The position numbers and the translations under genes were made by a program. 64,000 nucleotides of DNA from positions 7,059,902 to 7,123,901 of the forward strand of contig MU053652.1 of assembly GCA_013239625.1 (NCBI GenBank), written 5' to 3'. Of this stretch, positions 1-64,000 are shown piece after piece. This stretch comes from Lama guanicoe. Taxonomy: Eukaryota. The notes below the pieces were generated by a model, which was not told where the DNA came from, made no database searches, and was given only the letters and a program-made list of their open reading frames with translations. The stretch's first letter is position 1; every line of letters starts with the position of its first letter.

Positions 1-641
1 TCTACTAAATATGACTAAAAACCCTGGAAATTACATATAAAACAAACATAAGACAACTCTGAAAGGTTTAGGAAAAAAAGCAGAATAGCTGGGGACCTTG
101 GAACTCAAGGAACAAGGTGGTAGTAAGATCTCCCAGTTTCTTTTTGCTTCATACAGCCCAGCCTTAGAGCTGAAGAAATGAGAAACCCCAAAACCCCAAA
201 AACAGCCATGGGGAAAAAAATCCCCAAGAAAAGCCTGGTTGAAAGGGTCAATCTACCAAAGCAGAAAATGTTTAGACAACTGCACTATCCCAACCAGATG
301 CCACAGAAAAAATTTGCAGCCCCAGTGTCTCCCATGCCAACAAAGGCTGAGTGAGGAGATTAGAATTCCAAATTTGCATCTGTAAGAAGGTACCTCAGCA
401 CTCCTGCCATGATGTTGTCAGAGCAGGCTAAGTTAAAGGGCAAGACTAACAAAGCCACACATCATATTTGGTGCCACTGGAAACCAAATGGGGAGCAAAA
501 CTCTCACCCACAAATAGTGAGTAACAAGATTAAACTGTAGATGTTAACAAAGCCCTAATGACAATCCTGGACTTACACATCCACCAGGCAACAAAAAGGT
601 AGCAGAATGGTGTCAGAAAAAAGAAGCTAAAACAGAAGGTT
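1..641 (+). mobile_element. Old L1 (L1MD-like) 5' region, interrupted at about 641 by a younger L1
   Basis: Resembles L1M 5'-region consensus. It resumes at about 2558 after a 14-bp near-TSD (taaaacagaaggtt 628-641 vs taaaatagaaggtt 2544-2557). Confidence 0.6.
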
Positions 642-2543
642 AAGTAATTTTGTGGATATCAACAAACTAATTCTAAAGTATTAGAAGCAAAACACCCAGA
701 ATAGCAAACACAATTAAAGAACGGGGAAAGAAAAAAGGACCGGCAAGATTTAATATAAAGCCACAGTAATTGAGACAATGTGGTATTGGTGAAAGAACAA
801 AGAGACTGATGGACAGAACTGAAAGCCCAGAAACAGATCCAGACAAACATAGTCAATTGATCTTCAGCAAAGGAACAAAGGTAATACAATGGAGTGAAGA
901 CAGTCTTTTCAACAAATGGTGCAAGAACAAGTGGACATCCAAATGCAAAAAAAAAATGAATCTAAAATTGTAGAACAGATAAACAAGATTACACTGTACA
1001 GCACAGGGAAATATACACAAAATGTTATGATAAATCACAGAGAAAAAAAAATAAAAAATGAATCTAGACAGAGACCTTTACCCTTCACAAAAATTAATTG
1101 AAAACAATTACAGATCCAAATGTAAAATGTAAAACTATAAAACTCCTAGGAAATAAAACATGAGAAAACCCAGATGACCTTGGGTTTGGCAATGACTTTT
1201 CTAGATATAATGCCAAAGGCATGATCCATGACAGAAAATAATTAGTAAGTTGGACTTCATTACAATTAAAAACCCTGCTTTGCGAAAACCAGTTAAGAGA
1301 ATGAAAAGATAAGCCACAGACTGTGAAAAAATCTTTGCAAAATCTGTATCTTATAAAGGACTAATATCCAAGATATATAAAAAACTATTACAATTCACCC
1401 CCAAAAATTTTTAATGGCAAAAAGATCTGAACAGATATCTCACCAAAGGAGAGATCCAGATGGCACATAGGACATCTGCAATGGATGCCCAATATCATAT
1501 GTTATTAGGGAACTGCAAATTAAAACAACAATGAGATACTCTATACTCTCAGAATGCCTGAACCAAAAATCCTGACAAAAATCTCACACTAGTGAGGATG
1601 TAGAGGAACAGAAATGCTCATTGTTATCAAAAATATTGGGGGATTTTTTGTTTTCTTTTGTTTTTAAAACATCTTTTTTGTGATATCATTCCTGTACAGT
1701 AAACTACACATATTTCAGGAATGCAAAATGGTACAACCACTGTGGGAGGCAGTTTACAAAACTGAACATATTCTTACCACAAGATCCAGCAATTGCTCTC
1801 CTTTGTATTTACCTGAATGAACTGTATGTATCTGAATGAGTTGTGGCCACACAATATTCTGTACATAAAAGTTAATAGCATCTTTATTCATAATTGCTGA
1901 AACTTGAAAGGAACCAATATGTCAATCAATAAGTTAACAGATAAATAGTCTGTGGTATATCCAGATAATGGAATATTACTTACTGACAAAAAGGAAATGA
2001 GCTATCTAGCCATGAAAAAACATGGAGAAAACTTAAATGATACTGCTAAGAGAAAGAAGCCAGTTTTAAAAGGCTACACACTGTATGTTTGCAACTATCT
2101 GACCTTCTGGAAATGACAATACAATGGCAACAAAAAAGAGATTAGTGATTGTCGGGGTTTCAAGATTGGGAGGGAGAGATCAATAGGTGCACCACAAGGG
2201 ATTGTTAAGACAGTGAAAATATTTTGCATGATATGGTAATGGTGGATAAATGTCATCATATATTTGCCGAACTCACAGAATGTACAACAAAAAGAGTGAA
2301 TCCTAAGGTAAACTGTGGATTTCAGTTAATAATATATTCATGGCTCATCAATCGCAAATTCACTATGCTAATATAAGACATTAATAATAGAGGAAATTGG
2401 GTAGGGGATAAAAGGGTATATTGGAACTCCATACTTTCTGTTCAGTTTTTATGTAAACTTGAAGATATAAATTCTAAAAAATAAAGTCTATTTGTTAAAA
2501 AACAAATAATAAATGAAAAAAATTTTAATTTTTTTAAATAAAA
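642..2543 (+). mobile_element. 5'-truncated L1 (L1MC2-like): ORF2 C-terminal remnant, 3'UTR and A-rich tail
   Basis: ORF2-like peptide (ESPETDP..SQLIFSKGTKVIQWSEDSLFNKWC), L1MC-type 3'UTR (gaaatgagctatctagccatgaaaa), A-rich tail and flanking near-TSD. Confidence 0.85.
965..1052 (+). mobile_element. 88-bp young L1 3'UTR fragment inserted into the older L1
   Basis: Exact 14-bp TSD aaaaaatgaatcta (951-964 and 1053-1066). The body gtagaacagataaacaagattacactgtacagcacagggaaatatacacaaaatgttatg matches the camelid-type L1 3'UTR as I recall it. Confidence 0.85.
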
Positions 2544-2557
2544 TAAAATAGAAGGTT

Positions 2558-4540
2558 TAAATAAGATCCAGAATCTCAGACCATAATAGAAAAAAAAAAT
2601 AAATGGGACATTTCACCAAGAAGACAGCAATCCTCAATAAGTATGTACTAAACCCCAGAGCTGCAAAATATGTGAAACAAAAACTGATAGAACTAAAGAG
2701 AGAAATAAAGAAATCCACAATTATAGTTGAACAGCTCAACACCTCTCTCTCAACAACTGATAGAACAACCAGACAAAAAATCAGCAGGATATAGAAGAAC
2801 CCAACAATCTTGTCAAACATTAGGATCCATTCAACATTTATAGAACGTCCATCCAAAGACCAGGAGAATACATATTCTTTTCAAGTTTGTACAGAACATA
2901 TACCAATACAGAACATATTCTGGGGCTGTAAGGCAAACCTCAACAATTTTACAAGATTTGAAGTCATACATAGTGTCTTCTCTGATCACAATGGAATCAA
3001 ATCAGAAACAGTAACAGAAAGAAAGCTGGAAACTCTCTTAACACCTGAAAATTAAACAACACTTCAAAAATAATCCATGGATCAAAGAGAAAGTCTTAAG
3101 GGAAATACAAAAATACATTAAACTGAATAAAAATGTAACATATCATTTAACTGTATGATACAGTTAAAGCAGTACAAAGAGGAAACTTACAGCACTAAAT
3201 GCACACTTTTTGCACACAAATGCAAAAAAATGAAGTCTCATTTCAGTAATCTCACTTCCCACCTTAACAATCTAGAAAAAGAAGAGCAAAATAAATCCAA
3301 ATCAAGTGGAAAAAAGGTAATAGTAAAGAGTAGAAATTACTGAAATTGAAAACAGAATAATAGAGAAAAAACAATGGAATAAAGTGTTGGTTCTTCAAAA
3401 ATACAAATAAATTGACACACTATCTAAATGAAAGGAAAAAAAGTGGCTGAAAGACAGACACATAGACCAATGAAAATCAGACCCACAAGCCACATAAATA
3501 GGCCCAAATGATTCAGGACAAAGTTCAAATGCGATTCAATGGAGCCTTTTAAACAATAATACTAGATAGAGCAATTGGGCAATCGGACATTCATAGGCAA
3601 AAAAACCCCCAAAAAAATCCTTATAGAAAAATATATTGAAAAGCCTTCAAAAACTAGGGCTGGACAAAGAGTTCTTGAACTTGACATCAAAAGTATGCTC
3701 CATAAAAGGAGATACTGATAGACTATACTTCACTAAAATAAATAGTTTTTATTCTGTGAAAGATCATGTTAAGAGGATGAAAACACAAGCTACAGAGTGA
3801 GAAAATATCACATCACAACTAGCATGCATAATATATAAAGAACTCTCAAAATTCAATAGTAAAAAAATAAATAAATAAAAATCCAATTAGAAAATGGGCA
3901 AAAAGTCATGAAAAGACATTTCACTAAAGAGGACGTACATGACATGCAACTACCCATACGACCCAGTGTTACATTCCTGAGGACTTTTCCCAGAAAAATG
4001 AAGGTTCAAAATGAAGGCACAAATCCTATACATGAATGTTTATGTGCTTTATTTGTAATGGTTCAAACCCTGAAACAACCCAGATATATTTAAATGAGTG
4101 AATGCTTGAACAATCTATGGCATATTGACACCATAGAACTATTTATAATTTCAACAGCCTAGATGAACCTCCACATGATTATGCTGAGTGAAAAATACAT
4201 ACATACTCCATGATTCTATTTATAGAACATTGATGAAATGGCAAAATTATAAAAATGGAAAACAGATTAGTGGTTACCAAACGTTAAAGTAGAGGTAGGA
4301 GCAGAAGGGATGTGGGTCTGGCTATAAACAGACAACTTAAGTACTCCTGTGGTGATGGAAATGTTCTCTATCTCAGCTTTGTCAATATCAATATCCTGGT
4401 TGTGATATTGTAGTACAATTTTGCAAGCTGTTACCACTGGGAGAAATTGGATAAAGAATATAAGAGATCTCTGTATCATTTCTTACTATTGCATGTTAAT
4501 CTGCTATTATTTCAAAATAGTAAGTTGGATTGAAAAATTA
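2558..4540 (+). mobile_element. Degraded L1 (L1MD-like): ORF2 endonuclease remnant through 3'UTR, with internal deletions
   Basis: Peptide remnants AILNKYVLNPRAAKYVKQKLIELKREI and SVFSDHNGIK match the L1 ORF2 endonuclease region. L1MD-type 3'UTR at about 4270-4530. Confidence 0.85.
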
Positions 4541-5539
4541 AACATGAGGGAACAGAGGCCATTTTCATTTATGTATCAGATACAGGATTCAAACTAAACC
4601 TGAGATGAATTACTCAGAATCATCTACAGAGCAACCTACTTTCTTCCTAAACACCCTCTTTTAGAATAACTCATGAGGAGTATGCCAATATTCTATTTCT
4701 GATCTTTGCTACCAAATTTACAAAATTAGTGTTGATGGTAAAAGGGCTCCCACGATACAAGAGTAAGGCTAAAATAGCTCATGTGTGGCCTGCAATCCTA
4801 TTGTTTGTGGCTCTCTTTCCTGACTCTCTGGCTTCATGATATATTTGTTTGAGGGAACCTGTGATCCACCTGTTTCTGTCACTCAAGGAATAAACGGTAA
4901 TGTCACCTGGAGACAGGCAGTGAAGTATTTCATGGTATTCTTGTCATCTATTTCATTCTGCTCAATTGCTTGCATTGCCTGTCTTTACTTTGCCATGTCA
5001 ATAGCTTTCAGACTACCCTTCTGCCTTACACAGATCTTTTCTATTTGATTTTTCATATGTTCAGGTTGGTAGAGTTACGTCACTCTGAATACAGCTTCAG
5101 TGCCCAGAGATCCTGCTTCAGAACTGTATCAGAACATGTGAAATAATCTACCTGGAAAGTCAAGTAGTAATTCTAACTTTTCTAAGTTGGGTTGTTTAGG
5201 TAGGTGAAATGGTTCCCCACACTGTAGCTGTTTCAAGGCAAACAGACCCATTTTTAAAAGTAAAAATCAAGACAAATATTTGTAGAGCATTATATGTGTG
5301 TCCATCTCTGTTTGTCATTGTGAAGAACCCCAAAGAAAACCCTGACATAAAGACATCAGCTTGACGGCGTAGAGGCACATGGCATCAAGAAGTGGGAAAT
5401 GTAATTAGCATAAAAGAAATACATAAAATGATCTCTACGCTAACAATCTTAGAAAGCATTGTGTTAATAACTAGCTTTTCAATGCTAATATTAAAGTTAC
5501 ATAATTCTACAAATTTTCATGGACTCTTTACTGTAGGAG

Positions 5540-5785
5540 TCTAATGCTATTCTAAGCACTGTGGAGGATACTGGAGATACCAAAGACACTGACTTTGAGT
5601 AGCCTGCAATTTAGTTGCAAAAATGCATTTCATCATGGGAAAATGTATAAGTAATACATAATAATATAATAAGGAATAAAAATATATTTCACAAGAAGAC
5701 ACTATTGAGAGGCCAGCAACCAAAAGGGATTAAAATGTAGTAGAGACATTGTTTATGGAAGGGGGTGTGACTAGAGATGGGACTC
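5540..5785 (-). mobile_element. L2 fragment
   Basis: Degraded L2 3' motifs in antisense (ctaagcactgtggaggatac..., agcctgcaatttagtt). Confidence 0.45.
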
Positions 5786-7169
5786 TATAATAAATACTGT
5801 GTATTATTATACAGTGTATAATAAATACTGTATAAATATAATAAATACTGGAATGAGTGTGACAGAAATGGCAGACAGTGACACAAAAGTTTGAATCTCA
5901 AAGATTCTATTTTCCCATCTGTATTTCCATAGCTTTGATCCCTTTCCTCACGCAGCTTTCACTAAACAACATTTTGAGATCAGAGCCTTCCTTTCTTCCT
6001 GTTAAGTCTTCACCTATTCCCCTTACTCAGTGCCTTTCCCTATAACCCCGTTTCCTGACTGGATACGTTTTATCCACTGACACTGTGTATCACCTGCCTG
6101 ACTGGATTTCCTGCAGCCAAGATTCTCCTCAAGTGTGTTCCCACCCCAGTAGAGCAATTCCCAGGTAGCATCTTCTGGTGTGTCCTTCCAAGTTCTTATT
6201 CTTCTGTTGCCATGTTCTGTGCATCCTTACTCTAATTTAATGAACAAATTTAGACCATTGAATCAAACAGATTTGTTTTGCCAAACTATCCAAATGACTG
6301 ATTTATTCATTATTTTGTGTCTTTAAAATGGTCATCTATTCTTCTAAAGAATGTACAGAGGACTCTGATAAGGCAGATTATATTGAATGAAATTCTCAGT
6401 AAAAACAATGAAATTTGGACATTTAATTTAGGAACTGCAAAACTGGTCTTAGAGGGGAGTGATTGTAAATCTTGCTAATGGAGTAACAAGTACCAAAGAC
6501 GTTCAATACAAAGTGATACTGATGTACATAGTGCAAGAGGTGCTATGATATTTGTAATCATCACAAACATTATTAACAGGACAAGTTACGAAATTAATGC
6601 ATACAATGATCCTGGAAATGTCGGTATGAAAGTGGTTTGTTCACTTATTATTTAGGCAAAATTAAACAGACTGGGAAAGAGGTCAGATGAATTTCTAATA
6701 TTTCAGTACAAATGAAGAGTGATAAAATCACTGTATATATCTTAGTAAAAAACAAAACTTGAAAAAACTACCTGAAATTTTTGGATCCCTACTTATGTAA
6801 GAATGTTCATTCCTTTAGTGACTGGAATTATAAGTTATTTCTATTTTGATTAAAACCTATTAACTCTAGAAATATAAAAATTTGATGTCTATGAAAGGCT
6901 AGAATCACATAGTATAAAATGTCCAAACGCAAAACGATTAGAGCAGTTATCCATCACACCACTGCCTTTTGTCCTGACTGATCCTACTTTACACACCTTT
7001 AGCTTTTAAACGGTGCAGTGCTTCAGGTTCAGCTCCCTGGGAGTTGTTAGGGGAACATGTCAAATTACTACTTATGACTCCCTTCCCACCAATTATCTTA
7101 AGAGAACCATTTTAGTGTTGTGGTGATGATTTAAGAGAATGGAAGCTAAACTAATCTAAACAAATGAAC

Positions 7170-7605
7170 TCTACTGGACATCTTCCATTGCCCCTGGGAA
7201 TATACTAACCACTCTTGCCACATCATTCTGTGCCCTGGATGGCTGCTGTCTATAGTCTACATTCATGACTCTACAGTCTGGTCTTTGGTTGGCAGAAGAT
7301 AGGAAGGAAGGAGGAAAGTATGGTTGGAGTTTATTTCCTGAGCCCTCTCCCTGCAAAATCATTGTAGGCTGGTGGTCACAGTGGCTCCTGTGACATGGCC
7401 CTGTCCTGACAGGAACTTCTCTCCATGGATTCTTATAAATAAGAATCTCACCTCACCACTTCAGGCAAAGGTTCTACTATCATAGGGAACCAAACAAACT
7501 ATCCATGTGTTTCCCTATAAAATGTCCTTAAATATCCACACTTTTGCCCTTTATTATATTCACTTTAAATTTTTCCAATTTGATTGTGCTGTTGAGACCT
7601 GACAT
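7170..7605 (+). mobile_element. ERVL LTR (LTR16-like)
   Basis: Resembles LTR16 consensus (tttatttcctgagccctctccctgc; 3' end cccttta...ccaatttgattgtgctgt...gacctgac). Confidence 0.6.
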
Positions 7606-8189
7606 CCAACAAAAATCTAACATGTTTTCTGCCATCACTTCAGGGAATTTATGTGAAACTAATAAGATTTTCAAATCTTGCTAAATTTCTAATATGCTGT
7701 TAATTGCATACTTCAAGAATAGGGGTAATAAACTTATAAAGGTAGAAATGTGGGATGTGGAGGTTAACAGATTTTTGGAATATTCCTTGCTGGAAGCTGT
7801 GACAACACTAAGGCTGATATCCATTAAGGGCAGTTTTTCCTAATTAAATTTCTGAAATTGTATAGTGTATGAATTATTTTTTGTAAGTGTTCAGCATATT
7901 TGGTGTAGTTAGTGAGGGATAAATAAGAGTTGCCAGCCAAACCCACCACGGTTGGATAAAAGCTTTGGGAAAAGTCAAGCCCCTTAGACTTATTCTCAGT
8001 ATTGATTATTTCACTCTATTTTTTCAGAATAAATTTCTTTACAAGACCAGCTGGAATAAATCTGCCTTTTAGTGGTGTATCTTCCCAATCTACACGACCC
8101 CCGTCTAAGTTTCAGACACAGGATCACATTGTCTGTCCCTGTAAGTGCCTGCTTCTGAGTACACCTCCGCACTGTCTGTCCACATGCAA

Positions 8190-8487
8190 ACACACTCGAT
8201 GACATACCTTTTCCTCCTTCTCTTCCTGCGAAATCCTAGTCCCTGTCCAACATCCAGAACAGCTGTTCTATGAAGTCTACCCACTTTCCTCCAGAAAGAC
8301 TGTTACTTCCTATGTATTTTCAAACTGTTGGGTGTACCTCCACTCTAGCATTCCTTTAACATATAAAAATTGGACTCTAAATATATTGTGAGTTTCTGGA
8401 TGGCAAAGATCTTATTTATTTTTCTTCCCCTAGTACTCAGTTCAGCATGTAATAGCATACAATAAGTATTTAATAAATGAATGAACG
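8190..8487 (+). mobile_element. L2 3' end
   Basis: Ends with the L2 tail caataagtatttaataaatgaatgaa. Confidence 0.65.
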
Positions 8488-9144
8488 GATTTATTAACTA
8501 CCCACAAAGCAAACCAATATAAAGCATTTAGATTTGGTTCTTATAAAACCCCAAATGTGTATTCCTTAAAGTAAATGGACAATTTTCTGATCAAAACTCA
8601 TTAAACATGTTATCTATTAAATTATGTTTAATTTAATATTTGCTATTTCAAGTGATCTGGGATATTTTATTTCTTGACTTTACATAAACACAACCTTCAA
8701 TTGTGTCTGCTGAAACATATTAAGTGCTTTCTGTTTAAATCCATTGAGATAGAATTCATGCAACAAATAAGACCAAAAAAACCCACAAATCAAATCCTGC
8801 AAATGGCCATAAAATGGTACACGGTTGAAAAAGGATACCTGGGAAATCTATTCGAATCTTTCTTATACACTATCTATTTAACAGTAAACTTCTCACTGAC
8901 ATCTTTTAAAAGCCTGAGAGGTAATATAATGAACGACTATGGAGAAAATCAGCAGAAACTATTCCTTAAAACTGGACATGATGACTAAGGATTCTGTTGT
9001 AAAACTGGCCCACAATGTTAACAGTGAATGATGTAGACTGCATAGGTCTATAGGCTGACCAAATCAGCATGATTCCTCTCACTGTATGTAAATATAACTG
9101 CTTATTTTATTGGGCTCTTCAGTCCTGCTAGCTCACTATTTTGT

Positions 9145-9159
9145 GGTTGCTAAGCAACC
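9145..9159. promoter_or_regulatory. Palindromic RFX X-box motif
   Basis: GGTTGCT-A-AGCAACC is a perfect 7+7 inverted repeat matching the RFX X-box, in apparently unique sequence. Confidence 0.5.
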
Positions 9160-12100
9160 TTGGTAATATTACAACAGGCGCACTTAAAAAAAAAAAAAAC
9201 AGGGGGACCAAAAAGTGTCTGTTGATTTATTTATTTGAATGGAGACGATCCAGGTCCAAAATAAAATCTTTTTAATGTGACAGCTGGCACTAACTGGGTA
9301 ACAACCTGCAACTTCACTGTAATCACAGTGAAACAATTTTTTTCTCTGAAAAGGTAAACAGACTTCTGGATACTGCCTTACCCCAAATGTATGTTTGTTT
9401 AATCATTTTTAGTGAGGATTGCTTTTGAATATTTGAAGACAGATTTTGGCCTTGGAAGTTCATGCGGAAAAGTGTATGGGTATGTGTCCAGGGCCAGGAC
9501 GTTTGTAGGACAATATGAAGTATGAATTATTGCAACTGTAGTACCCAGTGAGCAAACTAACCCATCAAGCTATATAAGTTGTCACAAAATGTACTGAAGC
9601 ATTCCATTCCACTCAGGTGAGAGAGAACGAAGGGCAGTAAGGAATCTGAGTCATAAAATCCTTGCTGCCTCAGGGCAATGGTAACTTATTTCACTATATT
9701 TATAGGTCACTAATGGTAACTGATCCAAAAGAAATGGTGGCATCGAATTGTCCTTGGCCTTGTGTCAAAAAGAAAGAAATCATCTATGAATATAGTCAAG
9801 GACCAAAAAAAAAAAAAAATCCACAATTAGTAACAACTCTAACAGCATCAATACAGGAATAATAGTAATGTGTAATTTATTCAGTCTTTCTTCAATGCTT
9901 TCAATGGAATTATTCAAATTCTAGTACATGCAGAGAATATTTATTTCATAGAGAGAAAGTACACTAGCATACTATTCAAACTTACAAGGGACTAAAATTG
10001 CTATGTTCACTTTTGACTGTTGGTAGTGAACAGAATAATACAATGAATCATCCCATTTCTCCCCCTATTTCTCCTTTCCAGGTTAGGTGGCTTTGTCAGG
10101 TGAAGTTGAGATTTTGGAAAATAGTTTCAGCTCTTTTCTGTACTCTTTATCTCAGAGCAGCACAAATACATTTTCCCAGTTCTTAATTTTTATTCTTTCA
10201 TTCTGTTTCTGAGCTGCTCTTTTCCGTGATAACTTACGTCAAAGAAAATTTAGCATTATTTTGTGATACTGCTCATGACTGCCATTTACTTGATATGTGA
10301 CCAGAGTTGATACCATTCCAGATCATTTTTTACTTGTTTTGCCAAGGTAATAACATTCATTAAATAATACAGAATCTTTGTTTCAGGGAAGAATGGACAT
10401 GAAACTTGTTAAAACCCAAGTTTTTTGTTGTTGTTGTTTTTTAATAGTAAGCACTGCAGGAAAGCAATACAATGACATGGTGTAACAATTTTATTTCTAA
10501 AAGATAAACTACAATTCCACTCATTTGTTATTCTGCTGAAGTACTTTTAAATGATGTTTTACCCAGGCAGAATTTCTGCTGAGAATCCTCAGACATGTGT
10601 GTACTATAAAGCAGTCACACATTTCTTGTTTTCATAACCTTTCTGGCTAAGCGCTTTTAATCAAGCCTGTATCATCTGTTCTCTATTCTATATTGTTAAT
10701 TGTCACAAACAAGGTATAGCACTCTGACCCATTGATTCAGGGTTTAGAAATTCATATGGAAACTCTGAGAAAATTTAGTGTGACAGAATTCAATGAATTT
10801 CAGTTTTATACAATGCATATTTAAAAGTATACTTATGACTAAGTTTATGTCTGAGAACAAGTAGCCTGTCTGAAAACTGAATTAGCTAATTCCTTGAATA
10901 TGTTGAACTGCCAAGTTTGATCACATATTAACACAAATCATTTTTAAACTGTTGAACTTTATTTAAATCAATGTCTGCAATATATTAATTGACCACTTTG
11001 TTTAATATATTAGCTGAGTTCCTATAAAGTTAAATTCAAATCAAATTTCAATAAATTTTATTACCTTAAACATAATAGGAAAATAAGCTACTGAAGGCAT
11101 GACATTCTTAATGTTATATAAAGTAAATAATCGTTTCTCCCTTTTTCTTTTTATTTTGTGACCTATTTCTCCTTGAAAGATGTAGCTTGTATTGTAAAAA
11201 TGTACTTGGAACTTTATTAAGCAAACTATGTAATAAACTTAAATCCAAGCTTAGAAACAAATATACACATTATCTACTAAAAAATAAACAGTTAAATTAG
11301 ACTCCTCCACCCCAAAAGTCTATTGAGTTTTATTTAGACTTAAGCCATGCAGCTTCAAACCATGTTTATGATATACAGACAGAAGATACTTCACCTGACT
11401 CAAGAGTGTCTGGCCTCGCATTCACAAGGCAGTAAACATTTTTACGGCATAAGACTATTTAACCTGAATGGCACCCACACATGGGCTTCCTGAGTTGCAC
11501 TTACACAGATCTCCTTCTTCTGGAAAGCCTCCCTTGAGAGGCCTACCTGAAATACCAGATCAACTAGACCATGAAGATCTAGCCTAGTAAATAATCCAAC
11601 AGTCTGAAAATGTTCAGGTCTGAGTTAAAACAAATACTTTCTTTTCTTACTTACAAGACGCATTAGCACCTATCTAGGTATTACTTCAAGCTTTTAAACA
11701 TAGATCAATCCACATTTTGTGTTTCTGTCCATAAACGAAAGGGGAAAAAAAAGAAATAGCAGATAAAATGAGATTACCACATACTTAGGATGCCAATTAT
11801 TCTGAAATAAAGCATTTTATGGCTGAAAAATTACTAATAGTCAAATATTTAAAATATATATGCTTGCACCTAAATATGTGAAAAATAGCATATCTGTAAT
11901 GTGATAATCATTTAATCATGGCTGGTGTTAACCTCATCACATCTGAAGAGAATCTAAATTTACAAGTTCTTAAACTTGTCATTTCTCAACTTTATAAATA
12001 AGATTCACTGAAAGATAAAAATTATCATAAAAATAATCTTTGGTTTAGGGAAAGAATCCTTAACAAAAAGCTAAATCAAATTCAACTCTCTCCTGAACAC

Positions 12101-13049
12101 TTCAATATACGTTTAGGCTACAGGTAGTAAACAATATAGGCTAATCCTACATGCTAGAGATTCTCACCTTCTAACATCCCTTTCAAAATCTTCAAGTTTT
12201 GTTGCTCTGAACAGCAACAGATAATGTCCTCTCACCTACATCTATTTTTTCTCTTTATTGCATATGCAGTGTTGAGAGGGGAACAATTAAATAAGGCCAC
12301 AGCAGACAGTACATGGTAGACTGTTTCCTTACAGCCCTTAGGAATGGTTTTAGGATGTATATTTGCAATAGTTACCCAAAAATCATAGGCCAAAAAACAA
12401 AAACAAAAAGACTTTCAAAGTTATACTTGATACTGCTCTCCTGAAGGAAAAGTCCTTACTTTTTAGTCACAATCATTGACTTCCTCCATAATTCCTTTTC
12501 CAAGGGTAATCTAAGAGATGACTGAATGTCACGGTGTATAAAAAAATAAAAATGGTCTGCAAAAAAATTCTTCATTGGAACTTTCCCCTAAATTAAATTC
12601 CTCATCTTCATAAATACTCAAAATTCTCTATCTTGATAACATTGATTTTAGTGGTTGGAGCACAATGATGTTCATTTAATAAAATTCAGACTTATTTGGA
12701 ACACTCTTGTAAGACTATTATATTGGACTATTTAATAGAATATAGCCTTATTGAACACAAAAATGTTCTATGTATTCAAATATATTCACCTTTCTTTTTA
12801 GGTTTTTATATGCAACACATATTTAGTGAGAAAAAATGTTCTCCCCCTTATGATATCATTTTCATTATACATTTCAGAGAATTTCCCATCACAGATTCAC
12901 TGTTAATGACTAAGGAACTAAAATCTGAACTGTGAAAATAAAGGTTGAGTAAATAACAGTGGCAAACCAGGAGGCCAACGTGTCCTTCCCTATTCATGTG
13001 TACTCCTTCTCTCCCACCTTTCAAATTTTGTGCAAGCACCTCTATCAGC

Positions 13050-14094
13050 AAATTACAACTCATAGTATCTAGCGAGTACAGTACTGGCACAAAAATGGAC
13101 ACAGAGATTAATGGTACAGAACAGAAAGCCCAGAAATAAACCCACAGAGACGTGGTCAATTAATCTGCAACAAAGGAGGCAAGAATATACAATAGGGGAA
13201 AGAAAGTCTCTTCAGTAAGTGGTGTTGGGGAAACTGGACAGCTATATATAAAAGAAAGAAAGTAGACCATTTTTTTCATTCCATATACAAAGATAAATTC
13301 AAAATAGATTAAAGACTTAAATGTAAAACCTGAAATCATGAAACTCCTACAAGAAAATATGGGCAGTACCCACTTTGGAATCAGTTTTAGTAAGGGTTTT
13401 TTGGATCTGTTTTCTCAGGCAAGGACAATAAAAGCAAAAACAAACAAATGAGACTAAATCAAACTAAAAACCTTCTGCACAGTGAAGGAAACTATCAAAC
13501 AAAATGAAAAGGCAACCTATTGAATGGCAGAAAATATCTGCAAATGGTATGTCCAGTAAGGATTTAATATTCAAAATATATAAAGAACCCATACAACTCA
13601 ACACTAAAAAAAAGAAAGAAAGAAAGAAAACCCAAACAACCCAAATAAAAAATGGGCAGAGGACCAGAACAGACATTTTTCCAAAGAAGACATACAGACA
13701 TCCAACAGGGACGTGAAAAGATGCTCAACACCAGGGAAATGCAAATCAAAATTACAGTGAGATCTCACCTTACACTTGATAACGACTATCATCAAAAAGA
13801 CAGCAAATAACAAGTACCGCTGAGAATGTCGAAGGTAACCATCCTGCACTGTTGATGGAACACAGATTGGTGCAGCCACTATGGAAAACAGTATGAAAGT
13901 TCCCCCCCAAATTAAAAATAGAACAACCATACAACCCAGCAATTTCACTCTTGGGTATTTATCCAAAGAAAATGAAAGCACTAATTCAAAAAGATATATG
14001 TACCCCATGTTCACTGCAGCATTACTTACAACAGCCAAGATATGAATGCAATTTAAGTGTCCAATGATGAATGGATAAAGAAAATGTGGGCCAT

Positions 14095-14127
<33 letters not shown>

Positions 14128-14568
14128 CAATGAAATATTACTCAGCAATAAAAAGAATGAAGTCTTGCCATTTGAAACAACATGGATGGACCTAGAAGGT
14201 ATTTTGCTAAGTGAAATGTCAGACAAAGAGAGATAAATAAAGTATGTTTTCACTTGTATGTGAAATCTAACAACAACAACAAAAAGAACAAATATAATAA
14301 AATAGAAACAGACTCACAGATACAGAGAACAAACTAGTGGTTGCCAGAGGGGAGGGGGATGGGGAAATGTGTAAAATAGGTAAAGAGGATTAAGCGGTAC
14401 AAACTACCAATTATAAAATAAGTCACAAAAATGTAATGTATGGCACAGGGAAAATGATCAATAATATTGTAATCACTTTGGTGCATAATATAGAAAATAC
14501 TGAATCACTATGTTGTTCATCTGAAACTATTAGTATATTGTATGCCAAGTATACTTCAATTTAAAAAT
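13050..14568 (+). mobile_element. 5'-truncated L1: ORF2 C-terminal remnant plus 3'UTR (laurasiatherian type)
   Basis: Remnant MKRQPIEWQKISANGMSSKDLIFKIYKE and a canonical 3'UTR ending tatacttcaatttaaaaa. Confidence 0.9.
14094..14128. repeat. (CA)n(TA)n microsatellite inside the L1
   Basis: Read directly from the sequence. Confidence 0.95.
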
Positions 14569-14709
14569 GAGATAGGGGCTCACTGCAAATGGTTGAGAGC
14601 ATTTCTTCATGCTTGCATTTACATAGCAGATGGCATTTTCACACAACAGCTTAAGAAAATGTTAATTCAACATAGAAATGGGCAAAGAGAGAGTATGTAA
14701 AATAAGAGA

Positions 14710-15385
14710 CCAACTTCCAGTTTTCAGTTCCATAAGTAAGGAGCCTGGAAGGCTCCACCTTGTCCTAACAAGTAAAAAGCTGAACAGACTTTAAAAAAAA
14801 AACCAATTCTTCTAGGATTCATAAGAGAGGTACGGTTACAGGGCAAACCACTGCCCCTCAAACTGGAAAGTCCAACAGGTAAAAATAGGGAGTCACGGCT
14901 TCCCAGGGCAGAGACTCACAAGCAGAACCCAGGACCAGCACTAGGAAAGGCTGAACTGTAAAGGAGGATTTGCTGGAGACTCAGTGTGGACAACCCTGAG
15001 AAGTTAAAAACCGCAAGGGGACCCATGTCATAGGGAAACTCTGACAATTTTGTGAGATTTACATCCAGGAGCTTGACCAGGTTCTCACAGCAAATATCAG
15101 AAGAAATCCCCTCAGGCTTCCAGCAGGAAGATGGAAAAAGAATCATTTTGAAATAGCTGTTCTTCTTAATAAGGAATGTCCCCAGAGGAAACTAGTTAAC
15201 CAAGCTTAACCAGAACCAGACATGGCAGGCATGTTGGAATTAACAGATTGGGAATTTAAAACAACTATGATAGATATTCTAAGGGCTCTAATGAATAAAG
15301 TAGACAGTTGGTAAGAACAAATGGACCCTGTAAGCAGAGAGATAGAAATTCTAAGGAAAAAAATACTAGAGATTAAAAACTCTGT
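14710..15385 (+). mobile_element. Old L1 5' region and start of ORF1
   Basis: ttaaaacaactatgatagatattctaagggctctaatg...agcagagagatagaaattctaagg is typical of the L1M ORF1 start. Confidence 0.7.
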
Positions 15386-18300
15386 TGAAGCTGTATCTAT
15401 ATATCTGTATCTATTCAGCCGCAGGATGTTGCTCATTGGGCAATAAGTGTATTCTTCATAGTGCACAGAGTCCGCAGGTTGTCTGCAATAAATGCAAAGA
15501 TGATAAAAGTGTGAGGGATGACAGGGTGAGGATGGGCACTGGTAATAAAAGAAATGAACACAGTAATCTTTGATTCTCTCCAGCTCTGGGTTCTAGCAAT
15601 CCTATTGTTCAATGTTTCCCAAGAACACAAGGCTACTTGCCTACAAAGATGTCCTTGACAAAACACAATCATAATACCCCTAAAATTTTACAGCCCTTCC
15701 TGCCAATTTTCACTGAGAAAACACGGAAAAGGCTGGAAAAAAATAAAAATAATTTTTAAATGGCATCACCTAGCATGAAGAGAAGGGATGTTGGCTGGGG
15801 TGTATTTGTATGTATGCTTAAAAATCTTTTCTTAATTGCATGCCACTCTCTTACTCTGGTGATTATCGAGGACATATTCCAAGAAATCTCTATGCATGTT
15901 ATAAACTTGAAGAGCTTCAGAATCACTGATTTAGTCAATATTAGAAGGTCAATTTAACTAAAATATTTGTTGGCTGATTTGGCGTCATAACATTAGATCT
16001 AGACATAGCCAAATACGTTGCCTGTTCAGAAAAGGACTCTGTGGGAATCAACTACTATTCATCACAAAGGCAGGTTAAGAAGAAACGGATTCAGTATTCA
16101 TGCAGAATTCTTATTTGCCTAGTATGGACAGAGATTGTAGCTACTTCCACTCATCCCCTGGCCTCTTCATTTCATCTATCCTTTTGCCTTTAATTTTTCT
16201 TTAGTCTATCTAAGGATATTCAGTTATCTCCTATTTCTAGTTCTTCCATCCCAAGTTTACTTTCCTATTCTGGCTCACCTATTCACAGCTTCAGGATCTT
16301 GTAGGCAACATTATGGAACTGGATCTTGCTGGGGCCAAAAAGTCCCCTCTGTGCCAAAGTCTTCCATTTCTATGGAGCCTAAGTAATTGATTAAGACTTT
16401 TAAAACAATTTCTTTTAAACAGTAGTTCTAGCTTTTTGTTTCCTCACTGCGAAGAGGGTCACAAAAGCAACCTTTGGCTTCCAGTTTCTCCATACACTGG
16501 CTTTATCCATATTTCTTATACTTCACTCCTAATACTGCCTTCAGAACTTTCAAAAGGAAGTAACACTCTTTAGTTACTGTTTAAACACAATTTAAATATT
16601 GTGCTCCTCAAGAAATATTGCCCATTTAGTCAATAGTAATTCACCTAAGAAATATTTGAAGAAGTAATCTCTAAAATTAATTTAGCCATGAATATAGGTT
16701 AAGTTCCATGTAAACAAATAAAACAATTTGCTGTGAGTAATGTTTCAATGATAATGTTCTTAATGGCTGCACACATACTTGGTCGAGGTGAAATTATCTT
16801 CTCCACACGTATTTAAGTAAATATATTTGAATGAGAATATTTAAATTAAAATGTTGTTAAAAACAAGGGCTGACTCTAGCAAAAACTTTTATATGAAAAG
16901 CACCTCTTTGCAATGGCTGCTATTTAAGGACTGAGCCAAGGATTTTTAGAAACAGATCATTTTCACATATTTGAAGACCCACACTGTGCCTTGCTCCAGG
17001 AGTCTCAGCAGATGCTCTTTCCAGACCTACCCAACTTCCTCTGCTCACGCTACCTTCTCCCCTTTTGCTTTTGACTGTGATCCTTCTCCTAACTATCCTT
17101 GCTCCCACCACCATATTCAACAATAGTTTTCCCTAACCAAGCTTCATACATGCTTAATGTAGGACTTATGATATAGCTGGCGTTATTCTAGTGTATAAGT
17201 TCTATTTTCAATGGAAACCACCATTCCTTCAAATCTTTAGAATATTGGAATGCCTCCTATATTGTCTGTATGTCTGATGGCAGAATTACTAGTCATGTAT
17301 ACAAGATTACAACTGATTGTTCATATTTGTGTCAGTTACAAGAAACAAGTGAAAATCTTTTTCTCAGTAAGTGAATTTAGTTCATTTTCTGGTAAGAAAA
17401 CTTTATCTGAGAGCTGTATTATAAAAGAGCGGCCAGTGATTAACTCTTGCAATAATCTTCTTTTGCCTCTAGCAGCATGTAAGAAGTGAGGAGAGAATGT
17501 ATTCCTCCAATATAGGAAACATCTAGGAAGAAGGAAATGGTGTAAATGACAGTGAGCAGAACAGAGCCCTTTCTAATGATTAGCTCTCACTGAAAGAGGT
17601 AGGAAGTAGCCACAGTAACAAGAGCCATTTTCTTTCATTTGGGGATCAAAAATCTTGGAGCTTACATCCAAAAATATGTGAAATCAAACCTTCCCATAGA
17701 ATGTAATGAGGAGTGAGAGAGTGAAGCAGAATTTTAAAGGGTGGAAGAATATTTGAGGAAGGAAAAGAATGCTAAGTTCACTGCATGACCCACCTAGGAC
17801 TCTATCCTGCAAGTTCCCACCTCACCAAAAGCTCCAAGTCACACTCCCAAAAAACCCAGTTTGAAATGATAATCAAGGGAACTCATTACCTTATTCATTT
17901 CAGAAAATCGTAAGATTAGAGTTTGGTTTTAAATTAGGATTTAATTTAAGATTGAGATGGAAGAGAATACTAGAACTGAATTTAGAAATTTAGATACATT
18001 ATTGTCTTGGAAATCTGACTTTAAGGAGCAAGTATACCCATAAGACATCTGACTTCTATTTTATATTGATTATACCCCAGGTCAATGTAATTCTTAAAAA
18101 TTACCTGTCTTCCATGGAAATGCAGGTTCATGATCTATTATTTTTCATTACGATGTCCCTAATTTCTGCCCTTAATACTAAAAAATGAGCAATTAGCAAT
18201 TAAATGTAAGGATACAGTATCACCAAACTTCAACTTACTGCCTGAAGCTTAGAGCCAGTGAGTAACTAAGAGTATTTAACAGAATAAGAACTTTACTATG

Positions 18301-20039
18301 GCTTAGGAAAAAATCAAGAATTTAATTAGAATTTTGTGTTGGCTTTCATGACTGTTTATATACACAGAAATAAGAGAAGTAAATCAAATGTCAAACAGTG
18401 TATCTTTTATTCTTTCACTGTAAGAAATTTGCTTTTACTGCTACATTGCTCATGAATTTCAAAGTTATACTTTAATGAATGAATTTACCTTAACCTACGT
18501 TGCTCAAACCTCAGTTATATAATCCTTAAAATTAGAACAAATTGTGAGATTTGGTAAAACGATCAAACTTACATAAATGTCAACAAATGCTAAAAACTGT
18601 TTTTCTATCCTGTTAAACAATTGTTTATAATGATCAATTACCACAGGGCTACTGTGTAGATGCATAGAAATTTAGAAAACCTGTTGCAAATACCACATGA
18701 AGTTCTCTATCAAAATAATTTAGGTTTTAAAAATTACCAGATTGCTCCATTAGTTGATAATCAGAAAATTCTTTTCTTATAGATCTTTATGTTAAGCCCA
18801 ATAAAAAAACAAATTTCCTTATTTAGAGACTGCCAGAATTTATTTACAATGGCAAAGAAAATAACCCCCTTTTTAGTGTTTTACATTATTAATATCTGGG
18901 AAAATAATCAGGGTTATAAAAATTCAAGGCTTATTATCTATGTTTCAGATTCTCTAAAATTTGTTCTAAATTATATGAAATACCTTAAGATAGCACTATA
19001 GTACCTGGGGTTTAATGGAATTTCATATAATTCTGTAGCCTCAAATTCCTAATGATTGTGAAAAATGATACTATGGATCATGTGATTTATAAAATAAAAA
19101 TATTCATTATTCTATTTGACCCTGCTTAAAACAACAAGAACAAAATACTGATACTTTAATAGTTCATAATGGCAACCTGAAATCTAGGACTCATAGTGAG
19201 TTGTAGGGTACACCCCAGTCCAGCATGATGGCTGGCCTCCACTCTCACAGGTCATCTAACTGTCTTACAGGTCTGTGCCCATGTGTGTTGTTTTGAATAT
19301 CAATCAGCCTTGAATTTAACTGTAGTTCCTCTAAGCCAGTCTCAGCACAGTGTTGGTTTAAGAACGAACAGAAAGACAGACTTAAATCCACCAGTCAGAC
19401 ACCAAAATGCATTAAAAAGTCATCTTAACTGCAATCTACAGTGATGCTACTAGTCATCTATCTCTCAAAGTATTTACTCATCAGATAAGCTGCTCCCAAA
19501 TCTTTCTCCCTAGCTTTCTGGCCATGCATAAATTCTCACTCCACTCCTGCCCACTGCGTCCAACTTGCAGAGCAACTTCTTCTTAATATCTATCAGTGGA
19601 GTCTTTGGGGGCTTAGAATTTGTGCCAAAATTTCTCCACCCTCCATTTGGTTACTTTTGTTTATTTGTGCTGTTACAGATATAATCATGTTGTCTCCTCT
19701 CACTCATTATCTAAGCCAACAACAAAACTCAAGTAGTCAAGGACACAAAAGTACAGAAATCTTCCTCAGTGAGGAAGATGAAAGTTTTAAATACTTATGT
19801 ATCATATTTTGCCACCATCACTCAAATATAAATCACTACCTAACACTGTAGTTCAAACAGTTTCCATAAGACCATTAACAGTGTGTTATTAAATATTTGG
19901 CTATTTTTAGTGTTCCATTCACCCTTTTCAGAACTAAGCTTAATTCTACTTTATTTTTTCCCTTGAGATATCAAATCTGCAGGTTAGTGGATTTTTTTTC
20001 CCCTGTCAATATTTGTTACGCATTTTTTATGATTTTTAT

Positions 20040-20510
20040 ATGATATCCTTACGCTTCTGACACGAGGCAAGTGGACTTTTCTGCCTATTCTCCCTTCTTT
20101 AGAACATCTCGAGCATTGGGAGAGTGGACGCAGAGGATGAAATGTAAATTCTGCCTTACTGATTCAACTGTAAACAGCATTCTCTGGACAGGTTTCAGTT
20201 TGCATATCCCCTGCTTCTAGGACTGCAGGGAATGATCACCCTGCGAGGGAAAGTCAAGTCTCCCATGATGAGTAATAATCTCACATATAACAGACCAAAA
20301 GTAATCATCACCAAGGCAGCGCCTGCATTGGTATAGCACTCCCTGAACATCTGGCCGGTTCAGAACTGACTCAAGAGATAGTCCTATTGCTGAACTACTT
20401 CCTAAAATAGCTATTCCACGGAAGGCGTTCCTCAGAGACATCCCCAAGTACTGACCCAGTCTGCTCCTGCTTAGCTTAGCCTGACAGGTTCAGTATTTCA
20501 GTTGCATTGC
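20040..20510 (-). mobile_element. Putative AmnSINE1 (5S rRNA-derived ancient SINE)
   Basis: The minus strand has a 5S internal-promoter-like head aagctaagcaggagcagactgggtcagtacttgg (20444-20477), then tgagtcagttctgaacc (20357-20373) and gcaggcgctgccttggtgatga. These follow the order of the recalled AmnSINE1 consensus. The 3' boundary is uncertain. Confidence 0.7.
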
Positions 20511-20959
20511 CTTAGCTGGAAGAAAACACGACTTGCTTTCTCTTAACGTATTAGGAGTATGGAAGTAGACTCTTGTCACCCCTTCTTCTCAGCAGTTCAA
20601 GATGAAGTTATTCTTTCAACAAGTTAGTGTTGACTAGTTGGCCTTTGTCAGGTTTTAGCTGCCAATCATAAAAGGAAAACTCTCCAAATGGATATTTGTT
20701 CTCTCTCATGCCTTATTAGGTAATGGAGTCAATGTTCTTGTTTCTGTTTAACTGTCCAGGCCATGCATATAAAGCCTTAATTACTTTGTGGCTAATTCTT
20801 TCCGGAAATGTCCTTCTCATCTCCCTTCCTTATGATCCTCTATCATAACCCAGACTCACTCCCTTACATCTTATGTCTAACCATGCAACACCCAACATCC
20901 CAGCCCCTCAGCTGCTTTGTTTCCTTAATTCTGAAGAAAAACATATTATGTAAACAAAA

Positions 20960-21375
20960 TAATGTCTAAACTACTTCTGTTCACAAAGAATAGTATGATG
21001 AACACCCATGTGCTTAAGCTTCACATTAACAGTAATTTAAAGCCCACTGTGTACCCAATCAGAAGCACTTACCACCATGCTTATACCTGCAATTCCTATT
21101 CATTTTTTTGTTAGGCCACTAATGAATAATTACCAAACCAATCTATTATTTAACTTTTCTTCTTTCTTGAACTTTACACACATGAAATCATGCTACATAT
21201 ACTCTTCTGTGAATACGTCTTTTAAACAACAAATTTATGGGATAGGTCCAGGTTAAATCTCAAAATCTTCACATGATGGCTGTGTTGGTTATTTTTTCAC
21301 TCATTTCATTATTGTATAGTATTCAACTGTATGACTGTACTACAATGTAATGAGATCTGTTCTATTTTTGGTATA
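20960..21375 (-). mobile_element. Old L1 (L1ME-like) 3'UTR fragment
   Basis: Antisense L1ME motifs (aacacccatgtg; gaaatcatgctacatatactcttctgtg; ttgtatagtattcaactgtatg). Confidence 0.65.
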
Positions 21376-21399
21376 GGAACAGTCAATATCCACACCAAA

Positions 21400-22330
21400 C
21401 AAATTAAAGCAAAAGGACGTTTTAAAGTATAGTATCCTCAACTAATTTTAAAAGTCATGATTGAAGAAAAATTATATCCAAGAAATATAGCTGCGTTACA
21501 GTTAAGGAAATCTTAGAGAAATTAGGGGAAAAGAAAGATGGGAAATAGAATGGCAAATGGATCAGTTTAGGACCTGCAATATCTGAATAAGCATAGTTCC
21601 AGAAAAAGGGAATAGGAAAAAATAAGAGAAGGATATTATTAACAATTCCAAAAAGATTTTAGAAGGATATATGAAAGATATGAGATTCCTGATTAGAAAA
21701 CTCACCAAGTACCCAGTAAAAGAGATAAAAAAAAGATTCATGGCAAAGTACATTGTTATGAGAGTTCACGAGAAGTGCCAGTGGATTCTTCCAACAGCCA
21801 CGCTAGTAGCAAGACAATGGAGCAGGCTTCCAATTATTTAAAGAAAATAATTTTAAATTTTAAAATTCTATGCTGAACTATGCTATAAAAAAAAGATTCA
21901 TGGCAAAGTACATTGTTATGAGAGTTCAAGAGAGAAGTGCCAGTGGATTCTTCCAACAGCCACGCTAGAAGCAAGACAATGGAGCAGGCTTCCAATTATT
22001 TAAAGAAAATAATTTTAAATTTTAAAATTCTATGCTGAACTATGCTCTCAATCTAGTGTCAGGGGAGACTATGTAAAATTTTAATCGTGTATTTCTCATG
22101 TTTTCAGAAGATTTACTTTCCTTGTGCTTAGGAAGTTCTTCATGGATATGTTTTAGTGAAATGAAAAAGTAAACCAAGAAAAGATCCAGAGCATGAGGGA
22201 TGTCACATGGGAGAGAAGGAAACAAAATCTCAGGATGAGATAGGAAGGATTCAAGGACATAACCTGAAATTTAAAACATATTTAGAATAAATTATAATTC
22301 TGGAAAAGAGTTCAGAGACAATTAAGTGAC
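21400..22330 (+). mobile_element. Old L1/HAL1 ORF1 remnant
   Basis: ORF1-like motifs (ctgaataagcatagttccagaa; ctcaccaagtacccagt; gcaagacaatggagc). Confidence 0.6.
21725..22046. repeat. Two-copy tandem duplication (160 bp + 162 bp)
   Basis: Copy 1 is 21725-21884 and copy 2 is 21885-22046. They differ only at gttcacgagaag/gttcaagagagaag and ctagtagc/ctagaagc. Confidence 0.97.
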
Positions 22331-23629
22331 ATGTACATTGAAAATTATTCAAAGACAAAAGAGACAATCACTGAACTCAAGGAAAAGAAAAAGCTAAACA
22401 AAAATTCTACTTACCTGCCTTCAACCAACTCTAATTTCTTAACTACACATGTGCTTCTGGCCTGTTTATGGCTTCTCCAAAAGAAAAGGACTGAAAAGAG
22501 AGTGTGCAAAATCTTAAACTCTGATAATATCTCATTCTATGCTAGATTCTGCCTACAAGATAAATTTTCACAAATTCTATTTTTCCACACTGTCTAATAA
22601 ACTGCATCTATCTGGTATGTGTATAAGATGTCAATCTCAGAATCTTTCTATCCTCATTATATTTATCTAACAATGATGGGAAAACTTAAAAAAAACTATT
22701 TGCAACAAGATAAATGAGATTCAGTCAATTCTGCACAATTTATCCTTTGCTAAACTAATATCTTATCAAGTTGTTTTTCTTTCAAGTTTGACCTATTTCA
22801 TAAACCATCACATAAAATTAGATTGATATAATCCTGTAAATAAATGTGTTGTTTTAATATTCTCTGAATGAAACATAGAAAGGAAAATTTCTTCTGATGT
22901 CATCAAGTATTAAAAATAGACAATTACAGGTAACAGGTAATCATTGCTGGTCCCAATCTACGATATATGAGAGAGGTAAAACTCCTTGTTTTACAAATTG
23001 AGATGACAGGCAAACTGCTGAGAACTACAGAAGAAAGTATTACAACAAGCAGCCAAAATGACACAGATGTCAAGGGAGAACAGTGCCCAACAGAAAGTTT
23101 ATCCCTGTACGAAATGACCTACTTCATATAAAATAAAATTAAGTTATTGCAAGAGAGGAGTGTCAGGCAATATGAAATGCCTATTCAGCCTATGCAACCT
23201 ACTTTTGCTTTGAGCTTCTCTGGGTGGTTTCTTATTAGAGAAACCAGAGTACCCAGTAGCACTCATTTAAATACATGTGCTATACAAAGAATATGTATAA
23301 ATTTTATCATGATTTTTATTTTAAATGCTGCATTTTTGTACTGAAGGTTATATTTAAAAGGCAGAATGTGAAAGAATATAAATGATTTCCAAATAGTTTG
23401 TCGAGATTTAACAATTGTGAATTGTGTGAACCTTTATTTTTCTTCACTGATTTAGTAACAGAAATTCCAGATTAGCATTTGGTTGTAGATATTTTTAATC
23501 CTTTCCCTTCGTTAAAAAGGAACTTTTGTTTCTATAATTTTGTTACTATAATCTATGGGCTTCCTATATAATAATTCTAATGACTTTACTGAACTATTTA
23601 CTGAATTTTTCAAATTATACCCAGTGATT

Positions 23630-23900
23630 GCAATATATCTGTTTCACACCTCTATCGCTCTGTTTGTGGTCTTCCCACTGCCAGGAATGCCTCATACCAC
23701 ATCTCTGCGGTTCCAAATCCCAACTACCTATCAGTTAGTAAAATGTCAGTTTCTCTACAAAGCAGCATCTGATCCCTCCCAGGCCCCAAACTTCCACGGC
23801 ATTTGAGCTCTATCTCTGCAATGGCAGCATTCATCACTTCCCTTCCTGTACTGTAGTCACTGGTCTGTCTCAGAACCCTCTTTGAAGAAGAAGCTTTAGT
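23630..23900 (+). mobile_element. L2 fragment
   Basis: cttcccactgccaggaatgcc...gcagcatctgatccctcccaggc resembles the L2 3' region. Confidence 0.55.
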
Positions 23901-24371
23901 TACCTTTACATTTAAGCGAAAAGTATTTATTGCATGGATAAATTCATGACATTTGCTTAAGAAAATCTCTAAGAAAAATCGACACATTTGTATCCTGACC
24001 ATGAAAAGCAGTGGCCAAATAAAAATAAGAACAGTTTCTTTCAACATATTTCTTAAATTAAGCAGTCAATCATAAAACTTTAGGTGATATAAACAAACCT
24101 GAACAGTTTCAGACATCTGTCATGCCTAAGGCCACACAAATACTACAAAATCAGCCTTTGTATAATCCCCTGGACATGAAAGAGGGGTTAAAGCATGAAG
24201 GAGGCAGGCAACTTCTCTCCATGTGACTTTCTCTTTAGAGATTTGTTTCTCTCAGACCTACCCAACTCTCGTAACACAATCAATTAATTGTATAATTCCA
24301 AGAAACTAAATCTAGTTCCTCCTAACAAAATGGTTAGGGACTTCAATTTTCAAGTAGTTCTTAAAGGCAAG

Positions 24372-24372
24372 A

Positions 24373-24417
<45 letters not shown>
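24372..24417. repeat. Compound (CA)n(GA)n microsatellite
   Basis: Read directly from the sequence. Confidence 0.97.
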
Positions 24418-24420
<3 letters not shown>

Positions 24421-24489
24421 GAGACTGATTGATTCTAGAAGTTTCCAAAAGCTTTATTGTTGTAGCTCTCATATCAACTCTATAATCTA

Positions 24490-24945
24490 AAACTGAGTCT
24501 TTTGTGTATTAGGTATAAGACAGGAATCACGGTTTGGTTTTGTTTTGTTCCATTTCGCTGTTTAACTAACCCAGCACCACATGTTACCATGACCATCCCT
24601 TTCGCTCCATGCTATCTGTGCCATAAATCAGGAGATCGTTTGTGTGGGTGCCTTCTGGAAACTATTCTGCTTCATTGCTCTATTTGTATTACCTTCTGTT
24701 AATACCTTGGTCTTAACTATTTTTGTCAAGTAATAAAGTTTGTAGCTGGTATATAAATCTTCCAGCTTTGTTCTTATTTAAGATTGCCTTGTTCATTCAC
24801 AGCCTTTGATTTTCCATAAAAACCTTAGAAATAGCTTGTCCATTTCCACCAGAAAAACCTGCAAGAATTTTGATTGGAGTCTATTAGGGAAAATTCATTT
24901 CATAAAAATACTGATTCTTCAATTACATGGACACATCATTTCATG
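24490..24945 (-). mobile_element. Old L1 ORF2 fragment
   Basis: Antisense ORF2 motifs (ccagctttgttcttatttaagattgcctt; ttccataaaaaccttagaaatagcttgtc). Confidence 0.7.
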
Positions 24946-24974
24946 ATCAAATTAAATTAATTATTTAGGCATAG

Positions 24975-25120
24975 ACTGTGGCCAATACTCCCTCCCTACC
25001 TCGTTTGATTCCTTACCGCTACCTCTGGTTTGAAAATACAAATAATTTCCCAGTGTTCTTTAAGTGGGGAATACCACGTGACATAGGTCTGTCTTATGAG
25101 ACACAGATGACTAAGGAGGA
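24975..25120 (+). mobile_element. MaLR (MLT1-like) LTR fragment, possibly resuming at about 26290-26430
   Basis: tttcccagtgttctttaagtggggaataccacgtgacatagg...atgagac resembles the MLT1 consensus. Confidence 0.4.
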
Positions 25121-25121
25121 T

Positions 25122-25302
25122 CATTTATTTATTTATTTGAAGTATAGTTGATGTATAATATTTAAGTTACAGGTATACAATACAGTAATTCACAATTTTT
25201 AAGGGTATACTCTCTTTATAGTTATAAAACGCGAGCTATATTCCCTGGGTTGTACAATTTATCCTTGTAGCTCATTTTATACAGAATGGTTTGTACCTCT
25301 TG
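25122..25302 (-). mobile_element. L1 3' terminal fragment
   Basis: (ttta)n tail followed by tgaagtatagttgatgtataat..., an antisense L1 3' end. Confidence 0.85.
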
Positions 25303-26290
25303 TTTTGCTTTTTTTTATTAAAATATAGTTGATTTACAATGTTGTGTCAGTTTCAGGTGTACAGCAAAGTGATTCAGTTATACATATATACTATTTTTGA
25401 GATTCTTTTCTATTATAGGTTATTACAAGATACCGAATATAGTTCTCTGTGCTATACAATAGGTCATTGCCATTTATCTGTCTTATATATGTTAGTGCAT
25501 ATATGTTATTCTCAAACACTTAATTTATCCCTCCCCACCCCTTTCTCCTTTGGTAACCATAAGTTTGTTTTCTATGTCTGTGACTCTATTTCTGGTTTGT
25601 AAATAAATTCATTTGTATCATTTTTTAAATTCCACATGTAAGTGATATCATATGATATTTGTCTTTGTCTGACTTACTTCACTTAATATAATAATCTCTA
25701 TGTTCATCCATGTTGCTGCAAATGGCATTATTTCATTCTTTTTTATGGCTGAGTAACTCCATGCATATATACATATACACACTACATCTTCTTTATCCAC
25801 TCATCTGTTGATAGACATTTAGGTTGCTTCCATATCTTAACTATTGTAAGCAGTGTCACTGTGGACATTGGGGTGCACATATCTTTTTGAATTAGAGTTT
25901 TCTCTGGATATACAACCAGGAGTGGGATTGCTGGATTATATGATAACTCTATCTTTATTTTTTTTAAGGAACCTTTATACAGTTCTCCATAGTGGCTGCA
26001 CCAATTCACATTCCCACCAACAGAACAGGAGGATTTCTTTTTCTTCACAATCTCTCCAGCATTTATTACTTGTAGACTTTTTAATAATGGCCATTCTGAC
26101 TGGTGTGAGGTGATACTCACTGTAGTTTTGATTTGCACTCCTGTAATAATTAGCGATATTGATGTACCTGTTGTCCATTTTTGTGTCTTCTTTGGAGAAA
26201 CGTCTATTTAGGCCTTCTGCCCATTTTTGCCTGAGTTTTTTTATATGAAGCTATATAAGCTGTTTGTATATTTTGGAAATTAATTTTTGA
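25303..26290 (-). mobile_element. 5'-truncated L1 (artiodactyl type): ORF2 C-terminal remnant plus 3'UTR
   Basis: Remnants [27 protein letters not shown] and [18 protein letters not shown], with a poly-T tail at about 25310. Confidence 0.92.
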
Positions 26291-26609
26291 TTAGCATTTC
26301 CAGTTACCAGAGACTTAATGGGAAGAAGGCACCGTATTTTGATCTGGTGTTTCTTCCTTTTTAAAAAAAATACAATTTTGCTTACCAGTGGGTTCTGCTA
26401 TGAGAAACAGAAACCTTAGCTAACACAAGTATAAATAAATGAGGTTTTTCTCATGTAAAATAGCTTGAAAGTAGGCCTTTGTTTCAGTTGGTGATTTCTT
26501 TGGCTAGTGATGTATGTAAGGCATACTAAAGAGGAAAATATAGTCTCAGTCACATTTCCCCCCTTTAATAAGAATATAAAAGCCTCCTTATCCATCAACA
26601 GATGATTGG

Positions 26610-26872
26610 ACAAAGAAGACTGATGAACTTGTAGGGTATTGTGCTAAGTGATACAAGTCAGAGAAAGACAAATTCTGTATGATGTCACTTATATGTGGAA
26701 TCTAAAAAATACAACAAACTAGTGAATAAAACAAAAAAGAAACAGACTCGCAGATAGAGAGAACAAATTAATAGCTACCAGTGGGGAGAGGGACAGGAGG
26801 GGCAACACAGGGGTAGGGGATTAAAGAAACTAATACAACATAATAAATCAACTATACTTCAATAAAAAAAAT
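26610..26872 (+). mobile_element. L1 3'UTR fragment with an internal deletion
   Basis: gtcagagaaagacaaattctgtatgatgtcacttatatgtggaatctaaaaaa...tcaactatacttcaataaaaaaa. Confidence 0.85.
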
Positions 26873-28803
26873 TAGAAAACTTTCAGTCTATTATAAGTTA
26901 TAAATATTGAAGAACTCATCTGAACAACAATATTATTTTTCTTGGTTATGTATAAAATCTATATGCATTAAAAATTTTAAAAACATCAATTCCTTACATA
27001 GAATAATGTCTTGCTTAAGTCCCAAAAAGGAACTGCAATATTTCCTTCTCCCGACTAAAAGCTTCATAGGTTAGTCTCAGTGTCTGTGTTCGATTTTTAA
27101 GAACAAATAAAGCAAAACCCCTAATGATTGGTCAATGGTGTCCTTACTTTAAATATGTACTAATTTACAGTAAATGAGTTAATGATTTACCAACTATGAA
27201 TGACTACTTTTGCCTTCAAATGATTTTAAGACATTACTATTTTGAAAAATTTCAAACTATCCTTCAGTTGCTTTAATTTCATAACTAGATGCAAATAACA
27301 AGTGTTTTTGGAAATATTCCAAAACAGCACCTGACATGGCTTTCTTTATTAGAACAGGATAGCATGTGCTAAATAAAAAGTAAAATATACCCAAGGCTTA
27401 TTATGTAGGTCACAGACAAGAACTTAAACACTTGTTTAAAAAGTTGCACCAGAGTCACCTCTCCTAGACGTGAAATTATTTTCTCAGAATTCTTGGATCC
27501 ATATAAAAGCTGGATTTAAAAAAATTTCTCTAAATACCATTTTCATGCTTATTTGGATACACCTTGTCTCAATTTGAGTCAATGAAAAATGACTTTATTA
27601 TGATCCACAAAGCAGTTTTCCAGTGTTAACATTAATAAAAAATTGAACTAATTAAACTACACTCTAGTCCACAATCCCAGGATACTACTCTATACCCCAC
27701 CCCAATACAAATATCTGTGGTTAGTTTCAAAAGACTCCTATAAAGAAAGTATACTGTTTAAATGAGCATATAAAATAAAATAAATAAAAGTAGACCACCT
27801 ATTGTTGGTGGTAATTTATACCATATTCATTACTCCATGGAGAATACACATTCATGCCATAAACCTTCCACTGTAAATTTTCAGAGAGAAATGCACTTTC
27901 CTTGAGTGATGTGGAAGATCTGACCCATAGTTTCTGTTTATTTGATAAAGATGAGGACCCTCCAGAACGTCTCTCCTGCCCACAGCTTGATTCATCTGAT
28001 TTTTTTCCATATTATGATTATAGCCCAGATAATAATCTCTGTATGCTGCTGTCTTGGTTATCCTACTATGAGTTTAAAAGCAAGAGTGACTGAAAAGCTC
28101 AAAGGATTTTCTAATAAGCTAATTAACATGCTAAAGAGCCATAATAATACCTAATACCCAGGTCCAATGCATTGAAGAGAATAAGAAATTATCCCCTCTC
28201 TTTTCCTCTCACCAAGGGCCCTTCTTCACTAATGTTTCTCTTTTTCTTCATAATTCTTAGAGCTTAGAATTCATTCCTTAACGTTAATTGAGCTTTTGAT
28301 TAAACATTAGATTTACCTATATATTGGATTTTCAAATTCAAATTATTATAGAGACTAGGTAGGAAATGTAATGTAAGTTTAAAAAAAAAGAGTCAGATCT
28401 GATATAATGTCCTATCTAAAGAAGGCAACATCCAGTAAATTATTCTTTTGAGAACTGAGGCACAGTTTTGCTAGAATTTGATTTTTCAGAAGTCATAATC
28501 AAGGTAATTCAATGAAATAATTCCAGCTTTAAATGCTGGCAACCAATTCAAACTCAATAAGAAGCAAACAACTACCGTACGCAGAATCACACTTGTTGGG
28601 TTTAACAATTTACATTTGTTGATATATTCAGTCTTACGTTTCTTACTTCTGTGCTATACAGACATAACCAGTGCAATGTATATAATTATATCATTCTTTT
28701 GTCTCTTCCTACCCATTACAATGTTTGTTTTTCTGGGGCAGCAGGAAAACTGCAGTTTCTTCTTGTAAACAAGGAAAATTCTAAATCCTATATAATTTTG
28801 TAG

Positions 28804-29016
28804 CACTGGTTCTCAACTGGGAGCCATTTTGCCCTGTCAGGGACATTTGGCAATGTCTTTGGACATTTTTGGTCATGGAGAATGGATATGTAACTGGCAT
28901 CTAGTGAGTAGAAGCAGACAGGGATCCTGTTAACAATCCTACAATACACAGGATAGCCCATAACAAAGACTTATCTGGCTCTAAACACCATTGGTACTAA
29001 GGTTGAGACATCTTTG
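28804..29016 (+). mobile_element. MER20 (hAT-Charlie DNA transposon)
   Basis: Colinear with MER20 consensus: cactggttctcaac...gggacatttggcaatgtc...ctggcatctagtg...atcctacaatacacagga...ggttgagaca. Confidence 0.88.
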
Positions 29017-32000
29017 TTATAATATCCCCAAATTCTTAATATTTCCTGAAATTCTTACGAAAGCTTAATGTATGAGACATGAAATTGAAAAGGATTGAAT
29101 AAAAAGGCATGAGGGGACTTAAGGGAAGTTGGAAATGAGATGAATAGTTCCCAATTTGTGGAGTGTTTTAATTTATTCCACTTTTCAGTTGGTGAAAAAC
29201 AATCTGGAATAGAGTCCTTCATTTTATTTCAATTTATTGAAAAGGAAAAGAAGGAAAATCAAACGTATTTATTTTTCTCTACCTTAAGCCTAGATGTTTG
29301 TGTTAAAGTCTGATTCTTCCATCATGTTTAGAGTTCATGCTGTTCTATTTAGATGTTCAATTTACTACTATTACTAATACCAAGAGCCCAAATAATAATC
29401 TAGTATTTCTGACATTTGTGAACATTTGTGGCATATAATAAATACTCAATAAATATTATTAGTATTATTGTTCAGCCCTAAACACCTGCACTTTCAGTAA
29501 TTTTTTGATGGTAAGTCAGTATTTTTCTTTTTCTTAGACTTTCTCATTTTTATTTATTTTCATATGCTTTAACTGAAAAGTTGGAGATTTATTCCAAAAG
29601 ATTTGAGCACGGTAAAATAAACGATCACATACTAAAACTGAAATATCATTGCAGCAGGGCAAATGAATTCATTTGGAAGTATTTTTTCATCTTCTGGGTT
29701 ATCATAAAATTATCAGGGAACTTAAGTTCTCCTAATGAAAATATATTTAAAAGCAAATTTCCTGATGAATCAGCTATCCGAATACATAACCAACATGTAG
29801 ATGCCCAGGGGTCTTGCTCCTTTTTGAGCTCAGGAATCATTTAATGGGGCAGCTCCCTTGCTTGAAAAGTTTCTTGCATTTTCTAATTCATAATCACAGT
29901 AAATTATCTGCTTACATTCTCCACAGAAATTTATATTGCGTATTTCAGGGGCATTGGCTATAGCTGTTGTAATATTTTTTAAGATTTCAAGAGACCACTA
30001 CAGTGAGTCAAATTTTCTTAACAACTTCTGACAAGCATCAAATTCATTTAGACTGAGGAGTTAGTCACCTTGAAAATTTCAGTTCAGCTTAATCTATGGC
30101 CAAGCACATCACCAATTTTACTCAATTTGTTCTCTTGAAAGTAGGGTTGAGGAGTTTACCTTATTTAAAGTATCTACTGGTAACAAGATATATTTTTGTT
30201 CCTCTTGTGTTGGTTTGGGTCTGTTAAAGTCATTTCATAGGACTGGCTGAAATTTTCACTTCTGCCAGTCTGTTTAGGCATTATATACAGGCAGGATTTA
30301 TGTGATTTCAGATTATCTGAATGTTAATTACAAACCCAAGAAACCTTCTACTTCGAAGTTAACCAAAGATTTCAGATTCCTCCATCTTTCTAAAATCAGA
30401 AGACTTTAAAATATAAATATTTTTCTTCTTCTAATCTAATAAAAAATAAAAGTTCTGAGAAATTCTTACTCTGCAGCATGTAATCTTTGCTAACATTAAA
30501 GAAATAGTTAAAAATCAAGAGTTTTGTAAGATTATTTCATTAACACTAAAAGATAGTTATACCAGTATATACAGACATACGGGCACAGTGTAAAGAGTTA
30601 TGAAAAATTCCAGATGATTGCAGCTCCTTGAAACTTCTGGAAATACAGAGCTCATGGATGGTATAATTACATATTTGTTGCACATATTGAGGAATACTAG
30701 CACTTTTTTTTATAGTCTTTCAAACTCAAAGGGATTTATCTAGGACAAACAAATGAACATATTACTTCATGCCATACAACTTCTGTGGATAACATGGAGG
30801 GAAAACATTTCTTCATACATAACATCCCTTGGTATTATTTCTTCCCTTCCTTTCAGGTGATGATGTCACTAACTGACAAAGTTTCAAGTAAGTGTGTCAA
30901 TTTGTATGTGCATATATACAGCTTTGTTAATTCTTAAATTATTGTGAGTACTTAAATATAGTGACATCGAACACTTAAAAATTATCCTTAATATTTCATG
31001 AATTCAGCTTGGATTATCTCCATTTAACACAATTATTCCATTCAACTGCCTTGAAAGTTCAAACGCCCTAGCATTTTAACTCATGGACTGACTCAGTATT
31101 GCCTTTAGACCTGGACAAGTGGGGCCTCTGTCCTAGGCCCTTCCATTCAGAGGATTCACACCACCAAGAGCTTTCCTTAAAATCTTCTATGTCACCCTTC
31201 TGTATCTGGGATACAGCCAGCAATGCCATCTGGATATAGTCCCCTAGGCCAGACTGGTACCCACATGATCCATAGTGCCCGTTTCTCAACTTGGGGCATT
31301 CTCTGATCCAGTATGTGGGCTCAACCAGATGTCCCTAGGAACTCTAGGATTCACTTAATCTACATAGACTTCCCTGGTCTCCATGGTTGAGCTCCAGGGC
31401 TTAAAAGACAGGCTAGTAACAGGATAGTTCCAGATGCTCAGAAAGGTATTTCTTCTGCAGGATCTCATAAGATTGAGCTACCGTAATGATGCAGACACAC
31501 TGACTTAGGTAACTTTCACTCGCATTGGACACAGGGTGAGTTCAGAGTTCTGGGCTTCTGATGAACTACCACTGGCCCTTGGTGATATGAGTTGCATGTG
31601 TGGACCCCTCTACTGTACAGCACACAACGTGTCAAGGGTGGTGGCAGGTGACTTTTATGTGCCCTTGCTACTGACACCCAGGGAGGCCACCACTCCCCCT
31701 TAGCAGGCTCTGTGCACCTGACAGGCATTATCTTCAAAGAAAGCTTTAGAGATTCTTGCTCACAACACCTATCTTTCTGAGTGGCCTTCATTTTTTCTGA
31801 TCAGTGTGGTAATGTTATGATCTCTTGGGTCAGTCTTAAGCTTTGCCAGACAGGAATGGAAATGCCCTTGAAATAGTGGTACTACTCTTGCTCTGTCCAT
31901 GGATCTCTTGCCTAGCCTACTCACAGGAGGCAGTATTTGGAAGGCAGAGGTACAGTTAACATTGAAAGATCACTTTCTAGAAATGCAGCAAATGCAATGA

Positions 32001-32929
32001 TTATAGCCAAAAGAACACAAGGTTGAAAGATGTGTTATTCCACCTTCACACTATAAAATTTTGAATGATAAACTTAATATGAAAATAAATTATTATTCAG
32101 ATTTAACCTGTATACTCTGGTAAAGACTGGAACTTGTAGTTCTCAGCAATGGTACACAGTAACAACCTCCAAGGGAGTCACTGGAAGCCAATATTCATAG
32201 GTAGCACAATAGATGATGGTGCACCATGAACACTGATATAATCAGGATTACACAAATGTTACTAGAGAACTAACTACCGAAGTCTTTCTGCCTGTATAAA
32301 GACCTGTATTATTTCAGTCCAAAGAGACACAGCAGTGAGCTAGAACAGCACTGTTAACTTTATTATCATGGTATAATACAACATACAAAATTGTGCATGA
32401 ATCTTACTTTGGAAAATAAAAACTTTTTAAAAGATGGTGCTGGAGTTGAACAGGAGAGGACAGTGCCTGGAAACTATCAACAAATACATAAGTACTTCTC
32501 TACCCATAATTCTAATGCATAATCAGTAGATCAATGTAGCACACAAGGGTCCATACATTCTGTAAAACATTTTTTTACTCAAATTGTTTATGTAGACTGG
32601 GGCCCAACACACCCTAGGGGATGCCCTGGACTAGCCATCTCTATTGCTGTCATTTGATAGCTATTACTATGTAGTTTAAAATATTTTATCAAGAGAAAAG
32701 AAAAAAAAATAAGACCACAAGGCAAAAAATAACGAGACAAAGTTAACTATTACAAAAAGAAATAATTTTTAAGATAAATCTTACAAACTCCAAATCCATC
32801 TTTCATGTGGTTTATTATGAAAAGATTGAAATTATTAACCCATTCTTTTCTTCTAATTTTTCATTGGTGTTTATATTATGTGTTTATATGTTTGTATATC
32901 TGTGGCCTTTTTTTCACCAATAAGCACAG

Positions 32930-33660
32930 GTCTTGAAAATAACACACTCTGACCGTGAAAACGTTACTGGTGCCAGACTAGCCCTCTGGCCAAAAACAAC
33001 TGAAAAAAAAATCATAAAATATATACAGCAGCTCTTTTTAGAGGACAGCAGGCAGGCAATAGGACAACGGGTAGGAATATACAGAGGTAAGCCAAGAAAT
33101 CACCCTGGCTTTTTTCCTGTGGACATTTTCCAGATTGGGGTGTGAACAGCTGGAACCCAAACAGAGCACAGGGGTCCTGCTGAGCTGCAGAGGCAAGGAT
33201 CAGAGTTCCAGGATGCTAAGTTGGCTGGAGTCTGCAAGACAGAGTACTAGAGAAGAAGAGCTACAGAAATTTTGCGGGGGCTCCTCCAGTATTTAAATTA
33301 TATACTAAACAGTAATACCCAGGGTGAAACTCCATGAGGCTTAGCAGAGAATAGCTGCTGGGGGACGCCATGATCTGACATGCCAGCCAACACTTGGCCT
33401 CCAATGATATATGAAAATGTTAACTGATTCTTCTTACCTGCTTGCGTAGTTTCTCCCATGCCACAAATATGCCATTCTGTATGAGCTGTTAATCCCAGCA
33501 AGAGTCATTTCTGCTTTGTACTCCATGTTACTTAGTTGCCCTGCTACTTCTCTGATGGTCTCAAGAAGTTACGATTTTATAGTTTAACCAGCCATGTATA
33601 GTTCTCAGAATGGACAAGGCTCTTTCCAGTTTTACATATGCAAGGCAGAAGTAGAAATAT
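32930..33660. mobile_element. Old L1 5'-region fragments, possibly of mixed orientation
   Basis: Resembles L1M 5' consensus pieces (caccctggctttttt; ctactagagaagaagagctacag). Confidence 0.45.
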
Positions 33661-35100
33661 CATTCAGTTGATTTTCAACAAAGGCGCCAAAGTAATTACA
33701 TTGGATAAAGGAATGTCTTTTGAGAAAATTATTCTGGGTTAATTGAATATTCATATGGAAAAAAGTGAACCTCAACCACTAATTCACATCATACAGAAAA
33801 TTAATTTAAAGTGAGTCATAAACTTAAATGTAAAGTTAAAGTTCTAAAACTTTCTGAAGAAAACAGGAGTATCTTCATGGCTTAGGGTTAAACATTGATT
33901 TCTCAGACTGGGCACAGAAAGGAAAGCCCCTCACCCCCAAATTTTTAAATGTTAAAGTATACTTCATTAAAAATTTACGCTCATCAAAGAGACACCAGGA
34001 ACAAAATGGACAGGCCAACACACTGTGAATTTTTCACTAGGACAATTTTCACTGGGAGAAAATACTTGCAAAACATCTAACTGACAAAGGCTTATATTAG
34101 TGACATATAATAACCCCTACAAATCGGAAGTTTAAAAAAAAACAAATCAATCAAGTAGGAAAAAGACGTGAAGGGACACTTAAAAAAGAAGAAACATGAT
34201 GACCAATAAGCACATGAAAAGCTGTTCAAGCACTGGTTTTTCAAGGAAATACAAATTAAAAGCACAATGAGTTATTAATAGATGTCTAATATATTAAAAT
34301 TACCAATAACAAGAAATATTCACAAAGATGTAGAGGTATTGAAACTCACAAACTCTTGAAAGTACAAGCACTTTGGGAACGGTCTGGCAGTTTCTTACAT
34401 AGTTAAACATAAATCTATACTATGATCCAGCAATTCCATTCCTAGGTATTTCCCAAGGGAAATAAAAAAAAGTCAGCCTGCAGAAAAACTTGAACAAGAA
34501 TGTTCACAGCAGATTTTCTCATAATTGTGGGGAAAAAAACCCCAAATATTCACTACCATAAGAATAAATAAACAAATTGTGGTATATTAGTGAAATATTA
34601 ATAGCAATACTCAGCAATAAAAAGGGTAAGCCCACATATGCAATTCAGTAAGATACATGAATCTCACAAACATTTTGCTGTGCAAAACAAGATGGACAAA
34701 TTAGTGTACATACTGTATAATTTCATTATTGTGGAGAAAAATTTTAATATAGGCTGTGGATTAGATAATAGCTTTGTTTGAATGCTGACTTCAAAAGTAT
34801 AATGTGTTCTGGAGGAAAATGTTACTTTTAGAAAAACATATTGAAATATTTAGTGGTATAGGACTATATTTGTTTATACTCACCAAAGTTTAAGAAAAAT
34901 GCATGTGTATGTGTGTGCATGTGAGAGAGGGAGAGAGAATGCATGCAAGCAGGTGTGGCAGGAGGAGGATAATAAATAATAAAGCAAATGGAGAAAATGT
35001 GAACCACTGGAAACTGTACAATGGGTATACAGAAATTTCTATTCTTGCAACTTCCCTGTAAGTGGGAAATTATATCAAAATTTTAAAGTTCCAAAAGTTA
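33660..35100 (+). mobile_element. Old L1 (L1ME-like) ORF2 end plus 3'UTR
   Basis: ttgattttcaacaaaggcgccaaag; tatgatccagcaattccattcctaggtatt; tattcttgcaacttccctgtaagt. Confidence 0.85.
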
Positions 35101-35359
35101 GCATGTTCCACTTTATATAATTAAAGTGCATACAAATGTTCTTTAATACCAAATTATTGTTTAATACTCAAGGGAATTCCATAAGGCAAAGTATCTCATC
35201 CTTAAATTTTGACTGAGATGTTTATATATCATATCAGTCATTCTTAATAGCACAATGGATTCCTAAGATACTCAGTGTAAGGCTCCACATAAGACAGGTG
35301 AAAACAGTATTACAATAATTCTTTAAATCACCTTCCTTATGAATTTTGCTGGGTCTTGA

Positions 35360-35900
35360 GACTAATGAGACTGGAGAAGTAAGCCAAAACTAGATCACCA
35401 GCTACCTTATATACTATGCCAAGATGTCTGAATTTTATAATAGGGGGAAAAGGGAGCCATTGAAAGGTTTTAAGAAAGTTTTTTTTCAAGTTTTCATAAA
35501 ATCACTTTGATAAACTGGAGGACTGCAAATTATAGGCAGGAGAAGGAACTAGGAATGTGTTGCCACAATCTAGAAGTGAGAAGAAAAAAAAAGGATTTGG
35601 AGTAGAGATAATATAGATACTAACTGTATTTGAAAATTATTAGGCAGAACCAGAAAGATCTGTTATTGATTCAGCGTGGTGGGAAAGAAAAGAAAGAAGT
35701 AAAGTGTATATTCTGTAAGATGGCAATACAACAGGAAGAACAGATTCAAGAAAATGCTTAGCTCCACTACTGATTTACTGAGTTTCAGTTCTCTGTGTTA
35801 ATGGCCAAGTTGAAATGATCAGCAAAGATCTGTAGTTCAAGAAGGTGATCTGAGCTATAGATAGTACTTAGGAAGGCATCAGCAAATAGATCTATCCTCT
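35360..35900 (-). mobile_element. L2 fragment
   Basis: ggagccattgaaaggttttaag...aaatcactttg is an antisense L2 motif. Confidence 0.6.
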
Positions 35901-37017
35901 TGCTGTGAAATATTGGGTAAATAGCTCTTTAGGTATAATATTTTGAGCCTACATGAAATTCACTGGTAAATGCCAAGTGGTGTCATCATGATCTTTCATT
36001 AAGTCTATTATCTAAATAAATACATTAAAAATTATTAGTGAAAAATGATAAAATACACATGAACCACTAGAAACTGTATACATCCATTACAGTTTCTTTG
36101 AAAGAAATTTCCCTTTTTTCTTTGACATATTTTTCTAATTTTAACCAAATTTTGTTTTCCTGAATGTTAATAATACTGGTTACTAAATGAGAAAATTGTC
36201 TCTAGGCTAGTTTTCAAGTGGCTGATGCTCTAATTATTCAAGTTATGTTACATTTCTTGACAGGCTCCAAATATAAAATATCTCCAAAGATTTTCAATAA
36301 GACACTTGGACTTGTCCAAAAAAGCAGAGAGAGGATAATGTAATTCTAACACATTTGAGATTCTTAATGGTATTAAGATTTTCTACCCGAAGTCAATGCA
36401 AATCCCCAACACAGGAGCACTCCAAGGTTCAGAAAAGCCTTTCTGATAAAAATATTAATAAAAGCCAAGATGTAAACTGGGTGAAAAATCAGTTACTCAC
36501 CCACCCTACCATCAAAGAATAACCTGGAAGTGTATGCATGTGCATAAATACATAAGTGTGCATGTGTATATACATGTATATGTGTATATAGATAAACATA
36601 GATACCAATATCAATCTATAGATATATGAATACCAGTAGGAACTTGGGAGGAAAGCAGTAGAAAGAAAAGTTGGCCGAGTTTCAGAACTGTCTCAACTAC
36701 TTACTCATAGGATCAAAGTACTACTCTCCGAAGAAGTGGAACATCCTTTTGTCTCTTGTCTTGGCTGTTTAGGTAGATCTTAAATCTCTGTTTGCTGGGT
36801 GTGGTTACTGGCAAAAAACAAAAAACAAAAAACAAAAACAAACTTCCGGTTTCAGAAGCTTTCGCCTGGCATAATCCATCCATTTTTCTCCCTATTCAGT
36901 CTAGCCATTTTTACACTATCTATAACAATTGTTATCATTGTGTCAATGTTAATCATAGAAATATAAACTTATTTATACATGTATAACAAAATGATACTCT
37001 TTAAAAGTATATTTCCT

Positions 37018-37195
37018 GGAAGGAAGGTATAGCTCAGTGGTAGAACGCTGTGCTTAGCATACATAAGGTCCTGGGTTCAATCCCCAGCACAACTGTCAAA
37101 AAAACAACCCCCCAAAATAAATAAATAAACTTAATTACCTCACCCCCCCAAAACAAAAAAACAACAAAAAGACTTAAAAGTAAAAATAGTTTTAA
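37018..37195 (+). mobile_element. tRNA-derived SINE (camelid type)
   Basis: A-box tagctcagtgg (37030-37040), B-box ggttcaatcc (37074-37083), body aataaacttaattacctcaccccccc, A-rich tail and near-TSD aaaagtatatttc (37003-37015) / aaaggtatatttc (37196-37208). Confidence 0.9.
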
Positions 37196-38389
37196 AAAGG
37201 TATATTTCATGATTTGCTTCATTTTTTAACTTCTTTTCATTTATGAATTAAGACTATCAGTGTTGAAAAAGTGTCATGACTTTTGGCAATCTGAAATTTG
37301 CTTATAGTACATTACTATTTTAAAAATAGGTGGTGAATTGAACTTCTAGGAGTAGAAATGAGTTCTGTTTCCTACTGTTGTAAAAAGACTGAAAACCATG
37401 GCCTTGGTGAGTTACTTAAAGAAAAATATAGTGTCCTTATATTAAATTTAACTGAACATTATCCAAAAAATCACTTTTCCAAGGAGAGCAATCTGAGATT
37501 TTCTCTCTGACATTTAAATAATGCTTTATCACGTAACTAGAGTTGAGAAAATAATAAATTAAGCCATATGTTCTTATCTAGTTCATGCCCCCAAAGGCCT
37601 AGAGAATGTGCATGGTTTTATAAATCTAAACAAATCAAATAAATGTTTTGCACTTGTAACTTTGTTACCTTTTAGCAAAAAAATGAATTACTGCCAGGGC
37701 AGTCACAGAATTAAGAGGCCCTGTAAACAAAAGAACAGAAGGCTGTCTGCATCTTCACACTAAATTAACAGAACACAAGACAAGTTATAACAGATTATGC
37801 AGTTTACCAAAACAGACAGCTCAGTTACTGTAATTTATCTGGATGGACTGTATATAAAAATATTGATAAATTTAATCTTATTTTGATTATTAATGGGGAA
37901 ATATGACAAAAACTTCTTCAATTTCTCAAGAAATTGAATATATATTTTCAAGGGCAAGATGTAAAAATCTTGAATATTCCCCTCTAAATCTATTTCAGCT
38001 TCTGCTTGTGTTTACAAACCCAAATACTCATGTTTCTTCTCCCTGTAATCATCTGAGCATACACCAGCATGTGTACCTGAGCCCTGGCTACATCCCCCAC
38101 CCTTCTGAGAATTATAATTATGTTCCTCCCAAGCTCCACTAGCTGTGTTTTGTTTTTTAATTTTTTTCACGTACAGAATTAGTCAAGTTTTCTAAGTTAT
38201 ATACCATGAAAAATCAATACAATATTAGGAGCATAGATTTTTGTTTTGCTTATTTACTAGTTAATCCCGTTCTTTTTTTTTCTACTTCCTCTGATGAATG
38301 TATTTACTAAGTAGACTATAATTCTTAGGAGAGTTATTTCCAAATAGGGACCGGTATTCTATTGACTCAATTATGTTTCTTTCTTACTT

Positions 38390-39830
38390 GAATCCCATAC
38401 ATCTCTTCTCCCCTGAAATCTCCAACATCCCTTTCACACATATCACTCCCAGCTAATACCTTTACCTCATACTCACTAAAAAGAAGTAATCAGAAAAGTA
38501 CTTATACATCCCCCCTTCCATCACACCTCCCAAATGACCTGTGTCTGTCCCTATATACTCTGACTTCATTCAATGAATAAATTGTTTGCCTGTGGTCAAC
38601 CTCTTTATTAGTGGACTACATCACTGTCCTCTCTTACTTGGGCAACAATGTCAGTCCTATAATTATCCCCTCTCTGGCATCATTTTTCCACTCTACAAGA
38701 TCATTTCCATAGTCATATAAACATCTAAGTTATACTATTTTAAATTATCTATCTTAATAAAAAAAAACCTCCCTTCATCTATGATCCCTTTATGTCCTGT
38801 ACCCTATTTCTCCATTCTTTTTCCAAAACTCATTGTGACATTTGTCTTTACTTCCTTGCATCTTATTCTCTCTTGAGTGTACCTCATACATCTTTTTGGC
38901 CACACTAATCCAGTAAAACTGCCCTTGTCAGTCAATCTGCTAAACTCTAGATACATGTCCTGGAACCTACTCACTGTATTGATTTCCATGTCTAATAGGT
39001 ATCCTATATTTAATATACCCAAAATCAAATTCTTGATTCTGTTGTTACTTTAACCCCAAACTTGCTTCTCCCCAAGTGTCCACGTTTCCATAAATGACAC
39101 CACATTCACCTAGTGGATTCACCCAGTAAATCTGTTCTTTATCTAACACCTCATGTCCAAACAAACAACAAATCCTCTCAGCACTGCTTTCAAAATATAT
39201 CTTCAATCCAGCCATCAGCACATCTACAACTACTACCTTACTTCTCGCCCAGTATAACACCTTAATTGGTTTCCCTGTCTCCACTTTCTGTCATCCAGAA
39301 TGATTCTCTGGCAACATAAATCACTCCCACTCTCAAAACTCTTTAAAAGGTTTAAAAGCACCATTAGAAAAAAAAAAATCTGTAGTTCTTATCTTGGCTC
39401 TCCAATCCCCCCAAATATGGCTCTTAACTGTATCTCCAGTCTCACCTCCTACCATCATCTTCCTAGCTCACTCACTCCAGCCAAACTGGTCTCTTGCTTT
39501 TAACTTCTACACTTGCTGTTTTCTTTGCCTGGATCATTATTCTCCAAGTGATCCACATGATTTGCTCCTCACTTCATTCAAGTCTCTTATCAAATGTTAC
39601 CAGCTCAGAGAGTTAGTCCCTGACTCCCTTGTTTAAAATAATACCTCTGTTTGCTATCTATCATCTCATGCCACTTTATTTTTCTTCATAACACTAATTT
39701 CTTAATATTATGTATGCAATTATTTTAATAATCTATACATCCCAGTAAATGTAAGCTTAAGGGCACGCTTTATTGACTGAAGTATTCTTATTACCCAAGA
39801 AATACTAGGTGGACAATCATTATTTACCCA
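38390..39830 (+). mobile_element. L2 (L2a-like) long fragment
   Basis: Pyrimidine-rich L2 body (ccccaaacttgcttctccccaag; cctcacttcattcaagtctcttatcaaatgttacc). Confidence 0.8.
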
Positions 39831-39944
39831 TTGAAAATTCACAGAAAGACCAACCTAGTATCACCCAGTTCAAATCCTGAACACAGCTTCATGAAGTCTC
39901 CATGTCTCAATTCCATATTTCCAGAGCAAAGAAGTAATTGGCCA

Positions 39945-40311
39945 TGATTCTATTTCTGGCTTATAAATAAAATTTGTATTTTTTTAGATTCCACATATAA
40001 ATGATATCACATGATATTTGTCATTTTGTTTGACTTACAGACATAGAAAACAAACTGTGGTTACAAGGAGGTAAAAAGGGAGAAGGGATAAATTAGGAAT
40101 TTGGGCATAACAGATACGCATTACTATATATATATATAAAATAGATAAACAACAAGGACCTACTTGTTGGGGAGGGGAACTATATTCAATTTCTTGTAAT
40201 GAGCCATAATGGAAAAAATATACGTACGAATGTATATGTATAACTGAATCACTTTGCTGTACTCCTGAAACTAACATTGTAAATCGACTACACTAAAAAA
40301 TAAGAATTAAA
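39945..40311 (+). mobile_element. Short L1 insertion with a 5' inversion (39945-40037 inverted, 40038-40311 sense)
   Basis: The inverted and sense parts are adjacent in the L1 3'UTR consensus. TSD aaagaagtaattggcca (39928-39944) / aaaaaagtaattgacca (40312-40328). Confidence 0.88.
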
Positions 40312-40479
40312 AAAAAAGTAATTGACCAAATTTATTCTGGTTCCATCAGTTACATATCCCATTAACCACAGTGAAAGGGTAGCAGGCAATACACGCACCA
40401 CTGTACACACAGAGCTATGGGAGCATAATTTCAGAAAAAAGGGATATGAGAAGGCAGGAAAATTAAATAACTTGTCTTC

Positions 40480-40605
40480 ACGTTCATCCATTCAACAAAT
40501 ATTTATTGAGTACTGAAAGTGTGCCAAGAATTCTAGGAAGTAGGATACAGCAGGAACTTGGCAAATAAGAACCTTTCTCTTATAAATCTTTCATTTAGTA
40601 AAGGG
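40480..40605 (-). mobile_element. L2 3' end
   Basis: ttcatccattcaacaaatatttattgagtactgaaagtgtgcca. Confidence 0.8.
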
Positions 40606-41446
40606 AGTTCCAAGTATATATGACACTCTAACCTATGATCCATGAATAAAAGAATCAGACAGAGTAAATAAAACTTATTTACGTTATGTTATACTGCATG
40701 CTACAAATATTTAAATGTATTAATTATAGTAGGAATACTTAGAAATTATCATACCACTCCTTCAGGAAGTGAATGTTGAATCATTTTCACACTGGCCTTG
40801 ATTATAATTTCACAGATACATTCTTATAAAAAATTTTTGTTTCCTACATATTATATATTCATTTCAAAAATAATACAGCTTTTTCAATATGTGGTATGCA
40901 TGCATTTGACTCTTCTTCATAACGACTACCACAATACAAACACTACTACATTTATTCACTGTTTGGTCTTCAGCACATTGCTCAGCCCCTCAACTTTACT
41001 TTTTTATCTAGAAAATGAACAAGTTGGATTAACCTTCAGAAAGCCTTTTTATGAGCTTTACAGATTTTCAAAGCAGACAGATCACCCTATTCTACAAAAT
41101 ATGCACACATAGTCTACCATATCTCATTTTATCAGGAGGTCCCTTTGACTCAAAATGACTTGAATGGTTAAGACTGTGCTGTTTAGAGGGCATATAGTTG
41201 GGGACAGCAAAGTGAATACCCATAGGAAGTGTTTTCTAAATAGTTCAATTATGACCAATTAAAATTTTGAGCATTTTAGAAATTAAAGCGGTCAAAATCC
41301 CTCTAAATCTGCAGACATAAACTGGTATACTATGGGTTAAATTCTTCCCTCATGTGTGATTTTGTGTTTTGTTTTGGTCAGCTCAGTCTGTTGATCTTGA
41401 ATTTGAATACTTTAAGGCTTACACTCTGTAATTCACTAAAGTTCTA

Positions 41447-41631
41447 CACTGGTTGTTCACAAACTTTAGCATAAATCACAAACATCTGTACAGCTCGTTA
41501 AAACATTGCTGGTCTCACTCCAAGTTTCTGATCTGCTACATTGTCAGTGGGGCCTTAGAATCTGCATTACTTACAAGTTCCCTTGTGATACTGATGCTAT
41601 TGGTTGCAGGGCTGCATTTTGATAACTATTG
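41447..41631 (-). mobile_element. MER5A (hAT-Charlie DNA transposon)
   Basis: caaactttagca...tggggccttagaatctgcattacttacaagttcccttgtgatactgatgct matches antisense MER5A. Confidence 0.8.
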
Positions 41632-41849
41632 CCTTACAATACTTCTGCACTTTATACTATTTGGAAAGGCCCTGAAGACATCTAAATTCAAGACCCACTG
41701 TAGCATATATACCAAAAACTACTTACTATAATCCTAAGACATTTTTAAACTGTAATGAGTAGACACCAAAAAGAACTGAACTGAGCTTAGCAATCCCTAC
41801 CTGGGCCAGGCTGTGGTTAACACATACAGTATTCTTTAAGACTGCTCGG

Positions 41850-43235
41850 TCAAACAATGAACCATTGGAAAAAGAAATTAAGAAAACAATCCCATTTATA
41901 GTTACATCAAAAAGAATAAAATATCCAGGAATAAGTCTAACTATGGGAGGGAAAAGAACTGTACTTGGAAACCTATAAGACACTGATGAAAGGAACTGAA
42001 GATGAGACAAACACACGGAAAGATGTACTGTATTAATGAACTGGAAGAATTAATATTGTTCCAATGACCATACTACCCAATGCAACCTACAGATTTAATA
42101 CAATTCCTATCAAAATACCAATGGCATTTTTCACAGAACTAGAACAAATAATTCTAAACTTTGTATGGAAATACAAAACACTTACAATAGCCAAAACAAT
42201 CTCAAAAAAGAAGAACAAATCTAGAGGTATCACACTCCTTGATTTCAAACTATACTACAAAGCTACAGTAATCAAAACATTATGATACTGGCACAAAAAC
42301 AGACACACAGTTCAACGGAAAAGAAAAAAGAGCCCAGAAATGAACCTGCACTTACATGAGCAATTAACCTATGACAAAAGAAGTAAGGATATACAATAGG
42401 GAAGAAACAGCCTCTTTAGCAAATGGTGTTGGGAAAACTGGATAGCGACAGGCAAAAGAATAAAACTGGACTACCTTCTCACACTACATACAAAAATAAA
42501 TTCAAAATGGATTAAAGACTTAAATAGAAGACCTGAAACAATAAAACTTCTAGAAGAAAACATACGGAGTATGCTTTTTGACATCAGTCTCAGCAACATT
42601 TTTTTGGATATGTCTCCTCAGGCAAGGGAAACAAAAGCAAAAATAAACAAATAGGACTACATCAAACTGAAAGGCTTCTGCACAGGGAAGGAAACTATGA
42701 ACAAAATGAACAGCCCACCTACTGAATGATAGAAGATATTTGCAAATGATATATCCAATAAGGGGTTAATAACAAAAATACACAAAGAACTCATATAACC
42801 CAGTATCAAAAAACAGACAACCCAATTTAAAAATGGGGAAAGGACCTGAATAGACATTTTTCTAAAGAAGAACATACAGATGTCCGCCAGGCACATGAAA
42901 AGATGTTCAACATCACTGATTATCAGGGAAATACACATCAAAACCACAGTGAGCTATTGCCTCACACCTGTGAGAATGACTATCAACAAAAAGACATCAA
43001 ATAACAAACGTTGACAAGGATGTCAAGAAAAGAGAACTCTCATGCACTGTTGGTGAGAATATAGATTGGTACAGCCACTACTATGGAAAACAGTAAAGTG
43101 GTTCACAAAAAAAAAAAAAAAATGGAACTACCGTTTGATCCAGCAATTCCACTCCTGGTATAATCTGAAGAAAAGAAAAACATAAATTTGAAAAGACATG
43201 TGCACTACATGTACACTGCAGCATTATTTAGAATG
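41850..43235 (+). mobile_element. L1 ORF2 fragment (post-RT to C-terminal region), truncated at both ends
   Basis: Remnant [36 protein letters not shown]...[18 protein letters not shown], followed by premature stops. Confidence 0.95.
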
Positions 43236-44739
43236 GACATACATACATATATTCATCTATCTAGACAGCTATGTTCACTTATAATTTTTTAAAGTCTATA
43301 TTTTAAACTTTTTTTACAGTAAAATCTATTTAAATACCCATAAGCATTTCCTTATTTAATGAGTTTCAATAATGAGTTTTCCAAAAAGTTACAGAAAGAT
43401 TACACTTTATCTGATGATCTATTTAGAATACAACATATTTTCTTTTATTTATTTGTCTTAGTATTTGAAAATTTTAAGAAAAAAGTGAACTAAACTAGCA
43501 TTCTATGTGTTTAACATAACTTTATGTATGACTGTTCTGTTGTGGTAAATTAACCAGGGATAATGAGATGATATCATAAATGAATAGTTACTTAAGAAAA
43601 GCAACAAATTACGATTTTGATTTCAATGATGATAATGAATGTTACTTCAGTTATACCTTGGTTTAATCTACTTAAAAGTTTGCTTCTATTAATTTGACTT
43701 CCTTAATTTAAAAAATCTTGCCTGAAAGAGTAACTTAAATCAGGCGGATTTTCAAAGAAATACAGGCTTGGCTCTCAAGTCTGTTTGAAAATATTTTAAT
43801 ATCAAGGCAGCATCAGTAGCTGCTGCTTCCATGACTTTGTATATCCAACAGTTATCTTGAAACTTTCTTAACTGTTTCTTGAAAAGTCAATAATGCTGAA
43901 TAGATTCCTCAGCAGCGGTGCTCTCTCTCCTGCTGCCTCCAAGTCTCACATTCTGAGCCCCAGATTCCTCCATAAACCACTAAAACAGTGCTACAAGGGT
44001 GCACTCCCTGCAAGATCAGACTGGAGCTTGTTTCAAAGCCTGATACATCTACAGATGAACCTACAATCATAACCTGATAAAATTATACAGCTTCTTTGGA
44101 GGCGTGGAGGATGCTGCTGAATGGAATGCACTATGAAATGACTGGAACTGTTCCAGAAACTTTACCTGTGTAAATATTTTAATAGCATAAACATAGTCAT
44201 TAAATAAGCTTTCATTAAATTAATAAATATCAAAGATTTCTATCCAGTTTAACAATTTTAAGTTTACCAACATACTTTTGTAAACACTTACAAATCACCA
44301 CCTAGATAAATGTATCCTGGAAAGGTAATTCACTAAAAGCTCCAAACTCATCCAGTTTAAAGCTAGTCTTAGCTTTAAGACTGGGAAGAAATCTGAGAGT
44401 TAGAAAATTTCTCTCTTAGATATTGATGGGAGATGTGGGAGGTTAGCTAGGAATCCCTCAGCAGCCTGATTAGAATGCCCTTTGTAGCCTTCCTTTCCTC
44501 ATGATATCCTTGGTATTCTCTGTGGAGAGTATCCATCCCAATGTTACTACTTAAATAAATGCTATGTGTAAATGCTACTATTTAAATATATTGTATAAAT
44601 AATAAAATAGTGACATTGTCATTAACATAATTAGTAGTAACATACAGATATATTTTTAAATAATACAATCCTCCATAAAAATCATCCCTAGAGAAGCACA
44701 AAGAAGAAAAATTTTCCTATTCATTAATAAGAGCAAATA

Positions 44740-45560
44740 TAAAACATTAATCAATACTTCTAAAAAATAAAATGTACAAGTTTTCTTCTGATTGAAAAAG
44801 TAAACATGAAAAATATTTAAAAATACAAAACACAAAGAAGGAAATAAATATCCTTAATAATCTCACCCTCAATGATAAATGCTAACAGCATTTTTGTGTA
44901 TAGCCTTCCAGGATTCTTCATGTATATACACGTACATTTGAATTTTTACAAAAACACAGTTGTTTAACTTGCTCTGTTATATTCATAATAGCATGTTATG
45001 AGTATTTCCCCCATGCCATTAAATACTCTAAGCATATGTTTTAATGGCTGTACACTGCATTTACATACCAACAATTGTTTAACCAACTCCATATTGCTTT
45101 ATATTTAACCTATTTCCCTAAATTATAGTATTGTTCATAGTTCTGTGATAAATGTCCTTACTTGTACATATTTAGAAATATCTTCAATTATTTTGGTAGG
45201 GTAACTTATTAGAAGTAGCATGTTAGGTCAAAGGACACAATATTTTTAAGATGTAAATATATATCACCAAACCAAATTCTAACATTCTGTATTAAAATCA
45301 CCAGCAGTGTTAGGAAATGGTACTACAGCTCAGCTCCCCAAACCCTTAAAGGATAATTAGGAATTCTCTTTGAAAGTCACAGGAAATATATATTTCCACC
45401 CATTCTTAGCAAAAGTGACTACAAACATTTTTATATTTATCTATTTTATCAATAAAAAGTTTATTTTATCTTGTTTCAAATTACAGTTCTTTATTTATGA
45501 GCTTGAGTATTTTTCACATATAATGATCATTTAAATATCATCTTTGTTATCATTTTTTTT
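44740..45560 (-). mobile_element. Old L1 (L1ME-like) 3' fragment
   Basis: Antisense motifs tttttgtgtatagccttccagg, ttttaatggctgta and ttagaagtagcatgttaggtcaaagg. Confidence 0.7.
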
Positions 45561-46259
45561 TTTTTACTGATATTAGTTGTCTTCTAAGGGGTTAAGCCCA
45601 CTGGGACTCTACCCAGTAAGAATGGAAGAAAAATTCCACACATAACTCTCCTCTACTAAAATCAGATGAAGGATCTAGAGTGTAATGCTCTAAGCCAATG
45701 ATGAATGGGACTTGGTCACGTAACAGCACAGTCCAGTCTAGCATCATTCTGTACCAGCCTCCCACAGATTTCCTGTCATCTTCTAAGAGAGTTCCTAACT
45801 CTTCACTGAGGTTTTGAGGAGCTCGGCTTTTATACCATCTGTGTAGTGACTCTCCTGCTGACTCATTCTAGACCACAACATGAGTCCCGCATAGAACAAC
45901 ATTTTTTGATACTCACCCTCCAACTGTAACCTTATTTCCCAGGTCTCCAGCTTACCTGACCTACGTAGCCAACTGATCCCTCCATCAGTACCCTGTACAC
46001 CTGATCAGAATTACATGTCAGTCCATTCTTCTCTTTCCTAGCTTTCTTTCCCAGCCCTGTCCTACTGTCATCTAAAATTGACTGGAGTGAGATGGACATT
46101 TTTCCATTTGACATATAGACCTCTCCAAGCCATCTAATAATCTGAGAGACAGTTCTAGAAAGATGAAGATAATCAATAATAACAGTACTTAAGGTCATGT
46201 TAATATGAAGAAATTGGGAATATTTATCTTGAAATGTTAACTGGAACCAGTGTGGGTGA

Positions 46260-46500
46260 AAGAGGTACTAAAGACAAGAAAATTTGTTAGAAGGTTCTCA
46301 TTCTAAAAGGAAGACAATAAGTCAGGACCAAAACAGTGGCAGGGACCATGGAGAAGAAAGAAAAAGAAAGGGATTTCATATGTAGATCAACAAACATGTA
46401 CTGAGAAACTGGCTTAGAGGGAGAGGGTAGAGGTGGGAGTGATGGAAGTAAAAGAAAGGGAGACATCAAGGATGATTCTGAGGGACCGAGGTTAACAGTT
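46260..46500 (-). mobile_element. L2 fragment
   Basis: cagtggcagggaccatggagaagaaag...catcaaggatgattctgagg. Confidence 0.55.
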
Positions 46501-47114
46501 ACTCTGTCAATTTATATACTTCATATGCATCCAAGCCAATTACTTTTATTCTGTGTGAAGATTATTTCATGTACTAGAAAATCTTTCACAAAATGGCTCA
46601 GTGACTCAGGTGATATTAGACTTCAGAACATCTAATAAAATTAGGAAAATATCGAGAGAACATGTTACAATCATTTCAATCTTGTAATTAGGAATACAGC
46701 CTAGGGTGTCTTGTTTTAAATAAACCCCATTTATTATTGTATGCCTTTAAATGAATCCGGTTTTAGTCCTGACATTTTAGCAAGAAGCTGAATGGAAACT
46801 TAGTTAATTGGTTCATTCTGCGATGGGAGCATGGCTACCAATTAGAACACCAGCTCTGGAAGCTCAGCCACACTGCAGGTGGAAAAGGGGCCTCCGAGGT
46901 ATTTTCCAGCTTCCCTCTCATAATAATTATCTGTAAGACAGCTAAGCCTCAACACCATCACTTCTGGCATCAATTAATCTATCTGTATTCAATCTGTACT
47001 ACATTGTTAATTTGTATTAAGTGAAAATCACCTAACTGGTCAGTGTCTGTTTCTTTGTTTTAGCGGACACATGCAAGAGTCAATAAATAGTATTAATGGA
47101 AGAGGGCACAAAGG

Positions 47115-47370
47115 CAATACTGCATAGCAAATTCTGTACTCCACTCATCCCGGATTCAAATTCTGGCACTGCTGCTTATTAGCACCCTGACCATGAATAA
47201 ATTACTTATTTCTCTAAGACTCATTATTTTCTAAAATAGAGATGATAAAAATAATCATAATAAAAATAATGAAAGGTAGTTCTGAAATGTAAATAAGAAA
47301 GGGAATGCAAAATGCCAATATGCCTAGTTCATAGTATACAGTCAATAAAGATTAGCTATTATTATTATTT
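47115..47370 (+). mobile_element. MIR SINE
   Basis: ggattcaaattctggcactgc...ttacttatttctctaagactca...caataaagattagctattatta. Confidence 0.8.
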
Positions 47371-47493
47371 GTAAATAGTAATTTGCATTAACATTAGCTG
47401 TGAAGGTAAAAATGATCAGAACATGAAAGAGATACAAAAACTGTCAAAAACAGATTAGCATCTTTTTAAAGAAGTCTTGGCCACTTCACCTCT

Positions 47494-48495
47494 ACGATTG
47501 ATTAACTGTAAAAACGCCCCAACTCTCCACCTTTTCCTACATTCACAACCTTTGCCGTGTGACTCTGAAGCTCCTTCCTTCAGAAGGTACAGACTTTGGA
47601 CAGAAGAATAAAGCAGAAGTGGCAGTGTGCCAGTTGCAAGCCTGGGCCTCAGTAACCTTGCACACTTTCTCATGCTGTTTCTTGGAAAAGAACCAGCCCC
47701 AGCCGGTCTGCTGGAGGATGAGAGAGTATGTGGATCAGAGAGCAAATAACCAGCTGAGATAATCCTAGACAAGCCTGCTCCTAGATGATCTGCCGCTGAC
47801 CACTGATTGGGGAAGGCTGCCCCAAGATGTGCCACTCTGGCACGTGGATTATATTGAGCTGAAAACAAGAGAGGCCCAAAAGACTCAGGAAAAACCTTTG
47901 AACTTCTCCCCAACTGACTAAAAGAACTAAAGATGGAAGGCCTGTTCCAAGAAGGAGCTATCACCATAGATAACTTAAATAAGTGTAGTAAAGTATGAAC
48001 TAGGTGCGGTAGTCAGGGAGGAACCAGGCAAGGCCCTTTGATCAAAGTCCTTTCTGTGTCCCATTGTCTCTATATGGCCCGGGAAGCATTTTTTTCACCA
48101 AACATTAACTTTTTTCATCTTCCTATGAATTAAGTTACTTCCCTTTGAAGTCCCAGTGCCCTAACTCCTTCTCCTTAGTCCGAAATAACAATATATATAA
48201 AACCCATCTTACCTTCCTGTCTTTGGAATTCTTCATACTTATGTGAATTCCCTGTACATACATAGTAAATTTTATTTTCTCTTATTAATCTGCCTTATGT
48301 CATTTCAATTATTTGACAAGACAAAAGAACTAAAAGGGGAAGGGGTGAGGGTAGGAGGAAGAATATTCCACAGACACAGTAGAGATCAGCCCGGCCTGGC
48401 CCAGATCAGCAGAAACACCAAACCATATGGTTACACTATATGTCACTGAGGATTTTACTTGTTTCTTACATGGCATTATGGTGGCACGAGTTTAT
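47494..48495 (+). mobile_element. MaLR LTR (MLT1H-like), split by a nested LTR
   Basis: cctttgccgtgtgactctgaagctcc and gcagaagtggcagtgtgccagttgcaagcctgggcctca. It resumes at about 48371 with gagatcagcccggcctggcccagatcagcagaa. Confidence 0.75.
47808..48370 (+). mobile_element. ERV1 LTR (MER34-like) nested in the MLT1H
   Basis: ccccaagatgtgccactctggcacgtggattatattgagctgaa is a MER34-family start. TATA-like atatataaaa at about 48193. Confidence 0.7.
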
Positions 48496-48609
48496 TGGTC
48501 ATTCACTGTGTATATAAGAAACTTTGATGAGAGGAGAGGGAAAAAAATGTCTGGTTTATGAACAAAGACTTAAAAACCATCAAAAAAAAAAGGCAAAACA
48601 GTAATTTAG

Positions 48610-48825
48610 TTACCATTTGAACAATTACCAAGTGTCAGTATGCTAAATAATATATGTATATATGAATATATAATAAGCACACACATATATATATATGTAA
48701 TTTCATTTAATTCTTATAAAGCATTTTAAGAAACTGATCAGAAGAAATCAAAGCTGAGGGAATTTAAGTAACTTATCCTAGCTTTCACTGTGATTTCTGC
48801 TCAGGTTTGTCTGACTCCAAGGATA
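48610..48825 (-). mobile_element. MIR SINE
   Basis: tttcatttaattcttataa...gctgagggaatttaagtaacttatcc...caggtttgtctgactccaa. Confidence 0.7.
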
Positions 48826-49769
48826 TATTTCAACTCCTCTGTGATACTATTTTCCAGTATAGATTTATTCATACCTCACAAGGCCTCTGTATTTGTCGAC
48901 TAGAATTTGATTAATACCTAGTATTATCAATGACTTATAGTTGCAATTTTTACAGTAATCATGAATTATTACCCCAAATTGTTTTGGGCCCCACTTACTA
49001 CAAATGAAGACTCAAAATCAGTAATCTAAACAAGTGTATATAAGGCAAAACACTTTGTAGTAATGATACATCCTTTTTCAGAGTTAGCAAAGTAACAAAT
49101 TCTAAAGAAATGCAAAGCACACACACAATTTGAGGATAACTGAGAACGAATGTAACCAGCAGGCTTGAGGGACTGTGGCAAATCAGTTAAAGGAATACTT
49201 AAATGTTCTGCTTTCAGAGCCTTCTACAGAGCAACTTCTCTTTCCTAAAGGCCTAAATACATAAGATAATTTGTGGAAATCATTACAAGAGAAGTAAACA
49301 ATGAAAACAGTTGGAAAAAGGGAATGCATTTCCCTTCAGAAGAGATGCTCTTGAAATTCTATCAACGTAGGAATAATACTGTAAGGTGAACCTGGGAGAT
49401 TTGGGTGTCCAAGTTAAAAAAAAAAAAAAGTCAATGGCTTTACTGAATGAAATGTGCTCGTGCTGCTCACTCCTCAAAGGAAAGGAGAAGTCTGTTTTTC
49501 TGTTTTAGAAGCTGCCAGCCATGCAGCAGTGAACATGAGCCATCATTTTAGTCCCTTTTCTTTCAGCTCTAATCTCTTTCACAGCGACAAATGAATCACA
49601 GAAATCAATCTCAATTCTGACTCTGAAAAATCTTCGGTGTGGATTTTTATTTGAGAAGAGTAAAGCCAGGTTACCTAAAATTTCACATTAGGAAGCAGAC
49701 AAAATGAGTGTGAGCCTAAGCTGGTGCACGTGTGCACGGAAAGGGTTTCAGAGCTCTGTCTGGCCCATA

Positions 49770-49965
49770 CGAGACAGCTCAGGCTCTGGAATAGAACAGA
49801 CGAGGCCACATCGTGAGTGAGTGGCTAAATTAGTCACCCGCTGTGGGACTCAGTTTCCTCACTCATCAATAAGAGAAGATAATACCTACATAGTAAGATT
49901 GTGATGAGTGTTAAAACAGTGTATTTAAAGCCTTTTTTTTTCACATTCTACTAAAAGCATTGATC
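49770..49965 (+). mobile_element. MIR SINE
   Basis: ctcagtttcctcactcatc...ataatacctacatagtaagattgtgatgag is the MIR core. Confidence 0.7.
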
Positions 49966-51280
49966 AGAAATCAAATAAGGACTAATCAATCCCAACATCA
50001 TTTCACACCGTTATTACTTAGTGCTATAAAAATTTTTTTTGCTATTTTCTGCATGAACGTTTATTCCATCTCCCTAATTAAATGGCTATTTCCAAAAAGG
50101 ATTGCTTTCTATTTCTTTAAAGTACCCTTCAATTCTGAGTAGTGTGAAGACCCTCTCTCTGCCCATCAAAGGAACTCAATAAATGTGTATAACTATTGAG
50201 CTACATGCTGTAAAGAATGAGGTGTTGCTGATCTGTTTTTTTATATGGATTCAGAAGGTACTATAGGAATCAAACCAAAAACAAAACAAATCAAAACTTG
50301 TACCAATGCCATTTCTGCTCATTAGTAAAGTTTTACACTATCTCTGTGGTTCTTTCTCATGAACCAGTGCCTCATGGACAATCTCAAGGCATACAATTTG
50401 TTTCCCAGTCATTAGTAAGAATTAGTAAGGTAATACTGGATACCTCAGTGGAACTTTTGCTGAATCCTCTGGTCTGTCTACTTATTAGACACAATTACTG
50501 TCAGGTTAAGAAACCTCTTAGTGGTCTGAGCTCCCGTTGCTACTCATTAGAAAATTCTGGAGCCAGGAGCAATACAATAGGAAGGGGTTTATTAAGATTC
50601 AGTTTATATGCTGAATAAAAGATCCATTATTAGAACACAGCGAGGCATTTCAGTTTATACTAAATTAGCTGCCTTTTAAAAAGACACCTATATTTAATGG
50701 CATTAAATGAAGGCAATGTTTGAAGGGATCCTTGCTCTGATGAGTGATTCTGTCTCGCTGTAAATAAAATGCTATGTAAACATGCCCCCAAGTTGAATTT
50801 TAGTGTACTACTGTTAAATGTACATACATACAGAATCTACTGTTTTGTGGTTAGCCCATAGAATTGTCACAATTTGAAACTTTGGCTTTGGTTATTTTTA
50901 TTCCATTTTTCCAGTCTCAGCACAGTAGTTTGTGTATGTGTGTGTGTGTTGTATGAGCATACAACTTTCAAGTGATTCCAAGTACATTATATAGCTTTAG
51001 CTTAAAATTCCACTAACTGGTAGCCTTTTTATACCCCAGATGTTCTTATAACATGAAAAGGGAGAAGAGTGAAAATATGAGGGAAAAAATTATACTGAGT
51101 AAAACATTTGTAAGCCTTTCCCATCCAAATATATAAAAACTTTTCATTTTAAGACACAGACTTTAAAGACAAGATGAGCATATCACTAGAGAGTTCTTTG
51201 TCAAGCCCTAGGAATTGTTTTTATTTTAATACTTTGACAATATCTGCATTTTCTAAAATACAGATTTTAATTTATTAATA

Positions 51281-51298
51281 TAGCGCCATCTTCTGGTA
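51281..51298 (-). promoter_or_regulatory. CTCF-like motif overlapping a YY1 core
   Basis: Minus strand reads taccagaagatggcgcta, close to the CTCF core and containing the YY1 core AAGATGGCG. It retains a CpG within very AT-rich flanks. Confidence 0.55.
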
Positions 51299-51792
51299 AA
51301 TATTAAGAAAGGCAGTTGGTTTTGTACCAAAATAGTATTGAAATCATTTAAAGAATTTAATGAAAAATTGATCCATTGTAACAAATGTCTAGAATTGCAT
51401 TGAATGGGGCTTTCTTAACATCTTAGTGTTATATTAATTCGCTACTTGTTAACCTTGACTTCTAACCATTTCCAAGAAGTTTAAAGTCATTGTCAAATTG
51501 CTATAACATGGCATAAATTCAATTAAGCCAAAAAAAAAGTTATATATGTATGTCTTTTATATATAATACATACGTTTATAAATATATTTTATATGTAATG
51601 CAATATACATACATATATAAAAAGTAAAAGTACTTGGATAATCATAACCAAGTTATTCCACTGTATAATCGATTTCAAGACATTTTATATTTAAGACCCC
51701 CTTGCATGTATATATATATATATATCCAAAAATTCTACATTATAAGACCCAAAATACAGGAACTGGCTAGCATTAATAGAAAAGCAACACAT

Positions 51793-52256
51793 CAAAAAAA
51801 GAGATGTGGTATAGCTATATATATATATACACACACACACACAATGGAATATGAATGAAATAATGTCATTTGCACCAACATGAATGGACCTATAAAAAAA
51901 AAAGAGAAGTCAGAGAAAAACAATTATCATATTATATCACTTATATGTGGTATCTAAAAAAAATGATACAAATGAACTTATTTACAAAACAGACATAGAA
52001 AACAAATTTATGGTTAGCAAGGGGGTAAGTGTAGGGAGGGACACATTAGGAGTTTGGGATTAGCAGATACACACTACTTTACATTAAGTAGATAAATAAG
52101 GTACTACTGTATAGTGCAAAAGAACTATATTCAGCCTCTTGTAATAGAAAAGAATCTGAAAAAGAATATTTATGTGTAACTGAATCACTTTGCTGTATCC
52201 CTGAAACACTGTAAATCAACTATACTTCAATAAAATATTGAAATCTTAGAAAAGAA
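51793..52256 (+). mobile_element. 5'-truncated L1 3'UTR with TSD
   Basis: Exact 15-bp TSD agaaaagcaacacat (51778-51792 and 52257-52271) and a canonical 3' end aaatcaactatacttcaataaaa. Confidence 0.92.
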
Positions 52257-52682
52257 AGAAAAGCAACACATTAAGTATGGAGTGCTTTTCTAAATATATC
52301 TTACCAAAAATTAAAATGCAAACAAAAAAACTGAATAAAATTTCTTAGCATGTATGAAAGAAAAAGTACCAATAACTCTAAAATATAATCATCATTATAA
52401 TCATCATCAATGGCAAATGCTAACTTCCTTCATATGTTAATAATTCTACCGAACTCATTTTAAAAAGGTGTATAAATGTGTACCATATTTCTGAAGTTAA
52501 TTTGCAACACAGAAAAATGAGATTAATAAAATTCAATGTGAATAAATAAAAATTTAACAAAGAATATGTTTAATAAATAAATCCAAAAATATTTTTACCA
52601 TCATATACAATGAACTGCACAATTTAAAAAAAAAAACAGTTTTTAGCTACAATTTGAGAAAAAAATTAAAACTGTAAATCAT

Positions 52683-53317
52683 TGAGACAGGAGGGAAGGG
52701 GGCAGGGCACAGCCACTCAAGGAATGACAGCAATTTAACACCAAAATGGCAGAAGATTCACCTCCTAGTTGGCCTTGAGGATTAAGAGGTTTGACTTCTA
52801 GTAGACCTTGAGCTTCATTATATGCTCATTGTAACAGTGTGGTAAATAACATGCCCGCAGGCACCATAACAGCCCCAAGGCTAACCGCAAAAGGCCAAAG
52901 AATGGGCGATGGTCCAATTGCTGGTAATCTCAGCCCCTTCCCCAGGGCAGTTGGAATGGTCCCACATGTAGGCCTGTGAAGCTACAGAGCCTATAAAAAC
53001 TGACAACACCACACCTAGCGGCCCTTTTTCGCTCCCTCCCTTCAGAAACGGCCTGTACTCTGTCTGTGGAGTGTGTACCTACTTTTACTTTGACCTGAGC
53101 GCCCAATTCCTACACGTCTTTCCTTGCCTTTCTCTTGCCTTACACTCTGTGCAGTATGTATCTCTCTAAACAAATCTACCCTTACTCAGCAGTGGCTCAC
53201 ACTTGAATTCTCTCCCCTGCCCGAAGCAAAGGACCCACACCTGGCAGGGCACATCCCAGGGGCTCAACCGAGACCTGGGATACAGCCCTCCTCAAGCTCC
53301 ACATCCGTTTTCCTTCA
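52683..53317 (+). mobile_element. ERV1-class solo LTR (635 bp)
   Basis: TG...CA termini, 4-bp TSD tcat (52679-52682 and 53318-53321) and TATA-like ctataaaa at about 52991. Confidence 0.85.
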
Positions 53318-53650
53318 TCATTACTTCAGGAGTATAGAAGTGTACCATATTTCTGAAGTTAATTTGCAATATGAACCAAAAGTTCTTTTTAATGTACACA
53401 TCCTCAGATAATAGCCAAATGTGTGAGAAACATGTAAAAAAATAAAATTAAAAAATTTCAGTTTGGTTTGTGTTATACATGGGGAGTCTTTGGAAACAAT
53501 CTAGACATCTTAAGATAGAGGATTATTTATAGTAAAGACAGTGCTCTTACATGATAGTAAGATGCTATTGACAGAATGATGTTCACAATTTATTGTTCAA
53601 AAAAATACAATGAAAATAAAATGAACAAAGCAGTAGGTACTTTATGATCC

Positions 53651-54441
53651 TGATACTGAGCAGGACCCTGTGGGGTCCTCCTTGGTACAAATCTTTCCAT
53701 GTTCCCTATTTCTTGTTTGTAGAAAATAGGCTTCATCCAGCCTCTTTGATCTTCCCTGAGTTCCTAAGGGCAGATTCAAACAGTTGCTAATTAGGGAAGG
53801 AAGGGACTGCAGAAACAAGGGAGGAACAATCAAGAAACAATACTGCAGCCTTGGGGCAGGGTCCAGGTTACCAAGGCTGTTGCCCTCAAGATCACACACC
53901 TGCCCTTCCCTTGAATTGGAACCAGTTACTCTTATCTAAGTCTCAGGATGCAAAGAGAAGAAACAAGAACTGGTTTGAACCTTTGAAGCCCAAGATGACA
54001 GAGGATTTGACTTCCAGTGGACCTTCAGCCTCATTCTGTGGTCACTGTAATGTATTAACATGCTAAGTGACACATCCCCAGCACCATGGCAGTTGAGGAT
54101 TGCCATGATAACAATCGGAAACGCCCACATATAAGAACAGAAAATAAAGGCGATTGGCTCCAGCACACTCAGAAAGAAGACTTGATGGCAGAGCCTCCCA
54201 TATGAGTCCATGTGGGCCTGAGCAACAGCGGAGCTGTCTCTGCTGGCCCTCTTGGCTGACAGCGCCCCATTCGAGTGCTTCCTTTCCCTGCTCAAGAGCT
54301 TTCCTGACTTGTCTTCTTTTGAGAAATAAAGCAGCTTTTGCTCTGTCACTCTGCCTCAGCTGTGAATTCTTTCCATCTGGCAGGCAAGAACCCATGTTTG
54401 TGGGATCCCCACTTTAAGGGAGAGTCTTCCATCTGCTAACA
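53651..54441 (+). mobile_element. ERV1-class solo LTR (791 bp)
   Basis: TG...CA termini, 4-bp TSD atcc (53647-53650 and 54442-54445), TATA-like atataa at about 54129 and aataaa at about 54325. Confidence 0.88.
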
Positions 54442-55164
54442 ATCCCACGGGAAATGACGAATGGAGTACATCAGTTATTCACAGGTCATCCCTGGGTGTT
54501 AAAACTATAGATAAATTTATCTATATACTAGTTTTTATTTTCTATATTCTAAATAGTAACTTATTTAGAACAAGAGAACTTTTAAAAATGACAAATTCCA
54601 TAGTTCTTTAATTTTCAAGCATAAAGAAAATTAGATAAGTCAGTAAATACTTGTTAAGAACCTGTATTTCTATAGAGTTACACAAAGAAAAAAGCATACA
54701 CAATACAACTGAGGAATTAAGATTACAAATCAGTAACACAGCAGAGTAGATGAAGTACTGCACAAGTCAATGCATCAGTCAGGACATTCCGGCTTTAGGA
54801 AACTGAGACTTTGTTGAAGGTGCTTAAGCAAAATTAATCAATAAAGTGGGTGAGTGGGGTGGGACAAGTTATTTCCTTACACAGCTGGAAAAGGGGGGAA
54901 ATTGAGCTGAGCTTAAGGGTGGCTTTAAAGAAGGAGTTAGAAGCATACAGACCTGGACTGTTTCTGTCCATGTGACACCTTCATTGTCTAATGTCAGCTT
55001 CTCCATATGGTGGCAGCAGGGAACGATGCTGAGTAGTTTAGGGTTCATACTCATGTAACTTCATTAAGAGGATGAAACAATTAAAAAAATTTTTTTGACT
55101 GAGCTTGTGTTACATCCGTACCCTACAGCCCAGGGTGTGGGTTAACATAATTGGCACCCTTATT

Positions 55165-55574
55165 TGTTAAAAAAATAATATTTGACACTCGTTAAAATGA
55201 TAAGGAAGACTTCACTAAGGACTATCGTGATAGGTGTCAAGAATATCATAATAGGGAAGAGAGATCAGCCTCAACTCTGAATATAGAAGAGACAGCCAGG
55301 GATTTAGAGTCAATGAGCAGAGTGAGGGGTCACTGAATGAAAATTACGAAGAGGAGACATCCAAGGTAGGAGAATTCTTGCTAAACCCACTTAATGGGAT
55401 TCTTGCTGAATGCAGACCAGGGTGATCAGATAGCAAGGAAGGATTCTTAATAAACATAGCAGGATTCTTGCTACCACTAGACTAGGGAAGCTCAGGACAG
55501 GGTCTGAGGACAACACCTAGTCCTAAAGGAGCTCTAAGGAGCCTGACTACAATTTGTCAAGGAGAGAGCCCTCA
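55165..55574 (-). mobile_element. ERV1 LTR (MER31/MER67-like)
   Basis: Repeated (g/a)attcttgct motifs and terminal ggagcctgactacaatttgtcaaggagagag match the antisense MER31-family start. Confidence 0.7.
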
Positions 55575-55779
55575 TTACCACAAAACTTAAATCTCTGAAA
55601 GAGGAAGCAGCGTATGAGGACAGAGTTCTGTTCAAAACAAAAGAATACGTATTTACATACCACAGTGCAACTCACTGGATACTTGCAAGAAATGAATCGT
55701 GAGAAAGACTGCTTCCAGCTTAAAGATATTTAAAGAAAAAAATGAGTATAAATTTGATATTAAGAATTAATCAGCATTT

Positions 55780-56530
55780 GATAGGCGGAGATGAGAGCCA
55801 GAGGGAAGCTACTGCTAAGCTGTGAACAAAGACAAGAAGCAGGAAAGGAAAGATGAGTCTGTGTGAAAACAAGTTCAACAGCTTGGCTGGGATGTAGGAT
55901 TCATGTAGGAAATTAATGGAAGATAGACTATAAAAGGGAGTTAAAGCTAGACTGTGGCATATCATTAAACTTCAGCAAGGGTCTGAACTCAAACTGACTT
56001 CCCAAATCAGGGTGCTCCTACCTAAGAAAACATGATAGAGCCAGGGATACTGGAGCAATAGGATTAGTATGGCAAATCTTCCTAGACATCAAAATTACCT
56101 CAAGATTTGGAATGAAATGTTAGGCTATTTAATAAGGAAAGATTTTTAATTACATCAAAACAAATCTTGATAATATGTGGTAAAGCATAAAAAATTAACT
56201 TGAATTTTAAAGACACAAAATAAAGATTTAGGAGGATTAATACATTCTTTGTCCTTAGGATCTTCCAGTCCCCTTCCATCTGCCATTTGGGTGGAAATTC
56301 TTGAGAATCCTACTGCAGTCCAAGGACATTTGAGCATGAAAGTGGCATAAAGAAAAAATGGTATTACATAAAGATTAATTTTGCAGCAGTGTATAGAATG
56401 AGTAAAAGGGGGAAAGAATAAAGAAATGGAAACTAGCCAGAAAACTACTTTTATAATTCAGGCATAAAGTACAGAAGTATACATCCAAGGGTTGGCAACT
56501 GGGATGGAAAAAAAGGGATGATTCAAGAAA
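55780..56530 (-). mobile_element. L2 fragments
   Basis: aaagattaattttgcagcagtgtatagaatg...ggaaactagccagaaaactact is an antisense L2 motif. Confidence 0.5.
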
Positions 56531-56929
56531 TGCTGGAAAGCAATAAATATATGCACCATGTATTTAAACAAAATTCTGATCACTTTAATAAAAATAATTT
56601 TCATATTATGCTGTTAAATCAACCTAACACTGATGTCATGCCTTCAGGAACAATGCCTAAGTCCACTGGATTATTTGGCCCTATGCATCTTTTTTGTCAC
56701 CTCTTTTCGATTATCCACCACAATACAGGAGAGAATAAGGCTGATGATAAAGAAGATACATCCACGAACCATCTGTCACAGACGTTGTTTTCATCCCATT
56801 ACAAGGCAAGAGAAGTGATTATATGACTAATGAGCAATTCTTCATTCCTTCCAGTTTCAACAAGATTTCGCTTTTCCTTTGGGATATTAAAAAAAAAATT
56901 AGAAGCAGATTATAACAGTTGATCAAAAA

Positions 56930-57130
56930 TCTGAACTCCTAGGTACAGTTCTGGTGCCATGCCTGAAGAAAGACAATATAGAGTTTAAAGAAGGGACAAG
57001 AAAAGGTAGCTAAAATCAAGAATACATAGGAATTTTCATATGAGGAAGCGGGACTCATCAATCTCAAAAAAGTAAATTTGAAAGGGAACATAATTGAATT
57101 TCTATAAAAGAAATGAGAACTATACAGAGG
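56930..57130 (+). mobile_element. CR1/L3 LINE fragment
   Basis: cagttctggtgccatgcctgaagaaaga...catatgaggaagcgggactcatcaatct...aagggaacataattg is colinear with the CR1 ORF2 3' consensus. Confidence 0.6.
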
Positions 57131-60100
57131 TAATCAATCATAGATTCACGAACAAAATAGCACCTACTATGAACTGGGAAACTGTATTTACTATAACCTA
57201 TTCTATTTTGATAATAAAACTGGTTATTATTATTCTGACATTTTAAATGAAGAAATTTAGCCTCAAAGAATTTCAGGATTATCCTATAATGAGAAAATAA
57301 AATAGTGTCAGGCTATATATATAAGCAAGTAGCATTTTTACACCCCAGTGGATGAAGACAAGAGGTATTAAGGCAAAAAATACAGTTACATACAAGTGAA
57401 TAAAATTCAGTAAGAACTCAGATTCACAAATGACAGCTGTGTCATGAACAGTGAGTTTATGTTATGCAAGTTTTTGGAGAAGAAGGCTAACCTTTTGAGA
57501 TTGTAGCATGGAAAATAATTAGGAAGCCTTATAATACCACTGTCTTGGCTCTCTCAGAAACAGAATTTTGAAAGCACGGCAGACTCAAAGTTGTTACTGT
57601 GTGACAGAGATTTATCAGGGACAGCGCTAAGGATACATTAACTCGATCAGCATTCCCAATGAAACATTACTATGCACAGTCAAAATATTATGTTAAATAG
57701 CTAAAAGAGTCAAATAGTTAACTAGTCAAAATAAATGCGTTAAAAAGATTATTTTTCTTTTATAGCTAATTGCTTTTACTTGTTCTGGAGACCTAGAACT
57801 ATTCTGTATGCTATCCACAGGATCCATGCCATGGGACTCTATTATAAATGAAGCCCTGGTACAGTGAGATCCTTTTGGTATTTCTAGTAATAAATCCCCT
57901 TGGATAGGGTCAAAACCACAAAAACACAACCATTTTATACTGAATTCTGGATTCTCTACAGTAGTGCTGTGAGGCTCCAGCCTTACATCATAAATGTGAA
58001 AGCAAACCCTCAAAATTTTTTTGATTTGGATGGAAAACATAAGAATTATCTTTAATATGATCATGTAATGTCACACAGAATTCTGAGTAGCTATTGTACA
58101 ACAGGATTCTCCTGTCTTATGAGATCTATGTACTAAATAATAGCGGCCAACCAAGTTGAATTCAAAGCTAATTTCTAATTCATTTCTTCATAGGGAGCTC
58201 TGAAATATGCTCATTTAAAAATTTGCTACATAACAGTAAGTTCTGTACCACTCTTCTGTAATGTCAGTACAATACTGCCAAGCATGAGAGTGAAGCATAA
58301 ATGTTGACACTTAATTATGGATATTAAATTCAGTCTCCCATTTCAGGTCTATGTCAGATGCCACCACCTTCAAGAATTCATAAATGAGCTATTCTCTCCC
58401 TCTAGTCAATGTAATATGAATTATAGGATGAGAAATACCATGTTAAACCACTTTCCTTTGGTTACACACCTGCAAAATATTCTTTTGCATCCCAGAAGCT
58501 CCGGATCACAGAAATTTCCTAACTACTTCATCCATCACCATAATGCAGTTACCTCTAGGGTGTGATTTCAATAGTCAAAGGTGAAATGGAGCATAACAGA
58601 TCATCACTTCTTACTAATCAATGATTCAAATTGCTAGGCCTAGTAAGCTGGAGCATTTTTCAAGATGAAAATTGCAGTGGCCTATATTTAGGAGCAGCAG
58701 AGTCTAAAAATTACAGCTGTATATCTATATATGTGTGACTTTGCAAAATGGAAAAATATGGAAGGGTGTGCTGGTGATAATAGGGATGTTTAAGGTCATC
58801 TTTTTGTTGTTACCCATGTTTATCTGTAGAAACTAAAAAAACAAGGCTTTATACTTAGCTTTCTTTGACCACTTAAGTTGTGCGCTGAAAGGTTAAGAGT
58901 TTTATCAAAAGTTAAGGTTCTGCAATCAATTGTGTCTTAAACTCTAACCTTCGGGCTCAGCTGCCGCAAACATCTTACTGCTTCTCTGGAGACTCACTGT
59001 TCGTGGCATTCATGCTGTGAAATCATACTATAGCTGAGGCATTTGTACAACTTTCTGTAATAAATGCCTTCAGACAATGGCCCCCAGATCTAGAGCAGAT
59101 TTCCTAACAGAATTTTATAGTGGTTTACAGTAAAGTAAGAGCCAAGATAATCAAACAAACGTGGTCCATTTTCAAGTGAAAGTTAAACATTTTAGTCCCT
59201 AAATCAAATGTCACCTGCCTTTCCAGTCATGATTACATTTAATAGCCAGTAGGCTATGAAACATTTTAAGAAATGTATCACACAGGAATGACATATAATG
59301 CTAACTCATTATTCCTAACTCTGTTACCACCATCTTATCATTCCTGACTAATTGCATGTTCTGACAGTTTCTGTGAAATGTGTGATACTGAAGAATAATT
59401 ACTGAGTATTCATCCAGCAGTGGTAGGAAGTATAGCGAGGGGATAACGTGTCCCAGACGATACATCGGTAAATGCTATTTAGACTTTAATAATTTCATGT
59501 TAAATTGGGTTTCAGCAGTAATTAGGGAATTTGTGCCTTAAAAATTTTCACCTTCACTTTGATATTTTTAAATAGTTTCAGTGGTTAATAAAAAAAGAGT
59601 CTCTTATTGATTATTCAAACAAGGTTAGCTTATCAGTATCATAAATTTACAAGCTTTGGTTTTTCAAGGGAAACTTTACACCAGCAAAGAATGGCTTGGG
59701 ATTTGTTTTATCGTAAACTTTGGTTTTATTGGCAGTTAGTTTCCTTCTTCAAAACAATTTAATCTTATTTCCTAGCTTAATTTTCCATTTGCGTGTGATA
59801 TATATAAAGGGAGAATCTCCACGTGGACAAACATCAAAACCAAACTGTAACCTACAAATGCCACACTAGCAACTTATCCATCTTCAGTGATGTATTTCAA
59901 CAGAGCTGCAATTCAATCACAAGCGACCACTTCACTGGTTACACTTGAAACCCCAACAAAGTCTGGTTTTAACTACGGCTGTTCAGTGAAATTGCAAACA
60001 CAATTCAGTAAGCTTTTATATACATTCTAGCACTTTAACTCAGTCATGCAAAGAACCCAAAGGCATCTGACCTGCTAAGTTGTCTGAAAATATGGAACTG

Positions 60101-60864
60101 TCTTTCTGAATAGTTTTTCTCTGAAATAACTCAAGTATGGCTTTGGTTTTATTATAGATTTCACTTGGAGGCAGTGAAGAAAATAACATGCTTTACAGGC
60201 TGTCCTTGCTAATCTAGCAATACCTAGTCTGGGGCTAAGGACAGAGTGGAGACCTAGGAAACACTTGTTAAATGAAAGAGCATATACACAGTAAAACAGA
60301 ATTTCAGTGATAGAGAAGTATTTCCAAACTCTGCATTTTTATATAGATATTTTTCTTACCTTAGACCATCACGAAAGTAAACAAGATGGAAAACTGATGG
60401 CATCAAATAATCAACTTGCTCATAATAGGTTGATTTATTTCACAAATATCTAAGGAAAATCTGTGATGTGTTAGGTACTAGGGATGCTAAAGAGATAAAA
60501 CTAGCCCCTGATATCTATGGTTGCCCAGGTTTTTAAGAGGAATATTAACAGTTTAAATGTTACCTGGAAGATGATTTCACTTAATATGTTGTAACAACAT
60601 TTCAATTTCTGCTGTTAGATATTCGGAGAATATGAATCCAGAGAGTGGCCTGTGTGACCCTTAGTGCACCAGAAAGACACACATATTAAGCAGTAAGATT
60701 TAAATGAGGGAAGGCGAGAGAAATGCAGCCAAACCACTCTCTATTTTCTTACAGATGCAACTATTCATGCTGCATCCTGGGCACATCAGTACAAGACGCA
60801 GACTGAAAATGAGAGACAATGTCAGACTCCAGCATAAACAACAAGAAAGGGGAATTAGGACATG

Positions 60865-60950
60865 AAAGGTCTCTGAGCCTCACTTTCCTCATCTGTAAAG
60901 TGAAAGTGGTATTTCTATATGATTTACTGGATACGTGTAAGTGTGATAAT
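60865..60950 (+). mobile_element. MIR core
   Basis: tctctgagcctcactttcctcatctgtaaagtg. Confidence 0.75.
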
Positions 60951-62339
60951 ACCAAATTTTCCATAATGATATTTTGCACTCAGTCATATCCCCAATATTT
61001 TATAAGAAGTCGATCTCCAACCCTCTTATTCTCTCAATTTGTTTCTGCAAAAATTAAGGATCATCTATTATAATGTTGCTAATATTGTTATAACAATGAC
61101 CATTTTAGTTTCTCAAAGCAACTAATATAGAGCCATTTTCTTCTTAAAAAAAAAACTCATTAGCTTTATAGATAACAATGTTGCTCTTGCCAGTTAATTT
61201 GTCCTGGCTTTTGTAGAATAGAAAACAAAAGTGGGTAAGGGGTTGTAGTTGATATTTTAAAGGAGTAAATTTTATTGACTTCACCAAAATGTCTTTATTC
61301 TCTAATAATTTTAAAAGCACTATGTATCTATCAGTCATGCAACAACTTTTTTCTTCCTATATAACAACTTGGAAGTGAAAAGTCTGAGAGGTTTTAACCA
61401 GGAGGAAGTAATTAGGTTAAAGGGAAGTTTATTAACCCAGATTTCCCAGTTAGACCTTTATAATTCACATTGGCTTTTAGAATTTGAAGCTCTTCTCACT
61501 ATTTCTTCTCTTAAATTCACTGGATCCATTTCAAATGAATTTGGAAACAAGATAATGAGATCAGAAACAATCTCCTTAAGAAGGTTCAATAACAACTAAA
61601 TGGGGTTAATTGGCCATTTCTAAAGATTTTCAGATCACAAATATCAGTAAACATTGAGATTGTGAATCCTCTATTGGCAGGAGAATGGAAGGTCATAGAT
61701 TAAATCAATGCGAGGTGGCATTGGGGGAGTTTTTTCAAGATGAGTACATTTCTCAGATTCCAATTAGCCCCAGCCTGATAGAATTTACAGTCTCAAAATA
61801 GAAGTGGAAATAAGGTATGTATTAAGTTCAAAGATTGTAATCACCTAGTATATCCCAATTTCCCCATGTCTTCTTCCTCCCCAAGTACAAAACTAAATCA
61901 AAATTTCCAGGAAGGAATTGGAATCCATGTTTTGAGTAAATTACAGATTCACTTTTATTTTACCAATGTTTTAATCTCATTTTTCATCTTCATTTACATG
62001 AAAAATTGGCATCTCTCAGGCAGAATGATATTTTAAAATACACAGATGCTGCAAATAAAACATCTCATGGCTGTTCAACAGAAACATAAGGCCAGTGAAA
62101 TATATTAATTTGTCAGGACATGTAAATGTGGCTAAGCAAAAATTTGGCTGAAGAACAAATATTCTCACAAAGAAAATACAACACAGTAAAACATAAACAC
62201 AATTAGATGAACCAAATTATAACCCATCAATAGATGAGAGAGGCGTGCCATTGACTATGCATGATAACTATACAGTCAATTTTCTGGATTATTAGACAAA
62301 ACATGCACAAAAGCTTTTGAATGATTAACTGTGTATGTT

Positions 62340-62460
62340 AGAATCCCATTAATTTAGCCAACATTTATTGAACACCTATATTTCATGCACTATGATAACC
62401 ACTGGAATTACAAAGATGAAAAGAGGCATGATCCACACACTCAAAAACCTGACATCTTAA
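62340..62460 (-). mobile_element. L2 3' end
   Basis: caacatttattgaacacctat...ctggaattacaaagatgaaaagaggcatgatcc. Confidence 0.7.
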
Positions 62461-62659
62461 GTCATTTCTTCACTGCATAGGTTTAGATATATTATAGATC
62501 ATCGTACATTTATCGAACATGAACAAAAGTACGATACAACATGATTTGTCAATGTTCTGTGATGCTCCTGCCTTGCAAGAGCATGTAAAGATGAAATTCA
62601 CGTTACACTGTGGTATTTAGCAATAGACAGTAAAAAATATTTCATTTAAAAATGTCTTC

Positions 62660-62780
62660 TTCATTCATTCTTTCATCCAGCAAATATGTATCAAGGGCTT
62701 TTATTCTGTGCCACAGTCCATGTTAGTAACTGGAGACAGCAATGAAATATCAACATACTTCTGTTTTTTTGGAACTATTA
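62660..62780 (-). mobile_element. L2 3' end
   Basis: tcattcattctttcatccagcaaatatgtatc...tctgtgcca...ctggagacagcaatgaa. Confidence 0.65.
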
Positions 62781-63564
62781 ACTGTATATTTATTTTTTTC
62801 CCAATAACAAAGCTCCTAGAGCCTTCCAACTGATTATTCCATCAGATTATTTCTTTGTTTCCCTGCTGTTAAGAGTTTGCCCTCCTCCTAAGAATATCTA
62901 AACTTCTCTTATTTCCACTCAACTTGCTTGGCTTGATTTCTGTTTCCTTGCCTTTCTAATCTGACACACTAACACATGCTAATGAATCAATGAAATATCT
63001 TCCCCCTTCTGTGGGACCGTTGTGCATTTGTGCAATGTCCTTCTAGAGACCATGTGTTTAAACCAAAGTGCCTTTAACAGTAGGTATTTCAAACTCTGAG
63101 ACAGACAGTTTGAGGAAATGATTGGACTGAATTCATAAGTAGTTACCTATAAACCTATGCAGGAACTACGCTACAGTCACCTGGTGTGATATGTGGAAAG
63201 TATTTTGATAATCTAATTGCATTGCCCATCTCACAGTGAGGTGCTCCCAATATGACACTCACACCTTCTGTTTTGAAGACAGGCACAGACCTTTGATTGA
63301 AGAATGTAATCACTTCATTACAGGAGTTTTTTTGTTGTTGTTTTTTCCCTATCCTTCATCCTATTGTGTCTTGGTAATCATGCACTAACATGAGCAGAGG
63401 ACATCCATCCTCTAGACTCTTCTTTCAACAAAATCTGTAGCTCAAACATACTTTATCAATCTAGTCTGAGGTCAGGGTGAACCAGTCATCGGAAATACTT
63501 TCTACTATCTGTGACAAATCTCAGTTTTCAAAATGCAGCTTATTTCAAGGCCATTTTTTAAGAA

Positions 63565-63760
63565 AAAATTAACATTTATGTACAAGGAACTGTGCTATTT
63601 CTCTAATCTGCCATCTCATGTAGTTCTCTTGATGGTTCTATGATGTAGATTATGAATCTCCACTTTACAGATGAGAAAACTGAGATTAAATGATGCTAAA
63701 TCTTTGGCCTTGGTTGCATAACTACTGAGTGTAATAGCTAAGACTAGACTGAGTAGAACT
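63565..63760 (-). mobile_element. MIR SINE
   Basis: ctccactttacagatgagaaaactgagattaaatga. Confidence 0.8.
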
Positions 63761-64000
63761 CATTTCAATGGTATCAGAAATAGACCCCAACCAAAAATAT
63801 ATATGCTACTACCTACCACCATGATTGAAAGCCTTTAGCAAATCACTCTTCAGAATTCTGAAGTTATTCATTTGACTTTTTTTGGTTTCATTTTAGAAGC
63901 TTTTTAAATATACGTGTATCCCTAAGAGGAGTGATGCCTAAATAATTTCACCTAAATACAATTGGACATTTAGATATATCTACAAGGAGACATTGACTTT

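Follow-up and report, generated by a model that had tools for sequence, protein, structure and literature searches.

A probable AmnSINE1 copy in repeat-rich, non-coding DNA

The window, by which we mean the whole 64-kb stretch of DNA that was analysed, consists of AT-rich non-coding sequence with a GC content of 31–41% per 2-kb bin. It is rich in repeats and includes stretches that appear L1-like and LTR-like, which suggest mammalian DNA. A Pfam scan of nine of the 22 long open reading frames returned no match, and a crude splice-site scan of the window yielded 11 candidates and no convincing exon; no target gene can therefore be named for the element described below. The top candidate of that scan, a putative 31-nt exon at 30857–30887 (+), is accompanied by a pyrimidine tract, an AG and a GTAAGT and has one open frame; it may be due to chance.

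On the minus strand, positions 20040 to 20515 very probably hold a copy of AmnSINE1 (SINE3/5S class, DeuSINE superfamily), one more member of a mobile-element family already known in mammals (Table 1). AmnSINE1 elements are laid out as a head, a tRNA-derived part, a Deu domain and a tail (PMC3234267; PMC4824008), and the family is listed as '5S-Deu-L2' in the S3 Table of PMC5065162. The window copy follows the printed human/chicken consensus in the order of its parts, from the 5S head through a non-5S body and the remains of the central domain to the 3′ terminus, with near-equal spacing. It differs from that consensus in being heavily decayed, with the C box lost, net changes of −53 and −19 nt in its centre and a tail whose middle can hardly be aligned. 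On this alignment it is a decayed, near full-length copy that goes back to a single old insertion. It is the only AmnSINE1 copy in the 64-kb window, and no later insertion interrupts it, although the window is repeat-rich. No word of at least 5 nt that could represent a target-site duplication is common to its two end regions. The family assignment made in the original prediction is upheld, with head, body and terminus in consensus order, and the 3′ coordinate it gave, 20040, coincides with the terminus of the element.

Table 1. Positions of the putative AmnSINE1 copy, its parts and the motif words within it.
Feature	Position in window	Strand	Remarks
Whole AmnSINE1 copy (probable)	20040–20515	-	~476 bp against a printed consensus of 576 nt; both ends kept, internal deletions; body aligned by eye
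5S rRNA-derived head	20408–20515	-	5S positions ~3–105 in pairwise alignment; alignment ends weak
A box, intermediate element and first 3 nt of C box	20444–20476	-	28/33 against a fetched 5S gene
Decayed C box	20429–20446	-	6/18 against 5S; offsets of 1–3 nt give no improvement
Non-5S block	20357–20394	-	Consensus 131–171; 31/37 aligned columns, 3 gaps, by eye; holds the 16/17 motif
AP-1 word TGACTCA	20367–20373	.	Family consensus 155–161; inherited
Ungapped block	20305–20344	-	Consensus 191–230; 25/40, with transitions as 10/15 mismatches, by eye
Central (Deu) domain remains	20165–20304	-	Consensus ~231–448; Deu limits approximate, by eye
Octamer-like word GTTTGCAT	20198–20205	+	Canonical octamer minus one change; absent from the consensus at this place; local change
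Forkhead word TGTAAACA	20169–20176	+	On consensus 434–448 (12/14 by eye); arose by local change
3′ tail	20040–20153	-	Middle poorly alignable; terminus 20056–20040 = consensus 554–569, 14/16, one inserted base, by eye

The 5S-derived head

Scans of metagenomes and genomes with a 5S-box pattern retrieved seven loci; Rfam recognises 5S genes in six of them, and five genes were used to build a profile. The seventh locus (L005) has a 5S-like block that draws no Rfam call, and viral contigs scanned with the same pattern gave 0 matches. Positions 50–82 of one fetched gene (L001; Rfam RF00001 at 114.8 bits) align without gaps to window positions 20476–20444, 28 of the 33 being identical, so that the 5S-like promoter block earlier reported on the minus strand is indeed present. 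In the 5S register, the A box matches at 12/15 positions, the intermediate element at 5/6, the next spacer at 7/7 and the C box at 6/18. The intermediate element and the C box are the sites of TFIIIA (PMC3123226).

The five-gene profile has a sole included match in the 64 kb, at 20500–20444 (-), with an E value of 5.1e-6, and the head scores 60.5 in pairwise comparison with 5S against a background maximum of 34 (788 tiles). There is some circularity in this support, since the block in the window itself served as the model for the pattern that retrieved the 5S genes; the parts of 5S that lie beyond the fetch pattern score weakly and are equalled by 314/3446 and 197/3446 background tiles. Neither the element nor the complete 64 kb gave any match in Rfam, and the head has therefore decayed too far to be recognised by the general 5S model. 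The sense strand carries T4 runs at 20407 and 20300, and such runs stop RNA polymerase III. The decayed C box and these two runs together make transcription as a SINE unlikely, and the copy looks dead as a SINE.

Body, central domain and 3′ terminus

The remainder of the element was compared with the human and chicken AmnSINE1 consensus of PMC2315648 (Additional file 1; 576 nt by hand count). The alignment was made by eye and the counts for its blocks are hand counts. Seventeen anchors are colinear by eye from consensus position 34 to 557; of the 16 intervals that separate them, 13 are within 9 nt of the consensus length, and the remaining three deviate by +10, −53 and −19. The claim that non-5S motifs follow in AmnSINE1 order is borne out by these anchors and, for one body motif, by a tool search as well. 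This 17-nt non-5S consensus motif occurs with 16/17 matches at 20373–20357, has just one further match in the window (3 mismatches), and is found 0.16 times in shuffles at up to 3 mismatches. It lies 71 nt after the head, compared with 75 in the consensus, and the rough corrected chance of such a match is ~8e-5. Consensus 46–79 is matched at 28/34 positions by eye, and for the 25/40 block the corrected P is 0.003, with P 0.009 for its excess of transitions.

The Deu domain spans 330 bp in vertebrates (PMC4824008). In the window copy it is recognisable, by eye only, as remains that flank the net 53-nt loss, so the domain is not intact. On balance, ~53 nt are gone between consensus positions 275 and 367, and another ~19 nt between 401 and 434. 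Consensus 367–563 is represented by four exact 7-mers in order (rough chance 0.004). The 3′ terminus has a rough corrected chance of 3e-4 and lies 91 nt from the preceding anchor, against 83 in the consensus; consensus 481–553 is hardly alignable. Overall, the 5′ half is ~70% identical to the consensus, as counted by hand with liberal gaps, and the 3′ half is weaker. The two best-kept blocks fit uniform decay at 62–74% identity, with a corrected P of at least 0.095 once the number of blocks is allowed for.

Two other identities were weighed against AmnSINE1. The sequence might be no more than a 5S rRNA pseudogene, or a short piece of 5S with unrelated DNA after it. In its favour, the one match to a full reference that was scored by a program falls on the 5S part, the body has no match in any of the seven fetched loci, and past one motif the body alignment was done by eye. 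The likeness to 5S genes and pseudogenes (RF00001) lies in the A box and intermediate element, yet the window head falls below any Rfam threshold and is followed by ~370 nt of SINE body. The non-5S motif stands at near-consensus spacing, the ungapped block has its excess of transitions, the 3′ terminus matches, and TG or CA lies exactly where the consensus has CpG. Confinement of the similarity to the 5S head, the outcome that the original prediction had named as fatal to itself, was not what we found: the body and the 3′ end match the consensus too. We consider a pseudogene extremely unlikely; the colinear body, as aligned by eye, excludes one in which nothing but 5S rRNA sequence is recognisable.

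A different 5S-headed relative from the DeuSINE superfamily, such as the Repbase entry 'DeuSINE', or a SINE module that forms part of a DNA transposon in the manner of MER6, is also very unlikely, if slightly less so. Repbase does hold two human SINE3/5S entries, AmnSINE1_HS and DeuSINE (PMC5753468); the window was compared with the AmnSINE1 consensus alone, and the middle of its tail aligns poorly. Against a relative, head, body and terminus all occur in AmnSINE1 consensus order. The SINE part of MER6 itself is a V-SINE domain, and its reported hosts are primates, bats and eulipotyphlans (PMC6887750). A MER6-like MITE was rejected since the element is not flanked by convincing terminal inverted repeats, with the proviso that such repeats, if old and decayed, might escape notice. 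The inverted-repeat pairs in its neighbourhood are short or just 73–87% identical and none lies at its ends; the best bracketing pair, 26 nt at 73%, sits 400 and 150 nt off the two ends.

CpG content and motif words

The element is richer in CpG than its flanks, as had been noted: its 471 bp contain 9 CpGs, and the two 1-kb flanks 3 and 6. The window mean is 2.3, and a count of 9 is reached by 2/133 non-overlapping and 8/1252 sliding tiles. Part of this excess follows from the higher GC content of the element (46%, compared with 35%); the observed/expected CpG ratio is 0.36, compared with 0.16 over the window. Once base composition is taken into account, the excess is modest, with P values of 0.02, 0.07 and 0.17 at background ratios of 0.163, 0.20 and 0.25, respectively. 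The element does not qualify as a CpG island, and neither a promoter nor a CpG island was found near it. Eight consensus CpGs fall in alignable blocks; by eye, six have become TG or CA, one is otherwise changed and one is kept, at 20052. This pattern supports homology to AmnSINE1 and indicates ordinary methylation decay. The present CpGs at 20320, 20356 and 20426, which lie in aligned blocks, fall outside the consensus CpG sites. As the present CpGs would thus be mostly not ancestral, their number is a weak clue to exaptation.

The AP-1 word, the forkhead word TGTAAACA and the octamer-like word GTTTGCAT all stand exactly where they had been placed. The first belongs to the family consensus, so its presence needs no selection; this inherited word may still be bound by its factor. 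All three words occur together in 0/1252 other sliding tiles, a count to be read with the trio having been picked post hoc. The stretch aligned to consensus 284–448 has no TAAT/ATTA homeobox core, the three in the element being located at 20273–20305. As pointers to an enhancer role, the three motif words appear to be weak evidence.

Decayed relic or exapted enhancer

We favour the interpretation that the AmnSINE1 copy is an inert or weakly constrained relic, with a probability of about 0.52. A master copy would have been transcribed by RNA polymerase III from an internal 5S-type promoter, and an L2-type LINE would have reverse-transcribed the RNA from its 3′ tail to its head to give a full-length insert; for these two steps we draw on knowledge of the family. 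Once inserted, the copy would have suffered the decay of its C box and gained the two T4 runs, both visible in its sequence. About 70 nt of the central domain would have been lost, and most ancestral CpGs would have turned into TG or CA, as in methylated DNA, judging from an alignment made partly by eye. The relic reading is preferred because the C box retains 6/18 positions, the T4 runs are present, seven of the eight alignable CpGs are lost and the block identities fit uniform decay. It is further favoured by the loss of homeobox cores from the Deu stretch and by the lack of a promoter, CpG island or convincing exon nearby. Counting against it would be the high family prior, the ~70% identity of the 5′ half, CpG and GC contents above the local background, and the absence of any later interruption.

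The same copy may instead have been exapted as a distal enhancer kept by purifying selection, to which we assign somewhat less than even odds. In such an element AP-1 would open the site and the forkhead and POU-like words would add tissue choice, with a target gene beyond the window or unrecognised within it. The family lends weight to this proposal. In human, 626 AmnSINE1 copies overlap with a conserved element (PMC5065162). Enhancer states and fetal H3K27ac are over-represented in the family (PMC6904449), and so is RELA binding, both in human and in cow (PMC12212084). The accessible parts of PMC5065162, PMC8143547, PMC12212084, PMC6904449 and bioRxiv 10.1101/2024.03.11.584453 give no total human copy number; the prior for a detectable copy being conserved is therefore our own estimate, somewhat below one half. 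A family so rich in conserved and enhancer-marked copies makes the window copy a reasonable candidate for a list of regulatory elements. Within the copy itself, both ends survive across 476 bp, no stretch outside the 5S part is better kept than the AP-1 block (16/17), the motif trio recurs in none of the other tiles and the CpG ratio exceeds that of the window. Most of these points have a counterpart: the trio was chosen post hoc, the AP-1 word is ancestral and expected without selection, the ancestral CpGs are mostly decayed and the unevenness of block preservation is not significant. In addition, it is mainly the Deu domain that harbours the homeobox and POU sites common to conserved copies (PMC3234267), and the stretch that carries them is the most deleted part of the window copy (~70 nt lost).

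Three exapted copies of the same family offer a comparison: AS021 (Satb2), AS071 (Fgf8) and AS3_9 (wnt5a). The last is 71.4% identical to the consensus (PMC5065162), close to the ~70% of the window copy's 5′ half, the latter counted by hand with liberal gaps. They are partial copies (257–570, 204 bp and 391–501, respectively) for which conservation and transgenic activity have been shown (PMC3234267; PMC3427154; PMC5065162). The window copy is unlike them in that it extends from the head to the tail and has its best-preserved part in the 5′ half. A constrained regulatory element working through this 5′ half, by way of the 5S A box and intermediate element and the AP-1 block, and able to do without the deleted Deu core, is an unlikely variant. 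Were it true, such an element would differ from the two proven enhancers that have 3′-half consensus coordinates (257–570 and 391–501), and it would test whether a remnant of a 5S-type promoter can act as an enhancer or boundary. The window copy would be of interest only if constraint in orthologues concentrates on the 5S head and AP-1 block and not on the Deu domain. As things stand it carries little weight, with hundreds of human AmnSINE1 copies already catalogued, and repeat masking would probably label it.

Other features of the window and of the fetched loci

Several further features were noted along the window. A tRNA-derived simple SINE lies at 37021–37150 (+), with A and B boxes at 37030–37084, and presumably resembles the camelid vic-1; on the strength of this resemblance, the host is probably a camelid. 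In SINEBase, vic-1 is entered as a simple SINE found in camels (PMC3531059). A recent tandem duplication with a 162-bp unit, 97% identical, occupies 21725–22046. In a repeat-poor stretch at ~9050–9400, a palindromic word at 9146–9158, which we take to be an RFX X-box-like motif, marks a candidate regulatory element independent of the AmnSINE1 copy. Two adjoining stretches at ~52690–53330 and 53650–54440, richer in GC and CpG, appear LTR-like; the former is the sole region that matches the AmnSINE1 copy in CpG count.

Among the loci fetched with the 5S-box pattern, L006 and L007 are vertebrate-type 5S genes with spacers on short contigs of two bacterial genome records, and probably represent contamination with animal DNA. 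The locus without an Rfam call, L005, read on the minus strand at ~270–620, has, after its 5S-like box, a body that is not 5S and then a SINE/LINE-like tail; this body is unlike that of the window copy and possibly belongs to a 5S-headed SINE of fish. Finally, two coelacanth AmnSINE1 rows in Additional file 1 of PMC2315648 align poorly and, by eye, seem to contain a reversed 5S-box stretch in mid-alignment, so the coelacanth claim may be based on a reversed 5S-like match.
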